Below, piece by piece: positions 1 through 64,000 of a stretch of DNA of 64,000 nt (positions are counted from its first letter, which is position 1; each line of letters starts with the position of its first letter). The notes beneath the pieces were generated by a model that was not told where the DNA came from, searched no databases, and saw nothing but the letters and a program-made list of their open reading frames with translations. The stretch covers positions 186,001-250,000 of the forward strand of contig CM074819.1 in the NCBI GenBank assembly GCA_037447605.1, given 5' to 3'. The translations under genes and the position numbers were made by a program. This stretch comes from Zygnema circumcarinatum SAG 698-1b. Its lineage: Eukaryota; Plantae; Zygnematophyceae.

Positions 1-3000
1 GCCGATCTCCATGGGGCTGGAACACGGCCTAGCATCCTCCATTCGAAAACGGGCAAGCACATCTGAAGCATACTTCCTTTGACATAGAAACAAGCTTCCA
101 TCCTGCCCCCTCTTCAGCTGCATTCCCAGCAGATACTGCGCCTCTCCCAGATCTGACATTTTGAAATTTGCCTGAAGCAATTCCTTCAAAGATCTGATTC
201 TTTCAAGGGAGAGGCTCACCATGATGAGATCGTCGACATAGATCCCAACGAACATGATGTCTGCCCCCTCTCCTTGACGGTACACTGAATGACCTGTCTC
301 AAACCGAGCAAAATCATTCCTCTCAAAAGATAGTCAATCTTTTCGTACCACACTCTCGGCGCCTGATTCAAGCCGTACAGGCTCTTCACCAGTCGACAGA
401 CTAGGTGCTCCTTCCCGGGGACGACCTTCCCCTCCGGCTGCTCCATGTAAATCTCTTCCGTGAGATCACCATACAGAAATGCCGTCTTGATGTCCAATTG
501 ATGGACGTGCATTCCTTCAGCCGCTGCAATGGAAATCAAGGCTCTCAGGGAATTGAACTTTACCACTGGAGCGAACGTCTCCATGTAGTCAATCCCATAC
601 TGCTGGCCGTATCCTTTCGCCACTAACCGCGCCTTGTACCTATCCGCTTCCGGCTGCCTTCCTCTTGACTTTAGGAGCCACTTGCAGCCGATGGCTGCGC
701 CTCTCCCTTGAGGAAAAACTCCTCCAATCTCCACGTGCGTTCTCGTCCGGGCTGTCCCATTTGGCTTCCCTCAATGTAACCGCCACTTATCGCCATCGAC
801 NCCGTCGTGCGCCTCCTCAAAGGTCTGTGGCTCGGTACTCATGAAACAGTGGGCAACTCCCACAAGGTCAGCTGAATCTGATGGCACTCTCTTGGATCAG
901 ATTGGTACGGTAGAAACGATCTGAGTAGCTCGTGTCTCGGCGCTCCTCGGACTGTCTTAGCACTTCGTCCTCCTGGGTAGAAGTAGAGGTCCGAGAACAA
1001 AACGCCTGGGGGCATGTTATCAAACATTGCCTCCCTCTCGGCCGCTTCAAGATCCTCTGAATCTTGCGCGTGAAGCGGGACCGTCTCCACTGAGTTCTCC
1101 TCTTCACCACTGGAGTGAGTGTGAAGGGGAATCGTCTCCGCTGAACTGTGCGGCTCCTCCGCATGCGCCTCCACGGGCGTCTCTCCATCATCAGCCGGCT
1201 CACTTGTCGCTGCCGCTGGCTCGGCTCCTTCATTTGCCGACGTGCTGGCACCCTGCACAGCACCACCCTTCTCTCCAACTGTTTCTCCCTCCTCGTACAC
1301 GATCTCGAGGTCGGTCTTCGACGGAGGTAAGATCTGAGAGTCTGCAACACGCTCAACCACACTATCTTCATCAACTGTAATGTCTCTCGTCTGGAGAACT
1401 TCCTTCAGTCGAGGGTTCCAAACCCTGTAGGTGCGGCTGCTGGTGTTGTAGCCGAGCACGTAGCCCTCCACGGCTCGGGGGTCGAATTTCTTCTTCTGTC
1501 GCGCCTTGGGCAGTGCAGCCCAGCATCGCGCGCCAAAGGTCCTCAGGTGGGAAACTGTGGGCTTCCTCCACTCCAGATCTGCTCAGGGACCTGGTCTTTC
1601 AGAACAGAAGGCGGACATCTGTTATTCCTAATGTAGCGGCCGTGACGCTACTCCCCAAAAAGGAAGCGAGGAAAGGGGAATCAAACCAACATGGTCACGG
1701 CCATGTCCCCCAATGTCCTATTCACACGTTCAGCTGCTCCATTACTCTGTGGGGAATAGGGGGCTGAGAATTCATGCCTTATACCACGGTTCTTCAGAAA
1801 CGCTGCGAATTCCTTCGATTTGAACTCGCCACCATTGTCCGAACGAAAAGCCTTCAGCTTCAGTCCCGTCTCTGTCTCCGCCTGGTTCAGCCAGTCTCGA
1901 AAGGCTCCGAAAGCCTCTGACTTGTTCTTCAGGAGTGTAATCCAAATCTTCCTCGAATAGTCGTCAAGGAAGGTGACGAAGTACCTCGCTCCGCCACTGG
2001 TCGCCGGTGTAACTGGGCCACACAAGTCAGAATGTACCAGTTCCAACTTCTCTCGCGCTCGATAGGACTCGTCTCCACTCCTCACGAATGGTCTCCTGTG
2101 CGCCTTGCCCTCCACACATTCTCGGCAAACCCCAAGCTCCTTCTCCACTACACCCGGGTCTAGTCCACGGACTAGCCCCCTCTCAGCCAAAAGCTTCATG
2201 CCTCTGTGGTGTAAGTGTCCAAGTCTACGATGCCATACATCTACAGCATTCTCTNNNNNNNNNNCTCTGCCAGCATGAGGTTGCTCTCAACTGCTACCTT
2301 GCAGTCTGAACTCTTGTGACCTCTCTTCTTGCACTTGAAACAAGTGCCGCTGAACGCCTTCTTCTCCTTCTTGCCGGATGAAGTCGCGTTTCCTCCCTTC
2401 TCAGGACTGCCCTTGTTCTTGAAACAGTCGCTGGAGTAGTGGCCGGTCTTGCCACATGTGAAGCATGTCACATTCGAGCGTTCTCCTCGGGCAGACTTCG
2501 GGGCGCCTCCTCCTCTTCGATTCGGTCGAGTGTGCAACGCGAGCACCTTCTCTTCTTGGCCGCCGACATCCTGAATCGAATCCTCCTCCTTTATCCTACG
2601 CTTAACTTGTTCAAGCGTCATAGAGGTATTGGTCAGAACTGTCCTCAAGGCTGCCACTGAAACTTCGAATCTCCCGGGCAAACCCCCTAGAAACTGGCTT
2701 ATCTTATGGTCTGCATCTAACGGTTTCCCTAAGGCTATGAACCTCTCCATCAATGCATCAAATCTGACCATATAAGCTTCTAGTTTCTCCTCTGAAGTCA
2801 TCTTCATCTTGCCTAGCTGAGTGTAAAGACTGACTATAGTCACATTGTCTGTCACATCATACATCTCCTCTAGACGCTGCATAGCATGAGGGAGGTTTTG
2901 GATCATACGGCGCAGAGGATGGACTTTATAACTACGCTCGCGGCAATGCGTGGGGGGCTTTGTTGTCGCCCAGCCTTCCATAGATGCGGCGCCCGTCGTG

Positions 3001-3180
3001 CTCGACTCTTTGCTCAGCGAGGGCTCAACCCAGAACGCTCCGGCCTTGATGCTGCCATCAACGTACCCAAGCAACCCTTTGCCCACAAGCAAAGGCACCA
3101 ACCTCCATCTCCACGCTTTGTAATCCTGCCCATCGAACGCCGGTATGCTGAACTTGACGTGGTCCTCCGCGTCACCATGA

Positions 3181-3192
3181 GCTCTGATACCA
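3181..3192 (-). promoter_or_regulatory. Primer-binding site complementary to tRNA-iMet
   Basis: The minus strand reads TGGTATCAGAGC, the canonical plant iMet PBS. Confidence 0.9.
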
Positions 3193-3194
3193 CT

Positions 3195-3595
3195 TGTTGG
3201 TGGAGGGACTCCTCCACTGCTGCCGGCTTCTCCACTCGCATCACCTTCCATCGGAGTTCGCGTTCCAATCGATGATGACATTTCCCAAACTCTCACACAT
3301 TCACTCATAGCCCATTTTACTCACAGAGTGAACCTCACAGAGGCATGCACAGCGGAATAGCAGAGAAGGATAGGAGAAACCGCGACAAGGCTTTCCTTAA
3401 TAATGATCATAACACCACAGTTGAGACCCCTCTCCAGCTAGCCCATCATCAAAGCCACTACCTGCAGCACAAGCAAGTGTAGTGTTAAGCAACACGAGCA
3501 ACAGCTTCTCAGAGTCTACAATAGCTACGCTGGTGATCCAGAAGTTAAGATAAACAACCAAACAAAAACAACACACTATATACTATGTCACAACA
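3195..3595 (-). repeat. 5' LTR of copia copy 1 (~400 bp, TGTTG...CAACA)
   Basis: On the minus strand it starts TGTTG (3595) and ends CAACA (3195), followed after 2 nt by the PBS. Confidence 0.8.
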
Positions 3596-4180
3596 TCCGT
3601 GACACTACGTACAACGAAGCTCACAACATCGGCAAGCGGCCCGCAAGGGCCCTATCCCGATCCTCATCCTGCGCCGTCGGATCCTCGTCGGCTCACACGG
3701 ATCCCGTACGTTTCCTCCGTCGGATCGACTCGGCCTCCTAAGCTAATCCGTCTTGTAGGATCGACCCGGCCTCCAAGATTGATGGCCAGCGTCAAACTCA
3801 GCGATAAATGCGCCGCGCCACCGACATCTGTGCCGCTCGTACAATGATGAATGGCGCCCAGGCGGCGCGCGCCAGCGTCAAGTCCGAGTCGTTCAATCAA
3901 AAGGCGGCGCGGCGCGCGTCGGTTCGATTGGCAGCGCGGGTGTAGCTGTCGCGTAATTCTTCAATTCGCTCGCGCTGACGCGTCCGCTGCGTCACTTTCC
4001 GATTGATGGCTGTCGAAAGCACATTCGCACCGACTCGTGGCGCGCGCCTCTTCCACCGACCAAATGTCCGTACCGCCGCCTACTAACTTAGGCGCGCACC
4101 GCCGCCAAGGAAACACACAACACAAACACACAAAACTAATGTTCCAACAAAAGCATGCTAACTATCATACACTAACAACA
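3596..4180 (-). mobile_element. LTR-like segment interrupting the integrase of copia copy 2
   Basis: The copy-2 integrase motif HTDLC is cut off by TGTTGTTAGTGTATGATAGTTAGCATG. This resembles the LTR start at 6192 (TGTTGGTGTAACATAGTTAGCATG). Confidence 0.5.
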
Positions 4181-5690
4181 CAAGTCGGTGTGTACCAAGG
4201 CCAGCAGCTCCTTGGCGTGCTCCACGACAGCTCCACTCCTCACGAATGGGTGCTTATGAATTTTCCCTGCCATGCACGCATCACACACATGCTGTGCATC
4301 CACCTTCTCTGAATCAAGGGTAAGTCCTCTAACCATCCCCTTAGCAAGGTCCTTCAGGCTGCGAAAGCCCAAGTGTCCAAGTCTTCTGTGCCACCGGTCC
4401 AACTCCAAGGGGGACAGCTTGCACACCCTCCCTTCTGGCTTCCAATTTAGAAAATAAAGACCATCTCTTTCGTACCCCTCGAAGAGAGTCTTACCAGTCT
4501 GCATGTGCGTAGCTACACACGCCTTTTCAAGGAAAACGACTTTGTAGCCCTTCTTGCACACTTGACTCACAGACACGAAGTTTGTCTGGAGCCCAGGGGT
4601 GTGAAGCACATTACCGATGGTGGTAGGTGCTGCACCTTGACTGTCCCCTATGCAGATTCTGACTTCTCCTCCTTGGGTCACGACAATGCCGTCCCCTGTC
4701 GCCGACTGAATCGAGCGAGTGGACTGGAGGGTCGTCAGCTCCTGAAACATTGACTCATTCGCACACATGTGTGCTGAAGCTCCGGAGTCGATCAGCCACA
4801 GCCTCACGAGCTCTCCTGCTTGCATCTGGCCCACAAACTCTGCATGCTTACGTTCAGCAAACATCAGACTTGTTTCAACAGCCTCCTCCTTGCAGTCCAC
4901 ACTCTTGTGGCCCTTTTTCTTGCATTTATAGCAGGTTCTAGAGAACTCCTTCTTCTCCTTCTTCTCCTTCTTCGACTTGTCGAGCTTCTTGTTCTTCGAA
5001 TCGCCTCCTCTGTCTTGAGGGGCCTTGCTCCGGCAGTCGGGGGAGTAATGGCCGATCTTGCCACAGTTGAAACACGTTGGTGGAGGGCAATCTCCTCCAC
5101 GGGGGTTCTTCTCCTTGCCTCTCAGCTTGGTCTTAGCTCGCATAGCCAAGACGCTCTCGCTGCCGCTCGACTCATCTTGCAAAGAGTCTTCTTCACGAAT
5201 CCTCTTCTTGACCTGCTCAAACGTCATCTTAGAGTTCACAAGCACGGTCCTGAGTGCAGTAGTCGTGGCCTCGAATCTACTGGGCAGGCCCCCCAAGAAT
5301 TGGCTGACCTTATGATCTGACTCTAAGCCTTTCCCCATGACTACGAATCTGGTCATCAGACTGTCAAACCTGGTCATGTAATCTACCAGCTTCTCATCAG
5401 AGGACATCTTCATTTTTCCCAACTCTGTGTACAAATGAACGATGGTGACACTGTCCCTAGTGTCATACATCTCCTCTAGACACNNNNNNNNNNCACTTCC
5501 TCTATTTCCTCTACCAAGCTCATACTCGGCTGCTACTTCCCACACTACCTCCTTCTTCAAAGCAGCCTCTTCAACGCATGAAGAGTTTGGAAGCAGCTCC
5601 CTCCTCGGCAGTCACTCAGCAACGCCAGCAGTGCCTTGCCGTCCAAAGAGAAGGGGTTCCAATATCCTTCTATCCTACACACTATGTAGT
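4181..5690 (-). mobile_element. Ty1/copia copy 2: gag, protease, GAG-pre-integrase; truncated at the start of integrase
   Basis: ORF 4172-5560 has two CCHC knuckles, protease WLIDSGASAHM, WHRRLGHL and CDACMAGK...LVHTDLC. There is an N-gap at ~5484-5493; the gag N-terminus beyond it is degenerate. Confidence 0.9.
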
Positions 5691-5699
5691 ACAGGATGT

Positions 5700-6192
5700 G
5701 ACGCGACAATGTCACGTCACGGCCGCACTTGCGGGGCCTTGCAACAAGCACTCACAAAACATGAGTCACAGTGACAATGCTCCACCTCCCTTATTTTGTG
5801 GTCCTTACTTAGAAGTGGTCCTACTTGTGGTCCTACTTGTGGTCCCACTTGTGGTCCTATATTATGCGCCTGCTGCCACAAAAGGCTAGATCCGTCGCTG
5901 CCCTCAGGGCGCAGCCTAATGCCTAGCTCAAAATCCCACGTGGACTCCGCCCTCGCTCACGCCAAGCAAGGCGCCGGGCCATTCCTGTATCCGTCCTTAT
6001 TATTGTCCGTGACACGGGTCCCGGGATTTTGAGACGTACTCACCGCGGGTCCTCGCCTGTACACCGCCGCCTCCGCTTGGAGTCGCACGACGCACCGGCC
6101 AAACAGCCCCCTCTTAAACTACATAGAGGCCAGCCCTTAGGAACTCTAGCGCTAACACGAACGTGGAACATGCTAACTATGTTACACCAACA
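5700..6192 (-). repeat. Putative 5' LTR region of copia copy 2, containing a 12-bp tandem repeat (gtggtcctactt x~4)
   Basis: It starts TGTTGG at 6192 and abuts a MITE TIR remnant (aatatgaggactgctgactgta). No intact PBS was found, so the inner boundary is uncertain. Confidence 0.4.
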
Positions 6193-6955
6193 AATATGAG
6201 GACTGCTGACTGTACATCAACAGCCATGCGCCTCCGTACAGAGAGAAACAGTACGCCACAGGCCGGTCTCGAGAAACCACGACCGCCTACCCAACGTTAA
6301 CACGGACTTCCTTCTACTTTCAAATTCCAAGATTTTCGTCCAATATCGGCCGAAACCATGGCAAAAATATTAAATATTAGGGGCGCTTATTGTACGCGAC
6401 GTGACACGGCTACTCCACGCCCCACGACGACATATTATCTTAAGCCGGGCGTTTCCGCGAAGATTCGAAGCTGCTACCTCCTCGCCTCTTCGGCCCAACC
6501 CTATACGCTGATGGCATCGGGCGCATCGTGATACCGTATACCGCACCGTACCGCATTCTCGCTGTAAAAGGGAAGTCGCAGCACGCCAGCCAGCGACGGC
6601 GCCACGGCATGGGTTCGGCCCGACGCTGCGTCAAAGGTTGCCGCCTCAAAAGCTCAAGACGCCGAGGAGGCTCTCTCTCGGCTCGTATGGTCCAGACACG
6701 CCGGACCGACTGCACGTTCACCAAAACAAATGTGGGCACAAATAACAAGCACATGGTGCATGATGCACCATGGTAACTGATGCACTCGCTACACGTATTG
6801 TATTGTATCGTATTGTATTGTATCGCCAAAAAAGCAACACACGTGGATGTTCATCCGCCTATTATTTTGAACGTGGGTGAGATGTGGCATTGATCTCACG
6901 CATGGCGACGATGCCATCACATGCACATGGACAAAATCAGCATGGGGAACGGCTG

Positions 6956-7045
6956 GAGAACTATATACCGCCCCCCTTTTATGGTTATCCCGCCCCTATT
7001 TTTTTTTGAAATCCCACCCTCCCATTTTGGCTATTCTGCCCCCTG
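6956..7045 (+). repeat. Left arm of a ~90-bp inverted repeat pair (partner 15047-15133)
   Basis: gagaactatataccgccccccttt...gaaatcccaccctcccattttggctattctgcccc is nearly the reverse complement of 15047-15133. Confidence 0.8.
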
Positions 7046-7134
7046 TTTTGGGATATCCCCCCCCCCATTTTGGATATTCCCCCCCCCCCCGTTTTCTCTT
7101 CACACATCAGCGCAACGTTCGTGAAGACATTCGC

Positions 7135-7164
7135 AAAGCGAGAGCAAAGCAAGGAGAGAGAAGG

Positions 7165-7198
<34 letters not shown>

Positions 7199-7387
7199 GC
7201 AGAGGAGAGAGACTACAGGAGAGAGAGGAAAGGAGAGAAGAGAGAGAGAGTGAGCATAGGCAATAAAAGAGCAGAGGAGAGAGAGACTAGAGGAGAGAGC
7301 AAAGGAGAGAGCAAAGGAGAGAGAGAAATGAGCAGGAGAGAGCAGAGGAGAAAGACTATGAGAGAGCTGTGCTGGCAGGTATATATG

Positions 7388-7432
<45 letters not shown>
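7135..7432. repeat. Imperfect (GA)n tract followed by a (TA)n microsatellite
   Basis: Read directly from the sequence. Confidence 0.95.
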
Positions 7433-9820
7433 TAAGGCAGGCATAAGGCGGCGGCGTTTTCAAACGCCACAACCACCCTTATGGGTGTGTACTCAGGGCG
7501 CCTCGGGCCCTAGTACTCTCTACCCCCGGCGCGGCCGAAAGTGGCCAAGGCGTCGGGACCACTCTAAAGACCGAAGGGCTCGGATCAACCTTGGCGCAAG
7601 GGGTTGCAAGGGGTCTGACGCGCGCCGTATACCGAGACATATATGCTGGTCAGGCCATGGTGACCACACGCCGGGCCGGAGGGGACCCGGGGCCCTCGGG
7701 GCCGCCACCTCCACCACCTTTCCCCCGGGACGAGGTGATGGAGGAGAACTCGGAGACTGCGGCCACTCCCATGGAGGGGCCCAGTCCCGAGCCCACGGAT
7801 GACCAAGGTCATCCGTGACGCTGCCCTCCTCGCCCACCGGAGCCGCTGGTTCGCAGGTCCAATCATCCCACGACGGGGCCCGCCATCACGGCAAGGCCCC
7901 CAAGCATAGAGTAATCTACCTTTAACCGGAGCGGATGTAAGGGTAAGAATATTGCCGCCACCATGGCCTCAGACGCAGGCAGGTGGACTCCACATGGAGC
8001 TCACGGGTCCGGCCGGACACGCCTCCAAATGTGGAATTCTCGAGCCTTTCTCGGACAGTTCGGAGGATCGAGGAAGGGCGCCCCTCAACCCTCAGCCGCA
8101 GGCAATGGACGCAAGCAGTCCTCGGGAAGGGGTTAGCAACCACCCCTCGTAGCGCCGCTCTGCCCCGACGCTCAAATCGCTGCCTGGGGCAACCGGGTGA
8201 AGTCCGACCCCCTCGTTTTTCCATCGGGTCACTCACTGGTGGCCAACCACCCAGCGGGGACCCCGCCGGGGTGCACGCCGGGCGGAGGGAGATCCCAGCC
8301 TCGGACTGCCCCCTCAAGTAAATCCCACCGGGAGGATGCCCCACGGAATCGGCTGTGCCCCTTCCCTTTTGGGCCAACATCCTACCACCACCGCCTCGGG
8401 ATTGAGCGTTGGTTGGGTCAAACGAAGGGTTACCTTCTGCGCACTAACCGCCCCTCCAAGCAAAGGTAAGCTTTGCTTACTCAAAGACTCGTGAGGAGCC
8501 GCAGATACCGTGTATGAGGGCCCTCTCATGAGATTGGGACGCATTGGGACAAGCCCTCAGATAAACTATCAAACACTTTAAGGCCTTGGGACCCGCTTGA
8601 GGCCCGGATAGTTTCCGTAACATGGTCCAAACCGCAGCGCCAAGGGCCGCGAGACTACACAAGTGGTGCCTCCTCGCATCACCACTCACAAGCCCTCCCG
8701 ACAGCCGAAGCTCTTTTCCATCTCTCAGAATGGCTTGAAGCCACACCCCAGGAAGCAACAAGAACCAACCCACCTGACCAAAACCGCGGGGACCCCCACA
8801 CCTCGGGAGCCGCACTCCCTTGATGTACCATTCAGTTGACACCGCCCCAGGCATGGCCCCTTCCCCACCCCGCCAGGTCGCACGGGCGACGTTATGTGGT
8901 CGGAAGCGGACTCAAATTTCCCGCCAAACCGGGTGAAAGAATGTTTTAAGCGCCGGAAGTGGCCGCTCAGCCTACCCACCGCACGGGCCGCTGTAAATTG
9001 ACTCGTGAGGAAATGGAGAAGATGCAGCGGGAGAACAAGTGTTTCCGCTGCCGCAAGGAGGGGCATAAGGCCCGGGATTGCCCTCTCAACACCAAGGACA
9101 AGAAGGGCAAGGGGCCGGAAAACCCCAACCCACCAGCAGCTTAGGGGTCGTTGCTGGTGGACATGCTAGGCTAGGGGGAGGGAATGGGGCCGCCATCAAG
9201 GATAAAAGACTCTTGTTTCTTAGAACCCCTCGACATTTTGTAACTTGGTGGGCGTGCCTTTGGGGAGTGCAAGATCTCTTTGTGTTTGATGTACCTCTTC
9301 TTCCATTTCTTCGCCACCGTAGTGACTCCCTTCGGTTTATGGATGTAGTGATGAATGGTGATTGGCATGTCTTATCCTCACGTCATGGGCTTATTGATGT
9401 TCATGCAATGTGCCGCTGATGTGCTTTGCATGTCATGGGAAACACCTCCCATGTCCTTGGGCTGCATGTGCTGGTTCCTCAGCACATGGCAATTCGCACC
9501 TTTCCCAACGCCACTTGGCGTTTGGTGAAACAGTTGAGGAAAGGGCACACGTTGGTGCAAGAGATGGAAGGATCCACCAGCTTGCTGGTTGGCTCACCCT
9601 ACACATTGGTGTGGAGGACTCCACTCGTCTCAACCTTCGCGATATAGTGCTATCTATGTTCCACCTGCCCATCGCGGCCATGACCTTCACCGGATCACCA
9701 ATACACACCCGTGCCAGCTTCTAATGCTAGATACTAGGGCGCATGCTGGACTTTAGCTAGTTCTCAAGGCTCAAACCGTGATTTGGTTGACCACGTATCC
9801 CCATTCAAAGTGTTACTGGG

Positions 9821-10984
9821 ATGGACGCAAGGGCTGTGATCTCCGGTAGCGCCACACCAAGATCAAGCTCATTCCTACTCCGGGCAGCCAAGTGTCTTCT
9901 AACACAACTGGCCCCTGGTACTGATGTTATTTTGGGGAGTGCTTGGTTGACCATGGTCAAAGCACAAATGGACTTTTCTGTCCCACATTGCATTCTGCAC
10001 AGTGGTGACAGGCGGCTTAGCCTGCACCCTGGCAGAGCCACATCCGCTGCTATCAAGCAGCCTGCTACTCCTTATCTCTGCTCAGCTATGCAATTGGCCA
10101 AAGCAGTTAAGGAAGGTTGCACCTTGTTCATGGTGCATGTCATGGCAGCCACTGAGGATGTTCATGACGAAGATCAGGAATGGCAGATCACATCTACGGA
10201 TGTGCTCTCGGCCGTTCCACCCAAAATCCAACCTTTGTTGGATGAGTTCAGGGATGTTTTCCCTGACGACCTTCCAAGAGGGTTGCCACCATCTAGAGGA
10301 GTGGGGCACACAATCCCTCTTGAGCCTGAGCAAAAGCCGCCTTGGCGGCCGATCTATCGGTTAAGCCCGAAAGAAACCGAGGAGATGCGAAAGCAGTTGG
10401 CAACTTTACGTGACAAGGGCTGGATAGAACCCAGTCAAAGCCCCTTTGGGGCGCCCATCTTGTTTGTTGGGAAGAAAGATGGCTCGTTGAGGATGTGCAT
10501 TGATTATCGCGCACTCAACAAGATCACCGTAAAGAACCGTTTTGCTTTACCACGTATTGATGATCTGTTGGATCGTCTTCACGGCGCCAGAGTGTTTACT
10601 TCACTCGATCTTGCTCAGGGGTACCATCAGATCCGCGTCACGGAAGCTGATGTGCCAAAAACTGCGTTCCGGACGCCGATTGGTCACTTCCAATATAAGG
10701 TGTTGCCCTTTGGATTGACTAATGCTCCGGCGACTTTCCAGGCTGTGATGAACGAAATGTTCATCGGCATGGACGAGTTTGTTTTGGTTTACCTCGATGA
10801 TATCCTTGTCTTCAGTAAGACAGAGGAGGAACATCTTGAACACGTTCGGAAAGTGCTTGAGACCCTGAGGAAGCACCAATTTTATGCCAAGAGGAAGAAG
10901 TGTCACTTCATGCAACGCGGAGCGTTTTATCTTGGCATATCCTCACGATCAGGGTTCGGACATCCTCGCCAAAGTTCCGGGTAG
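9821..10984 (+). pseudogene. Gypsy pol fragment (protease tail plus reverse transcriptase)
   Basis: Motifs WIEPSQSPFGAPILFVGKKDGSLRMCIDYRALN, LPFGLTNAPATFQ and YLDDILVFS. The frame breaks down after ~10920. Confidence 0.92.
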
Positions 10985-13388
10985 AAATCCTTACGCCACC
11001 GACCGGTGACCCTCGCACCAGTTGAGTGGGTCTTTTCTAGGCTTTGGCGCACTATTTTCAAAAGTTCATCCAAGGGTTTAGTAAACTGGTTACCCCCTTG
11101 ACTAATTTGACACGTTCCTGTGTCTCCTTTACAGGATGCATTCCAAGGTGTGCGCCATGCCCTTGTGCCACGCTAACTCCACTTCCCGCTTAGCCGGACC
11201 CTGCCCAAGCCTTATGAAGCGGTTTGTGATGCTTCGGGATTCGCCTTGGGTGCCGTCTTGTTTCAGGATGGCCAACCTTTGGCATATGAAAGTCGCAAAA
11301 TGAATCCCGGGCCGAAGCGCAACTATTCTCGCAATGCAATCAGAACCGGGCTAGACGCTGGTCCACGCCCCCAGGACATGGCGGTGCTATTTAGGTGGGG
11401 GGCGTAAAGCGTCACGCTGTCATCACCACCGCCGGGCTGACACGTTCCTTCAACCTGCCAGACCCTGCCTAGGCGCAAGTGTGCAAATGGGTCCGAAGTT
11501 CCTCCAAAGGCTTCTGACCGCTGTGCTGGGTTTATCGGCCCGGAAGGTCAATGTAGCGTAATCTAATCGGTAGGCAGCCTCGCATCTTGTCTAGATGGTG
11601 CGCCGTTTACTCGAAGTGTTGGTGGAACGAGATTTATTGAGGTGAGGGGCCGCCACCCCCGAAGCCCCGCCCGCAGATAAAGCCTTGTCATAGATCCCTC
11701 CACTGACGCAGCTTAACCCCCGCTTCTCTCGACCCCGCATAGATATTCAGAGGTATACTGCGATCCTTTGTTCCCCTCGATGCCGGCGAAATGGATATAA
11801 GGACAAAGTGGTGTCTAAGGACGGATTCTCGTACCACGCCGCCAGCTGGTCGTGCTCCAAGGTCGGGACCGCACGCAGCTCATTCCTCGGGTGAGCTGCT
11901 ACGATCCTCCTGCACTCCAGGTCAAGGCTGGGAGCTGCCAAAAACCCTCGCGGAGGCACCGCCCGGTAGCCCCGTGGCTCCTGACTCTCGAGGGATGTGA
12001 AAGCCGCATGTACCGCTGTCCAACCTGTCAATCTAAACAAACCCCTGGCCGTGAGTGACCCTCGCCAACAAGATCCCTCACAACTTTCGAAATGGGATAG
12101 TGTGGGTATGGACTTGATCACAGATCTTCCTGTGACACCTCGGGGGCATGACTCTATCCTCGTCTTTGTCGATCGGCTTAGCAAGATGGTGCATTTTGCA
12201 CCAACTACTAAGACAGCTGGGGCCGACGAGATTGCACGGTTGTATGCTTTCGACAAAGTCCTGAGCCGCGATGGTCTGAAATTGTGTTCCATCAGGATCC
12301 ACGCATTCACCGCTACTTTCACCCGGAAGTGCTCAAGATCGCTGGGGACCAAGCAGCGCTTGAGTACCTTTCCACCCACAAACCGGATGGCCGACGCTAA
12401 CGGTGAAGAACAGGATCCGAGGATTACCGCATTATGTGGGACCTACCTCGATGGGTGGGACCTAACCGCCCTGCTGGCTGAGTATGCCATCAATAATGCT
12501 TACCAGAGTCCATTGGTACCACCCCCTTTTCTTGAACTTTGGCCAAGATCCCCAAATCCCCGCAGAACCGCGCGATCACCGACCAAGGGAACATGGGCGC
12601 CCAATGTAAAACCCCTCGGATCCTGGAAGCCGAGGGACCTGATGGGACTAACCTCCCGGCAGCCGATCTTGTCCGACTAATGTCCGGTGGGCGCCGTAGA
12701 GGGCACGGGTATTCCCCGCTAGCGCTCCGGCCGCTGGCCAAAAGGGGCCTATATGTGCCGACCGTCACCGTATCTAACCTCACCTTCAACGGGCGCATGA
12801 GGTGTTGCTGGGTACGCGTAACTTGAGACTCCAAAAGCTTGGGTGGCGAACACGTGGCCCCGGCTTCATCGGACCCTTCGTGGTCGGAAGCGACCAATGA
12901 TGTCGCCATAAAAGTTGATTTACTCATCCCACAATGGCGAACCGGCCTTTCATGTGGGTTTGCTAAAGGTCTAACAGAAGGATGTGGGAGGATCCAACCA
13001 TTCCCACTCCAAGGGAACTTGGAAGGTGAACTTGAGTGCTGAAGCCGGTGTCCGGTAATTCTACCCACCGCCTTGTGAGAAAGGCCTATCTTTCCTGGCC
13101 ACGCACACCGAAGTGTCGGGGCCATGGGGCTGAACATGACATGGGGAAATGCAGGGCAACTTAACCAAATGCCGAGCTCAACAACTTGTAATCGGGTAAG
13201 CAGTCAGCAGAGAGCCGGTCAGTTCCCTTTCGCCGCCCTCGCTAAATCCTGGAAGGGACTTGACCGATTATCGGGCTGGCCTCCTGCTATCACGTAGAGT
13301 TCGACGCTGCGCCGCTGGAAACTACGAAGTCAGCTTTACATTCCCACACACGCGAACGAGGGCGCTCACATCTCACAAGGTGGTGCAA

Positions 13389-14090
13389 TGTAGCGAATCG
13401 CCATGGCCACCCACCTGGAGGTGTGTACTTAGGGCGCCGCCTCCGGGCCCTAGTAAGTACTCCTCACTCCCCCGGCTGGCCGAAAGTGGCCAAGGCGCCG
13501 GGGACCACCTAGACCGCTGGCGGGGTTCCGTGGGATCAACTCCGCGGCGTTGCAAGGTGGTTCGGACGCGGGCGCCGTATACCGGTGACATATATGTAGT
13601 CGTTGCCGCCGATGTGGTCGGTGGATCACGGAATTCCACTGGCCATCTTCTACGCTTTGGGTAACCGCCGCCCGCATAATTACGGGTTACCGCTGGTACG
13701 ACGACCGCCGCTTGCCGGACTCCGCCGCTGCAGGTTCACCGCGTAATCGACAGACGCCGCCGCGCCGGGCCGTTGCGCGCGCGCCGCCGCCGCTGAATGC
13801 GCGGCGAAGCATTCAGATATTGTAGAGCTACACCTCTCACCCATTCGAAAGTCAGAGAGGAACACGGGCGTTTGCCATTGGGATGTACTCTGCTTCCAAC
13901 TTCCATGCTGGTAGGAGGTTCGCACGGGAAGCGTATGCAGTGACCGGCCGTCACCCAAATCAACGCATCGGCATCTGGTTGCACCTCGCCTGTGGTCAGC
14001 GCTTCTACCTTCTAGCTCTTGCTCTCTCTCACAACTCGAGTGCTGGTGTGTGATCCCGCCGCCAGCTGAAGATGTGCCTCAGTCGCTACG
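13389..14090 (+). repeat. 3' LTR of the gypsy element (~700 bp)
   Basis: Starts TGTAGCGA and ends TCGCTACG. It is colinear with the solo LTR at 29349-30005 (opposite strand) at both ends. Confidence 0.8.
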
Positions 14091-14425
<335 letters not shown>

Positions 14426-15046
14426 GCAAGCCAACCATTACATCAGGACAGAGCTTTGCACCCACCAAAAGAAAAAGGATAAAAAGAGAATAAAAAGTTC
14501 TTAAATATAGAAAAACTCGACAAAGTGTCTGCGCGGAGGAAAGAGAACATCACAAGAGAGAGCGCATATTTTAAATATAGGAGAAATTGCGAACATTGAA
14601 ATACCCTAATCACTTTGAACCTGGCAGCCTATTCTTTGGATTTGATGTCAAGTCATAGAACGTTTTTATCATCAAGGAACATTCTTTCGTTTTACTTAGG
14701 GCAATTTCTTATGTTGTGGCCTGCTTGCTCAACGCGAGTCTTATACTCAGTCATTTGTGTGGAGATTGCAAACCGAGAAGAGGAGGAGGGGGAGGGGTGG
14801 GCAGGGGAGGGGAGGGGAGAGGACGGGAGGGGAGGGCAGGGAAGGTGAGGGAAGGGGAGGGGGAGGGGAGGGGGAGGGCACGGGAGGGGAGGGGAGGGGG
14901 AGGGGTGGGGGAGGGGAGGGGAGAGGGAGGGCAGGGGAGGGGAGGGGAGGGGAGGGCGGGGAGGGGAGGGAAGAGGACGGGAGGGGCGGGAAAGAAATAT
15001 TCAAAACAGGGGGGCTATCTCCTCCCGAAATATCCAAAATGGGGGA

Positions 15047-15133
15047 GGGGGGCAGAATAGCTAAAATGGGAGGGTGGGATTTCAAAAAAATAGGGGCGGT
15101 ATAACCAAAAAGGGGGGGCGGTATATAATTCTC
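15047..15133 (-). repeat. Right arm of the inverted repeat pair (partner 6956-7045)
   Basis: ggcagaatagctaaaatgggagggtgggatttc...gcggtatataattctc. Confidence 0.8.
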
Positions 15134-16486
15134 TGGAACGTCTAGGCTCCACAACGCGGCCCTAGAAGCAGCCGCGAAGGTCGCCGATGTTCACATCACA
15201 TCACATCGCGTGAAGGGACAGTGGGAGAGAAAAAGGATCGTAGAGAAGAAAGGATCCCAGAGGGTCGCCAACAACCGCGGCACGCCGAAGAAGCGTCGAA
15301 GCGAAGAGAGCAACGCTGAAGGGCGAAGGACATGCGCTGTCAATAAAAGGTTGCGAGCATAGCTAAAGGAAGGCTTCCGGGGCCGTGCTTCAAGTATGGA
15401 GTACTGTGGTGAATCCATGATTTTTGCTGAAGTGGGCTTAGCCTCCTCTCAATATACACTACAGAAAAAAACATTTATAGAATAAAGTAAAAATAATAAT
15501 AATAATAAAAGTTAAATTTACAAACTCTCAGGCCCCCAACTTCCGCCACTGATGAAGTATGGCGTATTTTCATTTTTTAAAAAGAAAACATACACTGGGG
15601 CCCGTTACAAAACTGAAGCAGCAAAAGCTGACACAGGGACTCATCCAGAAAAGGCAAGGACCAAATGTTGCTCTTTCTGACACTACAGCAGCCACGGTTG
15701 CTCGGAGCTCCGCCACGGGGCTGGAGCAACAAGGCAACAGGAAAGGTCTTCTTTCCTCGGCTATAGAGACTTTCTCCCTCTTCTCCTTCTCTGTCTTCGA
15801 ATTCTTTCAGGCGCTCTCCCTTGATGCAGCCAACTTGTAACTTAGTTTCAAATCAGTTTCAACTTGTTTTCAGTTGTTTGCTTTTAAACAAATAACAAAA
15901 CATGCCGGCTTTATGGATTGAACCACAGCAGGACCACAAGCTTTATACTGGATGGCATGGATCTCCACAACGCGTTGGAAAGCTGCCCCATCTCCTCTCT
16001 CTCATATCTTCCCCGTTTCTCTTCCCTCCCTCCTCTTAACACCCCTCCCCCTCCACTTCCTTTCCCTCCTTCCTCCTCCCTCCCCTTCCCTCTCTCCTTT
16101 CCTCCTCCCTCTCTCCCTCTCCTCTTTTCCCTCCTTTCCTCCCTCTCTCTTCCTTCCTCCTTCCTCCTTTCCTCCACCTCCCTTCTCCCTCCCCTCTCGC
16201 CCTCCCCCTCCTTTCTCACTCTTCCCCACTCTCCCCTCCAATTCTGAATCGAGAATTCGCCTTTCCTTAAATTCTTTACTACCTTTTCCGTTAACTACTC
16301 TCTCTCGCTTCTCCACTTTCAGTACTCCGTCCCCGAAATTACCTTACGCTCTCTCGTTCTACCACCCCTACATGGCACCACTCTCTTCCCCTATGCCCCA
16401 CCCTCCCGCGGATCTGTCGTCGCTTCATCCGTACAACCGAGCAGTTCTTAAAAAAATAAATAAACTGTTGCAAGTTGAAGCTGTGA

Positions 16487-16657
16487 CTTGTAATCGCTGC
16501 AGGGGACATGCAGCCTGGAAAGCATGCGCAAAAGTCACGTGTCCACTTGTAATCCTGCAGAATACATGCAGCCTGGAAAGCATGCGCAAAAGTCACGTGT
16601 CCACTTGTAATCCTGCAGAATACATGCAGCCTGGAAAGCATGCGCGAAGTCACGTGC
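16487..16657 (+). promoter_or_regulatory. 58-bp tandem repeat x3, each unit carrying an RY motif (CATGCA) and a G-box/ABRE (CACGTG; ACGTGTC in units 1-2)
   Basis: acatgcagcc recurs at 16506, 16564 and 16622. CACGTG occurs at 16536, 16594 and 16651. The repeat is certain; a regulatory role is inferred. Confidence 0.6.
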
Positions 16658-16824
16658 CATCCACGTCCCTAAGCAAATAAAGAATAGTAGTTAGGGCGAT
16701 CCAACGGCCAACATGCACTGCATGTCGTTGGTTTTACCGACGGCCGAAAGGTGGCGCGAGAAAAGTGTCGACTTTTTTCCTTTTTTGGGCGTTGAGAACC
16801 CTAAAGCTCTCTCCATATCTCAAA

Positions 16825-17310
16825 ATGGAGGCATGGCGAAGTATTTGGGTTGTCGCAACCGCTGTCCTCTGCGCATTAGCAGCAGCTGGAAGACTCGGGG
16901 GTGACGGCGGGGCGGGCGCAGGCGGGCTAGCGCAGGCGAGGCATAGAGCGGGCGCGTGCAGGCGCCTTGCGAGAGGATGGGAGCGACGTGCTTTAGAGAG
17001 AGAGGAAGCTCAGGGCGCCATGGATGCTCTGGACGTTGCTCGCGACTTCTTAGAACGCCGCAATCCGCCAGAAATTTACTACAACGATCAGCCATACGGA
17101 CTATCTCGTGAGGTATTGGATGAAATTCTGCATCCAGGAGAATCGACGTTTCACCTCAACGTCGGCGAATTCGTCTGGTACTTTCTTCGTCTCTCTATCA
17201 TTGGCATATTGATAGAGTGGGCGTATAACAGGACAAGGGCAGTGTGGAATATGCGACCAGAGCAAGGAGACACAGAGCAGAGCCGCGAGTTAGAAGGGCC
17301 ACCTTTCTAG
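16825..17310 (+). CDS. Orphan single-exon ~161-aa protein with a predicted signal peptide and one TM segment
   Basis: The start has plant-like context (caaaATGG). It has a hydrophobic N-terminus (MEAWRSIWVVATAVLCALAAAG) and a second hydrophobic stretch (FVWYFLRLSIIGILIEWAY). The sequence is not low-complexity. No family was recognised. Confidence 0.55.
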   Translation: MEAWRSIWVVATAVLCALAAAGRLGGDGGAGAGGLAQARHRAGACRRLARGWERRALEREEAQGAMDALDVARDFLERRNPPEIYYNDQPYGLSREVLDEILHPGESTFHLNVGEFVWYFLRLSIIGILIEWAYNRTRAVWNMRPEQGDTEQSRELEGPPF

Positions 17311-17614
17311 TAGTCAACGACATGGACCTCCATAGCAGTGGTGAAGGTGGCACGCATTGAGAAGGAAAGTGACGAAACACCGCAAGTCTGCTCGTAAAAG
17401 AGCATTAGATGTGATTTTTCATGTATATTTTGTAAGGATGTCTTGTTGGTACTCGAGAGAAGTTAGAATGCTTGCAAGGATTTTTGCTGGTCCACTTTCA
17501 TGTATGGCGTTCTAGCACTCTTCCTTGCAGTTTGTAGTTTTCCTTTTGGACCGTCCCCTTTTTGATTTTTTTCCTCCACTCGTTCCATTTAATCATGTAT
17601 CTTCTCCTACGGAA

Positions 17615-17720
17615 ATGTGGCATTGATCTCACGATGGCGATGCCATCAAGTGTACATGGACAAAATGATCATGGGTAACCAAGAGGAACTGTCACAAAGG
17701 ACCTAAGGACAAGGACCTAA
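17615..17720 (+). repeat. ~100-bp dispersed repeat; other copies at ~6882-6950 (+), ~28075-28152 (-), ~28168-28258 (+) and ~37750-37845 (-)
   Basis: Shared core tgtggcattgatctcacg(c)atggcgatgccatca...catggacaaaat, with aaaggacctaag in the longer copies. Confidence 0.8.
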
Positions 17721-18042
17721 GGACAAAAGAAAAAATCTAGCTAGCTAAGCTAAGCTAGCTTCTCCTACATGTTCCTTGTTGATTAAGAGAGCTACACGTT
17801 TAGAACAATTGGGGTTGTACATGGAGCGCACAATACAACGAACAATTAAGAATAGAAGAATTCAGGCTGAATCAAAAAGCAAGAAAGTCCCAATCTATTT
17901 CTCTATCTACTATTCAAGGTAAGGCTGCAAACGATTCTGAAGGCGAGCTCACGGCGCTCATTGACGATTCTGAAATTTCTCTTCGAGTGGGACCACGCTC
18001 AAAAGGCAAATTGCGCTTGTGACTTCAAGGCCTTGTTGTTAG

Positions 18043-21000
18043 CTATCGCCCTCGGGGTGGTATTCCGGAACCCGTCTTCTTCAAAGGAGCAGTTTCCGGT
18101 AGAACAACAGGGGCTTGCAGAAACACAAATCTGCAAAATTAAAAAAAAATGTGTGAGCTTTTAATTGCATTTTACCATGTACCTGAAATTCCATCCAAGT
18201 AAAATTGGAGGGAGGAGGGGGGAGGGGGGAAGGGGGGAAGGAATGGGGGAAAAAAGGGGGGGGAAAAGGGGGGAAGGAAGGGGGGAAGCAGGAGGGGGAA
18301 AAGGGGGGAAGGAAGGGGGGAAGGCAGGAGGGAAGGCAGGGGGGAAGGAAGGAGGGAAGGAAGGGGGGAAGGCAGGGGGGAAGGAAGGAGGGAAGGAAGG
18401 GGGAAAGGCAGGGGGGAAGGCAGGGGGGAAGGCAGGGGGGAAGCAGGGGGGAAGACAGGGGGGAAGGGAGGGGGGAAGGGAGGGGGGAAGGGAGGGGGAA
18501 GGGGAGGGGGGAGGGCCGTGAGGAGGAGGGGGAGAGGGAGAAGGAGGGGCGTAAGGGGGAGGGGGTGGTGCAGTTGCGGTTTATGCTGACCTATACACGC
18601 TAGCTGCTAGCGCCGCCCCCAAGCAGGGTGCCACCCAATATATCCAGTGAGATTTTCCCCACTGGCTGGTTACAAAGGCGGGCCCAAAACTCCTAGCTGG
18701 ATTCATGGATGCTCCGGTGAATGGAACTCCCACTAGGTGATCCACAACTACCGCAAATCCGATTGGTAGTGGCGCAATAACACCTAAAATTCGAAGGAGA
18801 AAGTGAATTAATCCAAAAGCGACTCCCTTGAATGGTTAATATATTCGTGTGTGGAGGTCTTAAGTTTGATTATTCTACAGTGTTTAGTCGATGTATACGT
18901 ACCAGGCCCTCTTCGATCAACTGCAACCCCAAAAATTACGAATATGAGGACGAAGGTGAGAATGACCTCCATAAGAAATCCTTGTCCTCCGTTCAAGCCG
19001 TTGGCTATATTGTGAGACCCTAAGGAGCCCTGCCATGCAATCGGAGTCGCACTTTGCAATAGAGCCGCCCCAGACACGGCGCCCAACACCTGAACGAGCA
19101 ATGCTTCTGTAACAGATATCAACATACGAGCCACGCCTTCACCCTTACATAAAGTTCAGAAAGCGAGAAAGCTAACTAATCTAGTAGCACCTCTTCGACG
19201 GGCACGAGAATATTGAATCAACTAGTGGAATTCAGCTTAGTCGTTGACTATGTTTTCATGCAAGCTTGTTGTGTACTTCTAAACAATCATGGATGCCCAT
19301 GTACTTGCATTATGTAATGGAGAATTACAAACGGGGTTGTCGAAACAGAACCTGCGCAGTAATGTAAAGTGCCGCTCGAAGGAGCGTCTCTTTTCCAGCT
19401 ACAACGAATGCAATCGTGACAGCTGGGTTTATGTGACCTCCTGAAATTGCTCCCGTGGCTGCGGCCAAGAAGGCGATGGCGAGGCCGTGCGCGACGGAAA
19501 TGACAAGAAGGCGAGCTGCGGAAAGTTCAATACTGATAATCCCTGTAATAAAAGTAATGAAGGATAGGCATCGGTCGGATAAGACTGAAGAAAATATCTG
19601 CCATTTCGAGATGCAGGCATTTTATTTGTAGTGTAAATGCAGTGTGACTCTGCTGAGATTTGAGTCTACCAGAAGCGACGACCGAGCCGCAACCAACATA
19701 TACAAATATTAACGTGGCGATGTATTCGGCTGCAGCGGCCCTCCATTGCTCTAACGAACGCAGGGACTTTGGCGTCCCAAGCTCTACCTGCAAGAACCCA
19801 GAAAACCGTCAGTGCAACAATCCAAGAAAGCCCTCCCCTTCCCCCACCCCATCCCCCCTCCCCCCTAACCCCTACCCGCTCCCCCCTCCTCGTCCCCCTC
19901 TTCCTCCCCCTCCCTCGCTGACTTGTCGACAATTTATAAGAAAATGATAACATATTTGTCTCCACATTCGTCAAAGTCCCCTCGCCCCTCGTGCCCCGTG
20001 CCCCCGGCACCTGGGTCGCCTGCGCCCCAGTTCCTCGCGCCGAGTCCCCCGCCTCGGGCCCCACCTCCTCCCTTTCACCCTTCCGCCCTCCACTCCCGCC
20101 TCGATCCCCTCCTCCCTCCCCCCCCCCCCCTTCCCCCCCTCTCCTCCCTCGCCTTCTCCTCCTCTCCATCGTCCCCTCCTCGTCTCTTCTCCCCTCCCTT
20201 ACCCCTCCTCATTTTGCCTCGTCTCCTCTCCCCTCCCCACTCTCCTCCCCCTGCTCTCATCCACCCCGTCCCCATCCCCTCATGTCTTCCCCCCTCGACC
20301 CCCACCCGTTCCCCATTCCCCCTCCCCCCCCCTCCCCCCCTTTCCCGCCCTGCAACCCTTCCACCCTCCCGCCCTCCTCCCTCTCCCCTCTTACCCCCTC
20401 CTCCCCCCTCTCCCCATCCTCCCTTTCACTCTTCCCCTTCCCCGTCCCCCACCTCCTCTCCACCATCCCACCCTCCCTCACTTCTCTTTCCTTTCCCATC
20501 CCCACTCCTCCCCTCGCCTCCTCTCCCCTACCCTCTTTCGTCTCCTCCCACTCCTCTTCCCCCTCCCCGTCTCCCCTCCCCGTCTCCCCTTCTCGTCCCC
20601 TGCCCTCTTCTCTCACCCCCTTCCCTCCCATCCTTCTCCTCCCCCTCCCCTTCGCCCACCCCCGCCCCTCGTCTCCCCTCGTCTGCGTCAGGGGCCTGTG
20701 ATCGCACTAACCTTCATGAAGTTAAGCATCGAGACAAGCTTCACTGCTCCTTCTACCATAGTCTGCACCGATGGCTTTTCGGCCCTCTCTGACGCGGAGC
20801 TTCCCCCAGAAGCTTCATGCAGGTCTACCGTTTCGTCTCCTGATAACACAGCGGGAATGAAAGGGCTGCCATCACCGTATTTCTCTCTGCAAAATTTAGG
20901 CGGAAGTTATGATCATTCTTTGCAATAAGAACACAGTTCAGTAAATCGTTTCTGGATGGCTAGAAAAACCATTAAAGATCTTAAACCATGCACTAAATCC

Positions 21001-21292
21001 AGAATATCGGCCTCGACGGTTTCACTTCACCAGTTCCAATTTTTTACATCTTCCACAACTCTAATATATATCTAAATTCATTTTGAAAATTATTTTCTAA
21101 ATAATTATTTTGGAAAGTTTAATATTTCTGAACACTCGGCTTGCAACTGGTCCTGGACCCTAAAAGTCTATGAGGGCGCGCTTCTCACCGCGGCTCATGG
21201 CTGCTATCTCCATTGAAAGCCGAGGGAGTGGAGAGATCTAGTTGCACATACGCGGAGGAAGATCTTCGCTTCGCCTCTGCCATGGCAGCCAT
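18043..21292 (-). CDS. HIP: Aquaporin/MIP of the HIP (hybrid intrinsic protein) type, 7 exons, ~350 aa
   Basis: Exons 21292-21189, 20886-20712, 19787-19670, 19542-19352, 19089-18903, 18783-18591 and 18130-18043 join in phase with GT-AG. Two NPA boxes are present ([21 protein letters not shown]). His at both H2 (VAHG) and H5 (VDHLVG) gives an H/H/A/R filter. Confidence 0.9.
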
Positions 21293-21562
21293 GGAAGTAG
21301 AATTGACCCTTAAATATAGCGAATATGTAGCACACACAATGCTAGCCCCACAAATACTTATTAATCTTTGGAAGGGCGGAAAAAAGCGTTAGAGAGAGAG
21401 AGAGAGAGACGAAAGAGAGGGGAGAGAGAGAGAGGAGCGAGCGAGAGAGACGAAAGAGAGAGGAGAGAGAGAGAGGGCAGAGAGAGAGAGGAGAGAGAGA
21501 GAGAGAGGGAGAGAGAGAGAGAGGGGAGAGAGGGAGAGGGGGAGAGGGCGAGNNNNNNNNNN

Positions 21563-22640
21563 CTCCCTCACTTCTCTTTCCTTTCCCATCCCCACTCCTC
21601 CCCTCGCCTCCTCTCCCCTACCCTCTTTCGTCTCCTCCCACTCCTCTTCCCCCTCCCCGTCTCCCCTCCCCGTCTCCCCTTCTCGTCCCCTGCCCTCTTC
21701 TCTCACCCCCTTCCCTCCCATCCTTCTCCTCCCCCTCCCCTTCGCCCACCCCCGCCCCTCGTCTCCCCTCGTCTGCGTCAGGGGCCTGTGATCGCACTAA
21801 CCTTCATGAAGTTAAGCATCGAGACAAGCTTCACTGCTCCTTCTACCATAGTCTGCACCGATGGCTTTTCGGCCCTCTCTGACGCGGAGCTTCCCCCAGA
21901 AGCTTCATGCAGGTCTACCGTTTCGTCTCCTGATAACACAGCGGGAATGAAAGGGCTGCCATCACCGTATTTCTCTCTGCAAAATTTAGGCGGAAGTTAT
22001 GATCATTCTTTGCAATAAGAACACAGTTCAGTAAATCGTTTCTGGATGGCTAGAAAAACCATTAAAGATCTTAAACCATGCACTAAATCCAGAATATCGG
22101 CCTCGACGGTTTCACTTCACCAGTTCCAATTTTTTACATCTTCCACAACTCTAATATATATCTAAATTCATTTTGAAAATTATTTTCTAAATAATTATTT
22201 TGGAAAGTTTAATATTTCTGAACACTCGGCTTGCAACTGGTCCTGGACCCTAAAAGTCTATGAGGGCGCGCAGCTTCTCACCGCGGCTCATGGCTGCTAT
22301 CTCCATTGAAAGCCGAGGGAGTGGAGAGATCTAGTTGCACATACGCGGAGGAAGATCTTCGCTTCGCCTCTGCCATGGCAGCCATGGAAGTAGAATTGAC
22401 CCTTAAATATAGCGAATATGTAGCACACACAATGCTAGCCCCACAAATACTTATTAATCTTTGGAAGGGCGGAAAAAAGCGTTAGAGAGAGAGAGAGAGA
22501 GACGAAAGAGAGGGGAGAGAGAGAGAGGAGCGAGCGAGAGAGACGAAAGAGAGAGGAGAGAGAGAGAGGGCAGAGAGAGAGAGGAGAGAGAGAGGGAGAG
22601 GGAGAGAGAGAGAGAGGGGAGAGAGGGAGAGGGAGAGGGA
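21563..22640 (-). repeat. Near-identical second copy of 20473-21552 (HIP exons 1-2), probably an assembly overlap
   Basis: It begins immediately after a 10-N gap. The only difference noticed was a 3-bp intronic indel. Confidence 0.8.
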
Positions 22641-22680
22641 GAGGGAGAGGGAGAGAGAGGGAGAGAGGAGAGAGAGAGAG

Positions 22681-22752
<72 letters not shown>

Positions 22753-22774
22753 CGAGAGCGAGAGCGAGAGCGAG

Positions 22775-22830
<56 letters not shown>

Positions 22831-22839
22831 GGAGAGGGA

Positions 22840-22884
<45 letters not shown>

Positions 22885-23158
22885 CGAGAGCGAGAGCGAG
22901 AGAGAGAGAGCGAGAGGGAGAGGGAGAGGGAGAGGGAGAGGGAGAGGCAGGCTTGAAGTGTGTCATAAATATTTTAGGAGAGTCATTTACAGGACCGGCG
23001 GACATGCAAAGACGAAAGGGTGGGGGGTCCAGAAAAAGGACAGTTGAAGCCGACCGGACGCCCAGTTCGAGGCGGTTACGACCGGAGCGTGCAAGCGGCG
23101 GTGCGTACTCGGATTTTTAAGAAAGATGAAAGTGGAGCTAAAATAGCGGTCCATGTAA

Positions 23159-23301
23159 GGGTGCGTTTTCATGGTTCAACTTCGTCCATTTAGTTGGATG
23201 AAAAAGTTGGAAACCGCGGCGGAGAGTTCACATCAGCAACGTTGAACCACATTTGCATTCGTTCAACTAAATGGACGAAGTTGAACCATGAAAACGCACC
23301 C
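23159..23301. mobile_element. PIF/Harbinger (Tourist-like) MITE, 143 bp
   Basis: 38-bp perfect TIRs GGGTGCGTTTTCATGGTTCAACTTCGTCCATTTAGTTG, flanked by TAA and TTA. Confidence 0.8.
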
Positions 23302-24285
23302 TTAGTACTATAATTCAAACGTTACGACACGTAACGTCACATCATCTCTCACATAACGCATATGTCGACAATGTTTCTTCCGTGACGCTTAACAACTTTA
23401 CCAAAGGGACGAATATGGCACGTCTCGTGGAATGATGGTTTGGTACATACTCTATTCGTACATGCTCGAAAAAGTGAAGAGAGCGCTAGCACGTTTTGGA
23501 TGCCCACAGTGGAAGGGTAGGTGTGGGAAGATGATGAATAACGGGAGATAGGGCCTGTGATGGAAAGACGATAGAGGTGGATGGTTGAGATTCAGAAATG
23601 GAGTAAAAGCGGAGGTGGGACTATTAGACACATGAAGCCAACTGGTTGTATGATCGGAGTACTTAGTCAAGTACATTTGAAAATGACTTGAAAACTTGAA
23701 GAACTTTTATGCATGTTTAAGGAATGCCAATAACAGAACACCGTCCGAAACGTTTACATTTTCCAAAGGCGAAACCTTTATGCACATGGAACCTCCTAAG
23801 CGTGTCCCCCCTCCCTCTCCCCCTCCCTCCCTCCCTCCCTCCCCCTCCTCCCTCTCTCCCTCTCCCTCCCTCCCTCTCCCTCCCTCTCCCTCGCCCTTCC
23901 TCCGCTCTCCTTCTCTCCTCTCCCTCTCCCTCTCCCTCTCCTCTCCTCTCCTCTTCCTCTCCCTCTCCCTCTCCCTCCCTCCTCCCTCTCCCTCTCCCTC
24001 TCCCTCTCCCTCTCCCTCCCTCTTCCTTTCTCCCTCTCCTCCCTTCCTTCCCTTTTCCTCTTCCTTCTCTTCCTTCTTCTTTCTTCTTCTTCTTCTCTTT
24101 CTTCTTCTTTCTTTCCCTTCTTTCTTTCTTCTTCTTCCTTCTTTCCTTCTTCTTTCCTTCTTCTTCTTTTCCTTCTTCTCTCTTCTCTTCTTCTCTCTTC
24201 TTCCTTCTCTTCCCTTCTCTCCCTCCCTCTCCTCCCTCCCTCCCTCTCTCTCTCTCTCTCGTCTTTGCTGCATTACTGTTTTTCT

Positions 24286-26269
24286 TCACCAAAACCAAGA
24301 AACCCAGAAACGGTTCCCATGAGCTAACATATTATAAGCTGCAAACCCAACGGCCAACCGAAGTATGAGGACCAGGGAAATGGGAAATAGGAGGGGAAGG
24401 GGGATGAGGAGGAGGAGAGGCAAGAGAAAGGAGATAGGAAAGTAGAGGAGCAATGGAAGGAGGAGAGTAAGGAGGGCGATGAAGTAGATAAGTCGGCGGT
24501 AGATGTGATTTAGATCCAGACGGACGACGTTTCGGACAGACCCAGATGCCGCCGCCGCCACCATCGCCGCCGCTAGCACTGTCCGGTGCGCGTTTTCGTC
24601 GGAGAGTCGACGAGCATCGAACTCTCGCCACCGCCCTTCCCTCGTCTGCTTGAAGGCGCGGAGGGCGCTGCGGAAGCAACTCGACTCGAGAGGAGGAGTG
24701 CGGCGCTTCTGATCGGTGGGGGCGGGCGGGCGGGGGCAACAAGACAGAGTCAGTCGGCATCGGCTGAAGCGGCGGGAGGGGTCGTCCTTGGGTCCACGCC
24801 TGCGGCTGGCATTCAACTTTTTAAAGCAGAAATAATTGACTATCATGGAATCCATCATCTTCAAAAATGGCGATTAAATCAAAAGCCTAAGAGGGTCTAC
24901 CGACGTCCTCGTGGAATGAATGTAGAAAGAGGACCCACCACTGTTTGGCACAAAGCCACCAGCTCCGAACCCCCCAATCCTTCGCACATCCATGCGATGG
25001 AGAGAAGGTCTAATCTATTTGCCAATGCAGCCCCCTGCCCCCCCGCCTCCCCCAGAAATTGTTCAGCTAAGCATGCCCTGTATTTACACTTTCATGAAGG
25101 TTACAAAAAAATATGCAATATGAAATTCGTCCACTTGTATTAACTTCCAATTGTTTTATCCTCTTGCCCACCTGGAGACCGATTCGAAGAATTTCAGCAC
25201 GCTGGGGAAGGTCAGGGAGGTCAATGAAGTATTGCAGAGTGCGTGGTGATACCGAACTCTGATCGATGATTCCATTGCTCTCACAAATTACCACCACGCA
25301 TGCCCGGCCTGCATTCACAATGACTACATCTCTTCCTTAAAGCTAAATACATAACAGATAGAATCTGCCTTGTTTTCCTCCTTCATTGTAGGATGTTAAG
25401 ACCCCTCATAACATATGCTTACAGGCACAAAAAGCTTGAGAGAAGAAAATCATGTGCTTTAGACCCTAAAGGACTCACTCGTTTCAGCGAAATCGTACCA
25501 CAAGTCCATAAAATCTTTCACCATTCTGTCTTCAAGCGAAGTCGGAGGCTCGAGGCCCCAAAAGCGTTCGGCTTTTTCCACATGAATGATGCACCGCCCC
25601 ATCTTCTCCGCCAGTGTGAACACGGATTTTACTGCACATAGACGCTAACACATGGTTAGTGCAGCGGCTAGGTGCTTAAATTACGTGGCGCCGCCTCAAA
25701 CATTCTCACACGGATCGTCTAATTCGATTCAAGAACGAGGAACTCTACCCAGACGGGGCGCATCCCATGGGAGCCTGAGGATGACATCGCTCATCGTCAG
25801 CTTGATGAGGGCCGCTCTTGCTTCATTTGCAGCAGCTTGCACCAATAAAGTTTTACCGCAGCCCGGTGGCCCGGTCAGCAGGACAACCTTTGAATACCTG
25901 CTTGACAAACAGTGTATGAACACTAAGATGAGTAAATTATTCTCAATCAAAAAATGACGACTACACACAGCTGCTTTCATGGGTTTTCCGTCTATAGGAG
26001 GGGTAAAAAAAACTTGAATGAGAGGGTGGACAAAACAAGGAATGACATGCCCTGGCAACTGGAATACGATGTGTAGAAGAGGAAAAGGCAGAGGGATCAT
26101 AGAGAATACAGATGAGAGGTGATGGGAGCATGTAAGGAAGGAATCGGCGACAAAGAGTCGTGGTCGGATGTCGGAAATAAACATAGACGCAAAGTAAAGG
26201 GCAGGGGCAGGGGAAGGGGGAGGTAATGGAGGAGGGGAGAGGGGAGAGGNNNNNNNNNNGGGGAGAGGG

Positions 26270-26300
<31 letters not shown>

Positions 26301-26811
26301 GTGAAGACGTAGCTACCCTAGTTCAGACGCAGTGGAAGCCTCTTCTTCCTCTTCAGTCAACAAGCGAACGACACGGTCCTTAATGCCGTCTTTCACGAAG
26401 TCATAGCCACCAATCAATCGAAAAAGCTTGCAATAATCTTGTGGCCATACAAGGTCCCTTTCGACTATATTCTGCACACATTTTTAAACAATGATTGAAT
26501 GAAAAAATAAATAAATAATAGAAGTTGCCCAACTACATGATGTCGAAAGCAGCAACAATAATCAATTGTGGTGATTAAACTCACAAAACGGTAAATCCAA
26601 AAGCTGTTTTCTTCCTTCTGCTCACCTCCCACATGTTTATCGATGGAAACGGCCTTCCCAAGTACTGACTGATGGCCATCCTCTTTCTTTTCCTTTTGTC
26701 TTTTTCCGAACGCGTTAGCATAATTTCACGTACTTCACAAACTAATTCAAAAACTAATAAGATGAATTCGATCCAGGGTGGAAATTCCATTTTAAAGGAC
26801 CGGAGTGCCAC
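24286..26811 (-). CDS. MSP1/ATAD1-family AAA+ protein with degenerate catalytic motifs; the 5' end may extend to ~27390
   Basis: Exons include ...-26626 (AISQYLGRPFPSINMWE), 26471-26317, 25897-25749 (Walker A GPPGCGKT), 25631-25479, 25308-25172, ~25070-24901 (LDLLSIAWMCEGLGGSELVALCQ) and 24805-.... These are colinear with plant MSP1 (ISKRLGRP..TNPYE / IGGL / GPPGTGKT / DAQKLV.AVF / MKTEFMALWDGF / CEGYTGSDI). One junction (25172 to ~25070) could not be put in phase by eye. Confidence 0.8.
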
Positions 26812-28903
26812 ACCTAAAACTGTAAAACGATCTGGAAACCCGTTCCTCTTCCCTTCTTATTGTATCCTGTTTTTTCCTCCCTCCTCTCGTTTTCCCCTCT
26901 TCCTCTTCCTCCACCGCACCCTTTCCTCTCCCCCTGCCACTCCCTCTTCCCTACCCTTCTCCTGTCCCTCGCCTTCCCCTCCCCCCCGTCTCTCCCGGGA
27001 GCAACTCTCCTATTCCACTTCGGTTTCCGAGGAGTAACCCTCCACGCGTCCCTCGGGACAACAAGCCTCTGGTTTGACTGTCCCAATGTGAGGCATTTTG
27101 GATCGACGGCGAACAAATGGGAAATTGACAACTCAGAAAAGTAGAACAATCATTTAGACAAATTTCGTCAAGGACATCACCAGGTGTCGTTATAATGAAT
27201 AAAGAAAGATTTTTTGCATAAGCTTCAAAATAATTTTTATTATTAAGACGAAAAGAAATCGATTGGCCAGGACGAGGAGGACGCGCGCGGCCGCCTGCGC
27301 GACGCTTGCGGCCGCTATGGCGCCGCTTCCCGCGAGCTTCCGCAGCTGGGGGGCCGACAGGCAGCTGCAAAAATTCTTCCGGAACACGTCGACGTGCGAA
27401 TCAGGATGTGGTCAATGTAATTTTTTTCGCCCTGTACCTCTCTCGCCGCCTCTCCGTGGCAGAGAGAGAGGGAAAGGCAGACAGAGAGGGAAAGGGAGAC
27501 GAAGGGAGAGGGGGGAGAGCTCCCGAATGAATGGGGAAGGGAGAAATAAAGATGCCATTCTCTCACACTCTCTTTCTTCTTTGCTCTCACTCTCTCTCTT
27601 GCTCTCTCTCACGGCAGGTTGCCACTCTCTCCTCTCACGCCAGCTCCTCCCCCCCTCTCACTCGTGCGTGAGAGCGAGAGAGAGAGAGAGGAAAGGCTGT
27701 CAAATGACAGAGGAAGGAAGAGAAAGAGATGCCTCTTTCTCTCTTTCTCGCTCTGACGTCTTCTCGCCCTCCCTCGCACTAGTCCTCACGGCAGCCTTTC
27801 TTTCTCTCGTCTCACGGAAGCCCGTCTTTCTTTCTCTCTCTGTTGTTAGTGTCGAAGGGAGAGAGAGAGAACGGAGGAGAAGGGATAGAAAGAGATGCCT
27901 CGAGACTCCTCTCCCTCTCTCCCACTCCCTCTCTCTCCCACCCTCGCTCTTCTCGCCCTCTCTCACTCTCTCTCTCTCTCCTTTCACGACAGGCTCTCTC
28001 TATCTCGCAGAGAGAGAGGGAGTTTTGCTATGAGGAAAGGGAAGTGAACCATTGATGCCACATCATTCTCCATTGACCTTGTCCTTTGGTTCCCTATTTT
28101 AATTTTGTCCATGTACATTTGATGGCATCGCCATCGTGAAATCAATGCCACTTCCTTCACTTGAATATGTGGCACTGATCTCACGCATGGCGATGAGGCC
28201 ATCACAAAGTCAGCACGGGAACCACGAGGAACAACTGCCCGCAAAGGACCTAAGCACAGAGGAATCAAGCTCGGAGCGGAAAGCCACGCCTCGGCTCAAC
28301 ACCGCTGCAAGCATTCCCGCTCTCGAAGCACCCGCGAAGGTCCACCGTCACGGCCACCAACAACCGCGGCTTGACGCCGGAAGCGTTCCACAGGTCGGAC
28401 AATGGGATCGGCAACCATTGGGCAACCATTAGATGGCAATGGTTGGACGTTGGTTGGAATGGTTGGTAACCATTGGCGACCATTGGCAATGGTTTTTTCG
28501 GTCCGGCCACAATGGTTGGAACCATTGCCAATGGTTGGCAATTGAATGGTTCTGAACATTGGCAATGGTTGGCTGGGTCAGGGATCAATGACGGTTTGCA
28601 ACCATTCGAATGGTTGGGTTCAATGATGGTTTTGGATTCACCAACCATCCAATAGTCCGACTTATGCAGAGTCTGCAGTAGGGTTGGGGGCACGGGGGCA
28701 CGGGCATGCCCGGGGGGGGGGGCATGCCCCCCNNNNNNNNNNGGCACAGACTCTTCTTCCTCTTCTTCCTCTTCCTCCCGTGATGTCTACTACTCGCCCG
28801 TTACCAGAAGAAAGTCGACCAACCTTTATGCAGTCTTTGCGTAGTGAACCTCTCGAATGGGTGCCACCGGAGTCTGCTTTGTCAAATGCGTGGGATGGGT
28901 TCC

Positions 28904-29345
28904 TGTAACAAACCCGCCCTCGGCAGGGTTCGAACACAGGACCTCCCGGTACCCACACCAGTGCTTTACCATTAAAAGGCAACCGCGGATGTAAGTACTC
29001 GGCCATACAACCCATGTATAGCGTTTCGCTACATTCCTCCCCACCTAAACCGGGCTCGTCCTCGAGCGCAGTCAAGGTTTTTCACGAGCAGCGTTCAAGC
29101 TCTTTCAACACATGAAGGTGGCGTACGGTTCAGACCCTCTGGTCAACCGTACCATGCTCAGAGATCACGGTGTTTTTAGGGTGGATTGCAAATACCAGTC
29201 CTTAGGCTCTGATACCAATGTAACTAATCTGCCCGCAGCGCGGTTCAACTGTGACCTCCCTTGCATTCACCTAAGTAAGTTTACCACAAAAGGCAACCCG
29301 ATGTAAGTACTCGGCCATACAACCCATGTATAGCGTTTCGCTACA
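28904..29345 (-). mobile_element. TRIM (terminal-repeat retrotransposon in miniature), 442 bp
   Basis: LTRs at 29345-29219 (127 bp) and 29033-28904 (130 bp), both TGTAGCG...TTACA. The PBS is TGGTATCAGAGCC (29217-29205) and the PPT is AGGTGGGGAGGAA (29046-29034). The 185-bp interior is non-coding. Confidence 0.88.
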
Positions 29346-29348
29346 AAA

Positions 29349-30005
29349 TGTAACGACTGAAAACCTCCTCTTCAGCCTGCGCGGAATAACACACCAGCAC
29401 TCAGAGTTCAGCGAGAGGGAGAGAGAGCTTCAAAGAGTGGCGCAGCCCTGGTCAGGGGTGCAACCGTATGCCGGTATGTTGGTTGGGTGACGACAGTCAC
29501 CCGCTACCTTTACGCTTCCCAGTTGAAACCTCCTCGTTATGTAGTGATTGAAGGTAGCCGTCTAATGGCGCATCACACGTGCGGTCCCTCCTCTCGACCA
29601 AATGGGGCCGTAGAGGTACAACGCATTTAACGTCACCGCATTCCATGCGCGCTGGCCAGACGTTGCTGCACGGTCGATCCTACAAGGCAAGTCCACCGAC
29701 AAATTGCCCTTCAACTAACGGTAACCCGTGAATTGTATCGACGACGTTACGTCTAAACGTAAGGAAGATGTGGCCGGATTCCGCGGATCCTCGACACGGG
29801 CACGCCATACATATATGTCTCAGTATATCAGCGCGCCGTATCGTAACCCCTTTGCGCACCTTCAAGTAGCAGCCTCGCATCCCGTGACCCTTCCCCGTCC
29901 TAGGTGGTCCTCACTTTGGCCACTGCCTCACGCTTCTCGTGAGAGTACTAGGACGGAGCGCGCCCTAAGTACACCTCCCGTGGGTGACTGTAGCGTTTCG
30001 CTACA
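29349..30005 (-). mobile_element. Solo LTR of the same gypsy family as 13389-14090
   Basis: The minus strand starts TGTAGCGAAACGCTACA and ends CAGTCGTTACA. It shares blocks with 13389-14090 (gtgtacttagggcgc, gtggccaa, gacatatatgta, gagtgctggtgtg, gctgaaga). Confidence 0.85.
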
Positions 30006-32073
30006 GTTCCTCTGCTCTCAAAAGAAGAAGGAGGGGTCAACTAATCGTTACGCAGCTAAGTGCAGTCGATGTGATGTGTATATGGACGGGAAACCAGACC
30101 GCCTTGAAGCTCATGTACGAAAGTGTGAAAGCATGACTGCAGAAGACTGTGAAGCTTACAGATTGATGAGAAAAGCCAATCCAAATGGCCAAATGAAGGA
30201 CGTTAGGGCACTTAGGTTAGCCCGTTCACATCTACTTGGGAATCAAAGTCAACTCAAAATCCTACCAAAACGCAGCCGCTCTGAAGTCCCGGATGTAAAT
30301 TCAGGTGGATCACATCATTTGACTGACTACTACCCACGACCGATGAGTCTCCATATGCGGCTTCTCAATAGCTGCATCAGCTCTGGTTTACCCTTTCGAG
30401 TGGTAGAAAACTCGCATTTCAGAGATTTTCTTGAACAGTTAAACCCTGCATACACATTACCTTCTCGGAGCACACTGACAAACACCATTCTTCCTAGGGC
30501 CTATGGTGATACTTGGTCAAAGACAATAGAGACGATATCCCAGATTACAAATGTTACTTTAGCATTGGATGGTTGGACCGATGTCTCTGGCAATCAAATT
30601 TTTGGATTTATGGCTTTAACAGGGGAAGGTAGGGGTCTTATCCTAAGTATCGAGCACCTGACAAATAGGCCAACAGCGGACAATCTTTTGACCCTTTTAT
30701 CAAAAGTCACAGCTAAAGTCGGACTATCAGTTTCAAAGTCAGTTCGTGCTATTGTCACAGATAATCCTACTGTTATGACATGTCTTAGGGGGAGATTTTT
30801 GGAAGAGAATCCTAGTGTAGTCTCTATCAATTGCATTCTTCACACTTTTAATAGCTTGACCAAGGATATAGCAAGTTTGTCTTCAGTCAAGGAAGTGTTC
30901 AAGGCCAACCAGACGATAGTTAATTTCTTCAACAGGTCTCACTTTTGGAGTTCAACTCTGAAGAAATGGATGAATTGGCAAACATCAAGAGGTGGCTTTC
31001 AACCTTTTGTGAGACACGTTGGTATTCTATGGTACTCGTATGTGAGAGTATCCAAGAGTTCTAGGAAGGATTCAAATATTGCTTGGAGGTGGCAGGCAAA
31101 GACAACAATCCTAGTGTGGATATGCGAATCAAGAACATTATTGGAGATACAGTGCACTTCGCAAGGAACGAGCAGTTGCTCCAAGTTTTACGACCAATAG
31201 GTGATGCAATTGCCCGTCTAGAGAGATATGACGCAACAGTGGACTCGGTGCTGGCAGAATTTCTTGGACTCTACAAGTTATTGATTGACTTGGACTTGCC
31301 AGGGTCCCTAATTTCAGTCCGTCAACATCTGCTTGAACGAATCTCGGTTAGAGCTGGTCCATACTTGGAAAAAGATTTCCATTTTTGTGCTAGCTTTATT
31401 CCTCAACCCCAAATACAAGAAATTTGCTACATCAAAAAAGTTCACTCCCAAAGTCATATGGAATACTGTCGTAGTGTGGTGCTACAGGTGGTTGATTTTC
31501 ACTGGAGTAGAGATGGCACGTCTTCGAACGGAGTTTTCAGGGTATGTGAATGGAGACAAGAAGTTTGAAAAAACCTTACACTTTGAAGTCCGAGAATATT
31601 GGGACAAGATATTCGGGGCTCCTGAACTCCGCAAGTTAGCCAAGATCATTTTTTCCCTGGTTCCCCATTCAGCTGATGTGGAACGACTTTTTTCTACTTT
31701 GGGTCTAACCAAGACCAACTTGAGGAACAGAATGACGGTGGATAATCTTGAGATGCTTGCAGTTTTGAAGAGTGAGCTTAATCCACCTCAAGAAAGGAGT
31801 GGGATATGGAAGCATTTTTAGAGCATTAGATTACTTGTGAAGACCGATTTTCTTGGTTTTTTATGTTGTTTTGCTTTCAGTATTTCAAAGACCTTAAAGA
31901 TTTTGGGTTTACAGCAATAACAATAACATCAGTAGCAGCAGCAATAACAACTAAGAGGTGCCACATATCATAGTATTGGTGGTGCTTTTGTTAGTAATGG
32001 GAGACTCTTGGGAGGGTGTTGAAAATAGAAGACCGATTTCCACATTCCACATTTCCGATTTCTATTTTCAATT

Positions 32074-32148
<75 letters not shown>

Positions 32149-33237
32149 TCTCTCTTAGGGTGAGGAGTGGGAGGCAGACAAGAGATAAGAGGGGTAATAC
32201 AAGTGAGAAGAGGCATAAGGAGAGTTGAGAGGTGAGAACTAAAAGCTAAAAAACTGTGCTGTGCTGGATCCTCAGTTTTGAGAGTTGTGTTGAGTACTGT
32301 CCGTACTTTTCATATTTTCCGTACATTTGTACCTTGATCCGTACGTTTAGTACATTCATCTGTACTTTCCGTACCTTCATCCGTATCGTTTTTAAAATAT
32401 TATATTCTTTTTGGGGCCGATTTGAATTGCTCAATGCAGTCACGTCACGGGGCACGAAAAAGGGGCATGCCCCCCCCCCCTTGGGGGGGGGGGCACGTGC
32501 CCCTGGGCACGGGTCGGAGGGGGACCGTGCCCCCAACCCTAGTCTGCAGACTCTGCAGTCAGTTACCAAGGTGTGTGCGCGAGCAAGCCACTACGGTAGT
32601 GAATAGTGAGAGAGAAGGCCCACAGGCCATAGTGCGACATCGCGCAGTTGACTGAGCCAATGACGTACGTCGCATTACGGAGGACGGGAGGGGACGTTGT
32701 TTGACGCCGATATGCTCGGTACGGTACCCCTACCGGAGTAAGTTGAAAGGTATCGTGATTACGTTCAACTTCGGCCCCACTACCGTACGTACCAGTGTCC
32801 GACGCCTCTCGTGGGAGGTACGGCACGGTACGTGGAGATAAGGCGACCAGCGGGAGCGCTGTGGGCGGAAGGGGAGTGCCCGAGAGGAAGGGAGAAGGGC
32901 AGAGCGAGGGAGAGCGAGAGACCGAGGGTGTCAGCGAACGGAGTGACGAGAGACAGGCACAGGTCATGTGGAGGCACAATGACCGTCTGCCTGGAGAGTT
33001 CTCCTAGGCAGAGAGGAGCTTCTCCGGGTCTTTTTCCTTTTAGGCTTTCCACAGGGTGTTGCGTCTGCAGCTTCTTTCCCTCTTCTCCTTCGCCGGTTTG
33101 GCAAAAAGCGGCTGAAAACTACTGCAGATTTACGAGGAAATCTAGTGGAAGCTTAAGGGAGAAACGAAGGAGTGAAAAGTGGAAGGAGCAGGCTGTTGAA
33201 AGGAGCAGAGTTGCAGGAGCACTGAGGGACGGAAATT

Positions 33238-36200
33238 ATGACAAAGGTTTATCAAGTTTGGAAAGGCAGCAATGTAAGTTCGTATGGGGGAATAGATTCG
33301 GGGAGAAAGAGGGAGGTTAAGGATGAAGGGGAAGAGTTTGTCTATGCGAGAGAGGTTGGGAGGTGGGTTAAGTGGGTTGGAAAAGAAAAGTGAGCGGTTA
33401 GTGAGATTGAGGACGGTTCTTATTAGTGTAAGAAAAGTCTCATCTCAGCTAATCACGTTTGATGGGGCTAAGATTGGTGTTTTGGAGTTGGCTGATGTTA
33501 TGTGGATAGAGCTTTTCATTAGGGTAGGAAGGGTTATGAAAGGGAGGTCTGGGTTGTAATGAAAGGCTACAATTTCTTGATGTAGAGACAATAACGATCG
33601 GAATTCGCCGTAGGCGTTAAAGCGAAATCTGGGAAGATCGTAGTTTCCCTGTCTTTTGATGCTTAAGATTTTTCCCTTTCTTGAGCGCAAGGCTGTTCAT
33701 AATTTGGAGTTCGCACAATCTCAGAAAGCTTCTCGTGTCGTGCTTCTTTTTTGACTATCCTAGACTCAGCATAGCGCTCTGTGAGCTCGTTTTAGCGCTC
33801 ATATTCAGGTGAAATGAACATTCCATAGATAAGTTAGACCACATCTGACTCGCATGCAGGGTCACGAAACCCATTCAAGTCTCTGAAATTGCTTTCCTAC
33901 TGTAATTCTTTTTTTAACACATTCTTTTCTTTTTCTTTTTCCTGTGCACAGCGGTTTGCTTGTTGGGGTCGCTGCATATTTGGGCCGGACGTGAAGTCTC
34001 TGATTTTATCGCTGTTCTTGATAACAGTTCCAGCTGCTCTTTTCTGCGGCTTTGTATCTGCGGCTTTGAAGGACAAGCTGCCAGGCGGCGTAGCCATTAT
34101 ACCGGCAACGCTCCTTTTCGTTACATGGGTTAGTAGTAACAAACCCACTAAAAATCTACTGTGGAAATTTTGAATCCTGCAGTGCTGCTGCAGTGCTGCA
34201 GGTGGTTTTATAATCTTGCCGCTTGCGGTTGCTTTGCGTTTTTTTTTTGAGTGGGTTCTTCGCGTGGTGGGGACTACAGGTGCTCTCCATCCTGCTGTAC
34301 GCTGCGAGCAGGGACCCCGGCATTGTTCCTCGGAATGCGCATCCGCCTGAGCCTGACCCGGAGGCAGACGGGGGAGAGGGAGGCTCGGGACTTGGGAGAG
34401 GTCGCCTACCACGGACTAAGGATGTCATTATCAACGGAGCCACAGTGAAGATAAAATATTGCGACACTTGCATGCTTTACAGGTGACCTCATGAGATTTT
34501 TTTGGGGGTGGGGGGGATTTTGGGTTAGGATTTCTGGGGCGTTTGCTGTTGTGATGATTGGGGCAGCTGATGTGTGCCTGGCTATTTTGGCTGCTTATTT
34601 TTGCAGACCCCCAAGGTGTTCACACTGCAGTATCTGCAACAACTGTGTTGAGCGGTTCGACCACCACTGCCCATGGGTAGGACAATGTATCGGGAAGGTA
34701 TGCATTCTGGCTTCGAACCTTTGATGAAGGAGAGGATTTTCAGGAGGACATCCTCCTTGCTTTGTCTATTCGTGTTGCGGAAATTGACGGCATTTTTTAA
34801 AGGAGGAAGGTGGTTATTCTTATTTGTACAATACTTTGTTCATGAAGGAATCGGAGGCGATTCTTTAAGAGGAATGATGACCTACCATAGCTCAAGATGA
34901 TATTTGAATACCTTGTCGCAGTCACTGCTGGCTATAGTTTTGAGTTTTTAATGATATCAAATCGTTTTCTTTAAGTATAGTCACTTTTAGAGTGAGTTCT
35001 GATAAGCAGCAGGTGCATCGTCATCGCAAAACCTCGATATGCTGAAGCATCGTATATTGAATTCGAAATGGTCAAACATGGCTCCTCTGGTAGGGTGGCC
35101 TAGTAGAGGAGTAGAGGGGAGGGCTAGCAGAATGCGGCGAGGGACAGAGGGAGGAGGGTGGAAAGGAGAGGTAAAGTTTTGGAGAGAGAAATTGAGGAAG
35201 GAATAGTGAACTATCAACTGTTTCTCTTGGAAGATAGTTTTAAGCTGATTATTGGCAGTGATGCATCAACTGAAAAACCACTTTAGTGAATGTATTTATC
35301 GTGCCTCCCTTCCCTATCAAGTGATAGGTACAGAAGGTTTCACGAGCTGTTGTTTTACTCTGCAGTACTCCTCGCCAGATTTTCATAAGCTCTGTCGTTA
35401 TGCTCTTCATTTGAACGTTTTGGCAACAATGGAATGCACATTCTGAGAGAATGCTGAGTTTGTCATGTGCAGCGGAACTATAGGTACTTCTTTGCCTTCG
35501 TATCATCGACAACACTGCTGTGTATCTACGTATTCTCCTTGTGCGCCATACACATTAAAGTGCTAATGGATAACGATTACGCTTCTGGAGGACAAAGGCG
35601 GACTGTATGGCAGGCCATGGCCAAGTCGCCCGTGTCCGTGGTCCTCATGGCCTACACATTTGTGGCTGTGTGGTTTGTTGGGGGACTCACCTCCTTCCAT
35701 ACATACCTCATGATTACCAATCAAGTAAGGAACCTATATCGACTCACTCTGTTCCCACCTTGTGCTCACCGACCGTTTCATGGTCATTGCATGCCCATAG
35801 TGTGCCCCATCTTAGGTACATTTGCCCATTAACGGATCCCATGCCCATTTCACAATCCCCAACTTATGCCCATCTCACGAGCATTGCGTGCGCCGTGCAT
35901 GGCCAGTGCATGTTCGTGACCGCTGATGTCCATTCATGCTATGTCATACTCATGTCTACTCTATTGAATGCTCATGGCATTGGCATGTAGTGCCTAAGCA
36001 TCCTAGGCTCATTCCACACTTCAGATTTGTACCATACCATCTCATATTCACTGCACGACCATGTCATCCTCATCTCATGCCCAGCACTTACCCATCGCAT
36101 CACAGTGGATGCCTTTAGCCACCTCCACTTCATCTCATGCACGATTTCCTCTCGTCTCCCACCTTTCTCTAGAGGCCATAAAGCTAAAACTGGGAAGCAA

Positions 36201-36759
36201 ATCTCTTGAGAGATTGAGATGATTTACATGATTGCAGACTACTTATGAGAACTTCCGATATCGATACGATAAGAAAGCCAACCCTTACAATCGTGGGGCC
36301 TTTCGGAACATCTACGAGACGCTTTGTGCGCGAATCCCACCTTCTCGGAACAATTTTCGAGCCGAGGTGCTCTCTTCTGCACCTCAGGGTCCGACTCTTG
36401 CGGGTGTGCCTCCTCGCATTCCCTCACGCCCAATCTCGCGGACCTCCTCCCGCGCATCATCAGGCACACGTTCACCAAGTACTAAGGAGTATCAGCCCCT
36501 GGAAATGCAGAGGCTGGGAGATGACCCCCCTCTGAAGGAGAGGGAGAGGAACGGGCGAGGGAGGAGGGGATCCACAGATGGAAATGGAGAGTGGCGAGAT
36601 GGGGGGAGGCAGTATAGGGGATACAGCGGAGAGGATTCACATATGCATTACGCAAATGCTTCCGAAGCGGAGTATTACAAGAAAGTGGGACAGCATGGGG
36701 AGAGGAATTCTGTGGAGATAACTGTGGAGGACGGAGGTCGTGTGAGCTTTCGCACGTAA
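33238..36759 (+). CDS. DHHC protein S-acyltransferase (PAT), 6 exons
   Basis: Exons 33238-33273 ([12 protein letters not shown]), 33952-34128, 34280-34482, 34607-34697 ([30 protein letters not shown]), 35473-35724 and 36238-36759 ([11 protein letters not shown]) all join in phase. Confidence 0.96.
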
Positions 36760-37895
36760 TAAGTCGTTGAAGTTTCCGTGTTCTGCTGTCATTGGGTGTG
36801 TGTTACTGACGTTGTGCGACAGTCACAAGCTGGTTTATGTGCGTATCTGATGTTGCCTACCAGACGACGAAGCTGGCTTTAGATTGTTTTGTCGAGTGTA
36901 TTGACCCTAAATGATGCTCACAATTTAAAGGAATGCAGCTTTAAATGGGGTACGTTTCATAAGAACGTATTGGTGGGCATTTGAGAATGACTGAGGGTGG
37001 TACGGACCCTATCCTTGGATGATGATTAAGCTCAAACACAACGATCATGTACGAATGATAATGTGGTATTGTTACCTGTGCTAACTTGCTTTGAATCTGG
37101 ACCAACCTATTTCTGAAAGGACATTGAAGTTGGTATCGAAGACACCAATCCCTCTGATTGCTGTACACACTAACGATTCCAGATGGAGTATCGCATGTGT
37201 GCTTGCTTGTGAGCTTTGCAAATGGCGGTGTACCCATGCACAGCGATTGTGTATGTGTGCCTGGGCTCTGAGAGAAGGACAAATGTTATATATAGTCGTT
37301 TTTCAGAGTCAATTTCAGCGTCCCCCTAGGCTTTGAGTGCTTTATCGTGCACATAACAATCTTTCCAAGATATTTGTGCCAATGGGTCTTTCCCATAAAC
37401 GGGGTTATCATTATGCATCGTGCCTTAAAGGGGCCTGCAACGCTGTTACGAAGCACACCGGGTGGAGACACAATAAGAGGCAGACACATTGGAGCTTAGG
37501 AGGTCAGAAATAACAAAGCTGCAGAGGGAGTCATAATTAGGGATGGCCCGCGTTATAAATTCTGAATATATTATATAATTTACAACGGGTTTAAAATTAG
37601 TAATATATTACAAACTAAAACACTTTATTACATAAAGTGCCGCTCCCTCCTCGCGACGTGCCTCACATCGGTGACCTTCGCGGCTGCTTCTAGGGCTGCG
37701 TTGTTGTGCCTAGGCGTAGTTTTCCGCTCCTAGCTTCGTTTTATTGTGTTTCGGTCCTTTGTGACCAGTCCTTCGTGGTTCCACATTTTGCCTTTATCCA
37801 TGTAAATTTGATGGCCTCGCCATCGCGAGTTCAATGAAAGTTTGCGTTACGTTTTCTTTATTACATATATTATACCCACTCGTTTTGAACAATTA

Positions 37896-37933
37896 ACGAC
37901 CGTACGACCGTACTCATACGGTCGTACGGTCGT
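37896..37933. repeat. Perfect 17-bp inverted repeat with a 4-nt loop upstream of the second hAT ORF
   Basis: ACGACCGTACGACCGTA ctca TACGGTCGTACGGTCGT. Confidence 0.9.
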
Positions 37934-38057
37934 ACCATACCAAAATTAGGTCGTTTTGGCGTTGGCGTTGCGAAATGCGTCCGTCTGGTTCACTCTCTCT
38001 CTGTCTGCTCGTGCTCGGGCTCGCCGCCGAGAGGCAGGCACAGGCACGGGGGGGATC

Positions 38058-40926
38058 ATGGAGGGGACCGGAGGAGGCTCGAGGCAGGCACAAGAAGACG
38101 ATGACGACATTGACTATGCTGAGAGGGACGAGGAGGTGGAGGAGGAGATGGAGGAAGCGGGAGGGGAGGGGAATGACAACGACAAGGACAACAGAAGTTG
38201 CGGTGGTGACAGGCAGTGTCAATTTCTCCCCAGGACAAGTGTAGGACGACCTGCTGCCAAGATCTTTGTCGCTACCTCCTTAGTGGAATGTGCCAAACAT
38301 CCTAGGAAATTCCTAAGATCAAAGACCCATTGGGTCCGTGAATGCAAATTTTGTTCGTGTATGCTGAGTGGGGTAATCAGGACCACGCAGACTCACGTCA
38401 TAAAGGACTGTTCCAAGATCACTTCTGACGAAAGACAGCGGATGCTCAAATATGTGGAACGGGGAACCCATGTCCAGGATGCTGGTGATGTACGCACCAA
38501 AGTCCGCATACAACAGTCAATTGAAGGTTATCTAGGAATGTCAATGTCAAAGATAAACCAGTCAGCATGGTATTACGATTTGGCAAAGGCAGCAATAAAG
38601 AAAAATTTGCCATTTGACATTTATGAGGATGAAGATGTCCAAAAAGGCTATCTCCGCTTCAACTCCCGGTTGGTATTCCCTTCCAGGAAGGTAATAGCGA
38701 AAAGGATCAGGGATATAGACGAGGACGTCCAAAGCTCCATTATGGACGCTTTAGGAAAGGAGACAAACCTGACCTTGTCATTGGACGGTTGGACTAACAT
38801 CAGAGGAGAAAGCTTGTGGGCTTTTACTGTCTTGACCCCTTCTCGCAGATCTTATCTTGTTGAAGTGAAGGACTTGTCGGCCATCAAACACACAGGCTTT
38901 AACTTGCAAGCTGAAATTAAGGCAGTCATGGACAAGTGGGGAGGTCCTCACAGATTCATTGCAGTAGTCACAGACAACGTATCCAATTGCAAGTCTGCCA
39001 GGTATGAGTTTTTATGCGTGTTCCTAAAGCTATTTGCTCAGATTTGAACTCGTCTGGGAAGTTATTGACTTACCATTGCGGCCCTAACCTTCGTTGCCCG
39101 TCAATTGTTTTTTTGATGTAGGGAGGGTCTCCAAAAACAACTGTGGGAGGGAGAGGATGATGAAGGAGAAGTTCTGAAGATTTGGGTTTTGGCTTTGAGG
39201 TGCATGCCTCACGCTTTCAATCTGATAGTTGGAGATTTCTTAAAACATCAGTGGGCAGCTACAAGAATCCAGCTTTGCAAGAAACTGTTCAACCACTTTT
39301 CTCGATCGTCCATGTTGAATGCCGCCCTTATTAAGGAGAGGAACTTACTTGCCGGTGAAAATGGGAAAAGCGTCCGAGGATTATCTTTGAGTGTCTGTAC
39401 TCGGTAAGAGCCTATCCTTTTTCGGAGTGAAAACTAGTAGCAGCTGCAGTAGCAGCAGCAGTTGACTATTTGGTATTGCTTGCTGCTGCTGTTGTTGACT
39501 GCTTGCTGCTGCTCTCAGTAACAGCATACTTCCTGCCATTGCATTTCAGTGTTTATATCTTTTGTGTTCTAACCTTGGAGCAAGCATTTGATACAATCTA
39601 TTCATTTATTTTGGGGTTGGGGCTATGAAATTGTATTACAGGTGGTTGTCTCATCATTCCATGTTTGAGTCTGTAGCGGCAAACATTAAGCCCATAGCGA
39701 GAGTGTTTATTGAACACATGGATGACAAGTCCCGTTCACTTCGAGACAGTACAGTTCAGGACCCAGACTTTGCATCCGATATACAATTATTGGAGAATCT
39801 TTTGCTGCCTTTTACCATTGCCATGGCAACAGTAGAAGGGAGGTCCGGTACATTGGCCTCTGTGTCTGTCCACCTTTTTGTGTTGGGTCGAGCCCTTGTC
39901 AAGCGTTACAATGAGAGTGCAAAGACTACTTCAAATCTTTCAAGTTTCTCAAAACTTGACTTCCTCTATCATTGTTGTTCTCGTTTTCTCATTCGGTTGA
40001 AAGAATTCAAAGGGGACCTATTGTCTTTGTCAATACTGCTAGACCCAACACTCAGGTTTGTGCAGTCGTATTCAAATAGTGAGGAAACTTTTCAGTCTTT
40101 AAGGGAAAGTGCCCTGGAGCTGTACTCGAAGAAAATCTCCAATTTGGCAACCCCAACTGCAGTCGCCATCTCTGCGGCCATTAAAGATTTTGTGGCTAAC
40201 AGAACCCCTTGGAATCGTCCATACAAGTTAGGAGATCGTGTCTCTGATTGGTTTGATGCCATACCAGATACTGTTGGTACAATTGGGCTGAAAGCTATTG
40301 CTGGGATGTTGTTGGCAATCGTCCCGAACCAGGCTGATACAGAGAGGACGTTTTCGATTCTCGGGTATGTTCATTCCAAATCCAGAAATAGACTGGGAAC
40401 TGCAATGGCAACATCTCTTGTAAGGTGTCGCCTTTTTTTCAGCTCACCATTGGAACAAAGGGGTTCCAACTCCCTGAATGCTGCACCAATGGATGTCCAA
40501 GCACCTGAGATTGATGTCCAAGCACCTGAGATTGAGGTAGTAAACGTTGGGGAAACAGAACCAGAGATATTGGATGCCATATTTGAGGAATGGGATGACA
40601 TAGACGTAAACGCAAGTCTTGTATACAATGACGATCAAACTTTGGATGAAATTATCTCAGCAAGTGGATTTGGAGCAAGTCAAGAAATAGGAGTGATGCG
40701 AAAAAAAAGGAGTGTCAATTCCGGCGACAACAATGAGACAAGAGAAGTTTTTCCAAGTATTATGCAACAATGCATAGTGGTTGACAAACTATGGTTTGAG
40801 CTGAATGCAATGTTTGACTTTGACGCAGCAGTTCCTGGTGATCCATTATTTCAAATGCCAGGAGTGACAACTCTTATTGATACAACTCAGTATGAGCAGA
40901 TAAATGTAAAAGCCTTAGTTGTATAG
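38058..40926 (+). CDS. hAT-family transposase, 3 exons, apparently intact (~836 aa)
   Basis: Exons 38058-39001, 39122-39403 and 39642-40926 join in phase. It has a BED-like CKFC...HVIKDC, LSLDGWTN, VTDN, CMPH, a spliced CTRWLS and QADTERTFS. Confidence 0.88.
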
Positions 40927-41469
40927 GCTAACGAGTTATTACTCTGACTTTGATGTGGAAAGTCTTTCTGAAGCTAGCAGACATTTATTATTGCATTGTC
41001 ATGGCGATATGTTTCTTGTCTTGCTGCGTAATCTATAAATATTTTGCTTGCTGCTTTCAAAAACTTCTTTATTTTGTCAAATATACATGTTTAAAGAATA
41101 TTTTCTTTCCAACTCATTGCCGATTGCAAAGCTAGGCAAGTGATGTAATGATTATGAAAGAATTCTGCAGTAATCATGCAACAATACACAACAATACATA
41201 GATGTATAGAAGNNNNNNNNNNGCAGAAAATGTCAGAAAACAAGGCGAGAAACGTTAGAACAGAAAAAACCGCAGCAAAACAGCAGCAAAACAACCAAAA
41301 ACAAAAAACAAAAAACGAAAAGAAGCACAAACAACAAAAACAGAGCAATGCAGCAAGACACGCGACAGGAAAACGCAAAGACAACGACAAGAGGCTGCCA
41401 CGTGGCCGCGGCAGAAGGGAAAACGATCAAAAGTGATTGGATTGCCCTAAAGCAAGCTTGGCGGAATCT

Positions 41470-42650
41470 TTAAAGAGGGGCCAAATGTAGAGAAGTGGAG
41501 TAGCAGTCAATGATGAGTGGAAGCGTTTGATAGGGAACACACCGAGTTGGGTAGACTTGCCAGAAGGGAGAAAAGCCATTAGTTCTATTAGATTTTAAAG
41601 AAGAAGCAAAAATCCGATAACTCGATCAAACATGCAAGGTGAGATCCATAGTGAAAGGCTATGGACAAGTTGATGGCATCTACTACACAGAGATATTTGC
41701 ACTAGTTGAAGCTTGGAGTGCTTGAGGAGCATTCTTGCAATTGCAGCAGAGTGAGGATGGTTTGTGCAACACATGAATGACGAAGTAAGCGTATTTGATT
41801 GGAGAGTTGTATGAAGGTAACTTTATGGACCGCTCTGAAGGAACACTGGAGCCAAAGGAAAAAAGGCTTAGTGCGCAAGTTGCGCCAGTCCATCCATGAA
41901 ATTAAGCAAGCCCAAGGTTCCGGTAATAAAAGTTGTCTTAACGTACTTACGGAAAGAGGCTGTGTCAAATTTGAGTCTGATCATTCAGTCTAAAGCAGAG
42001 GCCTTGGTGAGGACGTCGTCGTGCTCGAAGTCATTGATAAATTTCATCATTGCAGGACCAAATGGAAATGAGATCAAGAAATTGAAAGACATGCTGATGG
42101 TGATTTCGAAGTTTCAGATTCGGGAGAAGAATCCAGCGTCAGAGGTCAGACGAGTAGATTTTGAGTTAAAAAGGAGTACATGAGAGAGATCTGTCAAAAG
42201 TTTGAGGTGGCAAGTACAAAGCCAGTGACAAGCCCCCTAGATGTGAGGATTTAGCTATGCGTGAGATGTGTCCGAAGGAAAAGGGGAGATGTGGAGGATT
42301 CCACAAACCGTCAATAGAGAGTCCCTTGAATTTGGCGACTTCCAGAAGTCTCAACTTGCAGCAGGTAGAGAACGTTGAGCAGGTTTCTCTACTATAAAGA
42401 AAGGAACACTAGCAGGTTGAGAAGAGAGTATTGAAGTGTGTGTTAGGCGCCATGGATAAAGGCTCGAAAGTCTAGAAGGATAGGTAGAGACTGGATTAAG
42501 CTTGAAAATGTGTAAACAAATATCGCCGCAATGGGTGCCCACATAATTGTGTTAGAAACGGCATTCAGAATATTGAGTTGACATATGTTTATAAGACGAC
42601 GAAAGCACTCGATTGTAATGGTGACTAAGGCGGAATTTGCTGAAAACAGT
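41470..42650 (+). pseudogene. Highly decayed copia RT/RNaseH relic
   Basis: Remnants such as VDLPEGRKAI, VKGYGQVDGI and LRSILAIAA are recognisable across many frameshifts and stops. Confidence 0.7.
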
Positions 42651-43316
42651 CAGCCTTCTATCCTGATCTTTGAGCTCATCGCCTAGATAAATAGGTGGTT
42701 TTCTCTATCGTGTTGAATAATTTGTAAAACCTCACACCCCCCACCACATACCCTTCACAACGCTGTTAATACTTTTTTCCTTCACACTTGCTTCAAAGTT
42801 GCAATGGTGGAACTCAACGACCTGGCCATCTCCCATTGACAGAGCACTTCACTTTGTTCCAGTCACATTCACTGTCTACTGCAAACAGGTACTATCGGAC
42901 GAGTCCCATCTAATCGTTTCAGAAATCAATTGAACTGCAAACCAGTTCGTAGGACTACCAAATTATATGCATTGATAGTCAATAAAAATTTGAAAAATCC
43001 AATAACAGTTGCTGCCGTTCTCTGCCTATGTTCCTGATTACAATTAAAAAATGACCAGCACCATGTTGATACAAGAGTGGTCCCTTTCATTGTTATGTAC
43101 TATAGCGTGAACTGGAATTCTTCTCTTCTCTTCCTAAAATCAATTCTCAATAACTGCAAGTAGGTTAGTCCGAGTCCCCAACACTTCTCAGCTTCTGTAC
43201 AGTAATTGACAATAACAATCACAGCGCGCAAATCACAGAAAGGCGAAGCAGAAATAAGTGCTTAAGAAATCGAACTCTAGCTGCTTCTCAAACTTTGAAG
43301 GGGTGAAGGCAGTGGA

Positions 43317-46300
43317 TCAGTAGGCAGTCTGTTGCAAGCGGCGCAGTTCCATGCAGTTGGGCATAGCCATGTCGCGCGCCTTGGGGCCCTGCCGCCAGCG
43401 CTGCAGCTGCTGCTGGTGCTGCTGCTGCACGCGCTCGTAGTAGCACCGCGTCTCCACGCCGTCCCTGCCCCCCCCCCCGCCACACTCAAATGATCAACCA
43501 GCCCATCTGCCGGCAATGCACGAAACAGAAGGCTTCACAAGGCTATGTCCAGAATTGCAGAGACACGTGACCTCACTCAACAAAGTGACTGCAGGAGTTG
43601 TGACTGCAGTAGTTGAACCCACAGTATCAGGCCCAAGATTGCAAAACAATCTAGTGAGGCCTAATGAAATGGCCAGAAAATTATTGTTGCCATAGGACTG
43701 GCAAAGCTCAAAATGATGGGGAGAGACCACGGCATGTACAAATGCCCCAAGAGCATGTGGGTTATACTTGCTGCAAATGAAGCACATCCCTCCTCACCTG
43801 CTCATGTCAAGAAAGCCTTGCATTGCACTTGGTGGCACAAACTCTCTAATGTGAAACTGTCAGTGTATCCAAGCAATTCACTTCCAACGCTTATATGGTG
43901 GGTTTCTGTACCTGTATTCCCTGTCCACCATTTGATCCACTCCGCGACGTTGTCTGCTGCGTTCTGGATGTTGAACATCAAAATCAGATCGAACATAGAA
44001 AGGAACGCCGAACCCACTGCAAAAGAGCACCGAAGAAAGGTGTTCTAAGACTCTTCTGACTTTGCAGATAGACACAGACCATTGAGCGTTCCCCTCTATG
44101 CGCCAAACCAACAATCTTGCCTACATGTAAATAGTAAGTAATCCAGTTATACAGTGATTACCACAAATTACGAAGAGAGAAGTCGACTCACAACTAGATA
44201 ATTTTCCAGCCAAACTCTCCATCGTCGTAATATAGTCTGTTGAAATACTTGGATAGTGAAAGTAGACGATGACAACTTCAGTTTCTTCATTATAGACATT
44301 ACGTGAAACCTGACATCCTTAACTTAAAATCTCTAGGTTCAGCCAAATCTCTAACAATAACAGACCCTAGCTCGCCACCTACATCCTATGACTGTCTTGC
44401 TTACGTGCTATACAGATTACACTGCTTATTGGCAATAAATTCTTAAGGTCCATCCGTCCGTTTGACCTTTATAGTTGTCAAACGTGGAGAAATTCATATC
44501 CCAGAAAGTCCACCCACCTTGTCCGACGTTCAAGCGTATACGGCTCTACTTGATGAAGCTTGTAGGGCGGCTCTGACGGCGGCAGCATGGCGTAGAGGAA
44601 GATGAAGAGCAGCGGCAGCAGCTGCAGCAGTCCGAGCACGCTCGGCCCCACGCTCGCGCCGCCGCCATGGCTTCTGTCCGCGCCGCCCCGCCTCTGCCCA
44701 AAGTGTGCTCTGTACACCCGCCCTGCATCACCCATCCCCTAGTCCAACTCAGTGAACTACGGCCTGAAACTAAATTGCATTTTAACCTTCACATGCTCCA
44801 AACTGATAAAAACCATCATCCGCACTAATCCATAGGCCGTTCAAAATTTGCAGGGAGGACATTCTTGAAAAGCCAATGAATAATATGGACACGCTTTACA
44901 CACCAGGATCACATAGCGACAGCTCGCAAGAGATAGAATAGGTATATGCCAACTGAGATTGAGAAGAAGAGCACACAACAGAACTTCAGAAGATGTAACA
45001 GGCTTGACCAGCAAGTACTGAGGGTTCTGATAACTGCTTACAGTTATCTTCGATCTCCTGGATGAACTGAAGGGAGTTGACAACGCACCATTTGCATGCC
45101 GCACGTTATGCATGCCAAAAAATGCATTGAAGACCTCATTGGGGTCAAATGCATCATCGTCAAAGAAGGGCGATGCTCCTCTATATCGTGCTGCACGTGG
45201 CGCCCACTGCGGCTGCGCTGCATGGCCCCCCTCCTGCCCACAGCGGTCGTAGTGGGCCCGCGCACTGCTGTCGCTCAGACACTGAAAGGCCCGTGCCACC
45301 GCTGCACAAGGGAAGCTGCAGGAAGTTATAGCGGCCGGCCAGCGTGCTGCGGAACAGTAAAAACCCTATTTGACTGTCATTCTAGAGCATGCACAATGAA
45401 CTGGAGTCGACATAACCTGGCTCGTAGCGGATACCGCAAACTAGAACAAATATAACTGAATCAGAAGTCACACCAACATCTATAAAGTGTGCCCGCTGCT
45501 GAGACGACGTTAGGGAAAAACCAAACCTTTAAAAGATTCTTCTGCCCCCGGTGCCTTGTTCTTATCAGGGTGCACTTTCAGTGACAACTGCAACAAGGAA
45601 AGGCCCTTAAAATCAGTTCTGCACCATATATGATACCAGAAGTGTACGATTTACACCCTTGGGTATAAAGCCTATATCCTTAAACTCCTTATACACTTAA
45701 AATCGGAAACGATGTTCCAATACCATTCTTCCTCTAGTGACCTCCAGATTAAAAGCTGCAGCTTTCTGCGCATTCACTTTTCACTTGCCAGAAATCACAT
45801 AGATGAGCATACATAAGATGTCAAAATGAAAAAAGTCATGCTGTCATCGATAGAGCACAACAAGATCTCTAATAGGAAGATGTTCGGTTTCCAGGCCATA
45901 CAAAGCTTTATAACAGAAACAGAAACAGAAACAAAAAAATCCTTTTACTCAAGACACGTTCTCCATAAAGCTCCTCGAACGGGAGTCCTCCATTAGTATT
46001 CCCACTAGGACAAATTGCACAGTGAGACGATCATACCAGATCACCAAACGCATATGCTTCAAATTCAAACCACATTTGCTCCGTTTATATATTCTAGCTA
46101 CATGCTTCATTTACAACTAAACACAATAAATTGGGTCCTACAATGGGTTAACTTTTCTAGGGTTGAAATTGGATATAGAGTCTTCAGATATCCATGAATG
46201 TCAACAACCAGCTGTCATCACAAAAAGTTCACAAGGCCAGCTATACAGACAGACATCCCATTGATAGCGTCTACAGTATGGCTTACGAAACAAGACAAGG

Positions 46301-47205
46301 GTCAACCATTCATTTAAGGCTACGCAGACGCTCCTGGGTGAACAGGTCAACACGATTTTCGAGTCCTGGCACTTTTCAGATAGCGAGGAAAACCCATAGA
46401 CGATTCAAAATTAGTGCACCTGCAAAACAGTCGCAAAGATGCCACCTCTAGATTGACTTGGGAAAAATGACAATCCGATCCATACATGAAGGAAAGAAGT
46501 CTGCACATACCTTCCGATATGCTTTCTTGATCTCCTCTTCCGAACTACTCTTTGACACCTCCAAAATTTCGTAGTAATCAGTACAGCGATTTATGCGTTT
46601 TACCAGCTCCACACTTTCCGCCGACACTTCTGTCTGTAGCGTCATAGCCCACGGTGCAGATGTCGCACCCATCAGGACTCCAGACTCGATTGGCTTGCTA
46701 GTTCTTTGTCAGAATATGCGCGTTGTAAAGGGACCTACCCAAGCATCATTCTCTCAAGATAACTAGCACCTCTCATCTAAGAAACAGCTGATCACAGTTA
46801 AAACAAAGTATGTAACAGGCTGCAAAATAAGGCAAACGAATTCGCAATTCGGGCAGCACAATGCGTTGGATTGCTGAGTTGGCCGACAAATGCATCTACA
46901 TCCACATCCACGTCCCGCAGAGACGGGCAAGCAGGGGGACGCACAGCAGCGGAGTCCGCGGTGGGCGCAGCGGCGGCGGAGGGCCTGCGCGGCGAGGCGG
47001 GGGCGGGGGCGGTGGCGGGGGCGGGGGCGGGCGCGGGGCGGCGGTCCTGGAGGGCGCGGAGCTGCTGCGCGGCGGCGGCGGAGGGGAAGAGGCGCAGCGC
47101 CTTGGCGAGGAGGCGCTCGGCCCGCGCGAGGCTGCCCGCCGCGGCGGCCTCCTCCGCGAGGCGCGCACACCGCTCCGCCTCATCGCGGTTGCCCTCCATG
47201 GCCAT
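43317..47205 (-). CDS. DNAJB12/14-like ER J-domain protein (J domain, TM, DUF1977-like tail)
   Basis: Segments read MEGNRDEAERC..., DYYEILEVSKSSSEEEIKKAYRK, LSLKVHPDKNKAPGAEESFK (HPD), AFQCLSD...YDRCG, FDPNEVFNAFFG, TM LLQLLPLLFIFLYAML, GVPFYVRSDF and a last exon RCYYERVQ...NCMELRRL*. The exon 2 boundary is uncertain. Confidence 0.92.
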
Positions 47206-47319
47206 GGCCGCCCGCCCACCGCTCGCAGAGAGCCGAGCAGAGCAGAGCGCAAGGGACGAACACTCACTACACTACACAATGCACTACAGTACACTACAGT
47301 AGGGGTGGGNNNNNNNNNN

Positions 47320-50300
47320 AGTTATAGCGGCCGGCCAGCGTGCTGCGGAACAGTAAAAACCCTATTTGACTGTCATTCTAGAGCATGCACAATGAACTGG
47401 AGTCGACATAACCTGGCTCGTAGCGGATACCGCAAACTAGAACAAATATAACTGAATCAGAAGTCACACCAACATCTATAAAGTGTGCCCGCTGCTGAGA
47501 CGACGTTAGGGAAAAACCAAACCTTTAAAAGATTCTTCTGCCCCCGGTGCCTTGTTCTTATCAGGGTGCACTTTCAGTGACAACTGCAACAAGGAAAGGC
47601 CCTTAAAATCAGTTCTGCACCATATATGATACCAGAAGTGTACGATTTACACCCTTGGGTATAAAGCCTATATCCTTAAACTCCTTATACACTTAAAATC
47701 GGAAACGATGTTCCAATACCATTCTTCCTCTAGTGACCTCCAGATTAAAAGCTGCAGCTTTCTGCGCATTCACTTTTCACTTGCCAGAAATCACATAGAT
47801 GAGCATACATAAGATGTCAAAATGAAAAAAGTCATGCTGTCATCGATAGAGCACAACAAGATCTCTAATAGGAAGATGTTCGGTTTCCAGGCCATACAAA
47901 GCTTTATAACAGAAACAGAAACAGAAACAAAAAAATCCTTTTACTCAAGACACGTTCTCCATAAAGCTCCTCGAACGGGAGTCCTCCATTAGTATTCCCA
48001 CTAGGACAAATTGCACAGTGAGACGATCATACCAGATCACCAAACGCATATGCTTCAAATTCAAACCACATTTGCTCCGTTTATATATTCTAGCTACATG
48101 CTTCATTTACAACTAAACACAATAAATTGGGTCCTACAATGGGTTAACTTTTCTAGGGTTGAAATTGGATATAGAGTCTTCAGATATCCATGAATGTCAA
48201 CAACCAGCTGTCATCACAAAAAGTTCACAAGGCCAGCTATACAGACAGACATCCCATTGATAGCGTCTACAGTATGGCTTACGAAACAAGACAAGGGTCA
48301 ACCATTCATTTAAAAAGGCTACGCAGACGCTCCTGGGTGAACAGGTCAACACGATTTTCGAGTCCTGGCACTTTTCAGATAGCGAGGAAAACCCATAGAC
48401 GATTCAAAATTAGTGCACCTGCAAAACAGTCGCAAAGATGCCACCTCTAGATTGACTTGGGAAAAATGACAATCCGATCCATACATGAAGGAAAGAAGTC
48501 TGCACATACCTTCCGATATGCTTTCTTGATCTCCTCTTCCGAACTACTCTTTGACACCTCCAAAATTTCGTAGTAATCAGTACAGCGATTTATGCGTTTT
48601 AAACCACGCCGCCGCTGTCTGTGGCGTAGCACGAAGTGCAGATGTCGCACCCATCAGGACTCCAAGACTCGGTGGCTTGCTGGATTCCTTTGTCCAGAAG
48701 TGTACGCGAGGACCTACCGGCATAATTCTCAAGATAACTAGCACCTCTCATCTAAGAAACAGCTGATCACAGTTAAAACAAAGTATGTAACAGGCTGCAA
48801 AATAAGGCAAACGAATTCGCAATTCGGGCAGCACAATGCGTTGGATTGCTGAGTTGGCCGACAAATGCATCTACATCCACATCCACGTCCCGCAGAGACG
48901 GGCAAGCAGGGGGACGCACAGCAGCGGAGTCCGCGGTGGGCGCAGCGGCGGCGGAGGGCCTGCGCGGCGAGGCGGGGGCGGGGGCGGTGGCGGGGGCGGG
49001 GGCGGGCGCGGGGCGGCGGTCCTGGAGGGCGCGGAGCTGCTGCGCGGCGGCGGCGGAGGGGAAGAGGCGCAGCGCCTTGGCGAGGAGGCGCTCGGCCCGC
49101 GCGAGGCTGCCCGCCGCGGCGGCCTCCTCCGCGAGGCGCGCACACCGCTCCGCCTCATCGCGGTTGCCCTCCATGGCCATGGCCGCCCGCCCACCGCTCG
49201 CAGAGAGCCGAGCAGAGCAGAGCGCAAGGGACGAACACTCACTACACTACACAATGCACTACAGTACACTACAGTAGGGGTGGGAGAAGTTTAGGCTTGG
49301 AGGCACGGTACCGGCCTAATTCGTACCCCGGCCCACGTGCCCCCCCCACCGTGACGAGGGGCATGCCCGGGACACGTGCCCCTTTTCGTGCCCCGTGACG
49401 TGACAACATACAACAGTTTTAGGGTAACTCTACTGCACCCCCGCGTTTTGTCTTTCGCACCCCCCTTTTGAAAGTTTTGCCTGCCCGTTTTGGTACCCCC
49501 CAGTTTTGAATATTTCGGGAAAAATTCTTTTTCCCGCCCCTCCNNNNNNNNNNGTATTCCCACTAGGACAAATTGCACAGTGAGACGATCATACCAGATC
49601 ACCAAACGCATATGCTTCAAATTCAAACCACATTTGCTCCGTTTATATATTCTAGCTACATGCTTCATTTACAACTAAACACAATAAATTGGGTCCTACA
49701 ATGGGTTAACTTTTCTAGGGTTGAAATTGGATATAGAGTCTTCAGATATCCATGAATGTCAACAACCAGCTGTCATCACAAAAAGTTCACAAGGCCAGCT
49801 ATACAGACAGACATCCCATTGATAGCGTCTACAGTATGGCTTACGAAACAAGACAAGGGTCAACCATTCATTTAAAAAGGCTACGCAGACGCTCCTGGGT
49901 GAACAGGTCAACACGATTTTCGAGTCCTGGCACTTTTCAGATAGCGAGGAAAACCCATAGACGATTCAAAATTAGTGCACCTGCAAAACAGTCGCAAAGA
50001 TGCCACCTCTAGATTGACTTGGGAAAAATGACAATCCGATCCATACATGAAGGAAAGAAGTCTGCACATACCTTCCGATATGCTTTCTTGATCTCCTCTT
50101 CCGAACTACTCTTTGACACCTCCAAAATTTCGTAGTAATCAGTACAGCGATTTATGCGTTTTACCAGCTCCACACTTTCCGCCGACACTTCTGTCTGTAG
50201 CGTCATAGCCCACGGTGCAGATGTCGCACCCATCAGGACTCCAGACTCGATTGGCTTGCTAGTTCTTTGTCAGAATATGCGCGTTGTAAAGGGACCTACC

Positions 50301-51129
50301 CAAGCATCATTCTCTCAAGATAACTAGCACCTCTCATCTAAGAAACAGCTGATCACAGTTAAAACAAAGTATGTAACAGGCTGCAAAATAAGGCAAACGA
50401 ATTCGCAATTCGGGCAGCACAATGCGTTGGATTGCTGAGTTGGCCGACAAATGCATCTACATCCACATCCACGTCCCGCAGAGACGGGCAAGCAGGGGGA
50501 CGCACAGCAGCGGAGTCCGCGGTGGGCGCAGCGGCGGCGGAGGGCCTGCGCGGCGAGGCGGGGGCGGGGGCGGTGGCGGGGGCGGGGGCGGGCGCGGGGC
50601 GGCGGTCCTGGAGGGCGCGGAGCTGCTGCGCGGCGGCGGCGGAGGGGAAGAGGCGCAGCGCCTTGGCGAGGAGGCGCTCGGCCCGCGCGAGGCTGCCCGC
50701 CGCGGCGGCCTCCTCCGCGAGGCGCGCACACCGCTCCGCCTCATCGCGGTTGCCCTCCATGGCCATGGCCGCCCGCCCACCGCTCGCAGAGAGCCGAGCA
50801 GAGCAGAGCGCAAGGGACGAACACTCACTACACTACACAATGCACTACAGTACACTACAGTAGGGGTGGGAGAAGTTTAGGCTTGGAGGCACGGTACCGG
50901 CCTAATTCGTACCCCGGCCCACGTGCCCCCCCCACCGTGACGAGGGGCATGCCCGGGACACGTGCCCCTTTTCGTGCCCCGTGACGTGACAACATACAAC
51001 AGTTTTAGGGTAACTCTACTGCACCCCCGCGTTTTGTCTTTCGCACCCCCCTTTTGAAAGTTTTGCCTGCCCGTTTTGGTACCCCCCAGTTTTGAATATT
51101 TCGGGAAAAATTCTTTTTCCCGCCCCTCC
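47320..51129 (-). repeat. Two further copies of the 5' part of the J-protein gene (47320-49543 and 49554-51129), probably contig overlaps
   Basis: Each copy starts right after a 10-N gap. 47320 matches 45324 and 49554 matches ~45998. They are near-identical except for a noisy ~150 bp at 48590-48740. Confidence 0.8.
50878..50995 (+). mobile_element. Non-autonomous end related to the hAT at 28679 (also duplicated at ~49292)
   Basis: TAGGCTTGGAGGCACGG resembles the TIR TAGGGTTGGGGGCACGG. The interior ccttttcgtgccccgtgacgtgac is the reverse complement of ~32440-32463. Confidence 0.65.
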
Positions 51130-51289
51130 NNNNNNNNNNGCGCCTAGCTGGATGGTGTGCTGTCCCGTGGGCCGCCAACAAATGGCGCCGCCGTCTCGCA
51201 TTTTCCGTCGGCAATTCTTGGATCAGGCCGGTCCGTGACACTGAATATGAACATGTCAAGTACAACTGAACGGGCGCGGATCCGTCGCA

Positions 51290-51638
51290 CGTAGCTCCGT
51301 TACGCTACACTTACGCAAAACTCACCTACAGTAATCTCCCTGCACTTGCCGCCGTACGAGGCGCTCACTCTTCTCCCCTTGTTCTTGGATTCGATACGAT
51401 ACGATACGAAACGCCTCGACACGGTACTATCCGTACTATCGTTATTTGCCATATAACCAATACGGTACGATGCGGTACGATATGCCAACAAACGATACGA
51501 TACGGTACGTACGGACACACATGAACTCTAACATAATTCCGCTCGCCTATTGGTAACACAGACCTGATATTTGCCAAAAACAATATTTTCGCCGGATATT
51601 TGCTAAAACCAGGTGGAAAATATGATGGGGTCCTACTG
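51290..51638 (-). mobile_element. Partial inverted copy of the MITE at 51936-52378
   Basis: cttacgcaaaactcacc, cgatacgatacg repeats and the end ggtggaaaatatgatggggtcctactgta match the reverse complement of that family. Confidence 0.65.
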
Positions 51639-51935
51639 TATTGGCGCCTTAGAGATTAGAGATTTCATCCGTACTCACCGTACAGCGGAATAGCGTGATC
51701 CATGCTCGAAAGTCGTTTTCGATTAACAGATTTTGTATTGAAAAATAGATCAGGTTAGGTTAATACCCCTAAATACATTAACACTGACTAAAAAAAAAAA
51801 AAAAAAACCCACTGATTAAGTGCGGAGAAAAGTGGTTTCCTTCATGAACAATTCTCCAATCCTCCAATCAGGGCGAATTTCTTGGGTAACGAGAGTCCTC
51901 GGGTGAAAACTCTTACTGTAGAGTATCTTACTGTA

Positions 51936-52378
51936 CAGTCAGCAGTCCTCATATTTTCGCCATGGTTTTGGCAAATATGTGGCAAAAATCTTGATTTTGC
52001 AAATAGAAGGTTTGTGTTACCAATAGACGGGCAGTATTATGTTAGAGTTCATGTTGGACCGTGCGTATTGTACCGTACCATATCGTACAGTATCGTAATG
52101 TATCGTATCCTATCGTATCGTATCGAAGCTAAGAAGAAGGGGGGAGAAGAGCGAGCGCCTCTTATGGCGGCACGTGCGGGGAGATTAGGTGAGTTTTGCG
52201 TAAGCCCGTACCGGCTAGTACATCTAGTACGGATAGTACGGTTAGTACGGCTTGTACGAATAGTCCGGGTAGTACGGCTAACACAAAGTTACCGTACAAA
52301 AAGGTGGTTTCTGCAAAATCGGGGCAAATTTCTTGGGGACGCACAGTCCAGGGTGGAAAATATGAGGACTGCTGACTG
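51936..52378. mobile_element. Tc1/mariner-type MITE, 443 bp
   Basis: 23-bp TIRs CAGTCAGCAGTCCTCATATTTTC / GAAAATATGAGGACTGCTGACTG with a TA TSD on both sides. Related pieces occur at 6193-6212 and ~6310-6385. Confidence 0.85.
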
Positions 52379-52469
52379 TACTGTACTTAAAAAGTGCAAC
52401 CAAATGGTACCAACAGTACGGCCTGTTCGCCTCGACGTGGGAGTTCCTTGTGAGTCGTCATCGCACTGG

Positions 52470-52656
52470 CCGTGACGTGACGTGACGTGACGTACCGTAA
52501 TGCGCTGACGTAGGGGGCACAGTCGAAGGGGCACGGCTTTTCGTGCCCCGGCCACGGCCGATCGCATGCCCAGGCATGGGCCCCCACACGGGCATGCCCC
52601 CCACCCGGGCATGCCCCCCACCCGGGCATGCCCATGCCCCCGTGCCTCCAAACCTA
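52470..52656 (-). mobile_element. hAT-related right end with GGGCATGCCCC subterminal repeats
   Basis: It ends CCGTGCCTCCAAACCTA, a TIR variant of the 28679 family. Confidence 0.6.
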
Positions 52657-53795
52657 GCCCCGTGACGTGATAACATTTAGCAATTACAATCGGGACCGAT
52701 CGGGATTCAAATCGGCGACCTTCGGGTCTTCTTCTAGTGCCATGTTACTGAGCCTGGAAGATTTACCGTTAAAAGGCATCTTCTATTCGTCCGTACGTCC
52801 TTCGTTAACCGATTCCTTTGGTTGCCACAACTCTTCGCCTAATACCACATCTCTTCAACTTTGGTTCACTCCGTTGATTTTATCCAGGCACATTTGGTGG
52901 CCAACCCATCGTGAGATCCATGCAAAATCCCTTTTCATTTGTAAAACAAATGCACGAATAAGGGTGTGTTTTCATGTTCAAACGTTCATTGAAGTGAAAA
53001 AAGGCTGGCGTGGTTTAACCTTGCTATGCTGTCTCCCACTTTCTAACAGTTGAACGATTTGTGATGATGGACAATGAATTATTCGGGTCTCACCTTCATG
53101 CTCAAATAGAAAAATGGGGTGAACTAAAAATTGGAAAGATGACGCCGTCTTGCAGCGTTGCTGGCCTCCCTGTTAACACCGACCCCCTTAAAGCAGCTTT
53201 TCCGTATTCTTTTTTATGAAGCAAGCTTTGCACATGCTAGCTTTTCATGCACATCGTTTCAAACAGTGGCCTGGAGCATGCTACGCACGTGCTCATCTCC
53301 TTGTCAAATCGTTTCAATCTCCTGGCGGATTGTGCTGGCTTTCGTCCATCATTGGTGGGGCCTCAGAACGGGTCCAAGAAGCTAAATTCCGTGCCACACA
53401 CGACTATTCAAGACTGTTGTACGGCTATAGAGACCGTACAACTTATGGGACATAGTCTCTCTATGACATGAAGAACTTGGGCGCGGACGCCAAGCGACAA
53501 GGTTGGTCGCGCGGGCGCGGACGCAGGAAAGTTCTAAGTTAAGAAGTTCCGCAGGACGTGGCGGTGACGAACCGAACATTTGTTACGGGCGTCGACGGCG
53601 GCGGCCTTGGCGACGCTAAGGGCCTTGGAGGCGAGATGTGAAGGAGGGCGGCGTGACAAGTTGGCGGGGCCTTGGTCGGAGCCCCAGGCGGAAGCNNNNN
53701 NNNNNNNNNNNNNNNNNNNNNNNNNNNNNNNNNNNNNNNNNNNNNNNNNNNNNNNNNNNNNNNNNNNNNNNNNNNNNNNNNNNNNNNNNNNNNNN

Positions 53796-56700
53796 CTTTG
53801 TGAAACCCAACAGCAGCAGCCGCTCTTGCCCGCAAGCAGGCTCAGCAGGAGGCGCAGAGCCGGCCGGGAGCTATTCCGGGACTTCTGCCCGATGAGGTCA
53901 TATTGCCAGCTGTCGATGCTGTGGGTGAGGGAGCTGTGTCCTTAATCCACTTATCTTCGCTTTCCCTCTCGCTCTTCCCTTCTCCTTCTCTCTCTCTCTC
54001 CCTCTCCCTCTCCCGCTCCTTCTCCCTTCCCCTCTCTGCTTTTGGTAACCCTGTAACAACGAGAAATAAGGGATGTGTATTTCCTGGCCGGGCAGGAGTG
54101 AGCCTACTTCGTAAGATGGGGTGGCGACCTGGTCGCTCGGTGGGGCCCTCTCACGAAGTGGCGTCTAAAAGTGTTCGTAGAAAAGCGCGCAGAGCAATGT
54201 TGGCCCTTGCAGCGCCTCAAAGCACAGTTCCAGAAGCCGTGCAGAAGTTTCCTGGAGCTGAAAAAGCGCCGCAGAAAAAGATGTATGGTGCAGAACTTCC
54301 TCCAGAGTTCATGCAATCGCGGAAGGACATGGCGGAAGAAGAGAGTGGAAGGGAGAGACAGAGGGACGAGGAAGACGAAGAGGAGGGGGAGGAGGCGAAG
54401 GTTCCGTCCACGACGCCGGTCTACGTAGTTAAACCAAAGACTGATTTTTACGGCTTTGGATTCGATCCCTACAAGCAGGCCCCTGAATTTCGAGGTGGTT
54501 CTTTACCCAGGCTCAGGTGCCTTCTATCTAGTAACTGGTTAGTAGTTGATACGCACAGGGCTGACCCCTTTGATAAAGATCGTACCGTACTGCTGACTCT
54601 TGGAACGGGTCCTTTTCTATATGTCAACAGTCGATTAGGTAGTCCTGTTTTTACCAAGTAGCTTTTTTTAACAATTTCTAATTCGCAATGTCTCTTATGC
54701 TGTTACAGCTGCAAAGCAGAATGCCATACAATCTACTTCAGGTGGCTCGTCTCGCATTATAGGTTTGAGTACGGCAGGTAAAGGGGGCCTATTTAGACCA
54801 AGAGCAGGAACTATGGCAGGAGGATTTGGAATAGGAGCATTGGAAGAAGTCGGGGAAGAAGACGAAGATGTATATGCGCAAGGTGAGTACTTACCAACCC
54901 TATTCAATCAAGCATCCTTTCAGAGCGTGCAAACTCTAAAAACTCCAACATCACTCGACCCCTGCACTTGTCTACTTGCTTGGTTACTTTGATCCCTGCA
55001 GGTCCTTTGAGGAATAAATGAACTGAAGCTTGCCTTTCTTGGTTATGCTTATGACATTGCCCACTATGGAACTCGACGCAGACTTTGCAACTGAAGTAGT
55101 TTCATCGGATGAAGATGAGACTGAAAAAGAGCCCACAGGCAGGGGGGAGCCTACCACTTACTTCCCTTCCTCTATCCCAAAAGCGGAGATCGAGCGAGTG
55201 AAGGTGAACTCGTTGACAGGCTTCAAGCCAGGCTCTGTCGGTGGAGGTGAGATAAAGTGGTGAGTAGAAACATTTGGTTAACTTGATCTTGGGGTGCATT
55301 ACACCCCATTGCGAGAACAATTGATTAAAGGAAAAGAGAAAAAGATGAAAAAAAAATTACTATCGCCTGGTTGCAGGTATTCCCCTCCTGCAATTCCTCC
55401 TGATTTTGTCCCATTCCACCGATTTTCGTCCACTCGGAGCGAGTATGCAAGCTCCCTTACTGCTGTGATTCCCGACGCTGTTCCTCCCCCTACAGATCCC
55501 AACATTCGTACTGCAATTGAAGGATTAGCGGTTTTTGTAGCCCGCGGAGGGCAGCAATTTGAAGACATAGTGAGAGAGAAGCAAATGGGTAACTCTACAT
55601 TCAGTTTCTTATTCGGAGGGCCTGGAATGGAGTACTACACTCGGAGGCTTTGGGAGGTTCGACAGAAGCGGAGAGAGGAGGAGGGAGAGTGTGTGAGGGG
55701 AGGAGGAGAGAAGACAGGAGAGGGTAAATGTGGGAAGGAGGAGAGATTGGATGCTGAGCAGAGGGGAAGGCTTTTAGGGGAGAGGGCTCTTCCAAGAACT
55801 GAAGAGCCTATCACATCTCTTATTGCTCCAGAAGATAGACAGAGGCTTATGTCAGCCCTGGCTGGGCAGTTTGAGAGAGGAGTTCAGCAGGTTGGGAAGC
55901 AGAACCTTAACACCTTATAGTCTTCAATTGCCTGCATTGTGTTGAGTCTGGTTCCTTAAGTCCTAACGGAGTTTTTTGAACGAACGAAGTTCCTTAGAAC
56001 AAAGGTTTTTTGACGTTTTGCATGCAGGATATGGATGCTCATGCAGACATGCAGCCCTTCAAAGGAGACCTTGCAAAGCAGAAGCGCTTTGAAGAGTATG
56101 TTCGAGAGAAGGTTTCTGGGGGCCTCCGGATGCCTTCGTTGGGGAGTGCCGATACCCTCAGTCCCTCCGAGAGAGCCTCAGAAATAGCAGAATTTGAGAG
56201 AGCAGCCTCTATGGCGGTTCGAGCCCAGCCGACGAAAGCTGAGGGAGGAGTGGGAGGAAGCCAGGGCCGCTCAGAGCTTGCAGCCATGATGGAGTGCCGT
56301 TTCACTTCAGGCGGAGCAGAAGCCACAAAACTTCCGGTATGCTCTCTCTCCTCCTCTCCTTCCCTCTTGCTCTCAGTGGAAAGACTGATCCTCATGTTTA
56401 TCCTGAATGAATATCTTAAAAAACCAATAAGGCCCACATTCAGATCATGCAGTGCACAAACCGTGATTGTGCTGCCTGTTGTTTTGCATGAGGCTAGGCC
56501 GAATTGAAAGTCATTTTTTCCTTTCTTTCAACTGCATGCTGCAATGGATATGCTTTCACGAGTTTAACTGAATCTGCACACACTCTGTCTCTCTCTCGCT
56601 CTCGCTCTCGCTCTCTCACTCTACACTCTCACTTCTCTCCCTCTCAATCTGTTGCTCCAGGCAGGATTGGCATCTGTTGAAGACCTCCAAGTGCAGTCTC

Positions 56701-58354
56701 TATTCTCAGTTCCCTTGTCCGCTAAGAAGTTTCCATATAGAGAAATAGAACCATGGAGGCCTGTACCTCTTCTTTGCAAGCGGTACAATGTACCTGACCC
56801 TTTTGCTGGCAAGGTATTCATTCCATCGAAAACATTCGATGAATCCCTGAATGTAATACATTTTTTTATGCTACTGTACGAGTTCCAGTGTTCCTGTATT
56901 GCTGTTCCTTTCCTTCATCAATAAAGTCAATTTCAGTTTAACGAAGGGCAGCCTCTCGTCTGCAGGCTCCATCCCCTCCCAAGCCTCGCAGCAGGGTGGA
57001 CTCCCTCACTCTCACTCTCACTATGCCTCTTTCTGAAGTCTCTCCTACAAGAAGAGGTAGTGAGTCTGTTCCAACTTTGATGGCGCCCCCATTCGTTCCG
57101 GCAGAAGTTCAGAAATCATCTCCAGGATCAGAGAAAGAGGAGCGGAAAAGAGCAGGAGAGGGTGAATTAGGAGAGGCGAAAGTGGAGCTTATTCAGGACA
57201 AGCCTATCGACCTGTTCAAGGTGTGGCTCTATACAGAAATTATAAACTTTCTTAAGAATAACTTAATTCTTGTCTTGCCTTTCTTCTTTCTCTCTCTCTC
57301 TCTCTCCGCCTCCCCCCCTCGCTCTTTCAGCTCTTTCTTTTTTTCCGCTCTTTTTTTCTTTTAAGTTTGTCTATCTCCTCCCCTACTTGCAGGCAATTTT
57401 CTCGGATGAGGAATCTGGGGAGGAAGAAGATGAGGGTATGGAAGGAACTGGAAGCTTGAAGGAGGTAGAGAAAGAAAAAAGTAAAGCAGCAGAAGCTGCA
57501 AAAGCTGCTTTGAACCGGCTTGAAGCCAGTGACTTTTTGGAGTCCCTGGGAAGCGAACTGGGCCTTGAATTACCTCCCGCCCCGGCTGTTGATGTTCAGA
57601 CACAGGTTGATACTGCGATGAGGAAAGAGAGAGAGAGGGAGAAGAGAGAGAGATGGGAATCTAGGCCTCCCTCTGGCTCTTTCAAAGGAACTGAAGGGGT
57701 AAATTCTGGCAGTGTTGTCAGAGCAGAGGATACAGGAGAGGGTAGGAGAGCAGAGAGTGAGCGTGAGAGAGAGAAGCATGTTGGAGACAATGGAGCAGGT
57801 CCAGAAGGAGCTCCTTCTGGACATAGAAGAGACGATGGAGGGAGGGAGGATGCATTGGTAAAAGCCCCTTCTAGAGAGAGGCTTCATTCTGTGGGAGAAG
57901 GTGATGTGAAGGTGACAGAGCGTAATACAGACCTTCGTGAGGAGAGGGAGAGTGATAAAGGCGAGTTGTCGAGCACAGATGAGAGTTCGGATGAGAGAAG
58001 ACGGAGAAAGAAGATGAGGAAGGAGGAGAAGAGAGCACGGAAGGAAGAGCGAAGGGAGAGGAAACGACAAAAGGAAAAAGACAGCGATAGTCGGCGTGGA
58101 AAACGGAGAAAGGAGGAGGTAAGAAGAGAGTTGACAGGCCTTGGGAACCATTCGATGCTTGTTGGGCCACGGGAAAAATCAGTGAGGGTCATTGTGATTA
58201 AACCTTTTTTCTCTGTTCAATATAGACTTGAAGAGTTGACCAAAAAAGTTCTTGTGTTGGATATTATATCTCTCTTTATGGGTTGCTGGGGTCTTTATTT
58301 TGTTGGCTTTCGTTCTTTCAGGAGCGGCAAAAGCACAAGAGGAAGTGGTCGTAA
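53796..58354 (+). CDS. TGH: TOUGH / GPATCH1-type G-patch + SURP protein; the 5' exons lie in or before the 100-N gap
   Basis: Segments read RKQAQQEAQSRPGAIPGLLPDEVILPAVDAV-GVSLLRKMGWRPGRSVG (G-patch), VYVVKPKTDFYGFGFDPY, GGFGIGALEEVGEEDEDVY, SURP (IRTAIEGLAVFVARGGQQFEDIVREKQMGNSTFSFLFGG..YYTRRLWE), WRPVPLLCKRYNVPDPF, DKPIDLFKAIFSD and a K/R-rich tail. The last exon is 58322-58354. Confidence 0.92.
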
Positions 58355-58894
58355 CATGAAGACGGAGGCCTGCCAAATAGCACAAATGAAAGAAATTTGG
58401 GGAATAAAACGAGTTAAACTTGCGTGATTACGCTTACATAGCAAAAATCTTTTTTCTAGGAGTCAAACCTAAACCATGAATTGGAACAAAAATGTATGAC
58501 TTGTGTCAATGATCATTACAGCACCTTGTTCTTAAATGATTGACTGACTGCTTGACTAGTTTTCCATTATAAATGAACAAGCCTGCGATTTGTTTGATGC
58601 TAGCCTTTTTTTATTCCCCAGATTTTTTTTCATCTGTGCTATTTGGCAAGCCTGCATCTTCATGTTACGATCTCTTCCTTTTGTCCTTTTGTCGCTCCTA
58701 AAGGAACGAAAGCCAACGAAGTAAAGTACCCCATCAGCCCATAAAGTGAGATATACTACTCTTCGGGTCTATATTGAACAGAGAAAAAAGGTTTAATCAA
58801 TCACAATGACCCACACTGACTTTTCCCGTGGCCCAACAAGCATCGAATGGTTCCCAAGGCCTGCTCAGCTCTCTTCTTACCTCTTCCTTCCTCC
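58104..58894. repeat. Long inverted repeat at the TGH 3' end (arms 58104-58409 and ~58609-58894)
   Basis: Arm 2 is the reverse complement of arm 1 at about 85-90% identity by eye, with one ~30-bp indel. Confidence 0.92.
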
Positions 58895-59957
58895 GCATTT
58901 AAGCTTACGTGGCTCCGCTTAGGTCCCTTTCCTAATGCTGTCAGCAAAAACCTAATCTCGTCTCCAGGAGCCAAACCCAAACCATGAACTTTTGCTAGAA
59001 CAAAACTATATGACTTGTGTCAATGACCATTGCGGCACCTTGTACTTAAATGATTGAGGCCTGCCAAGAGGAAGACTACTTTTCTATCATAAATGAAAGA
59101 GCGTGCGATTTGTTTGATGCTAGCAAGGCCGATCAGTATGGAGCTTCAGCACACGCATAAGGGTGCATCATTTCAGGACAATCGCGAACCTCAGTGACAC
59201 TATCGAACTTTACTAACATTGTCGCCTGGTACACGACTAACCCCATATTGTTGCAAATTAATCTGTCAAAGGTCAATCTCCGCACCCCGACCTTTCCTCT
59301 TAATACGCTGCCAGTCCCAAAGTGACCTTTCCCCGTCAACACTGCACTTACCGAGCTAAGAAGTGGGGACCGACGTTCCAAACCCTCCTAGACCTAACAA
59401 CATAGCCAACCAACAGTCACTCCGATACATCAAGCATACACACCAGGCACAGTCTTCAAATATTGTTTATTACGAGGATAAACTTCTCTAAATATAAAAA
59501 CCGAAACTTGCCGAACTTCTCCACCCTTTGGTTTTCCCAATCACCTCTACTTGGCCGTCTTAACCTCCTGATTAGCAACTCCCTAGTCGATAGCACTAGT
59601 AAAGCTATAGTGAGTGGGAGAGGCAAAAGGAAGGCTGAAGCGTAGAAAGGGAGGGGAAGGGAACGACAAACGGGGAGGGGGAGCGATAGATGTCTGAGGA
59701 CGACGACGAGGGTGAGGCAGCAGGCAAAGGTCATGGAAAGCATGGAGAGGAAAGGGCACCAGGAGAAGGGTGTGAGGGGAGGAGAGATAAAGGGTACAAG
59801 AGCGAGGAAATGAGGAAAAGGAGAAATATTACAAGGGGCTGGAGTGAGAGAGAAGGGGGGGCGGGGGGGTGGGGAAGGAGGGAGAGAGAAAAAGGGGTGG
59901 AAGAGAGAGATCGGGAAAGGAAGGGAGAGAGAGGGAGAGAGAAAAAATAGAGAGTGA

Positions 59958-63600
<3,643 letters not shown>

Positions 63601-64000
63601 CTGCCAAAAATGACCACAAGACATATTTTGTCATATAAAAATCCCTCCCTTTCCTTCATTCCACCCTCTCTCCCTCCTCTGTCCTTCAATCTGACCATCC
63701 CCCACACCACCCCCTCTCTGCAACCGATCAGAATGCAGAAGCCAGGTACAGGTGCCAAAAATGATAGGTTATTATGCTGACTTAAGCAAACATGCAGCGG
63801 AGTTTTTGTATCACCACGCTAAGGCCTCTCACTCAACTCTCCTCTCCATACCTTGTTCATTTTTGCACCTCACTTCCACCTCCCTCCCAACTCCTCTAGC
63901 CCGTCCCTCTGTCCCTACCCCTGTCTGAGAAACTATCTGTAAACTGAGAAGTCTGTACATGTGACTGCTAGAATAAACCACATAGTATGAGCTTTAGAAG

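Follow-up and report, generated by a model that had tools for sequence, protein, structure and literature searches.

A fold-back repeat at the 3′ end of a TOUGH gene of Zygnema circumcarinatum, probably the product of one old rearrangement

In a 64,000-nucleotide stretch of the Zygnema circumcarinatum SAG 698-1b genome (contig CM074819.1 of GCA_037447605.1; hereafter the window, numbered from its first letter), the 3′ end of a TOUGH (TGH) gene is followed by an inverted copy of itself and then by a direct copy of the sequence between the two, which gives the order A-X-A′-X′. We favour, with moderate confidence, the view that this locus between TGH and its neighbor Ku70 is a fixed and old complex rearrangement that arose in one event, drifted afterwards and has no selected regulatory role.

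Judged by its sequence, the gene is a TGH orthologue, with a probable G-patch before a SURP domain and best full-length relatives that carry DUF1604 and SURP and, in part, a G-patch. The Pfam Surp match (E 2.3e-14) lies in ORF 55294-55920, 3′ of a G-patch-like ORF at 53903-54661, and a SURP/SWAP domain downstream of a G-patch is the plant-type domain order (PMC7154892). The second half of the G-patch alone was matched, at 20 bits (E 6e-4) and so below the cutoff of 22, its first half being expected in or near a gap of 100 Ns at 53696-53795. The same gap is the expected site of DUF1604, for which a motif search and three-frame reading of 50500-54200 gave no match. Protein searches were run exon by exon, and the best full-length relatives starting at the N-terminus are P0005 (Mesotaenium), then P0009, P0013, P0015 and P0016; all of these have DUF1604 and Surp, while the G-patch is listed in three of the five and exceeds the Pfam cutoff in P0005 only. 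The translated penultimate exon aligned with residues 595-849 of the relative P0001 (E 6e-31) and with P0009 (E 1e-15) by local BLASTP without composition correction, another protein comparison of this low-complexity C-terminal exon having given no alignment. The basic C-terminus encoded by the last exon is similar to that of P0001. The identification as a TGH-type gene made in an earlier note, which was written from the DNA letters and their open reading frames, agrees with both the domain order and the best relatives.

RNA contigs at depths of 41-124 show that TGH is well expressed, and its splicing is correct. The penultimate exon (57391..58118, plus strand) is joined to the preceding one at 57218>57391 (GT..AG) in three RNA runs, with a contig end at 58119. 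The last intron (58119..58321, plus strand; 203 nt, GT..AG) appears as a 203-nt joint in RNA contigs of runs X6 and X11. Sequence and spliced RNA contigs then place a last coding exon of 10 codons and a TAA stop (58352-58354) at 58322..58354 on the plus strand. The 3′UTR (58355..58604, plus strand) is carried by an X11 contig at 58320-58597 and an X6 contig at 58320-58766, and a motif scan found poly(A)-signal-like motifs in it at 58403-58408 (AATAAA) and 58568-58577 (TATAAA/AATGAA).

Repeat search and gapped alignment place arm A, the original copy, at 58104..58414 (plus strand, 311 bases). It comprises the end of the penultimate exon, the entire last intron, the 33-nt last coding exon with its stop, and 60 nt of 3′UTR; sequence and RNA contigs agree with the earlier description of this content. 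Unit X (58415..58604, plus strand; repeat search) is the distal 3′UTR and forms the loop of the fold-back. Arm A′ (58605..58895, minus strand), found by the same two methods and with DNA contigs across both of its junctions, is A inverted, and X′ (58899..59124, plus strand; repeat search) is a direct copy of X with unique sequence beyond it. The gapped alignment of A with A′ has 29 mismatches in 285 aligned bases, or 89.8% identity (86% when gap columns are counted); relative to A, A′ has one 26-bp deletion, one 4-bp insertion and three single-base insertions, with 33 gap columns in total. On the minus strand A′ retains the copied GT, AG and stop codon. The repeat search divides the arms into collinear pairs at 58104-58134/58865-58895 (90%), 58135-58199/58799-58863 (97%), 58195-58236/58758-58799 (95%), 58262-58292/58728-58758 (87%) and 58288-58409/58610-58731 (82%). 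The direct repeat is found at 58446-58604/58954-59124 (83–90% by blocks, 83% across 159 bases), and a weaker likeness reaches leftward to 58415/58899, for an overall identity of 81–83%; X′ has an insertion of ~18–20 nt close to its left end. Each of the 18-mers and 30-mers diagnostic for X or A has just two occurrences in the window, where 0 would be expected by chance. The A′/X′ region also contains a spurious ORF (59 aa, 58801-58980, minus strand), a product with no counterpart on record. The repeat itself is thereby confirmed in all the details claimed for it: an inverted repeat of the TGH end at 85–90% identity around a loop of ~200 nt was reproduced in coordinates, identity and a 200-nt spacer, the loop was found to be directly repeated, and the claimed ~11 exonic mismatches, ~5 of them G:U on the sense transcript, were counted as 11 in 58322-58409 with 5 G:U on plus-strand RNA.

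Such a pattern could in principle be an assembly artefact, or a MITE- or Pack-type transposon with a captured gene fragment, and it is true that the assembly is scaffolded with many 10-N gaps and that, 6 kb upstream, there is a fold-back-like element whose terminal inverted repeats are long. The surroundings of the repeat, however, are gap-free for 3 kb, the nearest N runs being the one at 53696-53795 and another at 62259-62268, and the arms have diverged by 10%. The stretch is contained in 20 runs from 8 studies. In a DNA run of a separate study, one contig (58198-58796, depth 43.7) carries inner A, X and inner A′, and a second (58834-59589, depth 44.9) carries outer A′, X′ and downstream sequence, so that every junction is crossed at the single-copy depth of the flanking gene contig (43.5); these short-read contigs are interrupted only at the 97%-identical core of the arms. 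Both duplicates derive from directly adjoining unique sequence. The earlier argument against a misassembly, made from the distance to any N gap and the divergence of the arms, is thus strengthened by independent DNA contigs. A transposon or repeat family was ruled out, as each unit has two copies only within the 64-kb window, lies at single-copy depth and is free of flanking terminal repeats or a short target-site duplication. The artefact or transposon reading is already largely refuted, and we give it next to no probability. A retrocopy was also considered for A′, whose breakpoint lies 6 nt past AATAAA with a run of seven A in the copy there, and was ruled out by the retained intron, the start within an exon, the inverted orientation and the 190-bp flanking duplication.

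The homology of A′ ends at A 58413-58414 and X′ starts at X 58414-58415. Both duplicates, the inverted one of A and the direct one of X, thus start from one and the same A|X boundary, and from this we infer a single event. From the starting order A-X-downstream, one accident of repair or replication would have generated A-X-inverted A-X′-downstream, whether through breakage where A meets X, at about 58414, or through a double template switch, after which the copies would have drifted to their 10–17% divergence. Microhomology at the junctions is at most 1–2 nt and is unreliable after divergence of this extent. Outside the near-identical core of the arms, divergence is 13.8% for A/A′ (27/195) and 17% for X/X′ (27/159), values that are similar, on small counts. 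That the repeat stayed undeleted through this divergence is permitted, but not predicted, by neutrality. Products of template switching or MMBIR, such as human DUP-TRP/INV-DUP, combine an inverted duplication with an adjoining direct duplication. The TGH locus resembles them in having an inverted copy between direct copies, common breakpoints and several junctions from one event; it differs in its size (0.3 and 0.2 kb here, tens to hundreds of kb there) and in having no pre-existing inverted repeat that mediated the event.

The core of the arms (58134..58223, plus strand, with its partner at about 58771-58865) is intronic and has 2 mismatches in 90 bases, as compared with 27 in 195 elsewhere in the arms (Fisher p = 0.0014). 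We interpret it as a putative gene-conversion tract, inter-arm conversion having probably held this ~90-bp intron portion near-identical. Divergence is highest in the exon and UTR portion, where the longest perfect run is 14 nt, and any 21-mer from A′ therefore has at least 2 mismatches to the mRNA. Selection for mRNA targeting would be expected to conserve the exon and UTR best and the intron least, and the aligned arms show the opposite. Of 20 transitions, 14 are G:U-compatible on the sense RNA versus 6 that are not, an excess that is not significant (p = 0.115). This preservation of sense-RNA pairing counts against a neutral origin; as a sign of selection for pairing it was rejected, on the same p value and for being inseparable from a plus-strand C>T mutation bias. 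The protein closest to TGH among 1.84 billion representatives matches it at just 56% identity across the SURP region, which puts an alignable orthologous 3′ region out of reach; the inverted repeat is absent from the mRNA contig of the closest relative (L001, 320-nt 3′UTR), a result of little weight.

The position of the TGH 3′ end decides whether both arms can enter one RNA. Runs X6, X11 and X20 were seen as assembled contigs, which give no true 3′ ends, strand or level and in which a coverage hole proves nothing. The X11 3′UTR contig (58320-58597) ends 8 nt short of A′, with the TATAAA/AATGAA motif 20–30 nt before this point, and depth falls to 0 across 58664-58789. X20, the cleanest mRNA run with introns nearly empty, has nothing at 58160-59293. 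RNA contigs are thus absent over inner A′ in two of the three runs, and by these contigs the usual TGH mRNA ends before A′, at about 58597–58604. The X6 contig leaves the spliced last exon, crosses X without a break and ends inside A′, at 58766, and this presence of part of A′ in RNA counts against a neutral origin; the background of X6 is such that introns are as deep as Ku70 exons (Ku70 intron 12.4, exons 12.8–19). The earlier note had named beforehand a poly(A) end upstream of ~58600, combined with arms free of small-RNA and degradome signal, as evidence against a processed hairpin; for the first half of this, X11, which stops at 58597, and the empty X20 place the end there, while X6 does not. 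With A′ probably past the main 3′ end, the mature mRNA would have one arm only and be unfolded. A 290-bp hairpin could then form only in minority read-through transcripts or in nascent RNA before cleavage.

Folding predictions follow this division. The region 58095-58905 folds at −485.5 kcal/mol (z = −37.8) and a spliced read-through RNA at −160.8 kcal/mol (z −15), and the predicted hairpins of ~290 bp and ~93 bp are close to the ~290 bp before and ~90 bp after splicing that had been proposed. For the mature-like 3′ end (58322-58600), predicted folding does not exceed that of its shuffles (z +1.4), and the intron alone has a z of −0.6, so that the transcript as normally made contains no stable hairpin of the DGCR8 type in either part. 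A miRNA-like hairpin within the intron, comparable to miR838 of DCL1, was rejected since the intron behaves like shuffles on both strands (z −0.6 and +1.2). An Rfam scan with E up to 1 returned nothing on the arms or intron and two sub-threshold matches upstream (57058-57315), and a discrete known MIR family on the arms was rejected for want of a match at that threshold. Nothing points to the proposed masking of the last 3′ splice site by the fold-back, since the last intron is removed efficiently, as seen in its spliced form in X6 and X11.

If TGH read-through did occur, an A/A′ duplex could be diced, and small RNAs or the dicing itself would lower TGH output in a feedback loop, as the earlier note suggested. 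We consider this self-targeting unlikely, and the regulatory reading of the repeat, including the Dicer-substrate idea, to be unproven rather than refuted. The great predicted stability of the folds speaks for it, as do the X6 contig that passes from the spliced last exon into A′ and the 14 of 20 G:U-compatible transitions. The role of TGH in small-RNA biogenesis, however, is documented for Arabidopsis and not for this alga. Two of three RNA runs are without an A′ contig and the third has an intron-level or DNA-like background; the exon and UTR part of the arms is the most diverged, with conservation best in the intron; the G:U excess has p = 0.115; and cleavage at the poly(A) site would part the arms. 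Hairpin autoregulation is known from the DGCR8 mRNA, which is cut by Microprocessor, and from DCL1 with miR162 and the intronic miR838. TGH is like these in being a small-RNA biogenesis gene physically joined to a hairpin open to processing by its own pathway. Their hairpins are short, conserved and inside the mature or primary transcript, whereas that of TGH is 290 bp long, needs read-through and has no local miRNA-like counterpart in the intron.

Precedents from plants also favor self-targeting in part. Long inverted repeats in plants, if transcribed at all, commonly give siRNAs, and Pol II transcription of endogenous inverted repeats is an acknowledged origin of siRNAs (PMC10827316). The TGH repeat is like these endoIR-siRNA loci in being a ~290-bp, ~90%-paired inverted repeat with a short spacer in Pol II-transcribed surroundings; such loci are defined by abundant 21–24-nt siRNAs and a transcript through both arms, and here two of the three RNA runs show no contig of such a transcript. 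In the classical account of how plant miRNA genes are born, target-gene sequence becomes duplicated in inverted orientation (Allen et al. 2004, as cited in PMC10827316), a model later updated (PMC3237417) and discussed for young MIR genes (PMC2582634). In agreement with this model, a gene segment has been copied in inverted orientation to give a long imperfect fold-back that matches its protein-coding parent and whose arms decay. In contrast to it, arm A is the 3′ end of TGH itself, in place, rather than part of a separate two-arm locus, A′ lies past the observed mRNA end, and the part matching the mRNA is the most decayed.

The locus could also be a cis silencing trigger of a class that recurs at convergent 3′ ends, in which failed termination would lead to a read-through fold-back and then to siRNAs that lower TGH output; we regard this as quite improbable. 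Maize Mu killer, rice LGC1 and Arabidopsis PAI1-PAI4 are natural silencing inverted duplications driven by read-through. In those systems a partial inverted duplicate of a gene is read from a neighboring promoter into hairpin RNA that silences the parent, an arrangement that the TGH repeat resembles; but there hairpin transcripts, siRNAs and silencing have all been demonstrated, while TGH, as noted, is well expressed and correctly spliced.

The neighbor on the other side is Ku70, identified by Pfam matches to SAP and Ku (both E 5e-9). Its last exon, with the SAP domain and a stop at 59958-59960, and its 3′UTR occupy 59332..60071 on the minus strand (Pfam; RNA contig 59332-59900), and the joint 60071>60414 (CT..AC) is present in three RNA runs. 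TGH (plus) and Ku70 (minus) are thus tail-to-tail, their stops (58354 and 59958) being 1.6 kb apart. Double-stranded RNA formed between them might then come mostly from overlap of the two transcripts as a cis-natural-antisense pair, the inverted repeat being incidental. Nat-siRNAs of convergent genes are a recognised class (PMC10827316), and low-level X6 and X11 contigs extend from the Ku70 3′UTR across X′ into the outer end of A′, to 58834–58859. Those contigs carry no strand, though, and are just as shallow as the intron background; X20, the cleanest run, has its Ku70 contig ending at 59332 and its TGH side at or before 58600, leaving ~700 nt bare. An antisense pair is accordingly a doubtful explanation, to which we assign little probability.

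The location between two 3′ ends might instead point to a role of the repeat as DNA or chromatin, with a cruciform-prone or methylated element terminating or insulating both convergent units. The inner edge of the repeat coincides with the TGH RNA contig end, and each of the two breakpoints (58414 and 58604) follows a poly(A)-signal-like motif at a distance of between a few and ~27 nt. The coincidence with 3′ ends is equally explained by how the rearrangement arose; we believe a role of this kind to be very improbable.

If the hairpin were processed, it would place a small-RNA pathway gene outside land plants under an unusual kind of feedback, and would show an early stage of the inverted-duplication route to new regulatory RNAs. 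On present evidence the locus is mainly a clean and datable small complex rearrangement, in which an inverted and a direct duplication have one common breakpoint. Both of its breakpoints adjoin poly(A)-signal-like motifs at a place where two convergent genes meet. Perhaps the more useful question is whether rearrangements of this kind arise with particular frequency at convergent 3′ ends in this genome, and whether the resulting fold-backs give rise to small RNAs.

The 3' end of the TOUGH-like gene (TGH, + strand) carries both an inverted and a direct repeat, and repeat search together with gapped alignment bore out the A-X-A'-X' layout described in the earlier note. Arm A (58104-58414, + strand) recurs inverted as A' (58605-58895) in five collinear blocks of 82-97% identity, while X (58415-58604), which lies between the arms, recurs directly as X' (58899-59124) in three blocks of 83-90%. 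Aligned with gaps, A differs from the reverse complement of A' at 29 of 285 positions (89.8% identity), with a 26-bp deletion, a 4-bp insertion and three single-base insertions in A' (33 gap columns in total); X and X' are 81-83% identical. The spacer between the arms measures 200 nt, as had been claimed for the loop, and the 88 exonic bp contain the predicted 11 mismatches, five of them G:U on the sense RNA. At 22569-24061, arrays of low-complexity units yielded many spurious inverted-repeat calls.

The proposal that the structure is no misassembly was upheld, as the nearest N runs (53696-53795 and 62259-62268) are kilobases away and independent DNA contigs support it. Eight studies of the same organism contributed 20 public runs that contain the stretch, and four runs were mapped as contigs onto 56900-60650: one DNA run (X4), from a study other than that of the likely source sample, and three RNA runs (X6, X11 and X20). 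The X4 contigs cover 56900-58164, 58198-58796 (inner A, X and inner A') and 58834-59589 (outer A', X' and unique downstream sequence) at depths of 43.5, 43.7 and 44.9. Depth does not differ from that of the flanking gene, which makes each arm single-copy. Contig breaks are confined to the core where the arms are 97% identical, the behavior expected of a k-mer assembler at a true inverted repeat. Contigs at flank depth that break only in this core largely rule out an assembly artefact. A repeat family is rejected on the single-copy depth and on the diagnostic words of A and X, each of which has two occurrences and no more in the window of 64 kb, against a chance expectation of 0.

The identity of the gene as TOUGH is supported by domain order, by the architecture of its relatives and by alignment of its penultimate exon to the related proteins P0001 (E 6e-31) and P0009 (E 1e-15). 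TOUGH combines DUF1604, G-patch and SWAP/SURP (PMC7154892), and here a weak G-patch-like segment (20 bits) lies 5' of a clear SURP module (E 2.3e-14). A search with the SURP exon among 1.84 billion representatives gave P0001, a partial RNA contig, as best match at 56% identity. The five full-length relatives whose sequence begins at the N-terminus, one Mesotaenium protein among them, all have DUF1604 and SURP, with a G-patch match listed for three. No DUF1604 was found in the window, where a 100-N gap (53696-53795), falling within the 5' part of TGH, occupies its expected place and probably hides the DUF1604 exon(s) along with the first G-patch half; given this gap, any annotated gene model is likely truncated. 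Upstream of TGH lies a ~900-bp element (51300-52210) resembling a fold-back or MITE-like transposon: its terminal inverted repeats of ~200 bp include short ATACG-like tandem units, and ~20 consecutive A occur internally.

The downstream neighbor on the - strand is Ku70 (59958-62823; Ku barrel E 5e-9, C-terminal SAP E 5e-9, stop 59958-59960), making the two genes convergent, with A' and X' in the 1.6 kb between their stop codons. Its 3'UTR spans at least 626 nt, to 59332. A 118-nt DNA contig at 59560-59677 reaches depth 108 against a local ~44, probably representing a short dispersed repeat in this 3'UTR; four clustered base differences (59621-59626) are common to X4, X6 and X11 and absent from X20. 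A long CT/GA microsatellite lies at 61128-61800.

We recognized X6, X11 and X20 as RNA by their contigs, which skip a TGH intron (57219-57390) and the last Ku70 intron (60072-60413) at canonical sites. Contigs of X6 and X11 also splice out the last TGH intron (58119-58321, 203 nt), confirming a 33-nt last coding exon with its stop at 58352-58354; contigs at this intron are mostly spliced. Its retention would leave the frame open to 58427, swapping a 10-residue basic C-terminus for ~100 unrelated residues.

The X11 contig over the 3'UTR extends from 58320 to 58597, and this run has no depth at all across 58664-58789. Of the mRNA libraries, X20 is the cleanest (Ku70 intron depth 3.4 vs exons 45.6, TGH intron depth zero); its TGH contig (depth 113) stops at 58119, the edge of the exon, its Ku70 3'UTR contig ends at 59332, and no X20 contig lies anywhere in 58160-59293. 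One X6 contig runs from the spliced junction via the 3'UTR and X into A', to 58766, and from there switches to the other strand of arm A via 33 shared bases, a switch that we read as the assembler's path through the repeat. Introns in X6 are covered about as deeply as Ku70 exons (12.4 vs 12.8-19), so this run includes a good deal of unspliced RNA or DNA. Some 20-30 nt 5' of 58597 there is a TATAAA/AATGAA motif, and a canonical AATAAA is at 58403. Contig ends are no proof of 3' ends and coverage holes prove nothing; most simply read, the contigs place the end of most TGH mRNA at ~58600 or earlier, leaving 5-8 nt to A'.

The earlier note had suggested that read-through transcripts form a hairpin that feeds back on TGH as a Dicer substrate. 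The folding itself is supported in silico: 58095-58905 reaches -485.5 kcal/mol (z = -37.8), and the spliced 3' end (58322-58600) plus 100 nt of A' forms a 93-bp duplex (-160.8 kcal/mol, z -15). Ending at 58600, the mature-like form is no more stable than shuffled sequence (z +1.4), the last intron folded alone gives no local hairpin, and no Rfam family was matched at threshold in 56900-60700. Transitions make up 20 of the 29 mismatches, 14 keeping G:U pairing on + RNA and six on - RNA; this excess is not significant (binomial p = 0.115) and would arise equally if the non-template strand had a C>T bias. Within the intron's 5' half, 58134-58223 has 2 mismatches in 90 positions vs 27 in 195 elsewhere (Fisher p = 0.0014). 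The arm part matching mature mRNA is the most diverged; no more than 14 nt match there without interruption, so every 21-mer derived from A' would mismatch the mRNA at two or more positions. Such uneven identity would result from gene conversion between inverted-repeat arms and is not what selection for mRNA targeting would give. Hairpin autoregulation of TGH is unproven, with the available RNA evidence and the divergence pattern weighing against it, and we consider read-through-dependent self-silencing of this small-RNA pathway gene very improbable.

Among known concepts, the TGH locus comes closest to the inverted-duplication model by which new plant MIRNA genes arise (PMC3237417, PMC2582634) and to two siRNA classes, endoIR-siRNA and nat-siRNA (PMC10827316). 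It has the architecture of the inverted-duplication model, whose defining products would be small RNAs and a two-armed transcript; contigs of such a transcript were not seen in X11 or X20. The closest TGH relative within reach has 56% protein identity. Its mRNA (L001, a Logan contig of SRR8128905; 56% identity in the SURP region) encodes a similarly basic C-terminus (…RHKHRKKAE), and in this one relative the 320-nt 3'UTR holds no inverted repeat.

Homology of A' to A stops at A coordinate 58413-58414 and that of X' to X starts at 58414-58415, so the A|X boundary would be one ancestral point used by both duplications. A single event would suffice to give the arrangement A-X-invA-X-downstream: a break at this boundary would be repaired with a copy of the right flank followed by an inverted copy of the left flank; two template switches during replication would be an equivalent route. 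We infer one event since two independent ones would need coincident breakpoints. Divergence outside the converted core is similar for A/A' (13.8%) and X/X' (17%). The AATAAA ends 6 nt before the A|X boundary (58403-58414), and an AATGAA lies 27 nt before the X|A' junction (58568-58604), with the RNA contig end at 58597 nearly at that breakpoint. Both outer breakpoints thus fall shortly 3' of poly(A)-signal-like motifs, which may, speculatively, hint at trouble where transcription ends. Taken together, the locus is best explained, with reasonable though far from complete confidence, as an old, fixed inverted-plus-direct duplication that arose in a single event beyond the TGH poly(A) site.
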